From: a virus
Lineage: Duplodnaviria; Caudoviricetes
IMG/VR virus record: IMGVR_UViG_3300007513_000003
Direction: 5' to 3' (one strand)
DNA: 64,000 nt
A program made the position numbers and the translations under genes. The notes below the pieces were generated by a model that was not told the DNA's origin, did not search any database, and worked only from the letters and a program-made list of their open reading frames with translations. Of the stretch, positions 1 through 64,000 are shown piece after piece. Numbering within the stretch: position 1 is the stretch's first letter; each line of letters begins with the position of its first letter.

Positions 1-679
1 CAGGCCCGCCAGTATATTGCGTATGCCATACTATACCAAAGTCTGCGGCCAGTAATTGCTGTGCTAATTCACTGCCGACAGGGACAGCATATGTAATTTC
101 TTGTGGTCTAAAAGCAATATATTTTTCCCCTTCAATAGTTACTGTTTTTAAATCACCTTTAGCAAACATAAAGTCGCCATGCAGTATGCCATCAAAGTTT
201 AATTTTGGCAATTCTTTTAAAGCCATCTTAAACTTATTACGCAGGCCTGCTCTTGTCTTACCTTTTTCTAAACCAGCATCAGAATGGTTCTTGTCAATAT
301 CTTTAGGTGTTTTGTTTAATTTAGGATTTTTATTAAAAAAGCCGTGCTTTGTTGCTACAAAAAACTTACCGTCCTTTGGATCAGTGCCAGCAACAATAGC
401 AGGAGCACCATCCCACTTAGTTGTTATTTTGGTACGTTTGCCTCCGTGTCCGGAAAGCATACCAGCAACGTTGGCCAAATAGTTTAATGCTTGTTTAGCG
501 CCTTTGTATCCTTGCGTAAATACCAAGTCTTCAAGGTGTGTCATATGTGTGCGGTCTTCTTTTTCAAAAAGCCATTTAGATTCGTTAATAAGATTTCCTT
601 CGCGGTCTTTGCGTGGTGCACGGTCCTTGCGACGTTTTGCTCTTGCTGGTCGTTCTTCGTGTAGATCAGATATCTTCAT
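1..679 (-). CDS. DUF6267-like T4-type phage protein (partial, runs off window start)
   Basis: Not in the ORF track; translated by hand from ATG at 679: MKISDLHEE...THMTHLEDLVF...KITTKWDGAPAIVAGTDPKDGKFFVATK. The HLED and KWDGAPA..G.DP..G.FFV.TK motifs match my recollection of this family of marine T4-like phages. Confidence 0.7.
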   Translation of the reverse strand, partial: MKISDLHEERPARAKRRKDRAPRKDREGNLINESKWLFEKEDRTHMTHLEDLVFTQGYKGAKQALNYLANVAGMLSGHGGKRTKITTKWDGAPAIVAGTDPKDGKFFVATKHGFFNKNPKLNKTPKDIDKNHSDAGLEKGKTRAGLRNKFKMALKELPKLNFDGILHGDFMFAKGDLKTVTIEGEKYIAFRPQEITYAVPVGSELAQQLLAADFGIVWHTQYTGGP

Positions 680-911
680 TATTAACAATATCCAATAATT
701 CTGTTATAGCATCACTAAAACGTTTTTTAGTTGCTTCATCAACATCGTCCCAATCTATTTTAATCCAATCATCTACAACGTTTTCTAATTCGCCGGACAT
801 TTGATCTACAATACCACTTGTTTTACCTGGTGGGAATCTTTTATAACGTGGGGGCGGCCGCCTAGTTAAAACTTTTGAGTCTACGTACGGCGATATTTCA
901 CTCAGTTTCAC
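666..911 (-). CDS. small hypothetical protein (MKLSEIS..., probable GTG start at 911)
   Basis: ORF track 666..941. GTG at 911 gives an N-terminus like those of neighbouring genes and reduces overlap with the upstream gene. Confidence 0.55.
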   Translation of the reverse strand: MKLSEISPYVDSKVLTRRPPPRYKRFPPGKTSGIVDQMSGELENVVDDWIKIDWDDVDEATKKRFSDAITELLDIVNNEDI

Positions 912-1152
912 TGTCGCCCGCCTTGCGAATACTACGCACAAATTTTTTATTATCTTGTCCGCGTATACTATTAAGAAGTCGTCTTTCTAGTTCAGAAGCA
1001 GTAGCATGGTCATAGTTTTCATAAATATTATTAATAAGATTTACTGCACTGTCAATGATATGTATAGCGCGACTTTCAATAATCGCACTCTTATTTTTCT
1101 CGCTATATAGAGAATTCAATTCTTCAAGTATAGTTCTAGTTTTACGTTTCAT
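898..1152 (-). CDS. conserved-type hypothetical late protein (MKRKTRTILEELNSLY...)
   Basis: ORF track 898..1164, ATG at 1152; TAAATA late-promoter motif upstream at 1173-1178. Confidence 0.65.
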   Translation of the reverse strand: MKRKTRTILEELNSLYSEKNKSAIIESRAIHIIDSAVNLINNIYENYDHATASELERRLLNSIRGQDNKKFVRSIRKAGDSETE

Positions 1153-1193
1153 ATTAATATACACTCTGTATATATTTAGTTAAATTTCCACTA

Positions 1194-1682
1194 TTAATTG
1201 TTAAATTTTGCTTTCTTATTAATAGATGTCCAACCAAATCCTCTAACAGAGTAGTAACAAGAAACAACTTTCCAACTTGGAATTTTAGGTTCTGCTGATT
1301 CCATTCCCAATTTGAATATATTGTCTGCTTGTTTTCGAAGGCTTTTGATACTTGTTTTGTCTAAAGCGCCTTGGTCTTTGTGTTTTCTAATAGCACCGTA
1401 AAGAGCATCATGTATAACTGCACCACGGGCAACATCCCACGGAGAAATAATACTCCACATTGCTCTGGATATTGATGCTAAATCTGTTTTATATCCAACT
1501 GGAGCTGTGATCATAATATGATCATCAGTTTCTCTAATTTTTACATCTGTAAGTTTCCAAACTGACATTGAATTAACAATATCAGCAACTCTACTTTTTT
1601 CAATCTCAAATGTAAGAGACTCAGTTAATACCCATTCTCTCGGGCCAAGAAAATCTGCTTGTAAATAATCATGCCACCGCAT
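1194..1682 (-). CDS. DUF1353-family protein
   Basis: W.L...L.F, AP.G..TDLASI and A.IHD.LY motifs are typical of DUF1353. Confidence 0.7.
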   Translation of the reverse strand: MRWHDYLQADFLGPREWVLTESLTFEIEKSRVADIVNSMSVWKLTDVKIRETDDHIMITAPVGYKTDLASISRAMWSIISPWDVARGAVIHDALYGAIRKHKDQGALDKTSIKSLRKQADNIFKLGMESAEPKIPSWKVVSCYYSVRGFGWTSINKKAKFNN

Positions 1683-1714
1683 AGTATAAATTCCTGTTAG
1701 GTTGTTTATACTAT

Positions 1715-3133
1715 TTATAATTCCTCGTTGTTTCGCATGTTGCTGAGTAGAGAACGAATTTTACTACCACTTGCTTCTGCTGTAACTTTGGGAGCATCAC
1801 CTGCACTACTGACTGTTGCACTTCTGTTAATTTTGTTGAATATGTCTGTTTGGGATCCTGCTGGTGTATATTCTGTGCTTTCATCATTTTGATATGACTG
1901 TGCATCTTCTCCCAGATCTCTAATACGTAAACTTTCCAAATCAAATTCTAGATCAAGTTTTTGGCCAACACCACTACTACTTCTAGTTTTCATAAACTGT
2001 ATTTGATATCTTCCACGCTCACGCATTGCTCTACTTGTAAAAATACCAATAACATTGTCTGCTGTATTAACTTTACTAATACCGCCTGCAATATGTGAAT
2101 GATCAAACTCAATTTCATCCACAGCACCTCTGTTTAACTGCGATGCTGTAACTAATACAGTGTCTAGTTCTTTAGCAAAGTTTCTTAGTTCTTCTGCTAC
2201 ATACTTGTCTTTAACAAACAAATCACTTGGTGCTACTTTAGCACTTACCGGCATACACAGATCTAAGTAATCAATCAAAATCGCATCTGGCTTTATACCC
2301 TTTTGCACACTTAATTCTTTTACATAACTGCGAAAATCATTAATGTTACTTTGTGCTGGCATATACTTAATTTGTAATTTACCCGCCTTCTTAGATACTA
2401 ACTTAATTTTCATTTCAACTGTATCAAGATCTTTAAAAATTTCTTTTGTTGCAATGTTAGATATCATACTGTCAATACGCATTGCTGTAAGTTCTTCGCT
2501 TAATTCCAATGTAAAATATAAAACATTTAATCCGGCCAATACCCAGTTAACTGCTACGTTTTGCATAAACAAACTTTTACCACTACCACTGCCACCTGCA
2601 AAAATATTTAACTCGCCCTTGTTAAAGCCACCAAACAGTTTCTTGTCAAACGTTGGCCAACCTGTGCTCAACTGTCCGTTATTAGATTTTAGCGATAGTA
2701 GTCTTTCTCTTGGATTGTCCCAATAGTCTGTACCCATATCTTTTGTAAGACCAATCTGTACTGCTTTCTTAATTTTAGACTCAACTAGGTTGTAGTCACC
2801 CTTTTCTAATAGATCAGCACTATCTAAAATTGCTCTCTCAAGTTCTTTATGCCTACTAAAAGTTTCAAACTCATCCATTAACCAATTAGTGTGGTCTTCT
2901 GCTACTTCTTCTATAATATTTAATTTAGAACCTGTTTTACTGTTTATTTGTTTTATTTCGGGCAAAGATTTATATTCATTCACATATTCTTTTATAAACT
3001 TTGCTACTGGACGCAAACTTCTATCAAAGTTTTGCGGATTAAAAATGTTCTGTACTCTTACGTATGCTTCCGGATTTGCCACAAGCATTTCAAGATACAG
3101 TTTTTGTAGATCTACGTTATACTCTTTGTTCAT
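1715..3133 (-). CDS. gp41: DnaB-like replicative DNA helicase
   Basis: Walker A GGSGSGKS, FTLELSE, LIDYLD Walker B, TASQLNR and KTR motifs; adjacent to primase. Confidence 0.93.
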   Translation of the reverse strand: MNKEYNVDLQKLYLEMLVANPEAYVRVQNIFNPQNFDRSLRPVAKFIKEYVNEYKSLPEIKQINSKTGSKLNIIEEVAEDHTNWLMDEFETFSRHKELERAILDSADLLEKGDYNLVESKIKKAVQIGLTKDMGTDYWDNPRERLLSLKSNNGQLSTGWPTFDKKLFGGFNKGELNIFAGGSGSGKSLFMQNVAVNWVLAGLNVLYFTLELSEELTAMRIDSMISNIATKEIFKDLDTVEMKIKLVSKKAGKLQIKYMPAQSNINDFRSYVKELSVQKGIKPDAILIDYLDLCMPVSAKVAPSDLFVKDKYVAEELRNFAKELDTVLVTASQLNRGAVDEIEFDHSHIAGGISKVNTADNVIGIFTSRAMRERGRYQIQFMKTRSSSGVGQKLDLEFDLESLRIRDLGEDAQSYQNDESTEYTPAGSQTDIFNKINRSATVSSAGDAPKVTAEASGSKIRSLLSNMRNNEEL

Positions 3134-4100
3134 TTAGTCTTTTCTTTGCCATTAAGTTTATCTTGAGACTCGATGTCTCAACATTATCTATTATATTTTT
3201 TAGTGTAAATATTCTACCATATTGGACTATTGCTTCGTTTATATCCTTACAAGTGTCGTGCCACGTTGGAAAACTTACGTCCCAGTTATATTTTAGTGCT
3301 TGCTGTATAAGTTTGTTTCCGGCACTATCGTTATCAGGTACCATTATAACTTGCCTGTTTAAACTCTCAATCAAATCAACCTGTGCATCACTTATATCAC
3401 TGCCTAGTATAGCAACGCCTTCTACAGCAATAGCATCAAATGGGCCTTCTGTCACAATAACAAACTTGCGATCTTCTGTTTGCCCATCCATATTAAACAC
3501 AAACCCCTGTGGTGTGCTAGTAAAATATTTTGGATTACCACGCACAGTTAAACGTGCGGTGTATCCTACAATTTCTCCTTTCCAAAAGAATGGTATTATT
3601 ACACGCCTGTCAAACTTTGTTTCTGTTATTGGCGTCCAATAAAAATTGTAGTCATTAATACTTAGCCCTCTGTTTGCCAAATACTTTACAATTTGGGTAT
3701 TATCGCTTTTTAGCAGGTTGCTTTCTTTTGGAAAATCTTTAAGTTCAAAGTTAAACTCTGTTTCTTCTTCAATAAGATCGTGTTCAATAGCAGTTTCTTT
3801 TAACTGTATTGCTGTTAATACAAGGCGCTTAATATCACCTTCCGGAACACTTAGCCACGACATTAACTGCCGCATTTTTCTGCTTAAATGTCTTCCGGGT
3901 TGCCAGCCTGTTTTATACCCACAGTTGAAACAATTATATGAGATCGCCTCACCGTTGATTATAATACCGCCTCGGCCACGCTTATCTTGTGTTTCTCCGT
4001 TATGTATGCAACAAGGCGCATTAAATGAATTCCAGCCACTAGAACTTTTCTTTACCCTTCCAGGCAAATTGTTCATAATAACTGACTGTACTAAGTTCAT
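3117..4100 (-). CDS. gp61: DNA primase (Zn finger + TOPRIM)
   Basis: N-terminal CCIH...CFNC zinc finger, TEGPFDA and PDND TOPRIM motifs. ATG at 4100 preferred over the track start 4115, which lies inside the promoter. Confidence 0.9.
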   Translation of the reverse strand: MNLVQSVIMNNLPGRVKKSSSGWNSFNAPCCIHNGETQDKRGRGGIIINGEAISYNCFNCGYKTGWQPGRHLSRKMRQLMSWLSVPEGDIKRLVLTAIQLKETAIEHDLIEEETEFNFELKDFPKESNLLKSDNTQIVKYLANRGLSINDYNFYWTPITETKFDRRVIIPFFWKGEIVGYTARLTVRGNPKYFTSTPQGFVFNMDGQTEDRKFVIVTEGPFDAIAVEGVAILGSDISDAQVDLIESLNRQVIMVPDNDSAGNKLIQQALKYNWDVSFPTWHDTCKDINEAIVQYGRIFTLKNIIDNVETSSLKINLMAKKRLNEQRV

Positions 4101-4106
4101 AGTACT

Positions 4107-4135
4107 ATTATACAACCTGATGTGCTATATGTCAA
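4107..4135 (-). promoter_or_regulatory. consensus sigma70 promoter of primase-helicase operon
   Basis: Minus strand TTGACA(4135-4130)-N17-TATAAT(4112-4107), ending 6 nt before the primase ATG. Confidence 0.85.
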
Positions 4136-4149
4136 GAATCATAATGATA

Positions 4150-5892
4150 TTATTCAATAGCAAATGAATTAGTAATATTTGCTATACCTTCCTGGGAAAA
4201 AGAATGATAAAGATATTGTTCAATAACAAATGAATGACTATATAATTTATTATTAATTTCAATGACGTCTATAAAAAATCCATACTTTTCATTGAAAAAG
4301 TTTAACTTTTTTACTAATTGGTCTGCCATAAACTTTAGAAAATAATAATGCTTATCTAGATAATACGAAAATGGTGCCAAGTCATAGCTATTTTGTTGCC
4401 TCTGCAATTGGTAATGGTTATACAGTGCCGATATGTTCCTAGATAAAAAATAATCTTGTATGTAATTTGTATCCATTATTAAATTTACATCTATCAAATC
4501 TAAATCTACATCTTTGTTTATAATACTTTTATATGTGCTATCAATGCCATTTAATGGAATTTCCTCGCCAAACGAATAACTTGAATTACTAAATTTAATA
4601 AATCTTATCTTAGATAAATTGTGTTTTTTTTGATAATTAATATCATAGGCTGGTGAATTTGGAAGTATTATCCAGGGATGAAGTAATACCAAGTCTATAT
4701 TAACGAGAGAAAATTCTTTAAACATATATATATTTTTTTCTAAGGTGGCGCCTGGTAAGCCATTTATAACCTCTGCTTTTATATATTGTCCTGCTTTTTT
4801 TAATGTTTTTATAAGTTCTTTATTTTCTTCCCAAGTAATACTTGGTCTATTAATATTATCCAAAACTTCTTTATCTATGTGTTGCAAAGAAACTTTAGAT
4901 ATGCTGCCTTTGGGTGTTTTTGAATTTTTGGCTTTATATAACTCAAGTTCTAATACACGATCTTTATGTAATTTTGCATTACTAGGATTTTCAAAATAAT
5001 GGTAATCATTACTAAAATTATCATGGCCAAACTTAACTACATCTACGTCATCTTTAAGTATTCCCACATTTGCATCCGTAATCATAAGAACTACATATTT
5101 AAGTTTTGATAAAAATTTTATTTCTTCCCTCCAATCCAATGTAGCTACATTAACTTTATGATGTAACCCAGAAGACCAGTCGCAAAAAGTACAAGCATAC
5201 GGACATCCTCGGACTCTTTCCCATGGAATAAATATAAACGAATCCGAATTACTGTCATTTTGTTTTGCATCCAGGCCTTTCGCCTCTAACCATTTTACTC
5301 TATTCTTTTTTGCAACTTCATACTCTTGTAGTAGATCTTGTTTTAAATCCAAGTAAGGATTATATGCTAGATGATCTTTAAATTTAAAAATCTTATACCG
5401 GGTTTTAAACTCTTTAGTTATTAAATTAGGAATAGTCTGCTCGTTTATTGGAGTAATAAAACTATCTAATAGCATTTGGAATGTTTCTTCACCATCTCCA
5501 TAACAAACATAGTCAAAATAAGGATTCTTTTTTGCGTATTCTGTGCCCAAAACATGTTCAACTTCAGGACCACCTGCTATTATAATACAATTAGGAAAGA
5601 CCTTTTTAATTTTCTTTGCTAATCGAATCGAATTATTAGAATTCCAAAGATAAAGGGTAAGACAAACAATATCAGGTTTTTTTTCTTTGATTACGTTAAA
5701 CGCTTTATTAACTTGGTTACCTTTTGTGTTGGGGCTGAACCCATTCTCATTCGGTAACCAGGTATAATTTTTATAATGTTTTCCTGTCTTTTTATAAAAA
5801 GATCTTAAACTATAAGAAACTAAACTGATTATGGGGCCGGTGTATCTCGACTGATCCGTGCCTGTATGTAAATTAATAAACTGCACTTTCAT
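4150..5892 (-). CDS. B12-binding-domain radical SAM enzyme
   Basis: N-terminal PDIVCLTLYLWN...IIIAGGPEV...GDGE cobalamin-binding-like domain, then ERVRGCPYACTFCDW (CxxxCxxC). Confidence 0.85.
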   Translation of the reverse strand: MKVQFINLHTGTDQSRYTGPIISLVSYSLRSFYKKTGKHYKNYTWLPNENGFSPNTKGNQVNKAFNVIKEKKPDIVCLTLYLWNSNNSIRLAKKIKKVFPNCIIIAGGPEVEHVLGTEYAKKNPYFDYVCYGDGEETFQMLLDSFITPINEQTIPNLITKEFKTRYKIFKFKDHLAYNPYLDLKQDLLQEYEVAKKNRVKWLEAKGLDAKQNDSNSDSFIFIPWERVRGCPYACTFCDWSSGLHHKVNVATLDWREEIKFLSKLKYVVLMITDANVGILKDDVDVVKFGHDNFSNDYHYFENPSNAKLHKDRVLELELYKAKNSKTPKGSISKVSLQHIDKEVLDNINRPSITWEENKELIKTLKKAGQYIKAEVINGLPGATLEKNIYMFKEFSLVNIDLVLLHPWIILPNSPAYDINYQKKHNLSKIRFIKFSNSSYSFGEEIPLNGIDSTYKSIINKDVDLDLIDVNLIMDTNYIQDYFLSRNISALYNHYQLQRQQNSYDLAPFSYYLDKHYYFLKFMADQLVKKLNFFNEKYGFFIDVIEINNKLYSHSFVIEQYLYHSFSQEGIANITNSFAIE

Positions 5893-5926
5893 AACGTATT
5901 ATATATTACATTATTATTTAACAATG

Positions 5927-6697
5927 TTATGAGCGGTAAAGAATTTTTTCCATACTACCTGCAGTTGGTGTGTGTACAAATCGTACTCTGTTATAAACTC
6001 CATTCCAGTTAGTATATGCAATGCCGGTTTTTGATGCCAAAGTTACAGTTTTAATGTCAAAATAATCGGCAGGCGCCACATTATCATTTAATGTTGCTTG
6101 TACTTTGATATCACCACTGTAACCATTTACATAAAATGCGGCAGTATGTAATCCTGTATTTTGGTTTAATTTTGACTCTGCCACTAAAGGATCACTGGTA
6201 TATGTACCGCCTGCTTCCTGGAAGTCTGCTAATTTTAATTCTAGACTTTCTTTTATGTCTGGGAACACTCCATCTAAGATTTGTAATTGGCCAATAACAT
6301 CATATGCGCCGTCTACGTACCCAATCATTTGATTTTCTTCACCGTCTACAACCTTCACTGAATAATTTAGATATTGGCTATCTAAATTTAACAAATCACC
6401 TTCTGTAATAGTAACCTTTGCCTTGCCATTAATACCATCTACAATCGTTGCTGTTTTATTTAAAAGCACACTTGTTCCGTCCGACGAGTTTAGTATACTA
6501 AACGTAATCGTCTTGTCTGTAATGGTTAAAGTTTTTTGGTTATCGTTTTTCAATTGTATTTGTATTGTGTTATCAATACCTTTGTATAATTTAATCGGAT
6601 GATTATACATTTCATACCCCCAATGTTGTTTGTCAGTGTCAACCTTAATTTTCAAATTAATAATTTGGTCATATAAATAGACAGTAGTAACTAGCAT
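5927..6697 (-). CDS. probable virion/baseplate structural protein (BppU-N-like beta domain)
   Basis: YKGIDNTIQIQLKN...L.KTA.IVDG.NGKA.VTI pattern resembles BppU-like domains; ATAAATA late motif upstream near 6717-6723. Confidence 0.5.
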   Translation of the reverse strand: MLVTTVYLYDQIINLKIKVDTDKQHWGYEMYNHPIKLYKGIDNTIQIQLKNDNQKTLTITDKTITFSILNSSDGTSVLLNKTATIVDGINGKAKVTITEGDLLNLDSQYLNYSVKVVDGEENQMIGYVDGAYDVIGQLQILDGVFPDIKESLELKLADFQEAGGTYTSDPLVAESKLNQNTGLHTAAFYVNGYSGDIKVQATLNDNVAPADYFDIKTVTLASKTGIAYTNWNGVYNRVRFVHTPTAGSMEKILYRS

Positions 6698-6726
6698 TTT
6701 ATAAAATCCTTTACTATATTTATTTT

Positions 6727-7101
6727 ATGTCTAACATTTATCAAGAACTAACCGAGAAATACCCGTTTATAAGTTATATCAAGTATGTTGATAAAGAGTT
6801 TATTGGCATTATTTTAAATAAAGATGCATCAATTATTAGTATATATGACTATAATGCGCTTCCTAGCATTAAAGTAAAGCAAAAATTTTTAGAATTGGGA
6901 GATGTCTGGTGGTGGGAATCCAATAGATTATTTCCTATTAACGTTTTTCTTAAAAAAGAATTTGTACCTTTCAAACCTTATATTAAAACATTTATGGCGA
7001 AAGATGTAGAAATAGTCCATGGCCCATATGTTAGTATGAATGAACTTGCTCAACGCAGAACAAAACGTAGAAATATTCAATTAGTCCAAAAGGTAAAATA
7101 G
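6727..7101 (+). CDS. hypothetical protein
   Basis: 124-aa ORF divergent from the previous gene, fills the gap, globular composition. Confidence 0.7.
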   Translation: MSNIYQELTEKYPFISYIKYVDKEFIGIILNKDASIISIYDYNALPSIKVKQKFLELGDVWWWESNRLFPINVFLKKEFVPFKPYIKTFMAKDVEIVHGPYVSMNELAQRRTKRRNIQLVQKVK

Positions 7102-7106
7102 GTAAA

Positions 7107-8420
7107 ATGAGTGATAATGCACATCAAGTACACAATAGATCAATTATTAACACTAAACAGTCTAAATTACAATGTAGATTAAAATGGTCACTTAGCACCA
7201 TATTTTTAACTACAAATACGACTGCAAGTTGCCATAGATGTGATCATAATCCAATTACGGAAGATTTTAATTTTCATAATACTCATCAAAAGGTACATGC
7301 TCGATTGCAGATGTTGCGCGATGAGTGGCCAGAGTTAGGATGCGAACACTGTAGAGTTATTGAGCAGGCAGGAGGAATGAGTGATAGACTCTTACATGAC
7401 GACATGGGATTTGCCCCGTCATCTCCGCCTGAATTATTTGATAATCCAAATGCAGTTCATGTTACTCCAACGCAACTTGAAATATATTTCAGTAATCTTT
7501 GCCAATTATCCTGTACATATTGTGGTTCGTATTTTAGTAGTACATGGGAGGCAGAAGACAAAAAATATGGTGACATACATGATTTCATGTATCCTGATGA
7601 CCACAAGGCCGGCCGGCCTAATTATCAAGAACTTAAATATTTAGATAAAGTATTTGACTGGTTAGATAAAAATGGCCAGCACCTAAGATCATTATACATT
7701 TTAGGGGGAGAACCCTTTATACAACCACAGTCTGATCGTTTGTTAGATTTCATTGCAGGAAATGGTGATAAATTTAAAAATTTAGATTTATTCTTTTTTA
7801 GTAATCTATCAAGTGATAATATAGAACCAAAAATTATTAAATTAAAGCAACTTCTAGAAGAGGGTAGATTACACAATGCTCATATTGTCGGCAGTATTGA
7901 TTGTTGGGGTAAGGAAGCAGAGTATGTAAGATATGGACTAGATATAGAATTATTTGATAAAAACATGAAATATATAATCGACGCCGGACTTGACACTACA
8001 ATAAACATATGTTGGTCTCCTATATCTACTTTTACTATGCCTGATCTTATTGAAAAATATCAAGAATGGAATCAACGACATATTACGAGAGGGAAGGAAT
8101 GGGGTATGAATATTAGTTTAATGCAAGCCTCTGGTAAAGACTGGATGCACCCTTCAATATTTGGTCCGAAAATTTTAGATTGGGGATACAACCAATCAAT
8201 TGACATGTTAATAAATATTGCAAACGAAAATTCTGAAAGCACAACCAGGGAATCTGTCATTGAATATCTTGAAGGAATAAAAAAAGCAATTGAGTCGGAT
8301 ATTCCTAATAAAAAAGCACAACAGGAATTACATAGATATCTAACAGAACTGGATCGCAGGCGTGGAACAGATTATAGAGAACTTTTCCCTATAATCTACG
8401 AAGAGATTCATAAGCAATAA
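7107..8420 (+). CDS. radical SAM protein (twitch-associated type)
   Basis: FSNLCQLSCTYC..YFSSTW (CxxxCxxC), ILGGEP and GSIDC motifs; additional N-terminal Cys motifs (SCHRC, CEHC). Confidence 0.85.
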   Translation: MSDNAHQVHNRSIINTKQSKLQCRLKWSLSTIFLTTNTTASCHRCDHNPITEDFNFHNTHQKVHARLQMLRDEWPELGCEHCRVIEQAGGMSDRLLHDDMGFAPSSPPELFDNPNAVHVTPTQLEIYFSNLCQLSCTYCGSYFSSTWEAEDKKYGDIHDFMYPDDHKAGRPNYQELKYLDKVFDWLDKNGQHLRSLYILGGEPFIQPQSDRLLDFIAGNGDKFKNLDLFFFSNLSSDNIEPKIIKLKQLLEEGRLHNAHIVGSIDCWGKEAEYVRYGLDIELFDKNMKYIIDAGLDTTINICWSPISTFTMPDLIEKYQEWNQRHITRGKEWGMNISLMQASGKDWMHPSIFGPKILDWGYNQSIDMLINIANENSESTTRESVIEYLEGIKKAIESDIPNKKAQQELHRYLTELDRRRGTDYRELFPIIYEEIHKQ

Positions 8421-8424
8421 AACA

Positions 8425-8430
8425 TAAATA
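8425..8430 (+). promoter_or_regulatory. T4-type late promoter (TAAATA)
   Basis: ATAAATA 5 nt before ATG 8436; TAAATACAGTTATG is identical to the terminase start region. Confidence 0.7.
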
Positions 8431-8435
8431 CAGTT

Positions 8436-10061
8436 ATGCGTTTTAATGAATTTAAATTATTTGAAGCAAATTTATCGTTTGGTGATTTCCATCAAGCTGC
8501 TGAAGAACGATGGGATGTTTTTTTAAATCGCGTCAAAGGAAAGATTCCATGGGACGGCACAATTGCACCTACTTTGGGTGGGCAAGAATATGATTATCCC
8601 AAAGCAAGATCCGGAACGTATCCTTATAATATATACATTGGATACGCAAATGCCACCAGCCAAAGTAAACTTTTAAAGTCAATTCAATCAGGATCCTTCT
8701 ATGGCTATCTAGACGGTAAATCTTGGGTAGTACCGGTTTATGATCCTAAAACTAATACACAATTAGACAATTATAGAATTTCAAATCTCTTTAAAGATCA
8801 TCAATTTGCCGAACCACATCGTATTAAAAGTAAAGATCAAATCGCAAATTTTGGTAATTTAACAGAATCCTTGGCAGGTGCAGGTTTAACAGCAAAATTT
8901 ACTAAACGTGTACAAGGCGGAGTCCAGCCTATCGAAGTTAAAGACATTCTTAAAATAATTTCAAAATTAACAGTAGATAATAGTAGTAGTCAAGAAGTAA
9001 AAATTAATTCAAAAGAATTACACAAAGAAGACGTGGTGTATGCTTCTGCAGAATATAAAAGTAATTTACAAGATAAAATTGTTTGGAGAATTAAAACTCA
9101 AGAACAGGCTTTTAGGGAACTAGTAGCGATTGGAGAAGGGAAGCATTTAGATAATCCAAAACTATTAGGCTTGCTTGGGGCAGTTGCAAATTATGCTAAT
9201 TCTCGATTAATGACGCAATACTCTAGATTTTTTGCAACGAATCTCAAAGTTGATGAGATTATAGTAGATACCGACGGTATAGGTGGTGCCGCTTCCTTGC
9301 AGTCTGGAGGAGGTACTAAAGCAGACCTATTTATAGTTGCTAACGGAAAAAAACTTAGATATGCAAATCTTTCATTAAAAGCCACTAATCCAGATATTGG
9401 ACAACAAGCACTTGTTGGTAAACCACAAGGAAACCTAACAGCAGAAAAACTAAAAGATCATTTGTGGAACAATTTGATAACTTTATGGAAAGGGTTTGAC
9501 GATGGTACAAACTATATCAATGTTGAAAATATACTTTCAAAAGAAGAGTATTTAAATTCCATTGGTATCACTAGTGATATGGATTCTAATCAAATCGAAA
9601 AGGCAATAAACAGCCAATTACAAGCTAGCCAGAAAAAGGTTCGGCCCGGTATACAAAAAATGTTCAGCGCAGTTGCGAACAATATTAAACAAATTTGGCT
9701 TAAAAACGATGATTCACAATCAGAATACGATTTTATACAAGCACTGGTAAACTTTGTTGAATATCATGCAGCCAGAGAAGATAATGTAGAGTTAGTTGAT
9801 TTTAAGGCAACCGGCGATTATAGTGTCCATTCTTTTAAAAACTTATATAAACTACTTAAAGATATAGATTTTGATGTCGGGGAATATAAGACAAACGCGG
9901 GTAACGTAGGATTTAAAGTTTATGATATCAATAATCCAAAAGATGTATTGGTGTCTTTATATTTTCAGCCGAGAGCAGGGCAATCCACATATAAACTGGC
10001 TGTAAAAAAGGGACCTCTACTGAAGAAAGTTACTAATGTGAGTCACAAACGTAATAAGTAA
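8436..10061 (+). CDS. putative capsid-packaged protein with PD-(D/E)xK-like nuclease motif
   Basis: N-terminus MRFNEFKLFE-A resembles the T4 internal-protein targeting sequence; GTKADLFIV...NLSLKA resembles a D...(D/E/S)xK nuclease core. Confidence 0.45.
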   Translation: MRFNEFKLFEANLSFGDFHQAAEERWDVFLNRVKGKIPWDGTIAPTLGGQEYDYPKARSGTYPYNIYIGYANATSQSKLLKSIQSGSFYGYLDGKSWVVPVYDPKTNTQLDNYRISNLFKDHQFAEPHRIKSKDQIANFGNLTESLAGAGLTAKFTKRVQGGVQPIEVKDILKIISKLTVDNSSSQEVKINSKELHKEDVVYASAEYKSNLQDKIVWRIKTQEQAFRELVAIGEGKHLDNPKLLGLLGAVANYANSRLMTQYSRFFATNLKVDEIIVDTDGIGGAASLQSGGGTKADLFIVANGKKLRYANLSLKATNPDIGQQALVGKPQGNLTAEKLKDHLWNNLITLWKGFDDGTNYINVENILSKEEYLNSIGITSDMDSNQIEKAINSQLQASQKKVRPGIQKMFSAVANNIKQIWLKNDDSQSEYDFIQALVNFVEYHAAREDNVELVDFKATGDYSVHSFKNLYKLLKDIDFDVGEYKTNAGNVGFKVYDINNPKDVLVSLYFQPRAGQSTYKLAVKKGPLLKKVTNVSHKRNK

Positions 10062-10069
10062 GGTATATA

Positions 10070-10639
10070 TTACTTTAATAAATTCATATGCACAACCACT
10101 AAATGTGCATAACCTACTGAGTGACTCTTTTTAAAATAATACGAATTAGGATCAGTTGGTACTTTCCAAACTTCTTGCCCTATTTCCTTCCACGTTCTAT
10201 TTGCTAGATAGCGTTTAGCAGGGCGTATTACTGCTAAAAACATTGCCATTCTAGGAATACTGTCAGGCATCATCTTCTTTATTAAATCATAATGATTGCT
10301 GATATGTATAATCTGTTCAGTATATTCTCTTTCAGCAAGTCTTTCCCACGGTGGCTCTGTAAACATTAAATCTATTAAATGTTCTTCGCTTTGTACTTGG
10401 TTGTATATATTAACATTAAGTAAATCTAATTTAAAGTATCCTCGCTCTTCTGCGTCCTTATGATCGAGTGAGCAAATACCTTTTACTGGGTCTGTTGGAA
10501 CATCAGTAAAATAAACTCCAGTATTATGTTTTATTAGTTCATTATTGCGTATAATAGTCGCAGGAGTATGGTTTTGTAACTTTTCAAGTACTTCGTTTCT
10601 ATTCGCGAAGTCTATATCAATGTCAAATTTAAGGCTCAT
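10070..10639 (-). CDS. dnaE: miniature DNA polymerase III alpha (family C) core fragment
   Basis: Collinear DnaE motifs: FDIDIDF, HNTGVYF, GYFKLDLLNV, AVIRPA, YYFKKSHSVGY. ATG at 10639 (MSLKF) is the likely start. Confidence 0.8.
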   Translation of the reverse strand: MSLKFDIDIDFANRNEVLEKLQNHTPATIIRNNELIKHNTGVYFTDVPTDPVKGICSLDHKDAEERGYFKLDLLNVNIYNQVQSEEHLIDLMFTEPPWERLAEREYTEQIIHISNHYDLIKKMMPDSIPRMAMFLAVIRPAKRYLANRTWKEIGQEVWKVPTDPNSYYFKKSHSVGYAHLVVVHMNLLK

Positions 10640-10830
10640 ATTGGTTTCTTGCTCTTGGTACAATTGGTAATGCTAACTAAATTCATAATTGGACGAACAA
10701 TGTATTCATCATTACGTGATACATTTACGCCACCAGGACCACATTTATATCCTAATTTTTCACTTAACCATAACTTATTAAACCATTTATGGTGGTGTGG
10801 GTATTTTTTATAGGCTTCCGAATCATCCAA
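10636..10830 (-). pseudogene. probably truncated conserved phage protein
   Basis: FNKLWLSEKLGYKCGPGG...YIVRPIMNL matches the N-terminus of a phage family I recall as ~200 aa, but this ORF ends 13 residues later. Confidence 0.35.
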
Positions 10831-11008
10831 ATTTACTTTCCATCCATGCTATTTTATCTTTGAGGTGTAACTTTTCTTTCTTGAGTTCAGTTAACTTTGA
10901 GTGAGTTTCGCCTATGTCATTATTCTCTAGTTTCCAAATTATGTTATCTAATTCTTTATGCCGTTTCTTTAACAATTTTAAATCAAAATCTACTATATTA
11001 TCTGTCAT
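10823..11008 (-). CDS. DUF465/YdcH-like small coiled-coil protein
   Basis: LKKRHKELDNII...LKKEKLHLKDKI pattern. Confidence 0.65.
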   Translation of the reverse strand: MTDNIVDFDLKLLKKRHKELDNIIWKLENNDIGETHSKLTELKKEKLHLKDKIAWMESKFG

Positions 11009-11017
11009 CGTTTTCTC

Positions 11018-11719
11018 CTACATGGTTGCTTCACTTAAAATGTGCTTTGCCCATTCTACGTCCGCCGGAAACGCTTCGAAGCGTTTACTCCAGTATACCG
11101 GATCTATGAAGTCATTTATTAATCCTAACTGCTCGTCTGTCATTTTATCGAGCATATCCATTCCTGTATCGCTATGGTATATAACCCATGGACTTATTTT
11201 CCCATTTCTTATTAGTGCTACTGCTTTATTAAAACTTACAAATTTAAAAAAATGATTGAACGAAGAATTGTTATTATTTGCCCAATCCTCCATACTTAAT
11301 ATGCTACGCTCTAATGCATCTCTAGCATTTTCTGTTTTAATATATGGAAGTAAATATTCTTCATACACAGAATCCTTACACCAATTATCTAACTTAATGT
11401 TACTTTTAATAACATAATCAATAAAGTAATCCGGATTGATTACGTTGATGTTTATAATATGTTTGCCAAACTTTACAAACGCATTATAATATTGGCTACT
11501 AGCAAAGTGCTGGTAGTCTTTAAAGTTAGCAGAACCTTGTGTTAGTTCATAAAAACGTTTATAAGCAATGTATCCTATCTGTACATGCTTTTCGTCTTTC
11601 TGTCCGTGTCTACGTTTTTGTTCACATACATGAGCCGCTAGTGTTTTTTCTCTAGCAAAACTCCTGTTACAAAATTTACATTCATAGCCACTGTTTGATT
11701 GACTTATCGTCGTATCCAT
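11018..11719 (-). CDS. hypothetical protein with N-terminal C2H2/C2HC-type zinc finger
   Basis: YECKFCNRSFAREKTLAAHVCEQKRRH. Confidence 0.7.
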   Translation of the reverse strand: MDTTISQSNSGYECKFCNRSFAREKTLAAHVCEQKRRHGQKDEKHVQIGYIAYKRFYELTQGSANFKDYQHFASSQYYNAFVKFGKHIININVINPDYFIDYVIKSNIKLDNWCKDSVYEEYLLPYIKTENARDALERSILSMEDWANNNNSSFNHFFKFVSFNKAVALIRNGKISPWVIYHSDTGMDMLDKMTDEQLGLINDFIDPVYWSKRFEAFPADVEWAKHILSEATM

Positions 11720-12149
11720 GTTCTATTGCTAATTGTTTGAGTTCCTTTTTATCGCATACTTCTGCATATGCTTCTATGTCACTAAGTTTCCACGACGTAT
11801 ATATTTCTTTGAGAAACCTAGTTTTCTTATTATCTTTTGTTTCTTTTTTCATTGGCAAATACTTGCGTTTAAATGTGCCAATGCTTGGATTGATAGCACA
11901 CAGTATTTTGTAAGTTAAGTCGGGATGCTTACTTACCTCCCAAAAGTTAATGTTTAGTTCATTATTGGTTGCGCGAATCATATACTCCTGTAGATCATTG
12001 GAGCCTGTTGCACTTGCGGAATATTTAAGTTGTAAATATGGGCTAAACGCTTTCTTTTTTTCTGCGCTTAAATTCTTGTACCAGTTGTAATCCTTTTTAT
12101 CTATTGCGTTAAATATTTCGCTTAATGGTAATACTGCTGGCTTAGGCAT
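11682..12149 (-). CDS. gp62: probable clamp-loader small subunit (gp62-like)
   Basis: Size, FSPYLQLKY...N.NFW and KRKYLP basic patch, and location in the replication module. Confidence 0.45.
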   Translation of the reverse strand: MPKPAVLPLSEIFNAIDKKDYNWYKNLSAEKKKAFSPYLQLKYSASATGSNDLQEYMIRATNNELNINFWEVSKHPDLTYKILCAINPSIGTFKRKYLPMKKETKDNKKTRFLKEIYTSWKLSDIEAYAEVCDKKELKQLAIEHGYDDKSIKQWL

Positions 12150-12681
12150 TCTCGAGTCCTTTTATATACTCTTTTATTGTAACATTTTCTAAGTATTTGT
12201 CAAGTTCAAATGGGCAATTATTAGCAATTCTAACAATTCTGCCTTTTCCTCTGTATCTGTTACATACTGCTTTAATGTTATATTGTTCGATAATAAAACC
12301 GCCTGATTCTTTATTACCGCTATAATAGTTTTCTGTGTCGTTATATATATTATTTACCTTTCCACTTGTACTTTCTAAATCAAAACCAATCATATGTATT
12401 TCGTTATGTGTTCGCATTGCTATTATTAATGCAATTAATCCTGAATTCATCATTGGTTCATATTCAGGAATATCTTCTAAATAATGCACATTTGCTACAT
12501 TAACGCCACTTTGTTCAAACTCCTCACGCATTGGTGAATCAAGTATTATTAAGTGATCTGGAATAAACTCTCTATATAAAGCATTGCATCCATAAATTTC
12601 CCACTCGTTTCTTTTAAACAAGTTTAAATCTATTTGCCTACGGCTTTCGCCATTGCCTACTACTAATGCTTTCACCACCAT
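12142..12681 (-). CDS. DUF115/MptE-like nucleotide-sugar or pyrophosphokinase-fold protein
   Basis: VVGNGESR...YGCNALY...PDHL and SG..A...IHMIGFD motifs; ATG at 12681 likely. Confidence 0.55.
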   Translation of the reverse strand: MVVKALVVGNGESRRQIDLNLFKRNEWEIYGCNALYREFIPDHLIILDSPMREEFEQSGVNVANVHYLEDIPEYEPMMNSGLIALIIAMRTHNEIHMIGFDLESTSGKVNNIYNDTENYYSGNKESGGFIIEQYNIKAVCNRYRGKGRIVRIANNCPFELDKYLENVTIKEYIKGLENA

Positions 12682-12953
12682 CCTGCCGCTACAACTATTC
12701 CTATTACATTTACAACGGCAAAATAACCTGTTAGTAATACCGGCCAAGCAAGTTTACGTCTGTAATATGCATAAATTCCTGTTATTGATCCTATTAAAAA
12801 GGCCGGATATACTATTAACATATTAGGATCGTCTGCTGTTAATGCCAAATTTAAACTCGCGGCTACAGTAAAAATAAAACTTACTAATTCAAAATAAAAT
12901 GCTACCTTGTCACTGTAGTAAGACTCTTCCCAAAATTTTAAAATTTTACCCAT
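12672..12953 (-). CDS. small multi-pass membrane protein (PnuC-like)
   Basis: Three hydrophobic segments in 93 aa; start MGKILKFW at 12953. Confidence 0.55.
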   Translation of the reverse strand: MGKILKFWEESYYSDKVAFYFELVSFIFTVAASLNLALTADDPNMLIVYPAFLIGSITGIYAYYRRKLAWPVLLTGYFAVVNVIGIVVAAGWW

Positions 12954-14106
12954 TGCCAAATGTGCCAGAAAAGCCAAAGAAAATTCTATTTCTATTAAAG
13001 TCATCTGTAACTATATGAGAAAAATCCATCTCAAAGTTTAATGAGTTATCATCTTTCTCAAACAAATTGAATGTTTTTTTAGTTCCATACATTTGATAGT
13101 TGTCCGTCAAGTCAAACTTTAATTCAAAATCATAACTAGTGTGTAGGTAATAGGCGCCTATAGCAATGGCGGCTATACCTATGACTGCTAGAGCAGTATC
13201 AGAATCACTATTTTTCTTCTTAGGTGCATCTTCATGGCCACAGTATGTTATGTTTCTACCATTGCCTGTACCTACGGCACCCATAGAGCACATTAGATCA
13301 CCTAATGCTTTTGCTTGTGCCGACTCACTGAATAACGAATACTCAGAAACTACTACTGGTTTGCCCAGTTTCAATGCCTCAGTCAACATTCTTTTTGCTG
13401 TCTCTACATCTGATATGTAATCACCTGTAGTATGTCTACCTATTTGTAGATAGATGTAATCTGCATTGGTGTAGTATCGTGTATCGTGTTTGTATCCACC
13501 AACACCATCTGACAAATGTACCGCAACAGGTTTGTCTGTCTTTGACTTTATGAAAGCAACATAATCATTCACTTGTTCGGGTGACCAATACTCATCACAT
13601 TCTAGACAAGCAACATAGGCAGATGCTTGGTCATCATAGAGTCGGATGATTTTCTCCATGAATACCTTGTGGTGGGCGGCATTACCTTTCCAATCCCTGT
13701 GTGCAGATTCGGGTGTCATCCACAATACAGGTTTGAGTCCTGCTTGATTTAGTTCTATAAGTCTTTGCCTAAAGTTATCATTGGGGTCTACTATACCACC
13801 TGGCAAATGACCTCTAGAGGCACGGACATACATATCAATATGTGTATCACCGGTGTTGACTAGTCGTTGTCTAAAGTTTGCTCGTTCTGCATCTGTCCAA
13901 GTGTTAGACAAATACATTAAGGTTGTGTTAAACTTCTTTGACTGATCGCCAGTGTGTGGGCCTATCTTGCCTAATAGAAACGATGATCTTACGCCGTGAA
14001 GTGAATATGTTTTATCGTATGCTTGGCTTACACTTATACCTACTATGCTTAAACAAGAAAGATATATTACTAGTAGCGTGGGCCAAATAATTCGTCGAAT
14101 ATTCAT
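12946..14106 (-). CDS. exported TIM-barrel glycoside-hydrolase-like protein with C-terminal membrane anchor
   Basis: Signal-peptide-like N-terminus; CLECDEY and VVVSEY candidate catalytic Glu; hydrophobic helix followed by amphipathic beta strands at the C-terminus. Confidence 0.4.
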   Translation of the reverse strand: MNIRRIIWPTLLVIYLSCLSIVGISVSQAYDKTYSLHGVRSSFLLGKIGPHTGDQSKKFNTTLMYLSNTWTDAERANFRQRLVNTGDTHIDMYVRASRGHLPGGIVDPNDNFRQRLIELNQAGLKPVLWMTPESAHRDWKGNAAHHKVFMEKIIRLYDDQASAYVACLECDEYWSPEQVNDYVAFIKSKTDKPVAVHLSDGVGGYKHDTRYYTNADYIYLQIGRHTTGDYISDVETAKRMLTEALKLGKPVVVSEYSLFSESAQAKALGDLMCSMGAVGTGNGRNITYCGHEDAPKKKNSDSDTALAVIGIAAIAIGAYYLHTSYDFELKFDLTDNYQMYGTKKTFNLFEKDDNSLNFEMDFSHIVTDDFNRNRIFFGFSGTFGNG

Positions 14107-14145
14107 ATGAATATTTAGTTGTTTTCATATGAATATTTAGTTGTT
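14102..14145. repeat. perfect 22-bp tandem duplication covering late promoter and start codon
   Basis: TTCATATGAATATTTAGTTGTT at 14102-14123 and 14124-14145. Confidence 0.9.
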
Positions 14146-14153
14146 TAGTTTTT

Positions 14154-14654
14154 TTACATAACTTGAGTGACATCAATAACTTCCGATTGTTTATTAATTT
14201 CACTAATAAAATAAGCACATTGTGGCTTAGGACCATCATGTAAAGGAACTGCCAGTAATTGTCCTGTTTTAAGTTTAGGAAAGTACCATTTAACTTCTGT
14301 ATAGATATCTACAATGTCAATTTCCGCATAATTGTGCATATAGCCACTTAGTGGATTGTATAAAAAGGCTTCAAACCCTCTATCATTTACACTAGTAAGA
14401 GGCAACACTTCTAAATCACCTACTTCAGGACTACCTACCACGATATGCCAATCTACAGGCATTGGAATTTTATACTTACCAAGTTGTAGTACTACTGCCG
14501 GTGCGTTAAAAGATTCCAAAAAGATAAGTGGTATAAAAAAGTAATCCGGATCGGCAGGATTACTATTATCTAATATACAAAATCTTACATCATCTACCTT
14601 TTCAGGCATAGCGTTCATTGGGTATGAAACGTCATCTAACGTTAATATTCTCAT
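14154..14654 (-). CDS. conserved-type hypothetical beta-rich protein
   Basis: 166-aa ORF with globular composition in the operon downstream of uvsW. Confidence 0.7.
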   Translation of the reverse strand: MRILTLDDVSYPMNAMPEKVDDVRFCILDNSNPADPDYFFIPLIFLESFNAPAVVLQLGKYKIPMPVDWHIVVGSPEVGDLEVLPLTSVNDRGFEAFLYNPLSGYMHNYAEIDIVDIYTEVKWYFPKLKTGQLLAVPLHDGPKPQCAYFISEINKQSEVIDVTQVM

Positions 14655-14672
14655 TGAGTTTTCTCTTATAAT

Positions 14673-15095
14673 TTAAAATGGTGGATCATCATCAGTAGGA
14701 TCACTAATTTGATCATCTGCTGGTTTGGGTTTGTAATCTGGATTTTTAACTATTTGTTTTGTTCGTGGGTTAATTATATAATATTGGTGTGTTCTGTCTT
14801 TTGATCTAGCCGGAATTGGGTTACCTTTAATTGTAGGGCGTGTAGGATTACCAGCATCATCATAATCCGGAGTAGATGGAGAGCCCGGACCTGTATTCAT
14901 ATATTTTGTATGAACGAGTTTTTCCAGTGAAGCCATCTGCTTTACTAATAATATAATTTCGGATTGTAAATCTTTATTTTCAAGTTTAACCTTATCAATT
15001 TTGTCTATTAGACTTTTGTGTTCTAATTTAATATCGTCTAATTCTTTGATTAAGTCGTGGTACTTTTTATAAAGATCGCTAACTTGTGAACTCAT
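14673..15095 (-). CDS. coiled-coil hypothetical protein with Pro-rich tail
   Basis: Heptad-rich N-terminal half; TAAATA at 15103-15108 upstream. Confidence 0.6.
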   Translation of the reverse strand: MSSQVSDLYKKYHDLIKELDDIKLEHKSLIDKIDKVKLENKDLQSEIILLVKQMASLEKLVHTKYMNTGPGSPSTPDYDDAGNPTRPTIKGNPIPARSKDRTHQYYIINPRTKQIVKNPDYKPKPADDQISDPTDDDPPF

Positions 15096-15108
15096 TGCTT
15101 ATTATTTA

Positions 15109-16560
15109 TTATCCTTGCCAATTCACTTTTTCTACAGTAAATGGATATTCTGCTTCCCTGTAATAACTTTTTCTTTTAGTTAAATGTCGTTTAGCATACT
15201 TGCAAGTGCTAGTTATATCCCAAATTTGTACAAAGTCTTTATCTTCTGCTTTTCTAATACCACGGCCAATACTTTGTATTACTCTAACAAAACTTTTGCC
15301 TGGTTCAATTAATACCAAATTAAATATACGTGGTATGTTAATGCCAACTGCCGCAACGCCATATGTTGCAATAATTATTTTTGCGTCTGCTGTTCTAACA
15401 TCATCATAATGTTCTTTTCTTTCATCTGCCTTAGTAGCACCGCTCACAAATACACTTCCATCTAACCTTTGTTCAAGCAGTTTGCCGGCGCTTATTCTAT
15501 CAACTAATATCAAAGTGTTTCCACTATCTTTAACATCATCAATAAAATTGCCTATGTAATCTATTCTATCTTCGTTGCTTAAAAGATACTTCAATTCACT
15601 CTGATAATTATTATATTCGCCATAATCATTAAGTTGTACTATATTAACGTGGCAATTTGCTAAGACGCCCTTGTCTTGCAGGTCAGCGGCGGCTATTCTA
15701 TTAACTACATCACCAATACTAACTTTTAGTGACATCCATTCATACTTTTCTTTTGGTATTGTGCCTGTTAAACCCCAACGTATAGGCACATTAGCAAACT
15801 GTTGCGTTAGCAATTGCTTCAGCACATCTGCCTTACTCATATGGACTTCGTCTACCATAATACACGCCACGCCCTCTATGAAGTCTTCTATAGTAACATC
15901 TACTTCTGCATTACGTGTTTTCTTTGTAAGTATGTTTAAACTTTGCCAAGTGCAAATGGTATGCGTTCTGCCGTATTCTTTTCTGTCACCATAAAAGACA
16001 CCCACATCAAGTCCTAAGTTTATGTAGTCCTCTTCGGTTTGAGTCACAAGACTTTTGTTTGGCACAATAACTATAGTGCGCCCATATTTCTCGCATATAT
16101 TACTAAGTGCGGCAGTAATAAGTGTTTTGCCTGCGCCAGTCGCGACCTCTTGTATGGACTGTGGATTTTCTAAAAAGCGATTAATTACTTCAACTTGATA
16201 ATCTCGTAATACAATAGACTGTCCTTCATGCGTATGTCCGCTAGGCCATTTGACGTGATTATAACTGTTTACATTTACTTTATCAAAAGTTAGTTCAACA
16301 GGATTCCTATAATCAATTAATTCTATTTTGTAATTGTCGAGTAATGGTAATATATCGCCCAACAAGTTTGTATATGTACTACCACCAAGATTAAAGAAAG
16401 ACGCTTTACCATCCCAGCGTCCTAAACGAACTGCTGGCATAAATCTTGCGTGGGGGATATCAAATTTAAATTTATCGACTAACTTTCGTCTGTCTGTTAA
16501 ATCTAATCCTTCAAATTTACAATTTACTTCGTCTTTTAAATATAACTTACACTTTGGCAT
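15109..16560 (-). CDS. uvsW: UvsW-like SF2 DNA helicase
   Basis: LRDYQ, ATGAGKT, DEVH, GLTGT and QSIGRGIR motifs. Confidence 0.92.
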   Translation of the reverse strand: MPKCKLYLKDEVNCKFEGLDLTDRRKLVDKFKFDIPHARFMPAVRLGRWDGKASFFNLGGSTYTNLLGDILPLLDNYKIELIDYRNPVELTFDKVNVNSYNHVKWPSGHTHEGQSIVLRDYQVEVINRFLENPQSIQEVATGAGKTLITAALSNICEKYGRTIVIVPNKSLVTQTEEDYINLGLDVGVFYGDRKEYGRTHTICTWQSLNILTKKTRNAEVDVTIEDFIEGVACIMVDEVHMSKADVLKQLLTQQFANVPIRWGLTGTIPKEKYEWMSLKVSIGDVVNRIAAADLQDKGVLANCHVNIVQLNDYGEYNNYQSELKYLLSNEDRIDYIGNFIDDVKDSGNTLILVDRISAGKLLEQRLDGSVFVSGATKADERKEHYDDVRTADAKIIIATYGVAAVGINIPRIFNLVLIEPGKSFVRVIQSIGRGIRKAEDKDFVQIWDITSTCKYAKRHLTKRKSYYREAEYPFTVEKVNWQG

Positions 16561-17581
16561 AATATGCTGGGCCAGGACCTAACTGTTTTAATATCTTTTT
16601 ATCCTCATCGCTCAGCGGCGAGTTTACAGTATTATAATAACATACCTTAGGTATTTGGTCAAGATAAATGTTGAATGTTTTTTCATTAACCATTCTTGTA
16701 ACAAATATTAACTGCGGGTTTACTTCGCTTTCTATTAATTCTTGAACGTTATGAGCGTAATAAACTAAGCAGTCTTTTTTACACACTCTTTCTGCTTTGC
16801 CTATAGCATCATCCTTAATAAACTGCTTTATTACTTTAACCACCATCGGTTCAAACTGTGTATCTATCATTACTTGTTGTTTAGTTACGGCCCTCACTTC
16901 ACTGTTTTGTTTAGCAATGCCTGCGTCTACCTTTGGACCAAATAATAAACGCTCTGGTGAATAAAATACTATTGGAAGTCTATTGTATTTCAAAGCATAC
17001 AAAATCATATGCTTTAGTTTCTTTTCCTTGTCTTTTACTGAGCCTGTTAACGACACACGAGTATTGGATGCCATAATATGCTCTACAGAATCGTTAAGCA
17101 ATAGTTTTATTTTATTACTTAAACCATAACCAAGTTCTGCAGACTTGTCTATTAAATCCCAAAGATCAATTATTTCTTTTTTTTCTAAATAATCTAACAA
17201 TGCCTGTGATGCGTTTTTAATATACGGTTTAAAACTATTATCAACACAAAGTTCAACTCTGTATTCATCTTCAGACTGCTTTATTTCGTTTATAGTATCT
17301 AAATATTCTTGTATTTCGTTGCTGTATTCTACTTCGGTAATCTCAAGGCTTTGTAAAAAGTCTTGTATAAAAGTAAAATTAATCTCTGCTAAACTAAAAG
17401 CCCAAGCTTTACGCTCTACATCCCAAGTCAAGTCTGTATTGCTTTGCTTACCGTGTGCGAATAGTCTGCGTGGTATATCTGAAGTGCTAAATCTTTCAGT
17501 AATGTCTAATCCCGTCATTGAAAACGGAAGTTTTAGATAAATCTTTTTGTCGTCTATATAAACTTTGACAGGTTTATTCAT
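16547..17581 (-). CDS. hypothetical protein
   Basis: 344-aa ORF overlapping the uvsW start. Confidence 0.65.
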   Translation of the reverse strand: MNKPVKVYIDDKKIYLKLPFSMTGLDITERFSTSDIPRRLFAHGKQSNTDLTWDVERKAWAFSLAEINFTFIQDFLQSLEITEVEYSNEIQEYLDTINEIKQSEDEYRVELCVDNSFKPYIKNASQALLDYLEKKEIIDLWDLIDKSAELGYGLSNKIKLLLNDSVEHIMASNTRVSLTGSVKDKEKKLKHMILYALKYNRLPIVFYSPERLLFGPKVDAGIAKQNSEVRAVTKQQVMIDTQFEPMVVKVIKQFIKDDAIGKAERVCKKDCLVYYAHNVQELIESEVNPQLIFVTRMVNEKTFNIYLDQIPKVCYYNTVNSPLSDEDKKILKQLGPGPAYYAKV

Positions 17582-17593
17582 AATAAAAAGAAA

Positions 17594-17614
17594 GGGGAGA
17601 CACTAGGCCTCCCC
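17594..17614 (-). terminator. rho-independent terminator after AAA ATPase operon
   Basis: Minus strand GGGGAG-N9-CTCCCC followed by TTTCTTTTT. Confidence 0.7.
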
Positions 17615-17671
17615 AAGTGTATTAGATACTTATCGCCGGAGCGAGGCAATAAGTATCTATTTTGGCGGGTG

Positions 17672-18736
17672 TTAACGAAGTATGCTAACCTCCGCCATAC
17701 GTCTCCAATTATCTTTGGAGATTTTACGCAAGTCACCAATCTTGAGAGCAGTACGAAGTGACATTTCTCGAACTCGGTCTTTGTTCTTTTCCATGTAGTC
17801 AAGAACCTCGTCTTGCGTTTGTTTATTAAACTTGTATCCGTTGAACAATTCACCGCTTTTGGCAATCTGTTTGATACGCAGGATCTTGTCACGCATTGTG
17901 TCCAACGTAAGGTCCAAGTAGTGGCAACGTGACTGGAGTGCTTCCAAGTGGTCCTGTACTTTCTTAGAGCGTATATTCTCAAACTTCACGTTAGTGATGA
18001 AGATTGCTGACCCGCGGAAGTCAAACGAATTAGGAATGCCTTCTGCACGGAGTTTGACACTGTCAGCATTCCAATGGATTCGGCGTCTCTTACCCGAGTC
18101 CAATGCCGCTTTCAGTATGTTGAGTGACAAGTCATCAAACAATACAGTGTCGCAGTCATCAAACACCAACACGTTGCCTGGATCGCTGTACTCATACAGT
18201 TTCGCGTACAGTCCAAGAGCAGTCATCGCACCTTTTACAACATCGTATCGTGTACGAGTGCCTTTGATTTTGTCGAACAGTGAGGCCTTTTCCAGGGTGG
18301 TCTCTACACCGTAGGACTTACCAACTCCAGGAGGGCCTGTGACAATCATTGCACGGACATCACCATTGATAGTCGCTTCAGTCATTTCGTTGAGGATGCT
18401 GAAACGCTCTTCAATGCGGTTCATGACCTCTTCGTCAGTTTCTTCGACCTTCTCTACAACGGGACTTTTAGACGAGGTATTTCCTGCAGCCATTTTCTTT
18501 GCATATTCCTCGGCTTCACTCTCGCCCACCATTTCAATATGTAGTGGAGACTCAACCTGGATTGCGAATGTATACTGCGGGAATCCCAGCATATCAGTTC
18601 CGTCTACGGTAATCTTGCCGCCGCCTTTAGTAGACGGACGATAATTTTTGACCAGTGGGAAAATGACATTTTCCACATCCTTAGTGGGAGAGTCTTTACG
18701 GTTGATGATGCCTTTGAGGACTTTAATGTGTGACAT
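17672..18736 (-). CDS. AAA+ family ATPase (early gene)
   Basis: GPPGVGKS Walker A, LVFDDCD Walker B, IFITN sensor and SRC arginine finger; AAGGAG RBS before ATG 18736. Confidence 0.85.
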   Translation of the reverse strand: MSHIKVLKGIINRKDSPTKDVENVIFPLVKNYRPSTKGGGKITVDGTDMLGFPQYTFAIQVESPLHIEMVGESEAEEYAKKMAAGNTSSKSPVVEKVEETDEEVMNRIEERFSILNEMTEATINGDVRAMIVTGPPGVGKSYGVETTLEKASLFDKIKGTRTRYDVVKGAMTALGLYAKLYEYSDPGNVLVFDDCDTVLFDDLSLNILKAALDSGKRRRIHWNADSVKLRAEGIPNSFDFRGSAIFITNVKFENIRSKKVQDHLEALQSRCHYLDLTLDTMRDKILRIKQIAKSGELFNGYKFNKQTQDEVLDYMEKNKDRVREMSLRTALKIGDLRKISKDNWRRMAEVSILR

Positions 18737-18761
18737 AATTCGCTCCTTATATGTCAGTGGA

Positions 18762-19007
18762 TTAAACTTGGCGGGGGACGTCATATCGTCCCTGCATGGT
18801 GAAGGTGCCGAGGCGCGTGGCATTGCCAGTTGCGGGCCAATGTACTTCGCCCTTGAACGCCTGCACTCTCAACGGAGTATCGAAGCCACTGGTTTTGGGA
18901 TTGGCATTAAACTGCCCAACAGCACCCACCAGCGTGTCGTCGTAAACACAAGTCTCACGCTGAGATCCAGCAATGTTTCGAAAGTTGATTACAAAAGTAT
19001 TACGCAT
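18762..19007 (-). CDS. small early hypothetical protein
   Basis: AAGGAG RBS; 81 aa. Confidence 0.7.
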   Translation of the reverse strand: MRNTFVINFRNIAGSQRETCVYDDTLVGAVGQFNANPKTSGFDTPLRVQAFKGEVHWPATGNATRLGTFTMQGRYDVPRQV

Positions 19008-19184
19008 CTATCGCTCCTTGTTAGTTGGGTCTGACAAGAAATCATTTATCGCTTCGACAAACATATTCATTACTTCTTGTCTCCAAAGACTAGTATATCC
19101 TATGCCGATAGCATTTCCTACTGACTTTATTTCTTCATCATTGTAAGACTCAAGAAGTTTGTTTACAATTTCTGTTCTAGTCAT
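19008..19184 (-). CDS. small early hypothetical protein (MTRTEIVNKLL...)
   Basis: AAGGAG RBS before GTG/ATG at 19187/19184; first gene after the promoter. Confidence 0.65.
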   Translation of the reverse strand: MTRTEIVNKLLESYNDEEIKSVGNAIGIGYTSLWRQEVMNMFVEAINDFLSDPTNKER

Positions 19185-19218
19185 CACGTTTCTCCTTGTT
19201 TCTTTAGCGTATATATAC

Positions 19219-19254
19219 ATTATACTGATTTTGTCAGATCTGTCACTTTTTTTT
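19219..19254 (-). promoter_or_regulatory. sigma70-like early promoter
   Basis: A-tract, GTGACA(19246-19241)-N16-TATAAT(19224-19219). Confidence 0.6.
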
Positions 19255-19260
19255 GTACTC

Positions 19261-19355
19261 TAAGTGCTTGATTTTATTGAAGAATCAACTATTTTTGATA
19301 TTTTGGTAAGTGTTTGAAATCATTGAAGAAAAAAGCCAATAAAATCAATGACTTA
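19261..19355. repeat. three-copy 19-bp motif TAAGT-nn-TTGAwwTyATTG (two direct, one inverted)
   Basis: Copies at 19261-19279 and 19307-19325 (+) and 19337-19355 (-). Confidence 0.8.
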
Positions 19356-19362
19356 CTAATTG

Positions 19363-20232
19363 CTACTTTTTCTTAGTTTTCTTAGTAGTCTTTTTCTTGG
19401 ATTTTTTAGTGGTTTTTGGAGATTTCCACTTATCTGTAACTTTGCGGATTTTAGTCAAATTATCTATTTTGATGTCAATTTCTTTAGGGTGGGCAAAAAC
19501 GTTGATTACAGCACCTGTGGGATCTACAAAAATACACTCAGAATTTTCAAAGTAATTATCTGGATTAAAATCCGGAGAGGGAAGCCAATAACAGTCATAA
19601 TCCATATCTTTAAAAGTTTGTAGCAATTCTTTTTGGTTTTCTTGGCATTCTGCAATAACAAATGGTCTATGAGTTGAGAATAGCCTTGTACCAGTATGTA
19701 GAACATCTGATTCATTACCTTCTACATCTACTTTAACCAAATTACAATAATCGAGACCAATATCATCTAAATTAAACACCGCGCAACGTTCTACATCATT
19801 GCCTGTATCATTGTCAGATGTTTTTAATGCGCCATGATTCATTTCGTCATCTACTCTATTCAATGGCAAGTATAATGGCCGTTTTGTTCCCACTGCTCCT
19901 TTGACTGGCGTTACGTTAAATGCACTATTAATAGTCAGATTAGTCATTAAGAAAAAATAATTTAAATGGCTTGGTTCAAAAGCATATACTTCTCCTTCCT
20001 TGCCTACTATTCTAGAATAAAACACAGAATGTAATCCTATATTAGCCCCTACATCAATAACTTTAGCACCTGGTCGTAATAATTGTGATGCCAATGCTAG
20101 TTCTGCCTCTGCATATTCACCGTATAAATCTAAACTACGACCGACAATTGTGTCTTTGATATTATATGCAAAATCTCCGTGCTTACACGGCTTAACTCTA
20201 ACATTTTCACATTGTAGTATAGGAAAACCCAT
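19363..20232 (-). CDS. FkbM-family SAM methyltransferase
   Basis: VIDVGANIG, YAFEP and VKVDVEGNE motifs; Lys-rich tail. Confidence 0.88.
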   Translation of the reverse strand: MGFPILQCENVRVKPCKHGDFAYNIKDTIVGRSLDLYGEYAEAELALASQLLRPGAKVIDVGANIGLHSVFYSRIVGKEGEVYAFEPSHLNYFFLMTNLTINSAFNVTPVKGAVGTKRPLYLPLNRVDDEMNHGALKTSDNDTGNDVERCAVFNLDDIGLDYCNLVKVDVEGNESDVLHTGTRLFSTHRPFVIAECQENQKELLQTFKDMDYDCYWLPSPDFNPDNYFENSECIFVDPTGAVINVFAHPKEIDIKIDNLTKIRKVTDKWKSPKTTKKSKKKTTKKTKKK

Positions 20233-20987
20233 TACACTCTACTTCCATAATCAGTAATTGAGCCATTCATCCACGTTAGCATTAACGCAGACTCGTCAAA
20301 ATAACCTTTTGCTTTTATCATATCATCCGTACTTTCAGGCAAGACTTCTCTTTCCATAAGATCTACTGGTCCTAAATCCATTGGATCATCTAGTTCTTCC
20401 CAATCTTGTTTGGGTTTAACAATACCGTAAATATTACGATCATTAAAATTTTTAAGAAAATATCCCTTTCTACAATCCCAGCCTGTTATTGCTAACTGAT
20501 TTATAAATGTAGGTAAGGTATAAAAGTTTCTATCATATCTTCCAAATTTAGTTTTTAGTCTACCAAACTCTGTATCTAATGTTTGTGGAACAGTTATAAA
20601 CAGTAATGAAAAAGGAGTAAGTACTCTACGCATTTCTAATAACCCTTGTATAGGGTCTTTCAATTGTTGTAATGTATAGTGACACCAACCAATATTAAAT
20701 TCATCGTCTTTGTATGGCATATTTAAAATATCGCCACAAGTAAAGTCAAATTTATCAGTTTCCCTATCAATTAAATCAATACCAGAAACTTTTGTGTGAT
20801 TAGCGTATGGTGCAGATTCTTCATATGATGCTTGGTTACACCACCATTCTGTATTAGATCCATCCCCACAGCCAAAATCACATACATGCAACATGTTCTC
20901 AAACAATTGTTTAGAAACTACTTTGAAAACTTCTTGGGCTGATTTTCTTTGTTCGACTAAATCACCATATATAAGTGTTTTATTCAT
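20232..20987 (-). CDS. class I SAM-dependent methyltransferase
   Basis: VCDFGCGDG, GIDL, GDILNMPYKDDEF and LQQ..DP...L.EM.RVL motifs. Confidence 0.82.
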   Translation of the reverse strand: MNKTLIYGDLVEQRKSAQEVFKVVSKQLFENMLHVCDFGCGDGSNTEWWCNQASYEESAPYANHTKVSGIDLIDRETDKFDFTCGDILNMPYKDDEFNIGWCHYTLQQLKDPIQGLLEMRRVLTPFSLLFITVPQTLDTEFGRLKTKFGRYDRNFYTLPTFINQLAITGWDCRKGYFLKNFNDRNIYGIVKPKQDWEELDDPMDLGPVDLMEREVLPESTDDMIKAKGYFDESALMLTWMNGSITDYGSRV

Positions 20988-21439
20988 TATACTGTAACAT
21001 CCTCCATACCTGCTGTGCGAAGTCTTATTACATTACTTACCTGAAATTGCTTAACATCAAGTCCTTTAATAACTCCTAACCATTTGTTGCGAACCAATGC
21101 AACTTCATTAATAACAGTTTCTAGATCAACCACTTCATCTTCGCCGTCTACATATTTTTCAGCGTCACGAGCACTCAAGGCTCTATTATAACTTTCTAAG
21201 TATTTTTTAAAGTGTTTACGTCTAAGTTTGCGTAGTTGAATATTAAGATGTTGCAGGATTGCTTCTAACTCTTGAAGTTGATTAAAGCGATGCTCTACAA
21301 TACCTGGTAACGCTGTTGCATTTTTTTCTAAGACGCCAGAAATTTTGACGTCTTTTTTAGCACCAGTTAATTCGTTCTCGAAATATTCTAGAGCATCCGG
21401 TATATTACCCATGTCTTGGACAATTTTATTATACCACAC
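20987..21439 (-). CDS. uvsY: UvsY-like recombination mediator
   Basis: Helical protein with YLE.Y.R.L...D.EKYVDG.D motif, near uvsX. Confidence 0.7.
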   Translation of the reverse strand: MWYNKIVQDMGNIPDALEYFENELTGAKKDVKISGVLEKNATALPGIVEHRFNQLQELEAILQHLNIQLRKLRRKHFKKYLESYNRALSARDAEKYVDGEDEVVDLETVINEVALVRNKWLGVIKGLDVKQFQVSNVIRLRTAGMEDVTV

Positions 21440-21445
21440 TATAAG

Positions 21446-21673
21446 TCACCACTCTGTGTCCTCGTCATAATCTTCATCTTCGTAATCTTCTTCATCTAAA
21501 TCATTTAAAAGTTGTGCAATAGTTGGACAGTTGTTTGCTAATTCATCTATTACTTCAGACATATCTTCATCAGTTAGATAGTTTACTAGTTGTTCTGCGG
21601 CAAGTGGTAACTCTTTTTTCGGAATGTATGCTTTCAACATTTCCCATGTATGAACTAAAACAATTTTATCCAC
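21446..21673 (-). CDS. small acidic hypothetical protein
   Basis: 75-aa ORF between uvsX and uvsY. Confidence 0.65.
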   Translation of the reverse strand: MDKIVLVHTWEMLKAYIPKKELPLAAEQLVNYLTDEDMSEVIDELANNCPTIAQLLNDLDEEDYEDEDYDEDTEW

Positions 21674-21703
21674 AAATATTCCTCAAGTTAAAGTTAAGGA
21701 TAT

Positions 21704-22774
21704 TTATGCTTCTGTTTCAGTTTCTTCAAATTCTACATCGGGGTCTGATTCTACATTTTCGCCAATACCACCTGACATTACATCACGCATAACGCGATCT
21801 AATTTCTCGCCAGTCCATCCTTTTCTAAACTCTAGAATTTCAGTACCATCTTTACATGTATAACCAAGTCTATTGCCGGTTTTCTTAACCCAGCCTTGTG
21901 CTTCAAACATTTCTATCAAGCCACTATAAGGATCCATGCCTGTTTCATAAGGAATTTTAACTTGAACACCTTCAAATGGTTTGGCATAGCGTGTTTTCAT
22001 TACCTTACAACCTGCCCTAATACCATAGACTTGTGATGTTTTGTTGCCATCTGCATCTTCTTTAAGTTTTAACTTTTTCATAGCAATAACGATAGAACTT
22101 GCGTAGATAAAGCCTTGACCCCCTGAAATCTTATCATCTGGATCAAACATATCTTGAGATGCATAAGTGTGGTTTGTTGCTACTAATCCTACATTGTGTC
22201 CGCCAAACATATTAACGCAATTGCGAACAAGTGCGGTTAATGCTTTAGGTTTGCGGCCCATATCACCTTTTAGATCACCTTTATCAAATTGATCTACGTC
22301 TGTGGGAGTAAGTAACATACCTAAAGAGTCAATAACAAAAAGAACTTTAGGGCGTTCTTCCTCTTCCATTGTCTTGTAGTCTTTCATAAAGACGCTGATA
22401 GTTTTAGCAACGTCATCAATCATACTCATAGACAAGCGAAGTAGTTTTTCTTCGCTAGTATCAACACCTAGTCTTTCTAACCACTCCTTATCTAGAGCAG
22501 ATTCAGAGTCGATCAAAACTACAAAAATATCTTGTTTTTGTGCTTCTTTAACGATATTCCCAGAAGCAATATAAGATTTGCCTGAGCCTGATTCTCCTGC
22601 TAATACAGTGACTCTTCCTAATGGAATGCCTTTGTAAAAGTCTCCACTGACAAGATAGTTTAAACAATAATTACCTACAGAAATCCAATCGGTAGGATCG
22701 CTAAAGCCTACTGACAAGCCGTCAATAGACTTTGTAATATCTTTTCTAAATTTTGCCACGTCAAACGGTCTCAT
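21704..22774 (-). CDS. uvsX: RecA-like recombinase
   Basis: GESGSGKS, LIDSE, FVIDSLG, TNHTY and SGG.G..YASS motifs. Confidence 0.93.
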   Translation of the reverse strand: MRPFDVAKFRKDITKSIDGLSVGFSDPTDWISVGNYCLNYLVSGDFYKGIPLGRVTVLAGESGSGKSYIASGNIVKEAQKQDIFVVLIDSESALDKEWLERLGVDTSEEKLLRLSMSMIDDVAKTISVFMKDYKTMEEEERPKVLFVIDSLGMLLTPTDVDQFDKGDLKGDMGRKPKALTALVRNCVNMFGGHNVGLVATNHTYASQDMFDPDDKISGGQGFIYASSIVIAMKKLKLKEDADGNKTSQVYGIRAGCKVMKTRYAKPFEGVQVKIPYETGMDPYSGLIEMFEAQGWVKKTGNRLGYTCKDGTEILEFRKGWTGEKLDRVMRDVMSGGIGENVESDPDVEFEETETEA

Positions 22775-22920
22775 TTCTTCCTCCCGTTTTCGCCATATCT
22801 TTTTCTACGTGTCTCCCAACCTTTTGATGCATTTTTTCTTTGTATTTCTTTACGCCATTCAGGCATGGGTCCCCTTGGGCCTCGCATCTTTTCTTTTGTT
22901 TCATTAGTATGTTTCCATCC
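22771..22920 (-). pseudogene. homing endonuclease C-terminal relic (NUMOD3-like)
   Basis: 49 codons GWKHTNETKEKMRGPRG...ETRRKRYGENGRKK with no start codon; its TGA overlaps the uvsX ATG. Confidence 0.6.
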
Positions 22921-22949
22921 TTATAATTTTCCTCTAATAGAATAAAGAC

Positions 22950-22971
22950 GGGGCGAGCGTTAACCCGCCCC
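22950..22971 (-). terminator. terminator after gp32
   Basis: GGGGCG...CGCCCC stem followed by a T-rich run on the minus strand. Confidence 0.65.
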
Positions 22972-22983
22972 TATTACTTTATA

Positions 22984-23928
22984 TTACTGGCCCTGTCTAG
23001 CACGGATAGTTGCTAAAATATCCTCTGCTTTGGAACCACCACTACTCTGCGGAGTTTCGGAGACTACCGATTCTTGTTTTTCTTCCTTAGGTTCAGAAGC
23101 GGTAGTGGTTGCTTTTGAATCGTTGGAAGTTGTTTCTGGTTTGTACATACCTGCTGGACGGAAATATTGTCCATAAAGATCTGGATCATACTGCTTTCCG
23201 TCTACAGATGCTTCAAACATATCTTTAATAACATTGACCGCCGTTTCATCCGGTTTGTTAGGAAGGAAACTGCTAAGATCAAACAAGCCATATTGTGAGA
23301 TTGCATCCATTTCTTCTTTGTCAAGAGCACGTTCGCGTCTTGCCCAAGTAGATGTTGAATAATCAGCATATCCACCTTTAGTTGTTTTTGTCAAACGGAA
23401 GTCCAATCCATTTGTATAATCAGTTGGAAGTTCCTCCAGTTCAGGATCCATCAATGCCGCTTTAAGTAATTGGAAAATTTGTGGTCCAATAATAAAACGA
23501 CGAATTGGATTTTCCGGAACAGTATCCTCAGCAAGTGGACTATCCAATACAAATCCTTGGAAAATGTAAGAACGCTTTTTCCAGTACTTACGACCCATAT
23601 CTTCTAGTGCTGGGTCCTTAAACCAAGTGCGAACCTCGGTCAAAACTGGACAAGTTTCGTTCCACATTTCCATACACGGAACCTGTACGAAAGTATTCTT
23701 AGAATCACTATCGCCTTTAATTCCGCTAAATGGAAGTCTAATCATAAGTCTTTCTACCCAGAAAAACGGATTACTTTCATTACCGTCGGGTAAAAACCTT
23801 AGTACTGCTGTGGATTGTTCTGGAATATTCCAGAAAGGATAAATGGCGTTGTCGCCAATAAATGAAGAACCGCTACCTTTGTTTTCTTGAGCCTGTAGCT
23901 TAGCTCGTATATCTGCTAATGATGCCAT
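22984..23928 (-). CDS. gp32: single-stranded DNA-binding protein
   Basis: A.LRFLPD, CPV...W, YW.K and GY.DY..S motifs of the gp32 family. Confidence 0.9.
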   Translation of the reverse strand: MASLADIRAKLQAQENKGSGSSFIGDNAIYPFWNIPEQSTAVLRFLPDGNESNPFFWVERLMIRLPFSGIKGDSDSKNTFVQVPCMEMWNETCPVLTEVRTWFKDPALEDMGRKYWKKRSYIFQGFVLDSPLAEDTVPENPIRRFIIGPQIFQLLKAALMDPELEELPTDYTNGLDFRLTKTTKGGYADYSTSTWARRERALDKEEMDAISQYGLFDLSSFLPNKPDETAVNVIKDMFEASVDGKQYDPDLYGQYFRPAGMYKPETTSNDSKATTTASEPKEEKQESVVSETPQSSGGSKAEDILATIRARQGQ

Positions 23929-23982
23929 AATAATTTGCCTCTTGTTGTTTGCCTAAATTTGTGCCTAAAACACATACTATAT

Positions 23983-24011
23983 AGTATATGATAAAGTATT
24001 TAGTTTGTCAA
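23983..24011 (-). promoter_or_regulatory. sigma70 promoter of gp32 with nested late motif
   Basis: TTGACA(24011-24006)-N17-TATACT(23988-23983); CTAAATA lies inside the spacer. Confidence 0.8.
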
Positions 24012-24033
24012 GTAAAAAAGAGGGATTTTATGG

Positions 24034-24834
24034 TTAACCTGATAGTCCCAGGGCATCATTCGGATTCGCAAGGAGTTCTTTGGCTTTTTCTACTTCGGAT
24101 TTTCTTTTACTTTTTGTACTAGTGGAGTCACTGCCTGAGTTGTTTTTATCTTGATACCAATTATAGATATCCCAAACATCCCAACCTAATGCAGCCGCGT
24201 TAGTTGCCCAGGAGAGAAATCCGCCACCAAGTAATGTTGCGGCCGCGTGCCTTGCGGCTATTTTTGATGCGATATTGGCTGCTTTCTTTTTTGCTGGTTT
24301 GACCTTTTCAGGATCGAATTTATTGTCAGGATATTTCTTGTTCCAGTCTTTAACGTTATCATCAACGTTGGCTTGGGCTCGCTTCGCAGCATCGGCCTGG
24401 GCGGCAGTTATACTGCCTCTTGTTCGTAGCTTGTTTGATTTAGCATTCTGTCCAACTTCAGATCCTATGGCTTTTGCATTAAGTTTTGCTTTTTTTAATA
24501 CCCCGCGCTTGGTTCTCGGAGTCGTTTTGTTTACCAATTGGGCTCTTTTCTGATTCAATGCATGGCCCGCTGCTCGGCGCATTTTATTTGCAGCTCTATA
24601 AGCCAACACGGCACTAGTGGCCGCCGGCATGCCCCCTGGCACATTGGCAAGGATGCCTGACTCATCTTCTCCTTCTCCTTCTCCTGACCTTTTTTCTGGG
24701 TGAAGATGAAATGGATTTGTTTCTACTAATATGAATGATTCAAAAACATAATCGCCTATATCTTCAGGCGTGAGTTTATTAAGAACTTCTAACATTTTTG
24801 TATCATTATCATTAAAAAGTTCTTCTAAAAGCAT
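24034..24834 (-). CDS. hypothetical, possible internal/ejected virion protein
   Basis: MLLEELF N-terminus, basic Ala/Lys-rich middle, Gly/Trp-rich hydrophobic segment near the C-terminus. Confidence 0.45.
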   Translation of the reverse strand: MLLEELFNDNDTKMLEVLNKLTPEDIGDYVFESFILVETNPFHLHPEKRSGEGEGEDESGILANVPGGMPAATSAVLAYRAANKMRRAAGHALNQKRAQLVNKTTPRTKRGVLKKAKLNAKAIGSEVGQNAKSNKLRTRGSITAAQADAAKRAQANVDDNVKDWNKKYPDNKFDPEKVKPAKKKAANIASKIAARHAAATLLGGGFLSWATNAAALGWDVWDIYNWYQDKNNSGSDSTSTKSKRKSEVEKAKELLANPNDALGLSG

Positions 24835-24835
24835 T

Positions 24836-26203
24836 TTAGTAACCTTGTGTAATTTCGTCTGCCCATTCTTCTACTAGATCTGCTTCATCTTTAAATGACT
24901 TGCTTTCTACTGCGTGAGTATATCTTACACGTTGAGTATATTCTTCATCTTCGTTAATACGGCCCAAGTCGCTTACATATTTCTTTGCTAGTTGTACTGC
25001 TAATGCACCTTCCTCTGATTCGGAAAGTTCTGCACCAACAAACTTATGTGCAAACTCTCTAACAATGTCATTGTCAACAATACGATTGCTGATATCTTCT
25101 AGAGCAGTGCTCACTAAACTTCTTACATCATCGTGCTGAACTGAACGAGCAAATTGATCTGTATCAACTGAACTCTCTAATACTAGATCACCGCTTTCAA
25201 TAAACTCTCTGATTTGGTTTAGTTTGTTTGCTTTATTTTCCATAGCAGTTTTGTAAATGCTATTAATTAATGGTAGGGACTCAAATACGCTTTCATCAAA
25301 CTTCTTAACTGTAAAGAAGTCTTTCATTTCATCTAAGTTATCTTCGGATAGTGTTTCTTCTTGTGCTTCAAAACTTTCTGCAAATGAGGTGTATCCACGT
25401 GCTGTTGAGATACGTGCTAAACTGCTCCTAATACCATTGTAAGCATCACGTACACTTTCTACAATGTCTGCTGTATCTTCATTTACTAAGCTATTGCGTC
25501 TGCTGTATGCTACAAAGTTCTTTAATTGGCCTAATTGGTTAACATTGTTAACAATGTGTGTGCCAATGTCATCATGCAAGTTGCCACCTTCACTAATGTG
25601 CCTTGCAACTGCTCTTGCACCTAGTAAGTTAGTAAATGGAAGTAGTGTTCTTTCACCGCTTGTAGTTTCAACAAAAATTTTGCTAATATTTCTACTGCGT
25701 GATCCTCTAACTTCTTCATCTACTGGGCGTCTATGTCTGACAATAATTCTTGCAGTCTCACCTAAATCTTGGTAACTACTTTTAATGCTACCATACATTT
25801 TTGACTCGTTCATATCACTATCCTTAAATTCTGCTTGCTGATTGCGTAAAAATTCAAAATCTTTTCTTTCCAAATTGGACTTATTAATATCTCTTACATC
25901 AAACGTCAACATTCTGCGTTTTGCAAATTGACGCATTTCTTTTAAAAAATTATACCATTGCTGTTTACTATCACCCAAACTTTCTACTAAATCATTACCA
26001 TAGTAAACTTTAAATTTGTCGTCTACTAAACTAATAGTAACTGTGCCAACGTCTGTACCATTGTCTTCAAATACAAAATCAAAGAAGCGGGCTTCTCTTG
26101 GCTCAAGTGTTTTCATTGCACTTGCATCACCAATTGTTAGTGTTGGATAAACTGATCTTAATTTATTAAAAAGATCTTCAGCAATTTTTTCAATATTTTC
26201 CAT
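24836..26203 (-). CDS. probable prohead core/internal protein
   Basis: 455-aa acidic ORF; TAAATA at 26210-26215; several (I/L/M)xE sites; adjacent to terminase. Confidence 0.45.
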   Translation of the reverse strand: MENIEKIAEDLFNKLRSVYPTLTIGDASAMKTLEPREARFFDFVFEDNGTDVGTVTISLVDDKFKVYYGNDLVESLGDSKQQWYNFLKEMRQFAKRRMLTFDVRDINKSNLERKDFEFLRNQQAEFKDSDMNESKMYGSIKSSYQDLGETARIIVRHRRPVDEEVRGSRSRNISKIFVETTSGERTLLPFTNLLGARAVARHISEGGNLHDDIGTHIVNNVNQLGQLKNFVAYSRRNSLVNEDTADIVESVRDAYNGIRSSLARISTARGYTSFAESFEAQEETLSEDNLDEMKDFFTVKKFDESVFESLPLINSIYKTAMENKANKLNQIREFIESGDLVLESSVDTDQFARSVQHDDVRSLVSTALEDISNRIVDNDIVREFAHKFVGAELSESEEGALAVQLAKKYVSDLGRINEDEEYTQRVRYTHAVESKSFKDEADLVEEWADEITQGY

Positions 26204-26218
26204 TGTTAGTATTTATGC

Positions 26219-27802
26219 TTAAACCACAATAAACGGCATTGGCATATCTTGTTCAGAATCAATATCATCCTTTAATCTATCAAATAATCCAGTATCCCAT
26301 TGCCTTACTTCATAACTCATTCGAACTATCAACAATGTAGCAGATACTAAATCATCTGTTTCGCCGTCTTTTGCGGCATAACTTTGCCCTCTTGCTATAT
26401 ATGTTTTTAGTTCAGAGATTAAATTTTTACTTTTTATTTCAATTTTATCTGTTTCAATTAGGTTTTTTAATCTACTACATGCTAATAACTTTGATTTATG
26501 CGTAGTATTAAAACCTTTTCTAAATCTACGCGAATTGCCGTGCTTTTTAGTCTCAGATAAAAATATACCTTTAAACTGTTCTTCACCTAGATCATCTATA
26601 ACGACTAATGCCGCTTCGCCTAGTGTATTATTTTCTATACTAAACCATATTTGTGGTGTATCTAAATTCTTTGCACCTATTTCTTCTGCAATATAATATG
26701 TAATATCTCTTAATATTTTTATTTGTCCTTGTACTGGTGTTTTATTATGCATCCACTCTGCTACTTGTTTCATTGTAGGTATTTCAAATACCTGTATAGC
26801 GGCATTGTCTCCACCTGTGCCTAAACTTGGATCCAATGCTATTAAGTAATTGTGTCCTTTTTGTGGCTTGGTGTACCATTTAACTTGACCGTGTTTTTCC
26901 AATACATGTATTGGACGTAATGATGCCAATACGCGAGAGTCAATTAATGTCTCGTCGTTAATAACAAACTCGCAATCATGTTCGCGAGCAAAGCGTTCTG
27001 CACCAATGCGTCCTAGTTCTTCCTGTCGCCACTTCTCATCACGCTCTGGATGTTCGTTCCAATATGCTCTAAACGCAAAAAAGCCATTGCGTCCTACGTC
27101 TGTTTCATTACCGTAATCATCAATAGTTTTATTTGCGTCTCTCCAAATCATAGCAAACTGGTCTTCATCACTGTTTGGCGTTGAGGTAATAATAGCACCA
27201 CCGCCTGTTGCTAGTGTTGGAGATATGGACGTCCAGAATTCTTTCGCAATGCTAGGCTTTACAAACGCAAACTCGTCTAAGTATAGTAGTGAGATGGACA
27301 AACCACGTCCTGTGTTTTCTGTAGTAGTTGTGCTAACAATTCTACTACTGTTATCAAAGTCTATACTACCTTTATTATATGAATAAACACCCGGACGAAT
27401 AAAATCAGGAACGTCTTCATATGAATATCGTATGCGTTGCATAATCTCTTGTGAGCCAGCATACTTGTGCGCCGCAACAAGTATTGTGCTATCTGGAATA
27501 AACATAGCATGCCATAACAAATATCCTGCCGCGGTGGTAGTTTTACCAGTTTGCCTAGGCATTAGATTAACACTAAATCTATGTTTGTGATAACTGTCCA
27601 ACAAACGTGTTTGATATTCATACGCATGGTATTTTATTCTACCTCTGCGTGGATGTTGTATCCAAAAATAGTTCTCTAAAAAATAAGCAGGGCCGGTGTC
27701 AGGATCAGCACATTTTGCCAGTTCCAATAACTGTTCATCTGTGTATGATTCTCTAGTGTGTGCTTTTTTGACTAAATTGCCGTCAAGTGATTTATTGGAC
27801 AT
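26219..27802 (-). CDS. gp17: terminase large subunit
   Basis: PRQTGKTT, YLDEFAF, ITSTP.., ALDPSLG and DDLV motifs. Confidence 0.95.
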   Translation of the reverse strand: MSNKSLDGNLVKKAHTRESYTDEQLLELAKCADPDTGPAYFLENYFWIQHPRRGRIKYHAYEYQTRLLDSYHKHRFSVNLMPRQTGKTTTAAGYLLWHAMFIPDSTILVAAHKYAGSQEIMQRIRYSYEDVPDFIRPGVYSYNKGSIDFDNSSRIVSTTTTENTGRGLSISLLYLDEFAFVKPSIAKEFWTSISPTLATGGGAIITSTPNSDEDQFAMIWRDANKTIDDYGNETDVGRNGFFAFRAYWNEHPERDEKWRQEELGRIGAERFAREHDCEFVINDETLIDSRVLASLRPIHVLEKHGQVKWYTKPQKGHNYLIALDPSLGTGGDNAAIQVFEIPTMKQVAEWMHNKTPVQGQIKILRDITYYIAEEIGAKNLDTPQIWFSIENNTLGEAALVVIDDLGEEQFKGIFLSETKKHGNSRRFRKGFNTTHKSKLLACSRLKNLIETDKIEIKSKNLISELKTYIARGQSYAAKDGETDDLVSATLLIVRMSYEVRQWDTGLFDRLKDDIDSEQDMPMPFIVV

Positions 27803-27829
27803 AACTGTATTTAACAGTTTTTAAGGGGG

Positions 27830-27982
27830 TTATTTCTTTTTCTTTTTGTTATGCTGTGACCAAGCAATGGCGTATGCGGCGGGACAATCGTCATCCCCGC
27901 CGCACATCTTTTTCTTTAACTTCTTAACTTACTTCTCTCTACCTGGAGGTGCTTTTTCGAGAAGTAGTTCGGAAATACGCAC
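27830..27982 (-). pseudogene. 50-codon basic protein gene interrupted by in-frame TAA
   Basis: GTG start directly after the upstream stop: MRISELLLEKAPPGREK*VKKLKKKMCGGDDDCPAAYAIAWSQHNKKKKK; TAA at 27929-27931. Confidence 0.6.
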
Positions 27983-28879
27983 TTAGGCTACTACACCCCA
28001 GGTTTTTCCTTTACCGTCGTCTTTCTTTTCTGGTGCTTTTTTTGCCTCTTCAGGCTTTTTCCGTTTTCCTGCGGCTTCATCCAAACCTGCTAGTTGTCTA
28101 ATACGATTAACATCTTCTTCTACATTTGCTTTATATAATGCATCTTGTACAGCATCATCATTTAAAACATCTTCACCATAAGCATCTTTAATTGCAGCCC
28201 ACGCACCATCGTAATCGCCTGCCATATCGTGTACTACTTTTATTGCGGCTTTGATTGCATCTTCTTTCCAACCCGGTTTTACACCTTTAGTAGGAAACTC
28301 CATGTTATCTATTTCTTTACTTTTGGCCCATCCAGCGGGTGTTTCATGAACTTCTTCTACTTCTTCTTCTACCTCTTCTTTTTCTAAAGGTTTTCTAGCA
28401 CGGTGAGGAACTTCTTTCTTTGTGCGGTAATTGACTCTAATTGCCTCTTCAACTTCCTCAGCTTCTTCTTCACTTTCAGCAATAAACTCGTCATACGCAT
28501 TGCGTAATTTATTTTCTGCAGATTCCAATGCCATTGGATTGTCACCGCCTGCTACTGGAGGATAACTTTTCTTTACCCTATGCAAGTCGTCACCTACTTT
28601 AAAAACTTCTTCTGGTGAATGAACTGTTGCTTCTGGCTCATTATCCCAACTTTCGCCTTCTGTCATACCGCAACCACATGGTGAATCACCACAGTCTGGG
28701 CATGGAGCATCATACTCTTCTTCAGGACTTACATTTAATGCTACAGGATGAGATTGGCTCATGCCTGCTAAATTTAGCAACTCTGCTAGTTTGTTTGCAT
28801 CTGTAGTAGAAATTGATGTTGTTGCGTTATCACCGTTCTCTCCAGATGTTGTAATATTTAGGTTATATTTTGTTTCCAT
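27983..28879 (-). CDS. acidic probable prohead core protein
   Basis: Glu-rich; LLNLAGM and RIRQLAGL motifs shared with the scaffold C-terminus; CPDCGDSPCGC motif. Confidence 0.5.
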   Translation of the reverse strand: METKYNLNITTSGENGDNATTSISTTDANKLAELLNLAGMSQSHPVALNVSPEEEYDAPCPDCGDSPCGCGMTEGESWDNEPEATVHSPEEVFKVGDDLHRVKKSYPPVAGGDNPMALESAENKLRNAYDEFIAESEEEAEEVEEAIRVNYRTKKEVPHRARKPLEKEEVEEEVEEVHETPAGWAKSKEIDNMEFPTKGVKPGWKEDAIKAAIKVVHDMAGDYDGAWAAIKDAYGEDVLNDDAVQDALYKANVEEDVNRIRQLAGLDEAAGKRKKPEEAKKAPEKKDDGKGKTWGVVA

Positions 28880-28880
28880 T

Positions 28881-29483
28881 TTAATTAGTTCCTACTGGTG
28901 ATGTAGTACCCATCGGTGCTTTCAAAAATTCGTCCGGCTCGTGCTCAATTTCACTACTTGGATCTTTTGCAAAATTAACCATATCAAACAATCTACCTTT
29001 GCGTTTTTCATCTTCATCTGCAAGCATCTTATCTGTGTGTTCTTGTCCAGCAGGTAAGTCGCCTTCTGATTCTGGATAATCACTATCTAATAGTGATTCT
29101 GGTTTAGCATCTGGATCCTTTTCGTCTAGTTCCTTTTGGTCTTTGTCATTTTGAACTTCTTCTGGATGATCTGGACTACGAACAACAATATGACTTTCAG
29201 GAATTCCTAACATGCTATGAATATAATTTTGTAATACGTTGGGAGTAGTAGGATATTCTAATACAATATCTACAATATAAATTTCACCAGCTCCTAAATT
29301 ACCAAAATCCATTGGATGTTTTTGCATAATTGTTTTGTTTGCTTTAGATACGCTTTTAACGCCGTATCTATTCAAACATCCTTCTAGGCGATCTAAGTGT
29401 TCGTCTGTAATATCTACAGCAAACTTCAATCTAAAAGGATAATCTGTTTTTGCTTCTGTAATGTATTGTTTTAAACTTTTCAT
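28881..29483 (-). CDS. probable internal head protein
   Basis: MKSLKQYITE-A N-terminus closely matches the T4 IP targeting sequence MKTYQEFIAE. Confidence 0.55.
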   Translation of the reverse strand: MKSLKQYITEAKTDYPFRLKFAVDITDEHLDRLEGCLNRYGVKSVSKANKTIMQKHPMDFGNLGAGEIYIVDIVLEYPTTPNVLQNYIHSMLGIPESHIVVRSPDHPEEVQNDKDQKELDEKDPDAKPESLLDSDYPESEGDLPAGQEHTDKMLADEDEKRKGRLFDMVNFAKDPSSEIEHEPDEFLKAPMGTTSPVGTN

Positions 29484-29529
29484 AAGGGTACTCTTTTAAG
29501 TTTTATATTACTTATTTATTTAAATCACA

Positions 29530-30021
29530 CTATTTTTTATCTTTGCTGTCTTTATTTTGATCTAGGATTTGCTTAATTAGTTCGTTGCGATCTGCTACAA
29601 TAGTTGCTTCTGCTTCTATTTCTAGTCCGCCAACATCCCTTTCTTGTTGATCTACACGTTGCTTCTTAATTTGCAATTCAACCATACGCAATTTCTTATC
29701 AATTTTTGCGGCTTTAGCATCAATGGCGTTCTTCATCATAGTGCCTGCTACTTCAAATATCTTACCTGCGTATCGTGCTTCTACATTCATGCCCAAATCC
29801 ATTAGATCATTAAATGTTGTTATGGACTTTTCAGCAATGTTGTCCATTTCTTTATCATTAGATTCTAAATCTCTAACTAGTGGTAATGCACTATCAATTT
29901 TATCTACATCGCTTAATACTGACTGTAGTTTTGTTGCTTCTTCGGGTTTAAAGTCCGAGGGCTTCTCTTCTTCTTGCTCTGATTGTGCTAAATCAAAAAG
30001 TTCTTCTAGTTTTTTTGTCAT
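29530..30021 (-). CDS. gp16: probable terminase small subunit
   Basis: Helical FNDLMDLG...IFEVAGTMMKNAIDA and C-terminal IVADRNELIKQI resemble the gp16 pattern; late motif at 30027-30032. Confidence 0.5.
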   Translation of the reverse strand: MTKKLEELFDLAQSEQEEEKPSDFKPEEATKLQSVLSDVDKIDSALPLVRDLESNDKEMDNIAEKSITTFNDLMDLGMNVEARYAGKIFEVAGTMMKNAIDAKAAKIDKKLRMVELQIKKQRVDQQERDVGGLEIEAEATIVADRNELIKQILDQNKDSKDKK

Positions 30022-30025
30022 AACG

Positions 30026-30979
30026 TTATTTAATCACTCCGCATACTTCTAAACATGTCTTTCGATACAATCCTTGGGAAAATTCTTTTGCTATGTTTAA
30101 AGTTTCAATATCATAAACTTCTTTTCTTTCATCTTCCCAAAAACAGCAAGGATGAATTACGCCATCTGCGCTTATAAAAAGTTGATAATGCTCATCATCG
30201 TCAGAGCACTGTAAATGATCACAAACATTTGGATCGACATAATTATTGGAAATAATCTTATCTAAATAGGCTTTTTTATCTACTTCATTTGAAATTGCTG
30301 TGTTTTCGAATACTTGAGTCTTTACTGAGTCATATGAATTATTATCTTCATCAGGAAACTCTAATAAATATCTTTCATTAGTTTTCCAATGAAATGCCTC
30401 TGGCACATAGGGCAATTCTGTATAAAATTCTGAAAACCCTAATTTATGAGACAATTCCCTTGCCTCTTCAACTTGGTGCTGGTTATGTTTAAACGTTAAA
30501 AATTTCCACACCGCGTGGCCGCCGGCGTCGATATATGCCTTTGCATTATCTATTATTTTATTAAAATTTGTGCCTTGTCTATAGATATGATTTGTATCCT
30601 CTAGTCCATCAATTGAGAAAGTAACTTCAAGTTGATTGCTTTTATAACTTCCTAAATCGGCCCACCAAGTCGTAGATCTTAAACTACCGCTTGTGTGCAT
30701 TGAAACAAAAAATTCTCTGTTATCGAATGATACCAATCTTAAAAGATCTTTAAGATGCTTATAGGCTGCAGGGTCTCCTCGATTTCCACATAAATGAATA
30801 TTTTTTAATATATTACATTTATTAACAAAATCAATAAAAAAATCTAGATCAAGATCAATTAATTCAAAATTGTCTTTAAGTCCATATCCATTATTATTGC
30901 GCGGACATCCTGGGCAACTAGCATTACATTTGGTTGTTGGCTCTACATGAACAATTGTTATTTTATTCCATATTTCCAT
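30026..30979 (-). CDS. radical SAM protein with SPASM/twitch-like C-terminus
   Basis: TTKCNASCPGC; CGNRGDP, FSIDG; C-terminal C...ISADGVIHPCC...C...C. Confidence 0.85.
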   Translation of the reverse strand: MEIWNKITIVHVEPTTKCNASCPGCPRNNNGYGLKDNFELIDLDLDFFIDFVNKCNILKNIHLCGNRGDPAAYKHLKDLLRLVSFDNREFFVSMHTSGSLRSTTWWADLGSYKSNQLEVTFSIDGLEDTNHIYRQGTNFNKIIDNAKAYIDAGGHAVWKFLTFKHNQHQVEEARELSHKLGFSEFYTELPYVPEAFHWKTNERYLLEFPDEDNNSYDSVKTQVFENTAISNEVDKKAYLDKIISNNYVDPNVCDHLQCSDDDEHYQLFISADGVIHPCCFWEDERKEVYDIETLNIAKEFSQGLYRKTCLEVCGVIK

Positions 30980-31766
30980 ATAATTTTCTTAAATTTTGTG
31001 CCAATTTAATGCTATGTTTTTGTAATCGTTCGATATCAAAATTTATAGTAGTAAAATAGTCATTTAATATTGGTATTATATATTTAACATAAAAATCAAT
31101 TTGAAACGCACTGTTGGGTGACATATATCTTGCATCTTTATCAAATACGTCTAATTCAAACTCTTCACTTTCTTTATAAATTTCATATATTGGTTTTGGC
31201 GTTATAAACTTATTCCAATTTATATTATAATATAAATGCTGTAATTCAGGTGTCTCTTTTATAAAATCAAAATTAAAAGCATAGCCAAAGAAAAAATAAT
31301 ATGGAATTCCATGCAACTCACACAATGTTTGTATATCTAATATTTGCTCTAGATCTTTCATGTGCTCATATATATTAGATTTAAAAACATCGTTGTAAAC
31401 TTCTTTAATTACGTTATCATCACTGCTACTGCTCGCCCAAAAACCTCTTCCATCGACGACATTAGCATCCATATCGACAATAAAATTTCGTAAATTAAAG
31501 TCTTTTATTTGAGAAAGTATTTCTTCGTTCTCTACAAATAAATCAAGTTTACCAATACTAGTCCATTGTATAATAACTGCTTCAACATCTAAGTTTTCTA
31601 ATATATGTTTTTTGCAAGTGCGGCCAATATACTCATTGCCCACTGCTGGGCCGCCAATAGAAATGTGTTTTAATTTGTGCGTAAGTGTGGGAAAGTGTAC
31701 CCAAATTGGATAATGTTTAAAGTCTCGCTGGCTAATACCACAGCCGGCTGTGATTAATTTACTCAT
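30963..31766 (-). CDS. SGNH-hydrolase-like protein
   Basis: LITAGCGIS, IGGPAVGNEYI and VIIQWT pattern. Confidence 0.4.
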   Translation of the reverse strand: MSKLITAGCGISQRDFKHYPIWVHFPTLTHKLKHISIGGPAVGNEYIGRTCKKHILENLDVEAVIIQWTSIGKLDLFVENEEILSQIKDFNLRNFIVDMDANVVDGRGFWASSSSDDNVIKEVYNDVFKSNIYEHMKDLEQILDIQTLCELHGIPYYFFFGYAFNFDFIKETPELQHLYYNINWNKFITPKPIYEIYKESEEFELDVFDKDARYMSPNSAFQIDFYVKYIIPILNDYFTTINFDIERLQKHSIKLAQNLRKLYGNME

Positions 31767-32650
31767 TTTATTTTATTATATTCTTTCCTTGTAATAACAT
31801 TTCCGAGTGCATAATGATCATATTCAATCTCTTGCGAATTACTGCTACATGCTCTACATGCTACTGGATCTGGTTTATATATATTTCCTATAAACTTATC
31901 TAAATCGCTATTATAGTCTAATCCAGTATTTAAGTATGGTGCCCATTGTTCTTCGTTCTCTTTACCAAAAACTCTTAATGTATCTTCTAGGTTAGCAATT
32001 GCAGGGCATTTATATAATTTATTTTTATATATTGTTGGAGAATTTGGTGATCCACATACTCTATGTGCTCCTATATAATTGTCGTTATTTGCTGGATATA
32101 TATTCGCACCTTCTCCCATGAACGGACGCCTAAATTCTCCAAACAAGTTCATATGCCATTTAATATTAGTATTCTTATCAATTAATTTAATAAGTTTATC
32201 AGGCGGATCAAACGGTATGCCATCTATTTTCCAATCAGTTTGACTTAAAAAGAATTTAATACTATCTATATATTTCTCAGGAGGAGGGCGATAGTGTAAA
32301 CTAGTTTGTATTAATACATTATTAACTTCTTTACACCATTGGTATAACGCCGGACGAGACTTATAATGGAATCCATTGGTAATAAACTTAATACGAGATT
32401 TTGGAAAGTACTCCCTTACGCCATATAACCATTGTTGGAAATCTTTGTTTAGTAGTGGTTCACCTCCCATTAGATTGATTTCTTTTGGTTTAATGCGTAG
32501 ACTCCACTCCCTTAACCATTGTTCGCCCTCCTTCCAAGAAACATGTCCTTTACGATCATAATTAGACAACGTAATACAACCCTTGCAAGATAAACTACAT
32601 GCATACTGTACCATTATATCAATATAATTTAGATCATATTTTTTCATCAT
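31763..32650 (-). CDS. radical SAM protein
   Basis: YACSLSCKGC, LMGGEPLL, ITNG; C-terminal LYKCP...CRAC. Confidence 0.85.
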   Translation of the reverse strand: MMKKYDLNYIDIMVQYACSLSCKGCITLSNYDRKGHVSWKEGEQWLREWSLRIKPKEINLMGGEPLLNKDFQQWLYGVREYFPKSRIKFITNGFHYKSRPALYQWCKEVNNVLIQTSLHYRPPPEKYIDSIKFFLSQTDWKIDGIPFDPPDKLIKLIDKNTNIKWHMNLFGEFRRPFMGEGANIYPANNDNYIGAHRVCGSPNSPTIYKNKLYKCPAIANLEDTLRVFGKENEEQWAPYLNTGLDYNSDLDKFIGNIYKPDPVACRACSSNSQEIEYDHYALGNVITRKEYNKIK

Positions 32651-33362
32651 TTTGTATTTTTTCTTGTAATTCTATTTGCATTTTTTCTGTAATAGTAATG
32701 TCTAAGTATTTTCCAATTTGTTCTAAACTATTAATAATATTTTCATATTCAATACACAAGTTGTTATCTTTTTTCTTATGCTTTGTTTGTAAATCATTAT
32801 TCCAATCATTTTCAAGTTGTTCTCTATTCTCATCAGTTAGTTCTTTTCCTTGAGATGCTAGAAGTATGTCAATTGTGTTCATTGAAAAGTGTGTATTAAC
32901 AAACCAATCTCTATTGCCTACATCCTTTTCCAATTGCTGAAGCATACCAAAGAATTCCAACTGAGTAGGTTGGGGCTGCATCCAAACTTTATCTTTAATA
33001 TTACACAAAACTCTTTTGTGGCCTTCTTCTGTTCTCGGATATAAAATGTTTACAAACTTATAATTCTTAAAATATTGTCCTACGGCATCTTCCCTGTAAT
33101 GTGTAGGAACTACAACATACTTGCTGTCATCTATTCCAGTCAAATCGCCATTATCACCGTAATCATTAAAACAACGATCAATACTAAAATCCATTCTAAG
33201 CATATGCTGATTAAAAATGTCATGTACTTTTGTACGATTGCCAACTTTTCGTCGCACTAATGTATTACATTCTTCTGCTTTGCTTATAATGTATGATAAA
33301 AATTCGCCGCCGCCGCCGTGTGGATAGCAGACAAAAATATATTTAAAACTATTGAAGGACAC
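32634..33362 (-). CDS. sulfotransferase-fold-like protein
   Basis: YPHGGGGEFLSYII P-loop-like start; IEYENI...I.KYL near the C-terminus. Confidence 0.4.
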   Translation of the reverse strand: MSFNSFKYIFVCYPHGGGGEFLSYIISKAEECNTLVRRKVGNRTKVHDIFNQHMLRMDFSIDRCFNDYGDNGDLTGIDDSKYVVVPTHYREDAVGQYFKNYKFVNILYPRTEEGHKRVLCNIKDKVWMQPQPTQLEFFGMLQQLEKDVGNRDWFVNTHFSMNTIDILLASQGKELTDENREQLENDWNNDLQTKHKKKDNNLCIEYENIINSLEQIGKYLDITITEKMQIELQEKIQNDEKI

Positions 33363-33373
33363 ACTATTACTTA

Positions 33374-33808
33374 TTAGCGTTTGCGGCCTTGATGAAAAAT
33401 ATCATCCTCTGTTACGATACGAAATTGTATGCCTTGTCGTTGACACCATTTATAGGCTGCTTCCCATTTTGCATGGTTAACTGCGACACTTGCTTGATTA
33501 TATTTACTACGGCCGGCGCGTTCTTTCAATGTTTGGCTTTTGGGTTTTATTTCTATTAATTCTGCGCGTCTTCCGCTTTTGCCTTCGTATATGATTAAAA
33601 AATCTGGAACATAAACAGTTTGTCTGCCTGTTAAAGGATTACGATATGGAATCTTCATTGGTTCGCTTGCCCATTCAGTTACTGACGGGTGGTTGTCACA
33701 GAATTTCATAAAGGCAAACTCCCAACCACTTCTATAAGTTGGTGAACCTTTTCCTACATATTTTTTATTATTTTTGGGAATGAATTTCCCTTGGGCATAT
33801 TTTGCCAT
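33374..33808 (-). CDS. gp4: head completion protein (TnsA-like nuclease fold)
   Basis: YRSGWE..FM.FCD, WASEP..IPY, Y.PDF and IEIKP motifs. Confidence 0.88.
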   Translation of the reverse strand: MAKYAQGKFIPKNNKKYVGKGSPTYRSGWEFAFMKFCDNHPSVTEWASEPMKIPYRNPLTGRQTVYVPDFLIIYEGKSGRRAELIEIKPKSQTLKERAGRSKYNQASVAVNHAKWEAAYKWCQRQGIQFRIVTEDDIFHQGRKR

Positions 33809-33811
33809 AAT

Positions 33812-34219
33812 TTAAGCCAGTATTGTTCTTTTTACTGTACTATTTATTGAGCCATCTTTTTTAAAACCTAACACACTTGTTCTATTTCTTGTAGTATTAC
33901 ATAATATGCATAGAAGAGTATTTAATTTTATAGAATCTTTTACTTCTTCAAGTTGATTTATTAAATCTACTATATTTACATCCTGTTCTACAGCGATTTC
34001 CATTAATGTAATTGATAAATTTCTTTGAACAGATTCTTCATAACCTCTTCCCTTTAAAAAACCGATAACAATATCATATTGGGCCGGATCAACTGATTGA
34101 ACTTTTGTATAATAATTATTAAAGAACTTTTGCCTTTTGTCGTCAACACTTAATTTGCCTGAACTAGTTTCATTTATAGGTTGTGCTGTATTTTTATAAT
34201 AATTTGTATAATTAGGCAT
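33812..34219 (-). CDS. hypothetical protein in tail operon
   Basis: 135-aa ORF tightly packed between neighbours. Confidence 0.6.
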   Translation of the reverse strand: MPNYTNYYKNTAQPINETSSGKLSVDDKRQKFFNNYYTKVQSVDPAQYDIVIGFLKGRGYEESVQRNLSITLMEIAVEQDVNIVDLINQLEEVKDSIKLNTLLCILCNTTRNRTSVLGFKKDGSINSTVKRTILA

Positions 34220-34224
34220 TGTTA

Positions 34225-35235
34225 TTAACCTTTAATTCCTTTAATTATTTCCTGTGCTTTTCTAACGGTGGCAGTAGGAAATGCGTGTGATGCGTTTTTA
34301 ACAACCTGCTCTATTGTAGACGGCAAAGAAGACCCAAATGCAGATTGTATTAAATTCTGACTATCAAATGCTTCAATTTGTGCCGCGGTTTGTACTGCTG
34401 TATTTAATATATCATATGGATTTTTATCAGGAATAGAATCTAATACTCCACGCAACCCTGATATTATTGATTCACTGCTTGCTCCAAGTCCGTCTGCAGT
34501 GGATCCTGGAAGTCTGTCATAACCAGCAGCCCCAAAATTTGGAATCTGTGCCACGGGGATATCTGCATATGTATACGCATCATAACTTATAGCAATATTA
34601 CTTTCCTTGGGACCAGAGCCGTCTGATTGATCATGGGACCCATGAGAGAATTGGGTTACGATAGGATTTTTTAAACTATATCTACTTCCTATTCCTTTTG
34701 ATAAAGAATATATTTGTATTTCTTTAATTAAATTTGTTCCTTGCAAAGTAAAGTTAGAATCTAAACCCCAACTCAATAATGCACTTGAACTTGCTTCCTG
34801 ATAGGTGTCTTTTAATCCTGATGTTCTAATACCATATTCACCATCGGCCTTATTCCCGTCAGAAGTGTAGTGGTTATAAACATTTGAAAGAAAGTTTCTA
34901 ACATTATTTGCGTTATCATCATGAAATACGATGTTTACACCGTTATACGCAACACCTGTATAATTAAAAGACTTTCTATTGTATTGTTTAAGTTCCTCTA
35001 CATCAAAACTAACACCTGGTAGATCAACAGACTTTACCATAAAGCCTACTTCATTGTCTTGATAATTTAATGTCTTTGCAGAACTATCTAAAATAAAAAC
35101 ACAATGATATAAAAATCTAAACTTAGGTGAAAGTCTGTAATTAGAATGTGTGTAAAGGTTACTTGCGTGGCGGTAGTCCTTCATAAAACCGCCGGCCCCA
35201 ATACCACGCAAATAATTGTTAAGATACGATGCCAT
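34225..35235 (-). CDS. tail-tube-like protein (baseplate-tube junction/gp19 paralogue)
   Basis: VKSVDLP...YN...Y..V.I.FHDD tube-fold pattern. Confidence 0.65.
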   Translation of the reverse strand: MASYLNNYLRGIGAGGFMKDYRHASNLYTHSNYRLSPKFRFLYHCVFILDSSAKTLNYQDNEVGFMVKSVDLPGVSFDVEELKQYNRKSFNYTGVAYNGVNIVFHDDNANNVRNFLSNVYNHYTSDGNKADGEYGIRTSGLKDTYQEASSSALLSWGLDSNFTLQGTNLIKEIQIYSLSKGIGSRYSLKNPIVTQFSHGSHDQSDGSGPKESNIAISYDAYTYADIPVAQIPNFGAAGYDRLPGSTADGLGASSESIISGLRGVLDSIPDKNPYDILNTAVQTAAQIEAFDSQNLIQSAFGSSLPSTIEQVVKNASHAFPTATVRKAQEIIKGIKG

Positions 35236-35239
35236 TAAA

Positions 35240-35848
35240 TTAGCCTGTCGCTACTGAACCTGCTCCTCTTGATACGGGCGCACCAACACCATTACCAATC
35301 GGTGTGTTCAATGCGTTATCATATCTAATTGACATTGTAATTGTTGCTGGGTCACTTGCTGTATAAGTCAAGTCATTATAATTTACGTTTTCAATATAGC
35401 AACCGTACAATTCCCATGTTTCTAGAACACCCGGGGCTGTCGCACCGTTACCACCGTCAAGTACTTCGTACTTTAGTGTAAACTTGTAATCAATACCAGA
35501 TACTGAACTCATTTGCTCGAAGAAGTCGAACTGCTTCTGCATTTGTTCACCTACTCGGCGAGTCATCTCACCGTTTACATCATCACGTAGATTAATTGTA
35601 ACTGGTTCCCATGTATGTTTACCAAGAACATTAATTCTTGAGTTGTAAACATCTATAATTTGATTCTCAAAGGATGCTGTTGGTCGAGTAATATCCATTA
35701 CATTCTTTGTGATTTCTGATCTCGGAGTAGTAACGCCAAAGTTTTCCATTATCGCTCTAAAGCGATATTTCAATTTCGGCATCAAAGTACCTTGAGATCC
35801 GGCTCCACTAATTGGAACTGTGAATTTTGTTAATGACGCTACGGACAT
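35240..35848 (-). CDS. gp19: tail tube protein
   Basis: PKLKYRFR, WEPVTINLRDD, W.LYGC and Y.....I.YDNA motifs; follows the sheath gene. Confidence 0.85.
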   Translation of the reverse strand: MSVASLTKFTVPISGAGSQGTLMPKLKYRFRAIMENFGVTTPRSEITKNVMDITRPTASFENQIIDVYNSRINVLGKHTWEPVTINLRDDVNGEMTRRVGEQMQKQFDFFEQMSSVSGIDYKFTLKYEVLDGGNGATAPGVLETWELYGCYIENVNYNDLTYTASDPATITMSIRYDNALNTPIGNGVGAPVSRGAGSVATG

Positions 35849-35880
35849 ATTATTCTCCTATTTCTTTTATTTATCTATGT

Positions 35881-35908
35881 ATTAGGGGTGGTTTTTGCCA
35901 CCCCTAAT
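35881..35908 (-). terminator. hairpin between sheath and tube genes
   Basis: ATTAGGGGTGG-N6-CCACCCCTAAT 11-bp stem; no strong U-tract, followed by an ATAAATA late motif. Confidence 0.55.
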
Positions 35909-35921
35909 CATTGTTTAAACT

Positions 35922-38900
35922 CTATAGAGCCGCGATTTCTCCTGTATTCTTCAATCTTACTGGAATATAAATGAACTCTAACGCCTTAATTGGCTCAATT
36001 GCTACGTCAACGTATAATTCGTTACGATCAATTCTAGCCGGGGTGTTATTAGTTTCATCACATACTACCAAGTAATCACCAATTGCTCGCTTAGCCAATA
36101 GTTCATTACAAAATGAATCAATTACACCCTTAATTTCGTTACGGGTTAATTCATCATTGGGTTCGAAAATAAATGGTTTTGCGATAAGATCTAGTTGACG
36201 TCTCATGTAAGACACGAGTCTTGAAACGTTAACTCTATCAATTGCGGAAGATGTAGAAGAGCGGGTCTTATTACCAAAGTTCATCAAACCACTGCCATTA
36301 ATAAATGTTAATGGATTAATGTTATCAGTATATAATACGTCACGTAGTCCTTCTCTAACTGCAATGCTGTTAAACTCTCCTGATCCATCAATATAACCAA
36401 TTGCTGTAGCATTGGAAATTTTTCCTCTGTTTGTGCCTGCGGCCGCAAACCATGGATAACCGACACTATCATTATAAGCAAATGTGCGTAATATCATATG
36501 ACTTGCCGGAACAACAATTTTGTTACCTGCTAGGTCATTTGATAACCCTGATGGGTAGTAAACTGACATATATTCATTATTAGTTACTAGGCCATCTTCA
36601 CCGTTATCTTCGGCTGCATTAGAGTTTTTACTCCATACTTGAATTTTCGCAGAATTATCTGCTAAACGGAACGGAGTATCACCAATAACGTGAGCAGTTT
36701 CTTTTCTATCTACGTTCAATGTAGTCATATTTGATAGCAATTCTGGATATCCAGGGGCGGCAAGTAAGTTAAATTGACGTTGCTCTTCACGAATATCTGT
36801 ATTTGCATCAACCGCTGATTTCATTGCGGCAACAACGACTGCACGTTGGGCCTTGCGACCTGCGTATAGTGTTCCATTAGATTTTGTGCCTGACTTGTTT
36901 GTCCAACGATCTGGATAATAAGTAGCAACAGATTCGCTTGACATACGTGGGTTACCTGAAGAATATTTTGATGTTGTAACAAAATCTTTCTTATATTCTT
37001 TTACTGTATAACCACTGCGTCTTGTATTCCATAGCAACATACCACGTGGATATGACGCAGGATCTGGAGCATCCGGATCTAGGAAATCATCGCTTAATAA
37101 ATCTGCAATACTTGATGCAGTACCAGCGCCAGTGCCACTTACTTTAGCGGCGGCCGCTGTTTGCCATCTTGCATCAGCAAATAAAACACCATTTGATGAT
37201 GTTTGATCTGTTGTATCAATTAGAATCCATTCACCACCTTGTCTACGATAAATCTTAGGATAATTATCTAAGTCAGATGTGTTGACCCAAATATCACCAT
37301 TTACAAGTGCTGTTTCATCAGATTGTGTTAGTGGTTCAGCGGCTGCAAAAATTGGGCCAGCTGGATCTGTTACACTTAGATCATATCCACGATAATCTGT
37401 TGAAACATTTTGGTAACCTTTCCATGTTGTACCATCATGAACCATGATGTCAGCAACAAGTGTTGTGTCATACCATAAATCACCTTCAGCAGGATCTGTT
37501 GTAGGTGTTGTTAATGATGCTTCATATGTTAACTCTTCCCAGTTTGTACCAATTAGGTCACCATTTGGCAGCGTATATACATTAGATAATGAAGCAGAAA
37601 TACTAGCATCTGCCACACCCGTTAGTGGTGTGCCTGATGTATCGCGTAGTACTAAGTCACCACCTTTAGCATGAATTAGTGACACTGCACCTGATGTTTC
37701 AATTTTAGCCGAAACATCTGTAATACCTGCGGCGCTGACTGCTGTTACAAAAGCTGTTGCAGTAGTGCCAGTCAAAGTTACAGTTGTACCATTAATAGTG
37801 AATGTTTCTGTAGATGTGAATGTTGGTGATGTGTTAGTACCAGTAACAACAAGCTCGCCGGCCGACTTGCGTCGATATGGTTTAAATGTTACTTCATCCA
37901 CTGAATCAACATCAGTATCAACCATTATCGAGCCTACTGTTATAGTTCTTGGATCAGTACCACCTAAACTTGTTGTAGCGACTGTTATACTATCATAAAC
38001 GCTTGGGGCTTTTGCTTCCCATAACCCAGTTGTTGATGAATATACTCTAAATTTAATATTATTACCGTTAGATCCGCCTAAATTGCCATCAAGTTTAACC
38101 CACATACTACCAGTCGGTGCTTCGTTTGCGGCGCCTGGTGTCCAAGGTGGCGGAGATGTATATGATGCTTCGCTCATCAACGGACCAAAATAGGTATCGG
38201 CAGTTATGCCCATGTCTGCAAGTGCAGTACCTGAAACGTTTGCAAAAATAGCAGATCTATCAGCGGATCCGCCTGCGGCTGATGAACCAATAATATATAT
38301 TTCTAAAACACCACTATTGTTATATGCCTGAACACCCTTTCTTGCAGTTGCAAGACCGTCAAACGTGGTATTAATATTGTTAACAATATCAGCAACGCCT
38401 GTACCAGTAAATGTAATAGTTGTACCATTGATACTAAACGCGTCACCAATGTTCACCGCACTTGGTGTAACTGAAATTGCTGGGAAACTTGATGCCCATG
38501 ATGCATTTCTTGTTGCTTCAGAATGTGGAGAGTCAGTTGCAGTACCTGAACCAACTGCTACCCATGTGTTACTGCTATTTTTATAATATACAGCATTGTT
38601 TGTTGTTGCTGTAACAATTGCGTAATCACCTATAGAACCAAATGAAGCATTTGGAATATAGGATGGACTACCTGTGTGCTCTGTAGCACAAATTTTAGGT
38701 ATTGTATATGTAAATGTATCTGTTGTGGCATTCCATACATGTAAACCCCACACTGTATTTGTTAAATTTAACCAATGTGTGCCGTTAACTGGGGTACCTG
38801 TTGGCGCCGTTGCAGAGCCTGTTAATTTGCTTAAATCAATATCTGCTCTTAACACGTATGCTCTATTAGCAATACCTAAATATGAATACGCGGCATGTAA

Positions 38901-39179
38901 GCCGTATTCGTTTAATTCATAGCCATGCAACATTGTTCCAGAAGTACTACTATAAAAAGTAGGAGTACCATATGTTGTAGCTAATTCTAGTTGTGAAGTA
39001 AGTAGCTGAACCTTGCCGGCATTCGCCGCTGTTGTTCCGGATGCTGTGCCTGATCCAGAAGCTTGTAACTTATTTTGTGCAGTTGCTACTAATATTAGTG
39101 GAACTGTACCTGGATCTGATGTAACATACGCGGATTCATTGGTTACAGTAACTTCAACACCTGGAGATACTAAAGCCAT
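35922..39179 (-). CDS. gp18: contractile tail sheath protein with large insertion domains
   Basis: LVSPGVEV N-terminus; PWFAAAG..RG, RVNVSRL, FIFEPND, CDETNNTP and EFIYIP motifs. Confidence 0.95.
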   Translation of the reverse strand: MALVSPGVEVTVTNESAYVTSDPGTVPLILVATAQNKLQASGSGTASGTTAANAGKVQLLTSQLELATTYGTPTFYSSTSGTMLHGYELNEYGLHAAYSYLGIANRAYVLRADIDLSKLTGSATAPTGTPVNGTHWLNLTNTVWGLHVWNATTDTFTYTIPKICATEHTGSPSYIPNASFGSIGDYAIVTATTNNAVYYKNSSNTWVAVGSGTATDSPHSEATRNASWASSFPAISVTPSAVNIGDAFSINGTTITFTGTGVADIVNNINTTFDGLATARKGVQAYNNSGVLEIYIIGSSAAGGSADRSAIFANVSGTALADMGITADTYFGPLMSEASYTSPPPWTPGAANEAPTGSMWVKLDGNLGGSNGNNIKFRVYSSTTGLWEAKAPSVYDSITVATTSLGGTDPRTITVGSIMVDTDVDSVDEVTFKPYRRKSAGELVVTGTNTSPTFTSTETFTINGTTVTLTGTTATAFVTAVSAAGITDVSAKIETSGAVSLIHAKGGDLVLRDTSGTPLTGVADASISASLSNVYTLPNGDLIGTNWEELTYEASLTTPTTDPAEGDLWYDTTLVADIMVHDGTTWKGYQNVSTDYRGYDLSVTDPAGPIFAAAEPLTQSDETALVNGDIWVNTSDLDNYPKIYRRQGGEWILIDTTDQTSSNGVLFADARWQTAAAAKVSGTGAGTASSIADLLSDDFLDPDAPDPASYPRGMLLWNTRRSGYTVKEYKKDFVTTSKYSSGNPRMSSESVATYYPDRWTNKSGTKSNGTLYAGRKAQRAVVVAAMKSAVDANTDIREEQRQFNLLAAPGYPELLSNMTTLNVDRKETAHVIGDTPFRLADNSAKIQVWSKNSNAAEDNGEDGLVTNNEYMSVYYPSGLSNDLAGNKIVVPASHMILRTFAYNDSVGYPWFAAAGTNRGKISNATAIGYIDGSGEFNSIAVREGLRDVLYTDNINPLTFINGSGLMNFGNKTRSSTSSAIDRVNVSRLVSYMRRQLDLIAKPFIFEPNDELTRNEIKGVIDSFCNELLAKRAIGDYLVVCDETNNTPARIDRNELYVDVAIEPIKALEFIYIPVRLKNTGEIAAL

Positions 39180-39327
39180 AATCTTTTTCCTCGTATAAAA
39201 TTTTAATTAAAATTCTACATCTATATAGATGTATTTGTTACCAATATTTATTTAGATTTCCGGAATTTAGTGCCATACGAAGGTGCCCAAAGGGCAAAGA
39301 AAAGGGTTCATAAAAATAAATACTCTC

Positions 39328-39684
39328 GTGAAACATAGCGAAAGACCGCTCTGTCGTTGCGGTATGCGACCAGTAGCAATAAATTATTATAAAAAAGGCA
39401 ACCCGCATTACAGATCAAGGTGTGATAAGTGCGCTCGAAAAGCAAAAAAACTTCGAACCACACCCAAGACAAATTGGAAGTCTAGTGGATATAATAAAAA
39501 AAACTACTGTGAAAAGTGTGGCTTTAAAGCAGACCACACAGTACAACTAGATGTTTATCACCAAGACGGAGATAGGAAAAATAATAATTGGAAGAATTTA
39601 AAAACAGTTTGCGCTAACTGTCATAGATTATTATACGCTACTGGTAAGGGATGGAAGCAGGGTGATTTAATTCCTGATTTCTAA
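39328..39684 (+). CDS. HNH endonuclease with zinc ribbons
   Basis: CEKC...DVYHQDGD..NN...NL..VCANCH. GTG at 39328 lies 5 nt after TAAATA (track start 39283). Confidence 0.75.
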   Translation: MKHSERPLCRCGMRPVAINYYKKGNPHYRSRCDKCARKAKKLRTTPKTNWKSSGYNKKNYCEKCGFKADHTVQLDVYHQDGDRKNNNWKNLKTVCANCHRLLYATGKGWKQGDLIPDF

Positions 39685-40311
39685 ACACAATGCTTTAACT
39701 GATTCTTCAAGCGATTGCAGAGTGCTATTGTTTTTAATAGTATAATCCAAATCACACCCAACCCAAGAATATTCTGATGCATGTACTTTTGGATACACTA
39801 ATGGCATCATTAACTCATGCATAGGTTCATCACGCTCTGCATTATCTGCAACTGCTGTACTCCACCATTCGGGCTCTGTACCGCGTTTTACACGTATTAT
39901 CTTTCCATCTAGTCTTTTTATTAGATCAATCTCATTGGGAAAGCGTGTATCAGTAATAATAACGTTGTGTTCAGCAGTAGTTAGTTTCTTTTCTAAACTT
40001 AACAACCATATATCGTCGTGAAACTTATTACGCCATAAATCTGTGCCGCATACTTGTAGAGCAAGTCGTGGAGTAAAGTCAGGCATGTCTAGTTTATTTG
40101 CCCACCATTCGTCTACTGTTTCGCGCCATTCTCTGCTTTCTTTCGTGTCGCCTTCTAGCATGGCACGATCCCATTGGAATACAGAGGCAAGTGAATCTTT
40201 TAATGAGTCAGCAAAACTTCCTCTAATCCATGTTTCTCTACTATTATCGATAAGATAATTTGCGACAGTGTCTTTACCACAGCCTTTGAATCCTACTAGT
40301 CCTATAATCAT
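39667..40311 (-). CDS. gp1: deoxynucleoside monophosphate kinase
   Basis: GLVGFKGCGKDT, SFADSLK, R..LQ..GT, ITD.RFPNE and H.SE motifs. Confidence 0.9.
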   Translation of the reverse strand: MIIGLVGFKGCGKDTVANYLIDNSRETWIRGSFADSLKDSLASVFQWDRAMLEGDTKESREWRETVDEWWANKLDMPDFTPRLALQVCGTDLWRNKFHDDIWLLSLEKKLTTAEHNVIITDTRFPNEIDLIKRLDGKIIRVKRGTEPEWWSTAVADNAERDEPMHELMMPLVYPKVHASEYSWVGCDLDYTIKNNSTLQSLEESVKALCLEIRN

Positions 40312-40322
40312 ATGTTTAAATG

Positions 40323-40400
40323 TTATTGTGTTTTATTGTGAATGTAGAGTGTTGCCGCTACGAGTGCGACTACTACCATGATAAAAATCACGGTTCCCAT
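40323..40400 (-). CDS. 25-aa single-pass membrane peptide
   Basis: AGGAGA RBS, then MGTVIFIMVVVALVAATLYIHNKTQ; fills the gap between gp13 and the dNMP kinase; not in the ORF track. Confidence 0.6.
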   Translation of the reverse strand: MGTVIFIMVVVALVAATLYIHNKTQ

Positions 40401-40427
40401 CTGTGGTTCTCCTGTGTGTGTGTAATA

Positions 40428-41189
40428 TTATCCAATGACGAATGACATCGGTGTGCCACCATCTTCAAAGTTTTGTAATTGTAATGCTAGATCAACCATC
40501 TCTTGTTGGCCTTCTGCTTTTAATTCACTACCATTCATCGTTGTACCACCTTGTGGTCCAGCGATTGTAGCAAATTTGGAACGTGCTTCGCCGAGTATTT
40601 GCTTGCACATTGCGAGTGTATAATCTTCTATCCATTTCTTTGTCATATGGTGTTGAATTATATTTTCAAGTGGTTTTTGGTTATATAACCAAAGTAATAC
40701 GCTTTCAGTGTCACCGTCAACTTTACGAACGATTGTAAGTTTTTTAGTTACTGAATCCCATGTATAATTAATAAATCCACCAAACATTCTTGATGCTGTT
40801 TCTTGATATCCAGCAAATAATTCATATGTTGCTAAACCACCTACTCTACCTGCCTGTAGCATATACATATTCATGTAACCTGCTTCGAATGGCTCAAAGT
40901 TTGAAGCACCTTCACCACTTGTGCTACCAATAGTTCTTCTAAATATTTGTCTAACTTCTAAAATATTATCGTCTAAAAAATACTCTTGTTTATTTTTCTC
41001 TAATGTTAAAAAGCCATAAGACTCTTCAACACTGTTAGCACTCATTTGACGATATCTGTTAACAGCATTGTTTAATGCTACTTCCAAATGCTCGTTGTCT
41101 AGTTCAATATCAATGATTCTCTCACCTAAACGTAATCTAACATTTGTGAATAACGCATTTTTAAGTTTGGTTAATTCTTTTGTTGCCAT
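40428..41189 (-). CDS. gp13: neck protein
   Basis: LRLG...IDIEL, W..DYTLA..K..LGEARSKF...GP.GG...NG motifs. Confidence 0.85.
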   Translation of the reverse strand: MATKELTKLKNALFTNVRLRLGERIIDIELDNEHLEVALNNAVNRYRQMSANSVEESYGFLTLEKNKQEYFLDDNILEVRQIFRRTIGSTSGEGASNFEPFEAGYMNMYMLQAGRVGGLATYELFAGYQETASRMFGGFINYTWDSVTKKLTIVRKVDGDTESVLLWLYNQKPLENIIQHHMTKKWIEDYTLAMCKQILGEARSKFATIAGPQGGTTMNGSELKAEGQQEMVDLALQLQNFEDGGTPMSFVIG

Positions 41190-41200
41190 ACATATATTTA

Positions 41201-42433
41201 TTAGATTACCTTAAGTAATATAGTATCAGAGTTTACCCTCCCGTTAAGTTTCGTGTCTGTGGTGGTCAATTCATCTAAGAACTTGCGTAAAGCAACCTTG
41301 CCCGCACTCTTAAACTCTTTTAGCGAGTCTTCTGGCTTACGCAATGTTTTTTGTCTGCTTAACTTCTCGTCAAAACCTATAATAGTAGTGCCTTTAATGC
41401 TTAACCCTGTGCCATCCCTAGCCATACCCTTTGGATCAATGTTAGAGGCAACATACTTGCCAATCTTGCGATTCTTTGTGTTGTAAACCCAAAGTTCGTT
41501 AGCACCAATTATGTCTTTTGGATCTATCGAGACAAGTTTTAGTTTTTCGTCCTGTATTTTATACTTAATCTTGCCAATCAACTTCTCTTTGCTTAGTGCT
41601 TTCTTCTTACGCACCTTGCGAGTTGCTTTTTGTAGATTAGCATGATGCTCAGCGTCTGCAACAATAGCAGAGTAAAAAGCAAGTAACTTCTTTAACTCTG
41701 ACTTTTTATATGGATAGCCTTCTAATAATTGTGCTTCCATCTCATCTTCTTTATCTACACCATTAATTAATAGTGTAAGATCCGCAATCTCATTCTCAAA
41801 CATCCTAGGAATAAGTCCGGCCGCTTTGCCAGATATGTTATGTGTTTGTAGCAAAGTGGACAATTTGAAATCTGACTTAAAGCCATTGGCAATCATGTCG
41901 TCAACAGCACCTTCAATGTACTCGCCAACAAAATTGTTTATTTTCTCTATCATGCGATCCTGAATAGAGATAACTTGAGCCGCTTTTGGTTTCTCTTTTG
42001 GCTTTGCGGTATCCTCTCCCCAGCCTTGTGGATTTTCAATAGACTCGACAATTATGCGAATTCTCTTTTTAAGTCCAGCGAGAAGATTATCCATTGGCGG
42101 AGCGCCTTTGAGTAGCATACGAGCAACGGAGCCGGCAGTAATACCAATTTGGTAATCTGGCGCATCCTTTATTGCCGCAATTGCCACTTTATCAACAACC
42201 TTTTGCGATTTCATCCATTCAATAAGCGGTTGCTTACTGTCCTTGAACGTGTGGTGATAATTATAAAAATTGAGGCCTTGCGTAATACGCAGGTTAATTT
42301 CAGTTTTTATTTCGTCGTCCAAATCTAGTATTTCTTCAGACGTAAAACTTACATCATCCCACGTAGGCTCTGCAAATGCTCCGTCAACTTTTTTAGATAC
42401 TCGTTTCTTTGCTTTTTTCTTTTTAGCGGCCAT
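41201..42433 (-). CDS. conserved T4-like marine phage hypothetical protein (early)
   Basis: LWVYNTKNRK...GL.IKGTTIIGFD...QKTLRKP C-terminal domain; has its own sigma70 promoter. Confidence 0.7.
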   Translation of the reverse strand: MAAKKKKAKKRVSKKVDGAFAEPTWDDVSFTSEEILDLDDEIKTEINLRITQGLNFYNYHHTFKDSKQPLIEWMKSQKVVDKVAIAAIKDAPDYQIGITAGSVARMLLKGAPPMDNLLAGLKKRIRIIVESIENPQGWGEDTAKPKEKPKAAQVISIQDRMIEKINNFVGEYIEGAVDDMIANGFKSDFKLSTLLQTHNISGKAAGLIPRMFENEIADLTLLINGVDKEDEMEAQLLEGYPYKKSELKKLLAFYSAIVADAEHHANLQKATRKVRKKKALSKEKLIGKIKYKIQDEKLKLVSIDPKDIIGANELWVYNTKNRKIGKYVASNIDPKGMARDGTGLSIKGTTIIGFDEKLSRQKTLRKPEDSLKEFKSAGKVALRKFLDELTTTDTKLNGRVNSDTILLKVI

Positions 42434-42472
42434 AATTTTACTCCATAATATGAATATATAGTGCTAAATAGT

Positions 42473-42501
42473 ATTATATAGACAAATCCGAAAAAAGTCA
42501 A
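42473..42501 (-). promoter_or_regulatory. sigma70 promoter, divergent from a late promoter
   Basis: TTGACT(42501-42496)-N17-TATAAT(42478-42473); plus-strand CTAAATA at 42464-42470 faces gp14. Confidence 0.75.
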
Positions 42502-42545
42502 TAAAATACACTATATAAGTGTTTAATTAATAAGAGTTTTTTATA

Positions 42546-43748
42546 ATGCCAAGATTATCGCTATGGAAACCGACCAAAGGTAACGATTTTAAGTTCATGG
42601 ATAATCGCATCCGTGAGCAATTTATCATTGGTGGCACTGGAGTTAATGTTCACAAATACCTAGGTCCAGTTAACCAAGGCAACACAAAGAAGGCTGATCA
42701 ACCATTATACGAAAACCAATCCGTATCTAACATACAAGATCTATTGTTTATGGAAAACAGAGATCGAAAATATGAAAAAGACGTTAATTTTATGAAGGGA
42801 CTCTATAACGTACAAGATATAGATTTTGATTTATCTCAATTTGGCTTGTTTTTGCAAAACGATACTATATTCATTACGTTCCATCTTAATGATATGGTTG
42901 ATATTTTAGGCAGAAAGTTAATTAGTGGCGATGTTATTGAACTTCCGCATCTTCAAGATGATCATGCCTTAGAAGATGAAGAAGTTGACAAAGTATACGA
43001 AAGTTTAAAACGATACTACGTAGTTCAAGATGGAAACCGAGCCGCAGAAGGGTTTAGCCAAACTTGGTATCCTCATTTATGGCGAGTTAAATGTACACCA
43101 CTTGTTGATGCACAAGAATACAGAGATATTATTGGCGATATTACTTCAGGCGTCGATGGAGAGGATGATACACTAAAAAGTATTTTAAGTGATTATAGTA
43201 AGAACTTAGAAATTAATGATGCCGTAGTTAAGCAAGCAGAAGCAATGGCTCCATATGTACAAGATGTAGTAGACGGTAGAAGTGGTTACGACACAACACG
43301 TTTTTGGATTGCGCCATCGAAAGACGACGGATCTATATTATTAGTTTCTGCAGATGATGGTTCACTTACTTCTGATGCTGAGAAAGAAAGTGCTGACGTA
43401 TTTTATGGAATGTCTGAAGAAAAAATTAGTCATTACTTGGCAGGCGACGGGGTGCCACCAAATGGAGCGCCGGCGACACTTTTAACAAGTTTCCCTGCTA
43501 CTCCTGTTAAGGGAGAATACGTATTACGTGTAGATTATATGCCTAATAGATTGTATATTTTTAATGGCAAAAAATGGGCATTCGTTGAAGATAATGTTCG
43601 TATGCAAATTACTAACTACACAGATCGTTATACATATAGAACTAAAACGTTTAATGATAAGACTTCTATTACTTTAGCAGACGGCAGCGAAGTAAAAGCA
43701 CGCCAAAGTTTATCTAATGTACTACGTGCAAGAGAGGATGAAGAATAA
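42546..43748 (+). CDS. gp14: neck protein (gp14-like)
   Basis: QDLLFMENRDRKY, SQFGLFL, GDVIELPH and LWRVKC motifs; lies between gp13 and gp15. Confidence 0.65.
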   Translation: MPRLSLWKPTKGNDFKFMDNRIREQFIIGGTGVNVHKYLGPVNQGNTKKADQPLYENQSVSNIQDLLFMENRDRKYEKDVNFMKGLYNVQDIDFDLSQFGLFLQNDTIFITFHLNDMVDILGRKLISGDVIELPHLQDDHALEDEEVDKVYESLKRYYVVQDGNRAAEGFSQTWYPHLWRVKCTPLVDAQEYRDIIGDITSGVDGEDDTLKSILSDYSKNLEINDAVVKQAEAMAPYVQDVVDGRSGYDTTRFWIAPSKDDGSILLVSADDGSLTSDAEKESADVFYGMSEEKISHYLAGDGVPPNGAPATLLTSFPATPVKGEYVLRVDYMPNRLYIFNGKKWAFVEDNVRMQITNYTDRYTYRTKTFNDKTSITLADGSEVKARQSLSNVLRAREDEE

Positions 43749-43792
43749 TGCATATCTATAAAAGAGTATGGTTTAAAAAGGAGGATAAGTAG

Positions 43793-45246
43793 TTGGATTT
43801 TTTTACGATGGGCAAATAAGACGATACATGGCCCAATTCATTCGTCTCTTATCTCACTTTTATGTTGAAACCGGAAAAGACTCAGATGGTAACTCTGCGT
43901 TAATAAGAGTTCCTGTTACATACGGTGATATCTCAAGACAGGTAGCAAGCATTATTCGCAAAAATAGTGAAAACGCACTTAATACTGTTCCGCGTGTTTC
44001 TTGTTATATCACTGGTATACAGTATGATCGTGATAGAATAATGGCTCCTTCTCATGTAGATAAAATTCACATTAAAGAACGATTTTATAACAAAGACACA
44101 GGCAAATATGCAGCTGGGCCTGGAGATAGTTATAGTATTGAACGTAGTATGCCAAGTCCATATAAATTAACAGTTAATGCTGACATATGGACAAGCAACA
44201 TGGAACAAAAACTGCAACTTACAGAGCAATTATTTTACATGTTTAATCCAAATCTAGAAATACAAACGACAGACAATTATGTAGACTGGACTTCTATATC
44301 ATATGTTGAACTTACTGATATTAGTTTTAGTAATAGAACTGTTCCTGTAGGTACTGAAGATCAAATTGATATTGCTACACTAACATTTGAAATTCCTGTA
44401 TGGGTTAATCCTCCGGCTATTATTAAACGCCTTGGTGTTATTTCTAAGGTTGTTATGGGTATATTTGATGGTAGCGGAAACTTAGCAGATAGTGTACTTG
44501 ATGAAACAAAACTAATGGGTAGCAGACAATATTTTACACCACTCAATTATGGTGTATTATTATTAAACGGCGAACTTAAAGTATTAAGTGTTGGCGAACC
44601 AATAAGCGGAGACACAAAAGAAGATGTAACGTTTGATCATATTCCAATAAAATACGGTGACGATATTCCATGGAAACAAGTTATATCGCAATTTGGTGAT
44701 CTTAAAGACGGTATTAGCCAAGTTAAATTATTAACTAATTTTCAAAACACAACCGGAGGAGTTGATGATTTCTCAGAAATTGTTGGTACTGTAGAATACG
44801 ATTCAGATGATGACTATATATTAAAATTTACTGTAGACACAGATACTATTCCAACAAATACACAAACTGCTATTAATGCAATTATTAATCCTCTTAAAAA
44901 TGTTCCTGGTGGTGGTTTACCTGCCGCAACTACAGGTCAGCGTTATCTAATATTAGAAGATATTGGTGACTCTGCTAATACGGACGGTGCTGATGGTTGG
45001 AAGGGCGCAGCCGATTTAGTAGCAAGTAAGTTTGATATTATTCAATATGATGGCACAAACTGGGTTGTAAGTTTTGATGCTAGTGCTAATAAAGGCATAC
45101 ACTATGTAACAAATACTAAAACAGGCATTCAGTATAAGTGGACAGGTGCTATTGACGAGGATATTCCTACAAATACAGGTGAATGGATTAAATCATACGA
45201 AGGTGAATACACCGCAGGATTGTGGTCTATTTTACTGTTACCATAA
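43793..45246 (+). CDS. gp15: tail terminator/sheath stabiliser (start out of frame at poly-T, see findings)
   Basis: FFYDGQIRRY, VPVTYG, P.PY.L....DIW and EQL...FNP motifs; continuous ORF from ATG 43828. Confidence 0.8.
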
Positions 45247-45268
45247 TATATAACTAATAATTATTATT

Positions 45269-45691
45269 ATGAAGCAAGTTACCGGGGCCGGCGGTATTTT
45301 CTATTGTCGCGATACAAAACAATTTTTATTTCTATTACGAAACGACACAAAATATAAACACAAATGGGGATTTCCAGGTGGCAAAATAGAAGCAGGGGAG
45401 AGCACCATTGATGGATTACAAAGAGAACTTACTGAAGAAATAGGAATAGTACCTGCTATAGAAAAAATTATTCCCATAGAATTTTTTACTTCGGATGACG
45501 GACACTTTTTCTACCATACTTTTATACTAATTGTTGAAACCGAGTTTATACCGAATTTAAATAATGAACACTGTGGGTATGCTTGGGTAACTATGGAAGG
45601 ATGGCCAGCACCATTGCATCCGGGTGTTTTCTCTACATTAAAATTAGACTCTATTAAAGACAAAATTAAAGTTATAGTAGAAACTATTTAG
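45269..45691 (+). CDS. NUDIX hydrolase
   Basis: GGKIEAGESTIDGLQRELTEEIG Nudix box. Confidence 0.92.
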   Translation: MKQVTGAGGIFYCRDTKQFLFLLRNDTKYKHKWGFPGGKIEAGESTIDGLQRELTEEIGIVPAIEKIIPIEFFTSDDGHFFYHTFILIVETEFIPNLNNEHCGYAWVTMEGWPAPLHPGVFSTLKLDSIKDKIKVIVETI

Positions 45692-46434
45692 ATATCAGCC
45701 TCGATAATAAATTGCTTTAAATGTATTTGTCTAAGATTTCGATGCCATTTCCATTCATCTGGCATTACTTCTTCCATACCCGCAACAGTTACTCTAATAA
45801 AATCTACGTCTGTATACGTATTAAAAACTCTAGACATATTATTAATCCAAACCGCATCGCCAGGATTTTCATCTGTTGGTCCATAATGCTGAGTGCCAGC
45901 ATATACATTATTATTGATTGTAGCATCCGTAGATTGATTATCAAATCCTAACATATATATTTTTTTGTGGCCATGAAAACAAGCAAGATATACTGCGGTT
46001 GCACCACAATTCATACGAGGATCATGTGGAATAAGAGAAACATGTTCAGGATGTCTTAACAAACAGGATGCTCTGCCAAACACTACATTGTTTTCTGCAT
46101 AGCCTTCATCAATTATGTCATTAATGATATCAGAATTTGTTGCTACTAAAAAATCTGGAGACCAATCTTGATATATTTTATTACAACCATAGCATTGCCC
46201 TTTATTTTTACCCAAATGTCCACCGCCCGCTGTTGAAAGATAGCTTAACTTAAATGTTGACATTGATGTTCTTGATTTTCCATTGCCTACAACATAAGCA
46301 ACACTATTGTGATCACTATTAGGAATTGTATTAGGAATCCAAAATCTATCTTGGTGTTTTCTGCCATTTTTAACTGTAACACCAGAAACAATATATTCAC
46401 CATCATAATCATCAATGTAACGAGCAACCGACAT
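45688..46434 (-). CDS. DUF115/MptE-like protein
   Basis: VVGNGKSR...YGCN..Y....PDFLV, NCGATA and IYMLGFD motifs. Confidence 0.55.
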   Translation of the reverse strand: MSVARYIDDYDGEYIVSGVTVKNGRKHQDRFWIPNTIPNSDHNSVAYVVGNGKSRTSMSTFKLSYLSTAGGGHLGKNKGQCYGCNKIYQDWSPDFLVATNSDIINDIIDEGYAENNVVFGRASCLLRHPEHVSLIPHDPRMNCGATAVYLACFHGHKKIYMLGFDNQSTDATINNNVYAGTQHYGPTDENPGDAVWINNMSRVFNTYTDVDFIRVTVAGMEEVMPDEWKWHRNLRQIHLKQFIIEADI

Positions 46435-46472
46435 GCTAAATCTCCTATATTATATTATTTATTTTACAAAAA

Positions 46473-46498
46473 GTAAGGGGGACTTTCGCCCCCCTTAC
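46473..46498. terminator. GC-rich hairpin terminator after long tail fibre gene
   Basis: GTAAGGGGG...CCCCCTTAC stem with GAAA loop and T-run on the minus strand. Confidence 0.75.
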
Positions 46499-46538
46499 CA
46501 TACAACTTAAAAATGTAAGTTAAAACTAATAATGTAAC

Positions 46539-49500
46539 TTATAGTCTGCCTACAACAACTTCGATGATACCTGAAGTACCGTTGAAGTCTTCTAGTGCCT
46601 TACCAATGACTGAACCTAAACGTGGGTTTGCTTCAGCTTTAGCATAGCCTTCGCCTGCGGAAACTAGCATGTCACCCTTACGGATTGTGCCTGTTACCTT
46701 AACAGGTACACGACCTGTTAGTGCTACTGCTACGTTTGTGCCTTCCAAACCTTCGTTCATTAGGAAGCCTGGGTTTGTACTTACTACACCAGCAATACGT
46801 GAATCCATTGAATCAGATGTCATTGTTACTTCTGCGTCGCCGCCGAAGGAAACAACAGTACCTGGCTCGTAGATTACGTCACTTGTGTAACGTTCTGCCA
46901 AGTCAGCGTATTGTGCTGATGTTGAAATACCGTTGAAGGTTGTTGCATAAACTGTTGCAAACTTATTATCAGACTGACCGACATCACCTACACCGTTTGT
47001 ACCACTCTTAGTAATACTTTTAATCTCATTAGCAGCTGGTGTTGTCCCATCACTCTGGAAAACTTGTAGAGTGTTTGAACCGCTATCTTTAAGTACTAAG
47101 TCACCAAAGTATATTGAATCTCCCGAAAGATAAAGGTCACGCCACTTGTCGCTTGAGCCACCTAGGTCAAACCCTGTTGTTCCATTAGAGTCAACACTAG
47201 GTAGTAGAGCAGAACTTGTTAAAGTCATGATCTCTGTGCCACCTACGTCAAAGCGGATGATATCTTCGTCTGAAGACTCTTCTACTTGGACCTTAGTATC
47301 ACCGTCAGCATCTTCTAATGCGTTAACAGATGTTGTTGTAGTGATTTCACGAATTTCAATTGCATCACCATTAGCAGGTGCTTCTGTAAATGTAATTGTT
47401 GTTCCGCTAATACCATAAGCTGTTGTTGGTAATTGTACAACACCATTAACAGTAACAATACAACCAGCAGTTGTAAGATCTGAGTTTAGACCTGTAAAAT
47501 CTGTTGTTGTGCCGTCACCAGTTTTGGTTTCACTTCTTACGACTGTAAATTCAGTTGTAGCACCTTTCCATGAAGAACCATTATAATATTCAAAATTACT
47601 GTTTGTTGAATTATAACGGAACATACCAGCGGCTGGTGAGCCTGGACGCTGTGCAGTTGTACCTGAAGGTAGTACCATTGATTCTGTTGAAGAACTCATA
47701 TCAAGTACTGAACCTGCGTTAGGTGTTGCTGTTAACAAGCCAATTGCGTCGTTACCAGCGTCAAGATAGAACATGTTAGCATTGCCTGATGATTCAATAC
47801 GGAAGTCGTTGTCACCACCACTCTCGTTAAAGACAGCGGCATCGTCAACACCAAATGTTGTGCCATCATAAGTAATGTTTGCTTCTGCTTGTACTGCTGA
47901 AGTACCATTACCTGTTAGTAGGCTGTTAGCGGTTAAGGATGTTGCGCCTGTACCACCTTGGTCTACTGCTACAGTAGTACCTTCCCATGTACCTGAAGTA
48001 ATTGTACCAACAGTTGCTAGTGAACTTGCTGATGTAACGTTGTTCAATGTGTCAAGTGCTGTTTCGAAGTATGTCTCGAAATCTGTTAGTGCTACTTGAA
48101 CCATTGTGCCACCGTCATTGACAACTACACGGTCTGCGTCTGCTAATGTTGTAGAAGTTGCAGCTGTGTCACCATCAGCGGCCGCTGTAAGTTCAGCGGC
48201 TGTAGGTGTTACACCTAATGTTACTAATTGTGCGGCTGCATTGGCGTCATCCAACAATGCTTTACCAGCTGCTGTTAGGTCATATACTGCGGCTGTGCCG
48301 GAACCAGTAAACTGGATACCTTTATCAGCTGCGGAAGTTAGACCTGCGATTGCGGCTAGTTCTGCGTCATATGCCTGTACATGTGTACCAATTGTTAAAC
48401 CTAGTGAAGCACGAGCAGTTGAGCCTGTTTCTAATACGAAATTAGAACCATCACCAACAATAATACCGCCATCTGTTACTGCAAGACCTGCGACATCTGC
48501 TAGTTGTGCGTCATATGCCTGTACATGTGTACCAATTGTTAAGCCTAGTGAAGCACGAGCAGTTGCGCCTGTTTCTGCTGTCCAATTGGAGCCATCACCT
48601 ACGATGATGTTACCGTCTGTTACAGCCAAGCCAGCAATGTCTGCAAGACCTGCGTCATATGCTTGTACATCTGAACCAATTGCTACGCCCATGGTTGTAC
48701 GTTGGGCGGCGGCATCAGCATCGTCTAACAATGCTTTACCAGCTGATGTTAGGTCATATGTTGAAGCAGTGCCTGAACCAGTAAATTGGATACCTTTATC
48801 GGCTGCAGATGTTAAACCAGCAATGGCCGCCAATTCAGCGTCATATGCTTGTACATCTGTACCAATTACTAGACCCAATGTTGTACGTTGAGCCGCGGCG
48901 TCAGCGTCATCCAACAACGCTTTACCTGCGGAAGTCAAGTCATATACTGCGGCTGTACCACTACCTGTGAACTGAATACCTTTATCAGCGGCTGATGTTA
49001 AACCAGCAATAGCAGCTAGTTCTGCATCATATGCCTGTACATCAGAACCAATAGCAACACCTAGGTTTGTACGTGCGTCGGATGCTGTTGAAGCACCTGT
49101 ACCACCGTGTGCTACACCTACGTCTGTGCCTTCCCATGTACCTGTACCAATTGTACCAACGGATGCTAGACTTGTTGCAGATGTAATACTGTTTTGTGCG
49201 GCTGTTGTAATTGTACCTTCGACGTTACCAAAGATTACATTACCTACTGTACCAGAAGCAACCTCGCCTGAGATTGTTGCGTCAGGGATAAATGTAAACT
49301 TGCTTACGGAATCGTCGTAACCGAAGAAACCAACTTTAGCGGTTGAACCATTGTGCCATCTAAACTCAATACCACGGTCCTTGTCATCATCTGAACCAGG
49401 AGCAGTATCACCACCTAATGTCATAATTGGATCATCTAGTGTTGTAACTGTGGAGTTTACAGTTGTTGTTGTACCGTTAACTGTTAAGTCACCGGAAATA

Positions 49501-51497
49501 ACAACGTCACCTGTACCATCTGGTGTAAGTGTAATGTTACCATTTGTGTCTGTTGAACTAATAACGTTTCCATCAATACGGATGTTATCAGCATTCAACT
49601 GACCTGAACTTAGTGCTGTTAGGCCTGATACTGTTGCGTCTAATGCGACACTAATATCATTATCAGATACTGTTGTAGTAATGTTATTACCACCAGTAAA
49701 GGTTAGTGTATCTGTACCAACTGTTACACCATCATCTGAACCTGAATCAGCGGCAACTGTTAATGTGGCTGAACCAACTTGTGAATCAACATATGCTTTA
49801 ATTGATTGTTGTGTAGCAAGTGCTGTTGCACTGTCACTACCCATTGCGTCCTCATCTAAGATTGATGACACTGTAGCACCTGAAGCAAGTGTTAAGTCTT
49901 CGCTAATTACTACTGAACCGTCGGAAGCGATAGTAAATTTATCTGTACCGTCGGAAATTTCAACAGTTATTAGGTTTGCTGTTTGTGAGCCTACACCTTT
50001 AACTGCTAGTGTAATCTCGTCTGTTGTATCACCAGTGATTGTTGCACCGGCGGCTACTACCAACTGATCGTTGGCTGTTAGTGTTGTAAACGTACCAGCT
50101 GCTGGTGTTGATCCACCAATTACTGAGTCATTTACTGTTCCACCACTAATAGTTAGGTCATTGTCAACGTATGCATCAGCAATTGCTGTGCCGTTCCATA
50201 CGCCTGTACCAATTGTACCAACTGTGGCTAGTGATGAAGCGGAAGTTACATTATTTAATGTATCTAGTGCGCTTTCGAAATATGTTTCGAAATCTGTTAG
50301 GGCAACTTGTACCATAGTACCGTCATCGTTAACAACTACACGATCAAACAATTCAAGTGTTGTTGCTGTTGCGGCTGTGTCGCCGTCTACGATATTCAAC
50401 TCTGCGGTTGTTGATGTGATATCATCTAAAGTATTAAGTTCAGCTGCGGTTGCTGTTAAGCCAAGTGTTACTAATTGAGCGGCTGCGTTAGCATCATCAA
50501 GTAGCGCCTTACCTGCGGCTGTTAAGTCGTAAGTAGCGGCTGTACCTGAGCCTGTAAATTGGATACCCTTGTCGGCCGCTGATGCTAAACCAGCAAGAGC
50601 TGCTAGTTCTACATCGTATGCCTGTACGTCTGTACCAATTGCTAGGCCTAGTGATGTTCGTGCTGTTGCACCTGTTTCTAATGTGAAGTTAGAACCATCA
50701 CCAACGATAATGCCGCCATCTGTTACTGCAAGACCTGCGACATCTGCTAATTGTGCGTCATATGCCTGTACATGTGTACCAATTGTTAAACCTAATGATG
50801 CTCTTGCTGTTGCACCCGTTTCTAATACGAAATTAGAACCGTCGCCAACAATAATGCCACCGTCTGTTACAGCAAGACCTGCGACATCTGCTAATTGTGC
50901 GTCATAGGCTTGTACATCTGAGCCAATTGCTAGGCCTAGGTTTGTACGTGCGTCAGAAGCTGTTGATGCGCCTGTACCACCAGCTGCCACAGCAACGTCA
51001 GTTGCTGACCAAACACCTGTGGTAATTGTACCTACAGATGCTAGTGATGTAGCAGATGAAATAGTATTTTGAGCCGCTGTTGTAATAGTACCTTCAATAT
51101 TGCCAGCAATAATGTTTGCTTGACCTGCAACGGATATGTTACCTGCGGTACTACCAGTTTCTGTTGTTGTGATAAAGTTAAATTTATCTGCGGATTCGTC
51201 CCAAATTAAACCTACGTTGGTATCGTCACCACGTTCTACAACAAAACCTGAGTCAACTGCGCCTGAGCCAGAAGCGTTTGCACTGAATACTAATAGAGGA
51301 TCTTCAATAGACATATTTGTAGTGTCAACAGTTGTTGTTGTACCATTAACAACAAGGTTGCCAGAAACAGTTAGGTTTGATCCGTAAGTCATGTCATCTT
51401 CTAACTTACTACCAGCGATAGCGGCAGAAGCTGCGATTTTGGCATTACTAACGGCACCATCCGTAATCTGATCTGTATCTATTCTAGTTAAAGCCAT
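46539..51497 (-). CDS. long tail fibre with modular repeats and C-terminal autocleaving chaperone-like domain
   Basis: 1652 aa, Thr/Ala/Gly rich; eight QAYD repeats; C-terminal YADLAE.Y...PGTVV...GVVST.P...VAL.GRVPVKV (peptidase G2/IMC-like). Confidence 0.8.
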   Translation of the reverse strand: MALTRIDTDQITDGAVSNAKIAASAAIAGSKLEDDMTYGSNLTVSGNLVVNGTTTTVDTTNMSIEDPLLVFSANASGSGAVDSGFVVERGDDTNVGLIWDESADKFNFITTTETGSTAGNISVAGQANIIAGNIEGTITTAAQNTISSATSLASVGTITTGVWSATDVAVAAGGTGASTASDARTNLGLAIGSDVQAYDAQLADVAGLAVTDGGIIVGDGSNFVLETGATARASLGLTIGTHVQAYDAQLADVAGLAVTDGGIIVGDGSNFTLETGATARTSLGLAIGTDVQAYDVELAALAGLASAADKGIQFTGSGTAATYDLTAAGKALLDDANAAAQLVTLGLTATAAELNTLDDITSTTAELNIVDGDTAATATTLELFDRVVVNDDGTMVQVALTDFETYFESALDTLNNVTSASSLATVGTIGTGVWNGTAIADAYVDNDLTISGGTVNDSVIGGSTPAAGTFTTLTANDQLVVAAGATITGDTTDEITLAVKGVGSQTANLITVEISDGTDKFTIASDGSVVISEDLTLASGATVSSILDEDAMGSDSATALATQQSIKAYVDSQVGSATLTVAADSGSDDGVTVGTDTLTFTGGNNITTTVSDNDISVALDATVSGLTALSSGQLNADNIRIDGNVISSTDTNGNITLTPDGTGDVVISGDLTVNGTTTTVNSTVTTLDDPIMTLGGDTAPGSDDDKDRGIEFRWHNGSTAKVGFFGYDDSVSKFTFIPDATISGEVASGTVGNVIFGNVEGTITTAAQNSITSATSLASVGTIGTGTWEGTDVGVAHGGTGASTASDARTNLGVAIGSDVQAYDAELAAIAGLTSAADKGIQFTGSGTAAVYDLTSAGKALLDDADAAAQRTTLGLVIGTDVQAYDAELAAIAGLTSAADKGIQFTGSGTASTYDLTSAGKALLDDADAAAQRTTMGVAIGSDVQAYDAGLADIAGLAVTDGNIIVGDGSNWTAETGATARASLGLTIGTHVQAYDAQLADVAGLAVTDGGIIVGDGSNFVLETGSTARASLGLTIGTHVQAYDAELAAIAGLTSAADKGIQFTGSGTAAVYDLTAAGKALLDDANAAAQLVTLGVTPTAAELTAAADGDTAATSTTLADADRVVVNDGGTMVQVALTDFETYFETALDTLNNVTSASSLATVGTITSGTWEGTTVAVDQGGTGATSLTANSLLTGNGTSAVQAEANITYDGTTFGVDDAAVFNESGGDNDFRIESSGNANMFYLDAGNDAIGLLTATPNAGSVLDMSSSTESMVLPSGTTAQRPGSPAAGMFRYNSTNSNFEYYNGSSWKGATTEFTVVRSETKTGDGTTTDFTGLNSDLTTAGCIVTVNGVVQLPTTAYGISGTTITFTEAPANGDAIEIREITTTTSVNALEDADGDTKVQVEESSDEDIIRFDVGGTEIMTLTSSALLPSVDSNGTTGFDLGGSSDKWRDLYLSGDSIYFGDLVLKDSGSNTLQVFQSDGTTPAANEIKSITKSGTNGVGDVGQSDNKFATVYATTFNGISTSAQYADLAERYTSDVIYEPGTVVSFGGDAEVTMTSDSMDSRIAGVVSTNPGFLMNEGLEGTNVAVALTGRVPVKVTGTIRKGDMLVSAGEGYAKAEANPRLGSVIGKALEDFNGTSGIIEVVVGRL

Positions 51498-51508
51498 TTA
51501 TTTTTCTC

Positions 51509-51650
51509 CATTCCTATAAAAAAGTCTTATATAAGACTTAATATACCATATATACATATTATGGAATGATTCTGTCTGCAATTGCAGACAGATCCTTTAA
51601 ATCTAACGTTATTGAGAGATATAAAGGTCATCTATATGCTCGAGCATATA
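51509..51650 (-). promoter_or_regulatory. palindrome-rich structured 5' leader of tail fibre gene
   Basis: Perfect palindromes at 51522-51539, 51571-51592 and 51633-51650; hairpin at 51594-51627. Confidence 0.6.
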
Positions 51651-51795
51651 CAGTATGCCTATATTTAAATGGATTTATGGAGAAATAGTGTTAGCACATA
51701 TATACTAACTAAGGCGTTTAAATTAACGATTTTAGTAGCATATAACTATTATAGTAGCATATTATTTTCATTTTACGTGCAAGACTAGAGTTATT

Positions 51796-52863
51796 TTAAT
51801 ATAAATCAGATGATATATCGAAGGCGCATGTTGAACTAGAACGATTTCTAAAACTCTTTATAAACTCAGATTGTAAATTAATATGTGAACCGTATTGAAA
51901 TATTAACCGTTCCATTTGAAAACAATTACTAAGCCAAAAATATGTATTATGTTTGTTTTTTGTATGTTCCAAAAGTTCCTCAATGTGTTCATTATTAAAA
52001 AGATCTAATTGTTTATATACTACATTTAACTTTAAAAACTTATTCCAGTATTGTTTTAGTTCTAATGATGTAATATTGTTTTCACTAATATATTTTTCAA
52101 TTGTGCGATCGCCGTCTTGAATTCCTACTAAATTTGGATTTGCCTTTACGAATTTATTTGTTAAAAGTTTAAAGGATTCTATTTCACCATCCCAGTTATT
52201 TTTTAGATATTGTTGCCACTTTATTGCGGCAGGACTAATATCAAACATTAAAACATTTGTGTTGTCTGTAAAATAATCCTGTCCTAACAAAATATAAGTT
52301 TTTAATCCACCACATACGCCTATATAATTGTCAAACTTATATGCAAACTTATGTGATATATTAACTTCTTCTGTGTTTATAATGTAGTATCCATCTGTTA
52401 AATTTCTCACAGCTTCACGTAATTCAAATGCGAATGGTTCTACTTCTTGAGGCATTGGATTATCTAAATTTTCCATTAACCTTTTTATATCACTGTAGTA
52501 GTTTTCTGGGTAGCAATATGCTTTTAATATTTCTATTTTATTAGAAAATGTTTTTGTTGGTATATACGCTTCTTTATCAGTTTCGAGTAGTTTACAATTA
52601 ATTAAAAACCAATTTTCATTTCCTATTACTGCTTCGTTTGATTCGTCAATGCATTGGTCAAAAATTGATCTATCCCAAAACACATGCCCTGCTTTTATAA
52701 CAAAAATATAATCTTCATCTGCTTTAACAATAGGGTCTGTATCATTTTGCAAGTGTATAGGATATCTCTGCTGAACACAAAATTCTGTAAAATCACATAA
52801 TCTGTCTGCTATATTTTTACAATTTTTATCTGTAATTCTAAGCAATATTAATTTGACTTTCAT
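51796..52863 (-). CDS. hypothetical enzyme, possible SAM-binding C-terminal domain
   Basis: YIGVCGGLK...MFDISPAAI Rossmann-like segment; very AT rich. Confidence 0.35.
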   Translation of the reverse strand: MKVKLILLRITDKNCKNIADRLCDFTEFCVQQRYPIHLQNDTDPIVKADEDYIFVIKAGHVFWDRSIFDQCIDESNEAVIGNENWFLINCKLLETDKEAYIPTKTFSNKIEILKAYCYPENYYSDIKRLMENLDNPMPQEVEPFAFELREAVRNLTDGYYIINTEEVNISHKFAYKFDNYIGVCGGLKTYILLGQDYFTDNTNVLMFDISPAAIKWQQYLKNNWDGEIESFKLLTNKFVKANPNLVGIQDGDRTIEKYISENNITSLELKQYWNKFLKLNVVYKQLDLFNNEHIEELLEHTKNKHNTYFWLSNCFQMERLIFQYGSHINLQSEFIKSFRNRSSSTCAFDISSDLY

Positions 52864-53521
52864 AACTGGTTAAAACAATATTATTAAATTGATCTGTTTC
52901 TGCACCATGTACAATAATATGATATCTATCTTCACTACTATTGTTTATAACACAATGGTCATATGCAATGTTAAAATGAATTATACTGCCTGTGTTTTCA
53001 AATGGAACTATTCCATTTTCTGTAATTAGATGACAGTCTTTTGGGTGATTAAGGCTGAAGTTAACTGCTCTACTAGGATTATCTTCTCTAAGTCCGTCAT
53101 AATGCACATCAACATATCCGCCGGGCTCAAGTAACATAATTCTTAATCTATCATATGCACTAAAAGGAAATGTATTTTTAAAATAATTTGTTGTTATAGG
53201 ACAATGATTAGATGCGTTTGTCCACACTCTAAGAGTGTCGTTGCTATAGCCATGATCTTGCGGTGGTCCAGTTATGTGATCATCAATTCCGTGTAAACAA
53301 ATACTTTTCCAGCCTTGTGACTGATCATCGCGATGTTCTACAAACATATGTTTTATGTTCTTTGCTTCTTCAAGCATTTCTTTAAACGGGGCATCTATTT
53401 GTAGTTTTAACCATGGATATTTACATTCCCAATTAACCCAATTGACAGGATCTTTGTCACTTGGAATCGGTTCGTAATTCCATACTTTGTCTTTATTTTG
53501 TAAGTAGAATTCTTTTATCAT
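52838..53521 (-). CDS. 2OG-Fe(II) oxygenase, Asp/Asn beta-hydroxylase-like
   Basis: RIMLLEPGGYVDVHYD (HxD)...YDHCVIN.S..DRYHIIV. Confidence 0.8.
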   Translation of the reverse strand: MIKEFYLQNKDKVWNYEPIPSDKDPVNWVNWECKYPWLKLQIDAPFKEMLEEAKNIKHMFVEHRDDQSQGWKSICLHGIDDHITGPPQDHGYSNDTLRVWTNASNHCPITTNYFKNTFPFSAYDRLRIMLLEPGGYVDVHYDGLREDNPSRAVNFSLNHPKDCHLITENGIVPFENTGSIIHFNIAYDHCVINNSSEDRYHIIVHGAETDQFNNIVLTSYESQINIA

Positions 53522-53546
53522 AGAACATTTAAATATTTTTATTAAC

Positions 53547-54824
53547 TTATATTAAGTCTGCCCAAGATCCATTTTCATAGCCTTGGAATTTGTTATCTGT
53601 AGTATTGTAAATAATCATACCGTTGGCAGCCGATAATGAGTTTCTTTGTGTTGTTGTCATGCTTGCTAATTGTACCGCATTAGCAAAAACTGTTGCACCA
53701 GTAGTCATCGTAGCAACTTCGGTACCGGCTGTCGCAAAACGAATTGTATCTTCGTCAGTACTTGCTTCTACTCTTATTCTTGTATCATTATCAGCATCCG
53801 CAATTAAATTTTGTGTACTAATTAATGAAGTACTAAAAATTCTTACTTCTACAATGTCATCAGTGTGTGGTGCTTCTACCATTGTAAGCGTTGTGCCACT
53901 TACACTATATGCTGATGTAGGTTGTTGTAAAGCACCGTTAATATTAACGATAGTACCGTTTGTTGTTGCTGACGAACTCAGTGTAAATGCAGTTGTTGTA
54001 CCGTCGCCAGTAAATGAGTCACTTGATACTAATGCATAATTACTTGCTTCTAAATCAACCCAAGAAGTACCATTATAGTATTCCATTTTATTACTAGTGC
54101 TGTTATAACGAAAATCGCCCGCTGATGGTGATCCTGGTCGTTGTGCTGTGGTGCCATTTGGCATTGCTATAGAATTTGTGCCTACAATTTGTAATTGTCC
54201 TGTTCCATCTGGATCAATTTGTATATTACCGTTTGTTGTGCTTGTTGACATTACATTTGTTGAGAATGTAAAATCTCCCAAGTCACCGCCTACGCCAAAG
54301 TCACCTGTGTATCTCGCACCACTAATATAAACACTCTTGCCTGTAAAACTTACGCCATTAGGCAAGTTTGTACTAATAAAGTGTAATACGCCACTTTGAT
54401 AATCAAAAAACCATTCGTCGTTATTACCAGAACCTGTAGCAAATACCTGTGTGCCTCCAGACGCGGCAGATCCAGCACTACTGCTAGTGTGTATATAAGC
54501 TTTTACTTGGTATGTTGAACCAATTTCAGGTGATATCCAATCTGTTAGTCCTGTTTTCCAAGTTCTATTCGCTGTTGATGTAATATCTTCTGTGCATTCT
54601 TGTGGGGCACTTGTCGTGTATACAGTTACAACCTCGGAGCTTGATCCTGGTATTGTGCTAGGAATACTTGAAGCCTCCTTCCAAACTTTGTCGCCACGTA
54701 GCAACAACGAACTTGAAATCGCTTCGTTAGGCGCCTTTTTAAGTGCGTTTGTATCTGTTTTGGTAGCACCGTAACCTAGTTTTTTCCATAGGTAGTCAAT
54801 TTTTTGGCTATCTGAAATGGCCAT
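53547..54824 (-). CDS. virion structural/tail-fibre-associated protein
   Basis: GTTAQRPGSP...RYN and GDGTTT.FT domains shared with the tail fibre. Confidence 0.7.
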   Translation of the reverse strand: MAISDSQKIDYLWKKLGYGATKTDTNALKKAPNEAISSSLLLRGDKVWKEASSIPSTIPGSSSEVVTVYTTSAPQECTEDITSTANRTWKTGLTDWISPEIGSTYQVKAYIHTSSSAGSAASGGTQVFATGSGNNDEWFFDYQSGVLHFISTNLPNGVSFTGKSVYISGARYTGDFGVGGDLGDFTFSTNVMSTSTTNGNIQIDPDGTGQLQIVGTNSIAMPNGTTAQRPGSPSAGDFRYNSTSNKMEYYNGTSWVDLEASNYALVSSDSFTGDGTTTAFTLSSSATTNGTIVNINGALQQPTSAYSVSGTTLTMVEAPHTDDIVEVRIFSTSLISTQNLIADADNDTRIRVEASTDEDTIRFATAGTEVATMTTGATVFANAVQLASMTTTQRNSLSAANGMIIYNTTDNKFQGYENGSWADLI

Positions 54825-57800
54825 TATGAAGCCTCCCCTATGCTTATCGCAGTCACTGATTCACCGCTTGCTAGTGCTATTCTTACCAATACGACATTGC
54901 CTGTAGCATTGGACATATTCTCTGAGCCAAGTGTCATTGTATAGCCACCACTTAGTGATGTGCCTGTTGCAATTCTGTCACCTGATGTAAACGCACAGCC
55001 ATTACTGCCGTTACCGCCATTGCCTGTATCACTGCCCGGAACACCACTACCACCATATGTTGTACTTGAATCTATCCATCCATTTAGTCCACTAGCACTA
55101 TCAATTGCAGTGCCTGGTGCGGCAATCCATAATCCACTTATGCCTGAACTTGATGTAATGTTAATATCAAAGTTAGCAACAACTTGTCTACGGAAAGCAA
55201 ATGTAAAGTATTGTGTTCCCGTATCAGCACTACGATCAGGTCCTACTGGTAGGAAGCCTGAACTATAATCTGTTACATCGTATTTTAAAACACCAAGTCT
55301 AATTGTTGCTTCTTTTGTTCCACTAACACCTGGATCACTATTTTCAGAATATAAATCGTTAGTATAAAAATTTGTTGCACCGTTAAAACTAGGTGTGTTT
55401 GTTGTGTCGGCATTAAAATCAAATACACGTTTGCCATCATCTGTATACGTGCCGTTGCCTAAACTATCTGCTACAGCAATGGTCTGTTCAACAATACCAC
55501 TCTGTGATGATCTGTGTACTTGAATATTAGTTGTGTTTTCAACATAACTACTTGTTCCGTTACAGTTGGATGCTCTTACTTTTACTCTGTCAACTGTTCT
55601 TACGCTACTTGTTGTAATAGGTACTGAAAGAGATCCTATCGTGTATGCAGACGCAACGCCAGTATCAGCATTTGGTATACCGCCTGTTAGCATTGAACTT
55701 GCACCATCAATTTGTGCGTAAGTATAGTTTGAATTAGTAGTTGCCGCGCTACTTGTACTTTCTTGGTTTGTTCCGTTATCTACTTCAACGACTGATGACG
55801 TATCTCGGTAGGCTTGTCCTGTTAAATCACTAACCTGTACACCAGTTAAAGTAAGTGTTGGACTTCCTGTGTTATAATATGGTATACCAGAAACATATCT
55901 TTTTGTGCCGCCAGTTCCTTCAGACAATGTGCCAGAATCATCTATAGTAGGCGTTGCTGTTATATCATCATATACAACAGAAACATAGTTTGTATTACCT
56001 GTTGCACTGTGTTCTAATCTTTCGTCATTTACACCTACTGTATAACTTGCAAGTGCTTGCGTAATTTTGGCATCAAACGTTTGATAAAATCCTGTTGGAT
56101 AAGTTGCTGAACTAATTGTGTCGTTAGCATCACGTTGGTCACTTACAACAAGCGAGGTAAATGTTCCATTCTCGTTCAATGCTGTTGTAAATGTTTTATT
56201 ACCTTTATCAACGCCGTTAACAGTTGCAGTTAGTGTTCCACTCAAACCATTGTAAGCATTAGCAATAACATTTGTGTCAATTGTGCCACTTGTATATCGT
56301 CTTGCTGTAGTTGTAGTCAACGCCGCGCCCGCAACCAATGGATTACTCGTACTGTTATCTGCAAATCCAGCACAAAGTTTTGGACTTGAGCCTTGGTATG
56401 AATCACTCAACGTTAGCGATTTAGTACTCAAATTCGCTGGTGCAGATGGCGTTGCATTCATTTGGAACACAATACTTGAATCTGAATCTGACTGTAATGT
56501 TAAATCAGGAGTTCCGTTTGCTGTAAAGGCTAATGTGTAATTGCCTGCTGATTCACCTGCATAATCATGATCTAATGTTGCGCCTATAGAACCAGCACTT
56601 ACACCATCTTCAGTAGGAGTGTCGTTTGTACTACCATCACCCCAATTATATACATAATCATCTGCGTTTTGTGATGTGTTTGTTGCTCTTACTAATGCTC
56701 TATTATTTCCATTGTAGTCTGTGTAATCATAAATGTCATATTGATTGTCACCAGATCTATCACTTGTTGTTACTGCTGTGGCCGCAATGTTTGCTCTAAC
56801 ATCTGGTTCAACGTGAACTGTAAAGTTAGAACTAATAAATGGACTACTTGTATGATTACTAATAACTCTCAAGTTACCAGTATAATTTCTTGCTGTTCCT
56901 GATGCTTGGTCGCTTGGACTCAACGCAAACGTGTGACTAATAGTGTTACCAGTGTCACCACTTCCGCCTGTACCAACATTTACTGTTGTATCTGAAGTTC
57001 CATCGCCCCATTGGTATTCATATTGAATACCATATGTTGCATAACTGCCAATTGTTGCTTCAGTATTATTAGTAAAGGTAATCGGTAATCCACTAGTACT
57101 TTCTTCGTTAATACCTGTTGTCGCACTTAATGATACTTCAGGAGTATGTGTGTCATAAATTTTATATGCGACATTGTCACTAGTTGGTATTACTGATGGA
57201 TCAGCAGTATTATGACTGTCTAGTGTTAGTATAACTGTTCTTGTTATTTCTTGTTCTGAAATTTCCGTAAACGTATGGTCAAGTCTTGCGCCGGCAGAAC
57301 CACCTGCGGCACTATCACTTGAAATAACATTGTCGCTACTACCATCGTCCCAATCCCAAGTGTATTGAATTGTAGCACCGCCAATGTTTGTTGTATTATT
57401 ATCAAAGTAAACTTGGTCACCGTCATCCCAATATGTAATTGGACTACCGCCTGATGAAGCGGCATATGCGGCAAAACTAACAACCGGGTTAGCAGTATAG
57501 ATAATAATATATCCCGCTCTTAATTTAGTTGCGGTGCTTCCTGTTCCACAGCCACTATTGTTATATGCAGTGACCTCTACATCAAATGGTGATCCTACGT
57601 TAGAACTATATGTATGTGTTGGAGTACTGTCTGTTGTTCCTGTTGTTGTGTTACCATCGCCCCAATCAATAGTGTATCTATTTGCGTTTCCTGTGGCAGT
57701 AATAGTTAGTGTTACAACAAGTCCTGCACCACCTACTGTTTGGTCAGCAGTAAAGTCTACTTCCTTAACAAAAGTACTATTACGAATGTTTTCAACAACT

Positions 57801-58270
57801 TCGTTTAAATCATCAATAGCATCTACAACTAATGTAGACGATGTCCAATCTAAATACGCACTGCACGTTGTTAAGCTGCCATCTGTTGGTGTACCTAATG
57901 TAAGTGTGCCACCGCCTAGGCCTGCTATTTGAGTATCTACATATGCTTTGTTTGCCGCATCTGTACCTGCTACCGGAGTTGCTACATCTTCAACTACTTT
58001 ACTAGAAACAGAAATAATACCCGTGCCGTTAGCATTTAGTATTAAATTACCATTTGTATTTGTTGTAGTGATTGTATTGGTATCAATTTCAATGTTACCA
58101 ACTTGTAGATCGCCGGCAATATCCAACGAGTACCCCGGGGCAGCTTCGTTAATACCAATACGTGAGTTAGTTACATCTAGATATAATAAGTCTGTTTCAA
58201 ATGCCAAGTCAGTGCCTTGTCTGACTAGATTTGGTTGTAACATTGGTCCCGAGACGCGACCTATAGCCAT
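54824..58270 (-). CDS. large virion structural protein with PKD/Ig-like repeats
   Basis: Repeated Y..DWGDG...T...H.Y PKD-like motifs; 1148 aa. Confidence 0.75.
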   Translation of the reverse strand: MAIGRVSGPMLQPNLVRQGTDLAFETDLLYLDVTNSRIGINEAAPGYSLDIAGDLQVGNIEIDTNTITTTNTNGNLILNANGTGIISVSSKVVEDVATPVAGTDAANKAYVDTQIAGLGGGTLTLGTPTDGSLTTCSAYLDWTSSTLVVDAIDDLNEVVENIRNSTFVKEVDFTADQTVGGAGLVVTLTITATGNANRYTIDWGDGNTTTGTTDSTPTHTYSSNVGSPFDVEVTAYNNSGCGTGSTATKLRAGYIIIYTANPVVSFAAYAASSGGSPITYWDDGDQVYFDNNTTNIGGATIQYTWDWDDGSSDNVISSDSAAGGSAGARLDHTFTEISEQEITRTVILTLDSHNTADPSVIPTSDNVAYKIYDTHTPEVSLSATTGINEESTSGLPITFTNNTEATIGSYATYGIQYEYQWGDGTSDTTVNVGTGGSGDTGNTISHTFALSPSDQASGTARNYTGNLRVISNHTSSPFISSNFTVHVEPDVRANIAATAVTTSDRSGDNQYDIYDYTDYNGNNRALVRATNTSQNADDYVYNWGDGSTNDTPTEDGVSAGSIGATLDHDYAGESAGNYTLAFTANGTPDLTLQSDSDSSIVFQMNATPSAPANLSTKSLTLSDSYQGSSPKLCAGFADNSTSNPLVAGAALTTTTARRYTSGTIDTNVIANAYNGLSGTLTATVNGVDKGNKTFTTALNENGTFTSLVVSDQRDANDTISSATYPTGFYQTFDAKITQALASYTVGVNDERLEHSATGNTNYVSVVYDDITATPTIDDSGTLSEGTGGTKRYVSGIPYYNTGSPTLTLTGVQVSDLTGQAYRDTSSVVEVDNGTNQESTSSAATTNSNYTYAQIDGASSMLTGGIPNADTGVASAYTIGSLSVPITTSSVRTVDRVKVRASNCNGTSSYVENTTNIQVHRSSQSGIVEQTIAVADSLGNGTYTDDGKRVFDFNADTTNTPSFNGATNFYTNDLYSENSDPGVSGTKEATIRLGVLKYDVTDYSSGFLPVGPDRSADTGTQYFTFAFRRQVVANFDINITSSSGISGLWIAAPGTAIDSASGLNGWIDSSTTYGGSGVPGSDTGNGGNGSNGCAFTSGDRIATGTSLSGGYTMTLGSENMSNATGNVVLVRIALASGESVTAISIGEAS

Positions 58271-58322
58271 ATTATTCTCCGTTTAAAAATACTTTATACC
58301 GTATTTATATAGAGTTTAATTA

Positions 58323-58754
58323 TTAAACTGTGTCGAATCCGCTTAATGCTACAATAACATGACTGTTAGGCGGGGCAGATGTAAATGTAATAGTTGTTCC
58401 TGATACTGTGTAAGCAGAATCTGGTTCTTGGAAAATGTTATTAATAAAAATAAGAATATTGTTTTCGTCAGCAGGCGCAGAGGATAACATATTAAATGCC
58501 GTTGTTGAGCCATCGCCAGTGTCTGTATCTTTAGTAATAGTCGTAGTGCCGTTAATTCTTATTTGATTCCAAGTGCCTAAATGATATGTTTCTAATCCAC
58601 CTGTTGTGACATTAAATCTAACCATCCCAGAGTCTGCTATAGCAGATCCTGGTCGTTGATTCGTAGTTCCTATAGGAATTCGTATGGCATTTGTTCCACC
58701 AAGATTGAATAATTCCTGAGTAAAGTATTCTGGATTTGTACGATCAAATGGCAT
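58323..58754 (-). CDS. small virion structural protein
   Basis: IPIGTTNQRP and GDGSTTAF...Q.P..AY.VSGT domains. Confidence 0.7.
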   Translation of the reverse strand: MPFDRTNPEYFTQELFNLGGTNAIRIPIGTTNQRPGSAIADSGMVRFNVTTGGLETYHLGTWNQIRINGTTTITKDTDTGDGSTTAFNMLSSAPADENNILIFINNIFQEPDSAYTVSGTTITFTSAPPNSHVIVALSGFDTV

Positions 58755-58758
58755 AATA

Positions 58759-59157
58759 TTATAAACTCATATAGTTAACAAAAACATTTACAGGTACTGT
58801 CGCCGGCGAACCAGACCAATTGGTAGATGAGTTACTTGCATCATCTAAATCAATATAAAATTTATCACCATTTGTTAATAGCCACTTATTGGCAGTAAAT
58901 CCTGTTATAGTGTTTACATGTAAATTTGATCCAGTAGAGATAGGAACTGCAAAACCTCCCGCTTTGGATGAATCATATAATAAATTATTAACTGTTACAG
59001 AGTCACCGCTGGGAACTAAATTCAATGCCCAATTAAAAAATGAGTCGGCGTGACTATCCGTATTAAAAATAATTATATCTGTAACAGCAACATTGCCTGA
59101 TGCAGTAAAAATTGCTGTTGAAGAATTGTTTGTTACATTTGTTATTGTGACTGCCAT
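58759..59157 (-). CDS. small beta-rich virion protein
   Basis: 132-aa Thr/Asn/Ser-rich ORF in the structural operon. Confidence 0.6.
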   Translation of the reverse strand: MAVTITNVTNNSSTAIFTASGNVAVTDIIIFNTDSHADSFFNWALNLVPSGDSVTVNNLLYDSSKAGGFAVPISTGSNLHVNTITGFTANKWLLTNGDKFYIDLDDASNSSTNWSGSPATVPVNVFVNYMSL

Positions 59158-59160
59158 AAA

Positions 59161-60042
59161 TTATCCACCAAATACTAAAGCATAAGCAATTGCTTTACTC
59201 TTACTTATCATTTCTCCACTTGTTGTGTTATTTACGAAATATAGTCCTGTGCCACCACCGCTTGGTGTTTTGGAATAAATTTTATTAACAGATACTGTAG
59301 CACCTGGATCACCGCCTTGATCAGTAAAATCTAACTGTACTGAAACGCTGGCCGCTTTGGATAATACAATATTACCCGTTCCATTTGGCGTAAGAGTAAT
59401 ATTACCATTTGTGTTAGATGAAATAATATCATTTGCATTAATATTAATATTATCTACACTAAGTTCACCTGTTATAGTAACAGCATTTGTTCCATTATCA
59501 AATACAATGTTTGAACTACCAGCAAGAGTTCCACTATTATTATATTGAATATTAGTATTAGCACCACCTGGGGTTGGTGACCCTGCCGCAGTATCTACAT
59601 ATGCTTTGATAGATTGTTGTGTTGCTAAAGCAGTAGCACTATCACTTGCCATATTATCTTCATCTAATATGTCGCTAATAGTAACACCATTAACAGTTAA
59701 ATCACCTGTTGTTGTAACAGAAAGTGCTTCTAAGTCTGCTAATCCCGAGCCGAGTTTAAAACTCCATTTGTCTGTAGTTTCATTCCAAATCAATGATGTA
59801 TCGTCAGAAGTGCCTCTTTCAATTACAACACCTGCTGTTCCAAGCGTAACACCTGCTCCTGATTCATTCTTGTTTAATACAATTGTATTATCTTGAATGT
59901 CTAAATCTGTTGTATTAACCGTGGTAGTAGTTCCAGTAACAACTAAATTGCCTGTTACTTGAAATGCATCTGCTGTAATATTAACATCATTTGAACCAAC
60001 GTTGATATTATAATCGCTGTTAACTCTTAATTCCTTTGCCAT
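59161..60042 (-). CDS. tail-fibre-like structural protein
   Basis: GNLVVTGTTTTVNTT...I.DN.I.LN domain shared with the long fibre N-terminus. Confidence 0.7.
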   Translation of the reverse strand: MAKELRVNSDYNINVGSNDVNITADAFQVTGNLVVTGTTTTVNTTDLDIQDNTIVLNKNESGAGVTLGTAGVVIERGTSDDTSLIWNETTDKWSFKLGSGLADLEALSVTTTGDLTVNGVTISDILDEDNMASDSATALATQQSIKAYVDTAAGSPTPGGANTNIQYNNSGTLAGSSNIVFDNGTNAVTITGELSVDNININANDIISSNTNGNITLTPNGTGNIVLSKAASVSVQLDFTDQGGDPGATVSVNKIYSKTPSGGGTGLYFVNNTTSGEMISKSKAIAYALVFGG

Positions 60043-60091
60043 ATTTCGTGATTTCCAATGTTATATTATTTATACAAATTTTAGAATAGAA

Positions 60092-60112
60092 AAGGGGCCG
60101 ATGGCCCCTTTC
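60092..60112 (-). terminator. rho-independent terminator
   Basis: AGGGGCC-ATC-GGCCCCT followed by TTTCT on the minus strand. Confidence 0.7.
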
Positions 60113-60136
60113 CTGTATTGATCGTAAGAATATCAA

Positions 60137-60598
60137 TTAAGCGTCTTCTGTCCAATCGTCGTCGTCTACACCGACTAGTGTATTGTCGTCGCCTGCTTCC
60201 TCGACTTGTGCCGCACCGTCTGTTAGATCTACTGTGAAGTTCCATGGAACTTTACTGCCATCATATGCGTTTGAACCTGTAGCAGTCGGAGCTGCTAATG
60301 TTGCTGTACGGCCAGAAATTTTACTTGCTAGGTATGTTTCACCATCATCCATTTTAAATGAAATTGACATCTCACCTGATGCTAGGTTTGCTGGTAAATC
60401 ATCCCAAGTTAAAGTACAAGTATGTAATCCTGCTGTTTCGATTTCTTCAACAACAAAACGTTTACTTGCTTTTTGTTTAACAATATAACCTTCTTTAACA
60501 CCGCCGCCGCTGTTAAAGTTAACTTTGATTTCGTTACCGCCGGCTGTTGGGCCTACGCCCGCGACACCGAAGTATCTTTTATTAAGTGGTCTACCCAT
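60137..60598 (-). CDS. probable head decoration/structural protein
   Basis: MGRPLNKRYFG...GYIVKQK..KRF; directly downstream of the capsid gene; strong AGGAG RBS. Confidence 0.5.
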   Translation of the reverse strand: MGRPLNKRYFGVAGVGPTAGGNEIKVNFNSGGGVKEGYIVKQKASKRFVVEEIETAGLHTCTLTWDDLPANLASGEMSISFKMDDGETYLASKISGRTATLAAPTATGSNAYDGSKVPWNFTVDLTDGAAQVEEAGDDNTLVGVDDDDWTEDA

Positions 60599-60702
60599 TT
60601 TATTTCTCCTTTTAGAAGTCCGTTGCGGGTTTTAACCGCTACGAGGAAGGTTAATCCCCATAAACTTACTACCCATTAGTAAGCATTACTATTTAGTCAA
60701 GA

Positions 60703-60729
60703 AAAACCCCCCAAATAATGGGGGGTTAT
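60703..60729 (-). terminator. terminator after major capsid gene
   Basis: AACCCCCC-N7-GGGGGGTT followed by a T-run on the minus strand. Confidence 0.7.
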
Positions 60730-60750
60730 CTTTACAAAAAATTCTAAACC

Positions 60751-61923
60751 TTATGCAAATGATAGGTTTGATACTGCAATTGTTTGTAGGTAGTCGCCAG
60801 CATTACCTAGTGATGATGCTGTGTTTGTTAGTGCAACATAACCATAACGTGTCATGAAGCCTACGACTGGCTCGAATGTATCTGGATCTAGTACTGTACC
60901 AGATGACATTAGAGGAATGTATGGGCAGTAGAAAGCAGCTGCGTCTGCTTCGCTTGAACCCTTGTAGCCTACTAGTACTGCTGTATCATCAGCTGCGTAT
61001 GTATCAACATAGATCTTCATTGTACCATTTAGTGTGCCAACCATCTTTTGGTTAACTGGTGCTTCGAATGAACCTTCTGTTGTACGTGCAAATGCACTTG
61101 TTGAAGCGGATTGGATAACTGTTAGTGCTTGTGGTGAAACGACTGCCCAGTTACCTGCACCACGACGTGTGCGTTGTGCAATTGTGTTGGCTGCGCGGTT
61201 CATTAGAACTGCTAGAGCGGCGTGCTCGTCACCAACGTATGTTGCTGTACCTGATACTGCGTTTTGATCATATGGATCACCTGCTGTTGCGATACTACGT
61301 AGTGAACGTAGGATCTCTTGATCAATTTCTGCAGTAATTTCTTGTGCTAGTGCTGACATGATTTCTGCTTCCATGTCAATACCGTGCATTGAGTTAGCAT
61401 CTTGAGCAGCTTCGAAAGTCCAACGTGCTGATAGCTTACGTGTCTTTGCTTCAACTGGTTGCTTCAAGATTTGGATGCTTAGACGGTTACCGCCTGTGCC
61501 TTCGTTAGCAGATGTTGAACCTGCTGTATCAGCAGATGCAACGTTACCTGAGTAACCTTCAGCAACTTTGAATGGGCTTAATGCTTCTTCGCCTGCTGTT
61601 GTGTTACCACCTGCGTTACCTGTGAATGCATCAGCGTAACGTACTCTCAATGTGTGAATTTGTCCTACTGGACCTGCCATTGGTTGAACACCAACGATTT
61701 CGTTAGCAATTACTGATGGCATTACGCGGCGGATTACTGGTAAAATTACGCGGTTAAGTGTAGCAACATTACCTGATGTTGATGCGCCGGCTGTAGCAGC
61801 CTCTGTCAAATAGCCTTTTGTATTCTCTAGAGTTACTGCCATTGTACTACGAGTTGAACCTGAAAGACCTTCTAATAGTGCGTCTTTAGTTTCACTCCAG
61901 TTTTCATTTAATAGTTCTGACAT
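60751..61923 (-). CDS. gp23: major capsid protein
   Basis: GVQPM.GP.G, RKL.ARWT.EAAQD, EIDQEI and YCPYIPL motifs; LTE-A cleavage site. Confidence 0.96.
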   Translation of the reverse strand: MSELLNENWSETKDALLEGLSGSTRSTMAVTLENTKGYLTEAATAGASTSGNVATLNRVILPVIRRVMPSVIANEIVGVQPMAGPVGQIHTLRVRYADAFTGNAGGNTTAGEEALSPFKVAEGYSGNVASADTAGSTSANEGTGGNRLSIQILKQPVEAKTRKLSARWTFEAAQDANSMHGIDMEAEIMSALAQEITAEIDQEILRSLRSIATAGDPYDQNAVSGTATYVGDEHAALAVLMNRAANTIAQRTRRGAGNWAVVSPQALTVIQSASTSAFARTTEGSFEAPVNQKMVGTLNGTMKIYVDTYAADDTAVLVGYKGSSEADAAAFYCPYIPLMSSGTVLDPDTFEPVVGFMTRYGYVALTNTASSLGNAGDYLQTIAVSNLSFA

Positions 61924-61954
61924 TTTTAGTCTCCTAAACTCCTTAATTATAAAT

Positions 61955-63055
61955 TTATAATCCTGCTAACTTCTTGATATCAACAATGTTGGAAGTGTTT
62001 GGTGTTTCTTCAACTTGCTTTTCAACAGGTTGGCGATCACCAGTTACTTCTTTCTTTACTGACTCAGTAAGTTTGCGTTTAATACCAGTGCCATCGCCAT
62101 TAATAACTGCTGGCAGGTATTTGTCAAAAGATGCTTTAAGTTTATCAGTTTGTACTGACTCAAGTAAACTTTCCATAACCTCTTTCTTCTCTTTCGCCAA
62201 TGGTGAAAGAAGTTGAGAGAGTGTTTCTTTACGGTTTGCTTGGTCATTAATAACGTTGATTTCACTCATTTTTGTCTCTACGAGTGCATCCTTTTCTTCA
62301 ATTGTTTTATTGGCTTCTGCCAATACACCTTCCATTTCTGAAAGTTGCTTGTTGAGTTTTGCAACTTCAGTATTCTCATTCAAATATGAATGTGCATACT
62401 CTGCGGCAAAAGCTTCAAATAATTGACGTCCAAAGTTATTCTCACGAGCACTTTGAATATCTTCTTTAAGTTGTGACATCTCACCCTTAATAGTTTTAGT
62501 GACAGTCTCTTCAACCATCTTAGCACTACGCTCGATAAATGTTTTCTTAAGTTCGGCTAGTTTTGTTTTTGCTTCAGCAACTAACTTAACTTTTGTTTCA
62601 ACTACGTCTTTCTTGTCTTCGTTGAATTCAACAATCTCTTCGCTTAATGCTTTGATTACGAAATCTTCTAGTTTCTGCATTGTTTGAGCCTGTGTGCCTC
62701 TATCAGCACGGAACTCATTCATTTCAGTTGCTAGATTTTCTGTTACGAACTTGCTTAGAAGATCGGCATGCTCTGTTACTGCTGTCTTGTATGCTACTCG
62801 CTCAGCTAGTAGTGCTTGCTTGTCTTCTACAAACTCGTTGATTTCTTGTTTTAGAGAATCTGTAACCATTGTATCTAGGGCTTCGACAATCGCCTCCTTA
62901 TCGTGCTCATATCTCTTTGCAAATTCTTCGCGTAACTCGGCCTTGTTTTGCTCAGTGGCTTCTACCAACTTTGCATCCCAAGCTTCCTGGAGTTCAACTT
63001 GAACTTCCTCGGAGATAATATTGTTTTCGATAAGTGGTTTGAATACGTCTAACAT
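61955..63055 (-). CDS. gp22: prohead core scaffold protein
   Basis: Helical and Glu-rich; located between protease and capsid genes. Confidence 0.85.
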   Translation of the reverse strand: MLDVFKPLIENNIISEEVQVELQEAWDAKLVEATEQNKAELREEFAKRYEHDKEAIVEALDTMVTDSLKQEINEFVEDKQALLAERVAYKTAVTEHADLLSKFVTENLATEMNEFRADRGTQAQTMQKLEDFVIKALSEEIVEFNEDKKDVVETKVKLVAEAKTKLAELKKTFIERSAKMVEETVTKTIKGEMSQLKEDIQSARENNFGRQLFEAFAAEYAHSYLNENTEVAKLNKQLSEMEGVLAEANKTIEEKDALVETKMSEINVINDQANRKETLSQLLSPLAKEKKEVMESLLESVQTDKLKASFDKYLPAVINGDGTGIKRKLTESVKKEVTGDRQPVEKQVEETPNTSNIVDIKKLAGL

Positions 63056-63064
63056 AATGCTCTC

Positions 63065-63688
63065 CTAAATTTTTAGGTCCTTTATGAGACGCAAAATACT
63101 CTCTTTGAGATATTTTTGCGCCTTTTGATTCTCACGTACTTCAGCCGCCATCTCAAGCACTCTATGACCGCCTCTCATGTTTAAAAGGCCTTCATAAATT
63201 GCTGTTGGATATGCTTCTGGAGCACTTGGTTGCGCCACTACGTCAATAGTGACAATTTCAAATTCTGAAACATCGCCAGAAGATTCACGGACATTGCCGC
63301 TACCTCTGGATGAAACTCCTAATTTAACACCTGACTCAAGCATAGTTTTGACTAAGTTACCCATTGGTGTTGGTAGTACTTTCATCTTACCATAACCGTT
63401 GGGTCCATCCATCCACATTTCTGTAACCATGTGGGATACACGATCTAAGTTAATCTTAAGATCGTCTGGATGATCAACTTCGCCTAGTACTGAGTTTCCT
63501 TGATTGATTTGCTCATTTAATGTTGATACTGCGGTTTGAATTTCAGAGACAGGATATACACGCTGATTTGCATTCTTTACACCACCTTGAATGCAAATAC
63601 CCTTCATGTATAGATTCTTGCCTTCTGAATCAGTCTCAGTTACCATGCGAGCTTGGTCAAATGTCAAGTGTTCTCTTAGATAAGTCAT
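63065..63688 (-). CDS. gp21: prohead protease
   Basis: N.N.RVY, GEVDHP (His), GVSSRG.G (Ser) and D.V..PSAP motifs. Confidence 0.95.
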   Translation of the reverse strand: MTYLREHLTFDQARMVTETDSEGKNLYMKGICIQGGVKNANQRVYPVSEIQTAVSTLNEQINQGNSVLGEVDHPDDLKINLDRVSHMVTEMWMDGPNGYGKMKVLPTPMGNLVKTMLESGVKLGVSSRGSGNVRESSGDVSEFEIVTIDVVAQPSAPEAYPTAIYEGLLNMRGGHRVLEMAAEVRENQKAQKYLKESILRLIKDLKI

Positions 63689-63700
63689 GTTTTTTATCCG

Positions 63701-64000
63701 TTATACTTTCTTCATGTCTGGTTCAGTTGACATGCCCATATCTGATGATGATGGGTCTGCTGAACTTGAACCTTCTCCTGATGACATTGCACCTGGTTCG
63801 TTTGCGTCACCTTGTGGCTTACCACCTTTGGCAACAGGTGATGAACCTTCGCCAGCGCCACCCTTAGGTGCAGGAACTGCCTTTAGTTCAGCGCCTTCGG
63901 CAACTACATCTTCTTCTGACTCTTCTAGATCTTCTTCTGCTTCTTCAGCTGACTCTTCAACGGATTCTTCCATTTCTGGCTCCATGTAGTCGCCTTCTTC
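63701..64000 (-). CDS. acidic prohead core protein, C-terminal part (gp67/68-like; runs off window end)
   Basis: Glu-rich low-complexity frame open to the window edge, upstream of the protease. Confidence 0.55.
   Translation of the reverse strand, partial: EEGDYMEPEMEESVEESAEEAEEDLEESEEDVVAEGAELKAVPAPKGGAGEGSSPVAKGGKPQGDANEPGAMSSGEGSSSADPSSSDMGMSTEPDMKKV

Follow-up and report, generated by a model that had tools for sequence, protein, structure and literature searches.

In a T4-type jumbo-phage replication and structural region, an open reading frame of only 189 codons was found to resemble the catalytic core of bacterial DnaE, the alpha subunit of Pol III. This raises the question of whether such a miniature family C polymerase gene is functional, what completes it and which role it has beside the other replication genes of the phage. 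The window analyzed here is the whole stretch of 64,000 nucleotides of viral DNA that contains this reading frame. The encoded protein is referred to as the C-fragment. Taken as a whole, it is considered highly probable that the C-fragment forms the C-terminal subunit of a minimal family C nucleotidyltransferase made of two polypeptides, a type characteristic of Rak2-like ("group 2.2") T4-type jumbo phages.

Genomic context and gene structure

The window is part of an IMG/VR viral contig (G000) of 201,690 bases, which is estimated to be 57% complete. The replication genes found in the window code for a DnaB-like helicase, a primase, a UvsW-type helicase, UvsX and a gp32-type single-stranded DNA-binding protein (SSB). 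The structural genes code for the large terminase, the tail tube, the tail sheath, a gp23-type major head protein and the prohead protease. The sequencing runs containing the stretch of the window at 100% were marine or seawater metagenomes. A near-identical isolate was not found in a megablast search of the region against phage genomes.

The C-fragment gene occupies positions 10070 to 10639 of the minus strand. Its reading frame is not interrupted and comprises 189 codons and a stop codon, in agreement with the intact frame of about 189 aa described in an earlier reading of the sequence alone (the sequence-only reading), and starts with an ATG at position 10639. Since all homologues begin with M-x-x-K/F-x-D-I-D-I-D and none uses the TTG located upstream at position 10663, the ATG was taken as the true translation start. 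On the basis of the ORF, the PHROG match, the AlphaFold2 fold match and the dN/dS values, the CDS was annotated as the C-terminal half of a split minimal Pol III alpha-like polymerase (phrog_11778).

Directly upstream on the same strand, a 64-aa ORF (10636–10830) was identified, the stop codon of which overlaps the ATG of the C-fragment gene (ATGA). This ORF is a truncated remnant of a 235-aa gene, with a partial match to phrog_3577 (positions 11–57 of 202). The full-length 235-aa version is present in a relative (L009:5304–6011), and the contig of a salt-marsh relative skips positions 10632–10836. Scans for promoters and terminators around the C-fragment gene resulted in counts that were not above those of shuffled sequence. 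One contig of 182 nt from a seawater RNA library falls inside the gene (10315–10496). RNA libraries can contain DNA, and the uncovered parts of the gene are therefore uninformative.

Homology and predicted fold of the C-fragment

The PHROG family phrog_11778, named "DNA polymerase", matches the ORF from end to end with an E-value of 3.1e-65 (residues 4–189 on profile positions 6–192 of 197). In addition, three PHROGs of full-length DnaE-type phage polymerases were found to match locally, among them phrog_405 with an E-value of 5e-7. The Pfam scan of the C-fragment revealed nothing relevant, and PF07733 (DNA_pol3_alpha) gave no match even at an E-value of 10. A profile search of the PDB sequences with the alignment of the C-fragment family likewise resulted in no match at an E-value of 10. 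As both of these searches were empty, the homology rests on the fold, on the collinearity of the motifs and on the PHROG profiles.

The AlphaFold2 model, which was built on 26 homologues, reached a pLDDT of 91.8. In the Foldseek search against the PDB, ranks 1 to 18 were all DnaE or PolC. Using VIA-align, the best 15 matches were again all DnaE or PolC, and the next unrelated fold followed at a Z-score of 3.8. Residues 1–189 of the model were aligned with residues 397–776 of E. coli Pol III alpha (Z 8.8, rmsd 6.6, 184 aligned residues). The model was also aligned with Taq 458–833 (Z 8.4), M. tuberculosis DnaE1 416–803 (Z 8.3) and PolC 968–1291 (PDB 3F2B; Z 7.9, rmsd 6.5, 188 aligned residues). 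Local profile alignments (HMM, hhalign) of the C-fragment with E. coli DnaE covered the alpha residues 538–559, 540–641 and 740–766; these are individually weak and collinear. According to the predicted structure, the C-fragment thus comprises the "middle finger" of Pol III alpha and the latter half of its Pol-beta-like palm (E. coli 397–776). The collinearity of its motifs with bacterial DnaE, which had been claimed from the sequence, was borne out by the fold match, the PHROG profiles and the local alignments.

Conservation of the active site

For the analysis of conservation, an alignment of 26 homologues with 57–85% identity to the C-fragment was used. A total of 36 columns were found to be invariant, including every active-site counterpart. 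The residues D6, D8, D10, K70, D72, R139, P140, K142, Y167, F169, H173 and Y177 are invariant or nearly so, which applies to all of the motifs noticed before (Asp triad, RP and F.KSH..Y). A loss of the Asp triad among the homologues, named in advance as a finding that would speak against a polymerase core, was not observed, the triad being invariant.

The codons of D6-I-D8-I-D10 are located at positions 10610–10624 (all motif coordinates are on the minus strand). D6 and D8 are the invariant counterparts of the catalytic residues D401 and D403 on the second palm strand, where the alignment of the model starts at alpha 397. The codons of K70-L-D72 (10424–10432), equally invariant, correspond to K553 and to the third catalytic aspartate D555 according to the HMM and hhalign alignments with alpha 538–559. 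The exchange K553A abolishes the activity of E. coli Pol III (bioRxiv 10.64898/2026.06.29.735100).

The residues K37-H38 of the motif KHNTGVY (10526–10531) are the probable counterpart of E. coli K510-H511. Judged at the level of the motif, KHNTGVY probably corresponds to KHAGGVV at alpha 510–516, a primer contact. H38 is invariant and K37 is conserved in at least 90% of the 26 homologues.

The next motif, R139-P140-A-K142-R143, is encoded at positions 10211–10225. Here R139-P140 correspond to R639-P640, which contact the templating base, and hhalign pairs IRPA with FRPG at alpha 638–641. R139, P140 and K142 are invariant, and R143 is conserved in at least 90% of the 26 homologues. The last motif, Y167-Y-F169-K-K171-S-H173 (10121–10141), was aligned on Y754-G-F756-N-K758-S-H760 by the HMM profile (154–179 on alpha 740–766) and provides the counterparts of Y754, F756, K758 and H760. 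Those of Y754, F756 and H760 are invariant.

The relevance of these positions can be read from the cryo-EM structure of E. coli Pol III (bioRxiv 10.64898/2026.06.29.735100). There, the residues within 4 Å of the incoming dGTP are R362-G363-S364 of the GS motif, D401 and D403, Y754, F756, N757 and H760 of a helix-loop-helix, and R390, R709, K714 and K715. The Y754–H760 loop forms the roof of the nascent base-pair pocket and a steric gate against rNTPs, with Y754 stacked on the base and H760 as the residue that excludes ribonucleotides. The templating base is within 4 Å of R639, P640, G641 and G753. For R709, K714 and K715, the index-finger residues that hold the triphosphate, the C-fragment appears to offer only candidate counterparts, namely K142 and R143, which may stand in for the lost Arg/Lys residues of the index finger.

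Missing domains

The GRGS motif, the PHP domain and everything before alpha 397 and after alpha 776 were found to be absent from the C-fragment ORF. Within these boundaries, VIA-align indicated a deletion of about 190 residues. The thumb (alpha 433–510) and the index finger (about 642–753) are each reduced to about 25 residues; in a wider delimitation (E. coli 407–509), the first of these shortened segments comprises the remaining part of the large palm as well as the thumb. The ring and little fingers and the clamp-binding, OB and tau-binding parts are absent from the 189-aa ORF. For the PHP domain, most of the thumb and fingers, the clamp-binding and OB regions and the GRGS motif, the absence from the ORF had already been recognized in the sequence-only reading and was confirmed.

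The search for PF02811 (PHP) and PF17657 (Pol III finger) gave no match in G000 or in the record of the relative G001. Since the ORF does not contain the GRGS motif, the C-fragment alone is not a complete family C core. With the thumb, the clamp-binding region and most of the fingers lost, efficient templated synthesis is uncertain.

Purifying selection and family size

The dN/dS ratios were 0.04 to 0.12 where dS was not saturated, both between the gene of the window and relatives with 80–94% identity and among these relatives. In the sole pair with a ratio above 1, there are hardly any differences. The C-fragment gene is therefore under strong purifying selection.

At least 7,988 homologous clusters (90% identity) match the C-fragment at an E-value of 0.001 or lower. 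Among the 120 matches listed, the length ranged between 141 and 202 aa, and all but one were between 186 and 202 aa. An exhaustive search of the 50% representatives resulted in 396 clusters, the complete members of which have a length of about 190 aa. Orthologues were identified in 96 phage records, all of Rak2-like jumbo phages, and 95 of these are covered to at least 80%.

These data bear on the idea that a full-length dnaE was acquired from a host and is now decaying, with the ORF as its relic. Only about one sixth of DnaE is covered by the ORF and Pfam does not recognise it, which would fit such an origin, but the low dN/dS values, the invariant active-site residues and the confident and compact model are at odds with decay. 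Moreover, the homologues number in the thousands and are of constant length without full-length intermediates, and the synteny is kept from the marine phage to phages of Sinorhizobium and Pseudomonas. This origin is so improbable that it can practically be dismissed. The earlier statement that the gene is not a simple decay product holds in view of the dN/dS values, the constant length of about 190 aa and the invariant Asp triad. Neutral evolution and a deletion relative to a full-length dnaE of close relatives had been named as possible counter-evidence. Neither was found: no full-length dnaE was detected in close relatives, and the homologues are about 190 aa long throughout.

A probable partner protein with the GRGS motif

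A natural fusion protein (P0157, 375 aa), known from a single metagenomic contig of 2.4 kb, contains the motif GVGRGSS in its first 190 residues and a match to the C-fragment at residues 191–370. The two parts are joined in the expected order, N before C, and a PF07733 match at residues 97–207 crosses the junction with 59.6 bits (cut-off 23.9). Searching with the N-terminal part of this protein led to a family of stand-alone proteins of 163–185 aa (phrog_11127), here referred to as the N-fragment, with an invariant GVGRGSS and the C-terminal residues E-F-L-K/R. The N-fragment passes the Pfam threshold for PF07733 with 42.2 bits (cut-off 23.9). Its profile matched only Pol III alpha chains among the PDB sequences (residues about 320–393, E-value 4e-7), and hhalign assigned it to E. 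coli alpha 321–393 with a probability of 95%. Both halves are also collinear on the full-length DnaE-type family phrog_405, where the N-fragment is found at positions 295–431 and the C-fragment at positions 773–809 of 1,190.

The N-fragment ends at alpha 393 and the alignment of the C-fragment starts at alpha 397, which means that the gene is divided within the loop that directly precedes the strand with the Asp pair. In isolates, the N-fragment was identified in the same Rak2-like phages as the C-fragment, with a gap of 31 kb (121Q), 44 kb (PA5oct) and 182 kb (Atu_ph07) between the two genes. It is also present in G001, at about 205 kb from the C-fragment gene, and in a further relative (G004).

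Multimer modelling of the fragments, a check proposed in the sequence-only reading, was carried out with the N-fragment of G001, the closest long relative, and the C-fragment of the window, together with three controls. The model of the complex scored 0.92, compared to 0.00 for the best of the three controls. This mark was reached by 58 out of 80 solved complexes and by 2 out of 110 mismatched pairs. At least 96% of the contacts were in common between the runs, and the pLDDT of the partner was 90 or higher. In the model, the strand preceding GVGRGS (N-fragment residues 133–136) touches residues 9–11 of the C-fragment, by which the palm sheet is rebuilt. The docking result may reflect the likeness to the intact DnaE domain of solved structures, so that it supports binding without proving it.

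According to the proposed mechanism, the N-fragment (about 170 aa) would supply the first palm strand and the nucleotide-binding GRGS motif (alpha 321–393), which for this phage is deduced from its relatives. The two chains are predicted to pack strand against strand, and one active site of about 360 residues would be rebuilt in this way. Intein trans-splicing of the halves, as in cyanobacterial dnaE, was rejected, as no surplus residues are present in either half at the junction. Since there is no room for intein segments, the association must be non-covalent. The suggestion that the polymerase is completed by a GRGS-bearing fragment encoded elsewhere was thereby strengthened, given the co-occurrence of the two halves, their fusion in P0157 and the predicted docking.

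Position of the partner and family B polymerase genes

The N-fragment was not found in the record of 201,690 bases by tblastn with the fusion protein, by an unfiltered search with the N-fragment HMM or by a genome search. A scan of this record for the GRGS motif resulted in a sole match, the GEGRGS of the portal protein. PF07733 and PF00136 (family B polymerase) were without a match in the window and in the 201-kb record. At a completeness of 57%, absence from the record is uninformative as to the gene content of the phage itself.

The relative G001 (322,647 bases, 90% complete) carries a C-fragment with 81% identity at about 43.6 kb, an ORF of 884 aa coding for a family B polymerase (PolB) at about 206 kb and the N-fragment at 248814–249320. 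The 884-aa ORF was identified in G001 and G002, the two longest close relatives. In the blastn comparison, the region 1–170 kb of G000 was collinear with G001 from 176 to 1 kb, and the region 175–200 kb was collinear with G001 from 322.5 to 284.5 kb. Thus, G000 lacks exactly the segment of 108 kb (176–284 kb of G001) that holds the PolB gene and the N-fragment. As the PolB gene of G001 is located in this segment, the missing gp43 is most probably a contig-end effect. The N-fragment and PolB genes of the phage studied here would accordingly lie outside the 201-kb contig, as judged from the relative with 81% identity.

The mini-DnaE could in principle be the only replicative polymerase of the phage and replace gp43, since no PF00136 match was obtained in the window or the 201-kb record. 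This is very improbable in view of the incompleteness of the record, which lacks the very segment that carries PolB in a collinear relative, of the PolB ORF in both long relatives and of the report of PolB in all group 2.2 phages (Iyer et al., 2021; PMC7824862). In all probability, the mini-DnaE is thus present beside a family B replicase and is no replacement for gp43. The observation that no gp43-type polymerase is encoded in the window is therefore correct as such, and is most probably an effect of incompleteness, the PolB of the relatives being encoded in the missing segment. Similarly, the proposed search of the rest of the genome for gp43 and a GRGS fragment yielded neither in the 201-kb record and both in G001.

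Conserved neighbours of the two halves

Upstream of the C-fragment gene and on the same strand, a gene for a zinc-finger protein of 233 aa (11018–11719, minus strand; C-x2-C...H-x-C, all-helical body) was assigned to phrog_11058 with an E-value of 7e-68. A homologue was found just upstream of the C-fragment on the same strand in 78 out of 81 loci, and in all 67 loci with enough flanking sequence. Its model reached a pLDDT of 91. As a missing DnaE domain the protein was rejected: Foldseek gave no match at an E-value of 0.001 or lower, and the best match of the VIA-wide search (Z 4.7) was tied with unrelated entries. The comparison with the C-domain of T4 gp59 (Z 4.2, rmsd 3.5, 93 aligned residues) was indistinguishable from noise, and PF08994 had no match in the 201-kb record. 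In the Atlas, only viral hypothetical C2H2 proteins were found as relatives.

The following gene (11682–12149, minus strand) codes for a 155-aa protein (phrog_11758) and is probably the one that had been called "gp62-like". It is conserved in 76 out of 81 loci. One GenBank record labels a homologue as "sliding-clamp-loader small subunit", and no other label supports gp62. The assignment as gp62 was rejected, as the protein has no sequence likeness to any solved structure, including clamp-loader subunits.

Across the 81 related loci, the wider order comprises the UvsW-type helicase further upstream, the 155-aa protein, the zinc-finger protein and the C-fragment, followed downstream by primase/DnaB. 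The order of the 155-aa, zinc-finger and C-fragment genes was also found in Phosso and is consistent with the positions of the matches in PA5oct. The N-fragment in turn heads a string of genes in G001 and 121Q, which consists of the N-fragment, a small ORF, a GroES-like co-chaperonin, a small ORF and a gp44-like clamp loader. Links of the split-polymerase genes to clamp-loader genes are thus suggestive.

The zinc-finger protein, the 155-aa protein or both might form a third subunit that supplies the lost DNA binding or the coupling to the clamp. The same-strand order of the three genes in 76–78 out of 81 loci, which extends to the distant phages PA5oct and Phosso, is in favor of this role, as is the position of the N-fragment on the same strand and a few genes from the gp44-like clamp loader in G001 and 121Q. 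Proximity is, however, expected in a replication module, and neither the zinc-finger model, which lacks a convincing match to a DnaE domain or another solved fold, nor the 155-aa protein, which lacks likeness to solved clamp-loader subunits, fits the part. A third subunit of this kind is regarded as quite unlikely. The proposal that these neighbours complete the polymerase was consequently not upheld, as the fold and sequence searches gave no sign that they supply the missing DnaE domains, though they are strongly conserved neighbours.

A related view goes further and is held to be just as doubtful. It assumes that the two chains (about 170 and 190 aa) are a self-sufficient DNA polymerase that reads a template and is specific for dNTPs, wired to the sliding clamp through neighbours that replace the thumb, fingers and clamp-binding domains. 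The wiring would be provided by the zinc-finger and gp62-like proteins beside the C half and by the gp44-like clamp loader near the N half. If true, the pair of N- and C-fragment would be the smallest family C polymerase known.

Proposed function of the predicted heterodimer

The residues that read the template and the sugar are conserved, and for this reason the heterodimer is interpreted as a template-directed and dNTP-specific enzyme. We lean towards a DNA polymerase of low intrinsic processivity that acts beside the family B replicase and is not the replicase itself. Its tasks would be repair, gap filling, primer extension or one-strand synthesis.

The Pol-beta-like superfamily includes many non-polymerase transferases, and the split enzyme might accordingly act as a nucleotidyltransferase in a task different from the templated synthesis of DNA. 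Untemplated 3' tailing, the modification of primer or RNA ends and the formation of a nucleotide signal or a counter-defence product are examples of such tasks. The missing thumb, index, ring and little fingers, clamp-binding and OB parts would be compatible with this activity, and the phage group already has a family B replicase, as seen from the PolB of the relatives. Nevertheless, the counterparts of R639-P640, Y754 and H760 are invariant, which one would not expect of an enzyme that works without a template or uses NTPs, and the gene is located within a conserved replication module that extends from the UvsW-type helicase to primase/DnaB. A transferase of this type is therefore considered rather unlikely, and the templated DNA polymerase is the preferred reading.

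Comparison with known systems

From sequence analysis, a Pol III alpha of this split and minimal type has been described for the Rak2-like group 2.2 jumbo phages (Iyer et al., 2021; Viruses 13:63). It is accompanied by a family B polymerase, and a role in one-strand synthesis or repair was proposed (Iyer et al., 2021). A full-text search of the literature revealed no biochemical work on any member, the computational description of 2021 being the only one. In the PHROGs and several GenBank records, both halves are already named DNA polymerase or Pol III alpha. The C-fragment is the orthologue of this published protein in an uncultivated marine jumbo phage and is in this sense already known. It belongs to the same family (phrog_11778), with orthologues of 39–48% identity in Phosso, Atu_ph07, PA5oct and 121Q, and, as judged from its relatives, would share the two distant genes and the co-occurrence of a family B polymerase. 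There is no difference in kind apart from the origin of the present copy from an uncultivated marine phage. What is added here to the description by Iyer et al. is the break point (alpha 393/397), the residue-level map of the nucleotide pocket, the natural fusion, the docking model, the dN/dS values, the size of the metagenomic family and the conserved neighbours of each half.

The phage form is similar to E. coli DnaE (1,160 aa; PDB 2HNH, 5FKV) in the Pol-beta-like palm with D401/D403/D555, K553, R639-P640 and Y754-x-F756-x-K758-x-H760, which are found in the same order and in the same predicted fold. In contrast to E. coli, its palm is divided over two polypeptides of about 360 aa in total, and the PHP domain, the thumb, the index, ring and little fingers, the beta-clamp-binding motif, the OB domain and the tau-binding domain are missing. 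With the Gram-positive PolC (PDB 3F2B) it shares the core of palm and middle finger, whereas the inserted exonuclease and the PHP, OB and duplex-binding domains of PolC are all absent in the C-fragment.

In cyanobacteria, dnaE is also encoded by two distant genes (DnaE-n and DnaE-c of Synechocystis and Nostoc), the long halves of which carry intein halves and are ligated to a full-length chain. The origin of a family C polymerase from two distant genes is common to both systems. The phage protein is split inside the palm, whereas the cyanobacterial split is located in the fingers. In the phage, the alignment of the N half with alpha extends up to the final residue, and only five residues precede the Asp pair in the C half.

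Implications

The practical value of these results is a firm annotation of the gene, which codes for the C half of the split Pol III alpha already published; no new replicase was found. From the family it can be seen how small a part of Pol III alpha may suffice for a working active site, as about 360 residues keep all contacts of the E. coli enzyme to the incoming nucleotide and the templating base except for the Arg/Lys residues of the index finger. If active, the enzyme would be a tractable minimal model for the catalysis and evolution of family C polymerases, as argued by Iyer et al. (2021). It would then also represent a second polymerase beside the family B replicase in very abundant marine and enteric jumbo phages.

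Conserved and variable neighbors of the mini-DnaE

In 78 of the 81 related loci, the upstream neighbor of the mini-DnaE was the gene of a 233-aa zinc-finger protein (11018-11719, minus strand). The protein, which forms a virus-only family and whose gene sits inside the replication module, consists of an N-terminal C-x2-C...H-x-C zinc finger and an all-helical body that was confidently modeled (pLDDT 91). Comparison of the model with solved folds gave no convincing match; the T4 helicase loader gp59 matched weakly through its C-domain (Z 4.2), at a level indistinguishable from noise. Between this gene and the mini-DnaE, a coiled-coil ORF of 61 aa (10823-11008, minus strand) was identified, which is kept in 15 related loci and may resemble the small proteins of the DUF465/YdcH type.

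Directly upstream of the mini-DnaE lies a 64-aa ORF (10636-10830, minus strand) with a partial match to phrog_3577, its stop codon overlapping the start codon of the mini-DnaE in the sequence ATGA. It is what remains, after truncation, of the N-terminal part of a 235-aa gene, of which the closest long relative, G001, has an intact copy (L009:5304-6011). In the contig of a salt-marsh relative, the position corresponding to 10632 is joined to that of 10836, so the ORF is absent there. It looks like a lineage-specific insertion in decay in the phage studied here.

A further variable insert inside the replication module is the region 12142-14106 (minus strand), which encodes ORFs of 201, 110 and 386 aa and is flanked by conserved genes of 155 and 166 aa. 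These three ORFs are absent from most related loci (present in 1-15 of 81). For the 201-aa protein, a weak, sub-threshold match to a sialyltransferase family was found.

Convergent to the mini-DnaE is a plus-strand block (6727-10061). It includes the second of the three radical-SAM-type genes in the window (7107-8420) and a 541-aa gene (8436-10061), for which no homologue was found among the 81 related loci; in G001, a 591-aa ORF directly follows the mini-DnaE on the opposite strand. The other two radical-SAM-type genes are located on the minus strand at 4150-5892, which also encodes a B12-binding domain, and at 30026-30979.

Genome size

Both ends of the 322.6-kb G001 are spanned without a break by the phage's own record, G000, at about 170-175 kb: its 168-170 kb region matches G001 at about 1-2.8 kb, and its position 175 kb matches G001 at 322.5 kb. 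G001 is therefore a nearly complete genome in circularly permuted form. The genome of the phage studied here is probably similar in size (about 320 kb).

Context of the two polymerase halves

The marine phage G001 (L098:6580-9320) and coliphage 121Q (L105:6986-9550) share a gene string in the order N-fragment, small ORF, GroES-like co-chaperonin, small ORF and gp44-like clamp loader. The C half comes after a possible gp62-like gene, and each half of the split polymerase may therefore have one clamp-loader subunit gene beside it.

The N and C halves occur naturally fused in frame in the protein P0157 (375 aa; L104:1066-2193). Its source is a single ENA metagenome contig of 2.4 kb, and the fusion may be the product of a chimeric assembly. 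If genuine, P0157 would be a handy single-chain form of the split polymerase for experiments.
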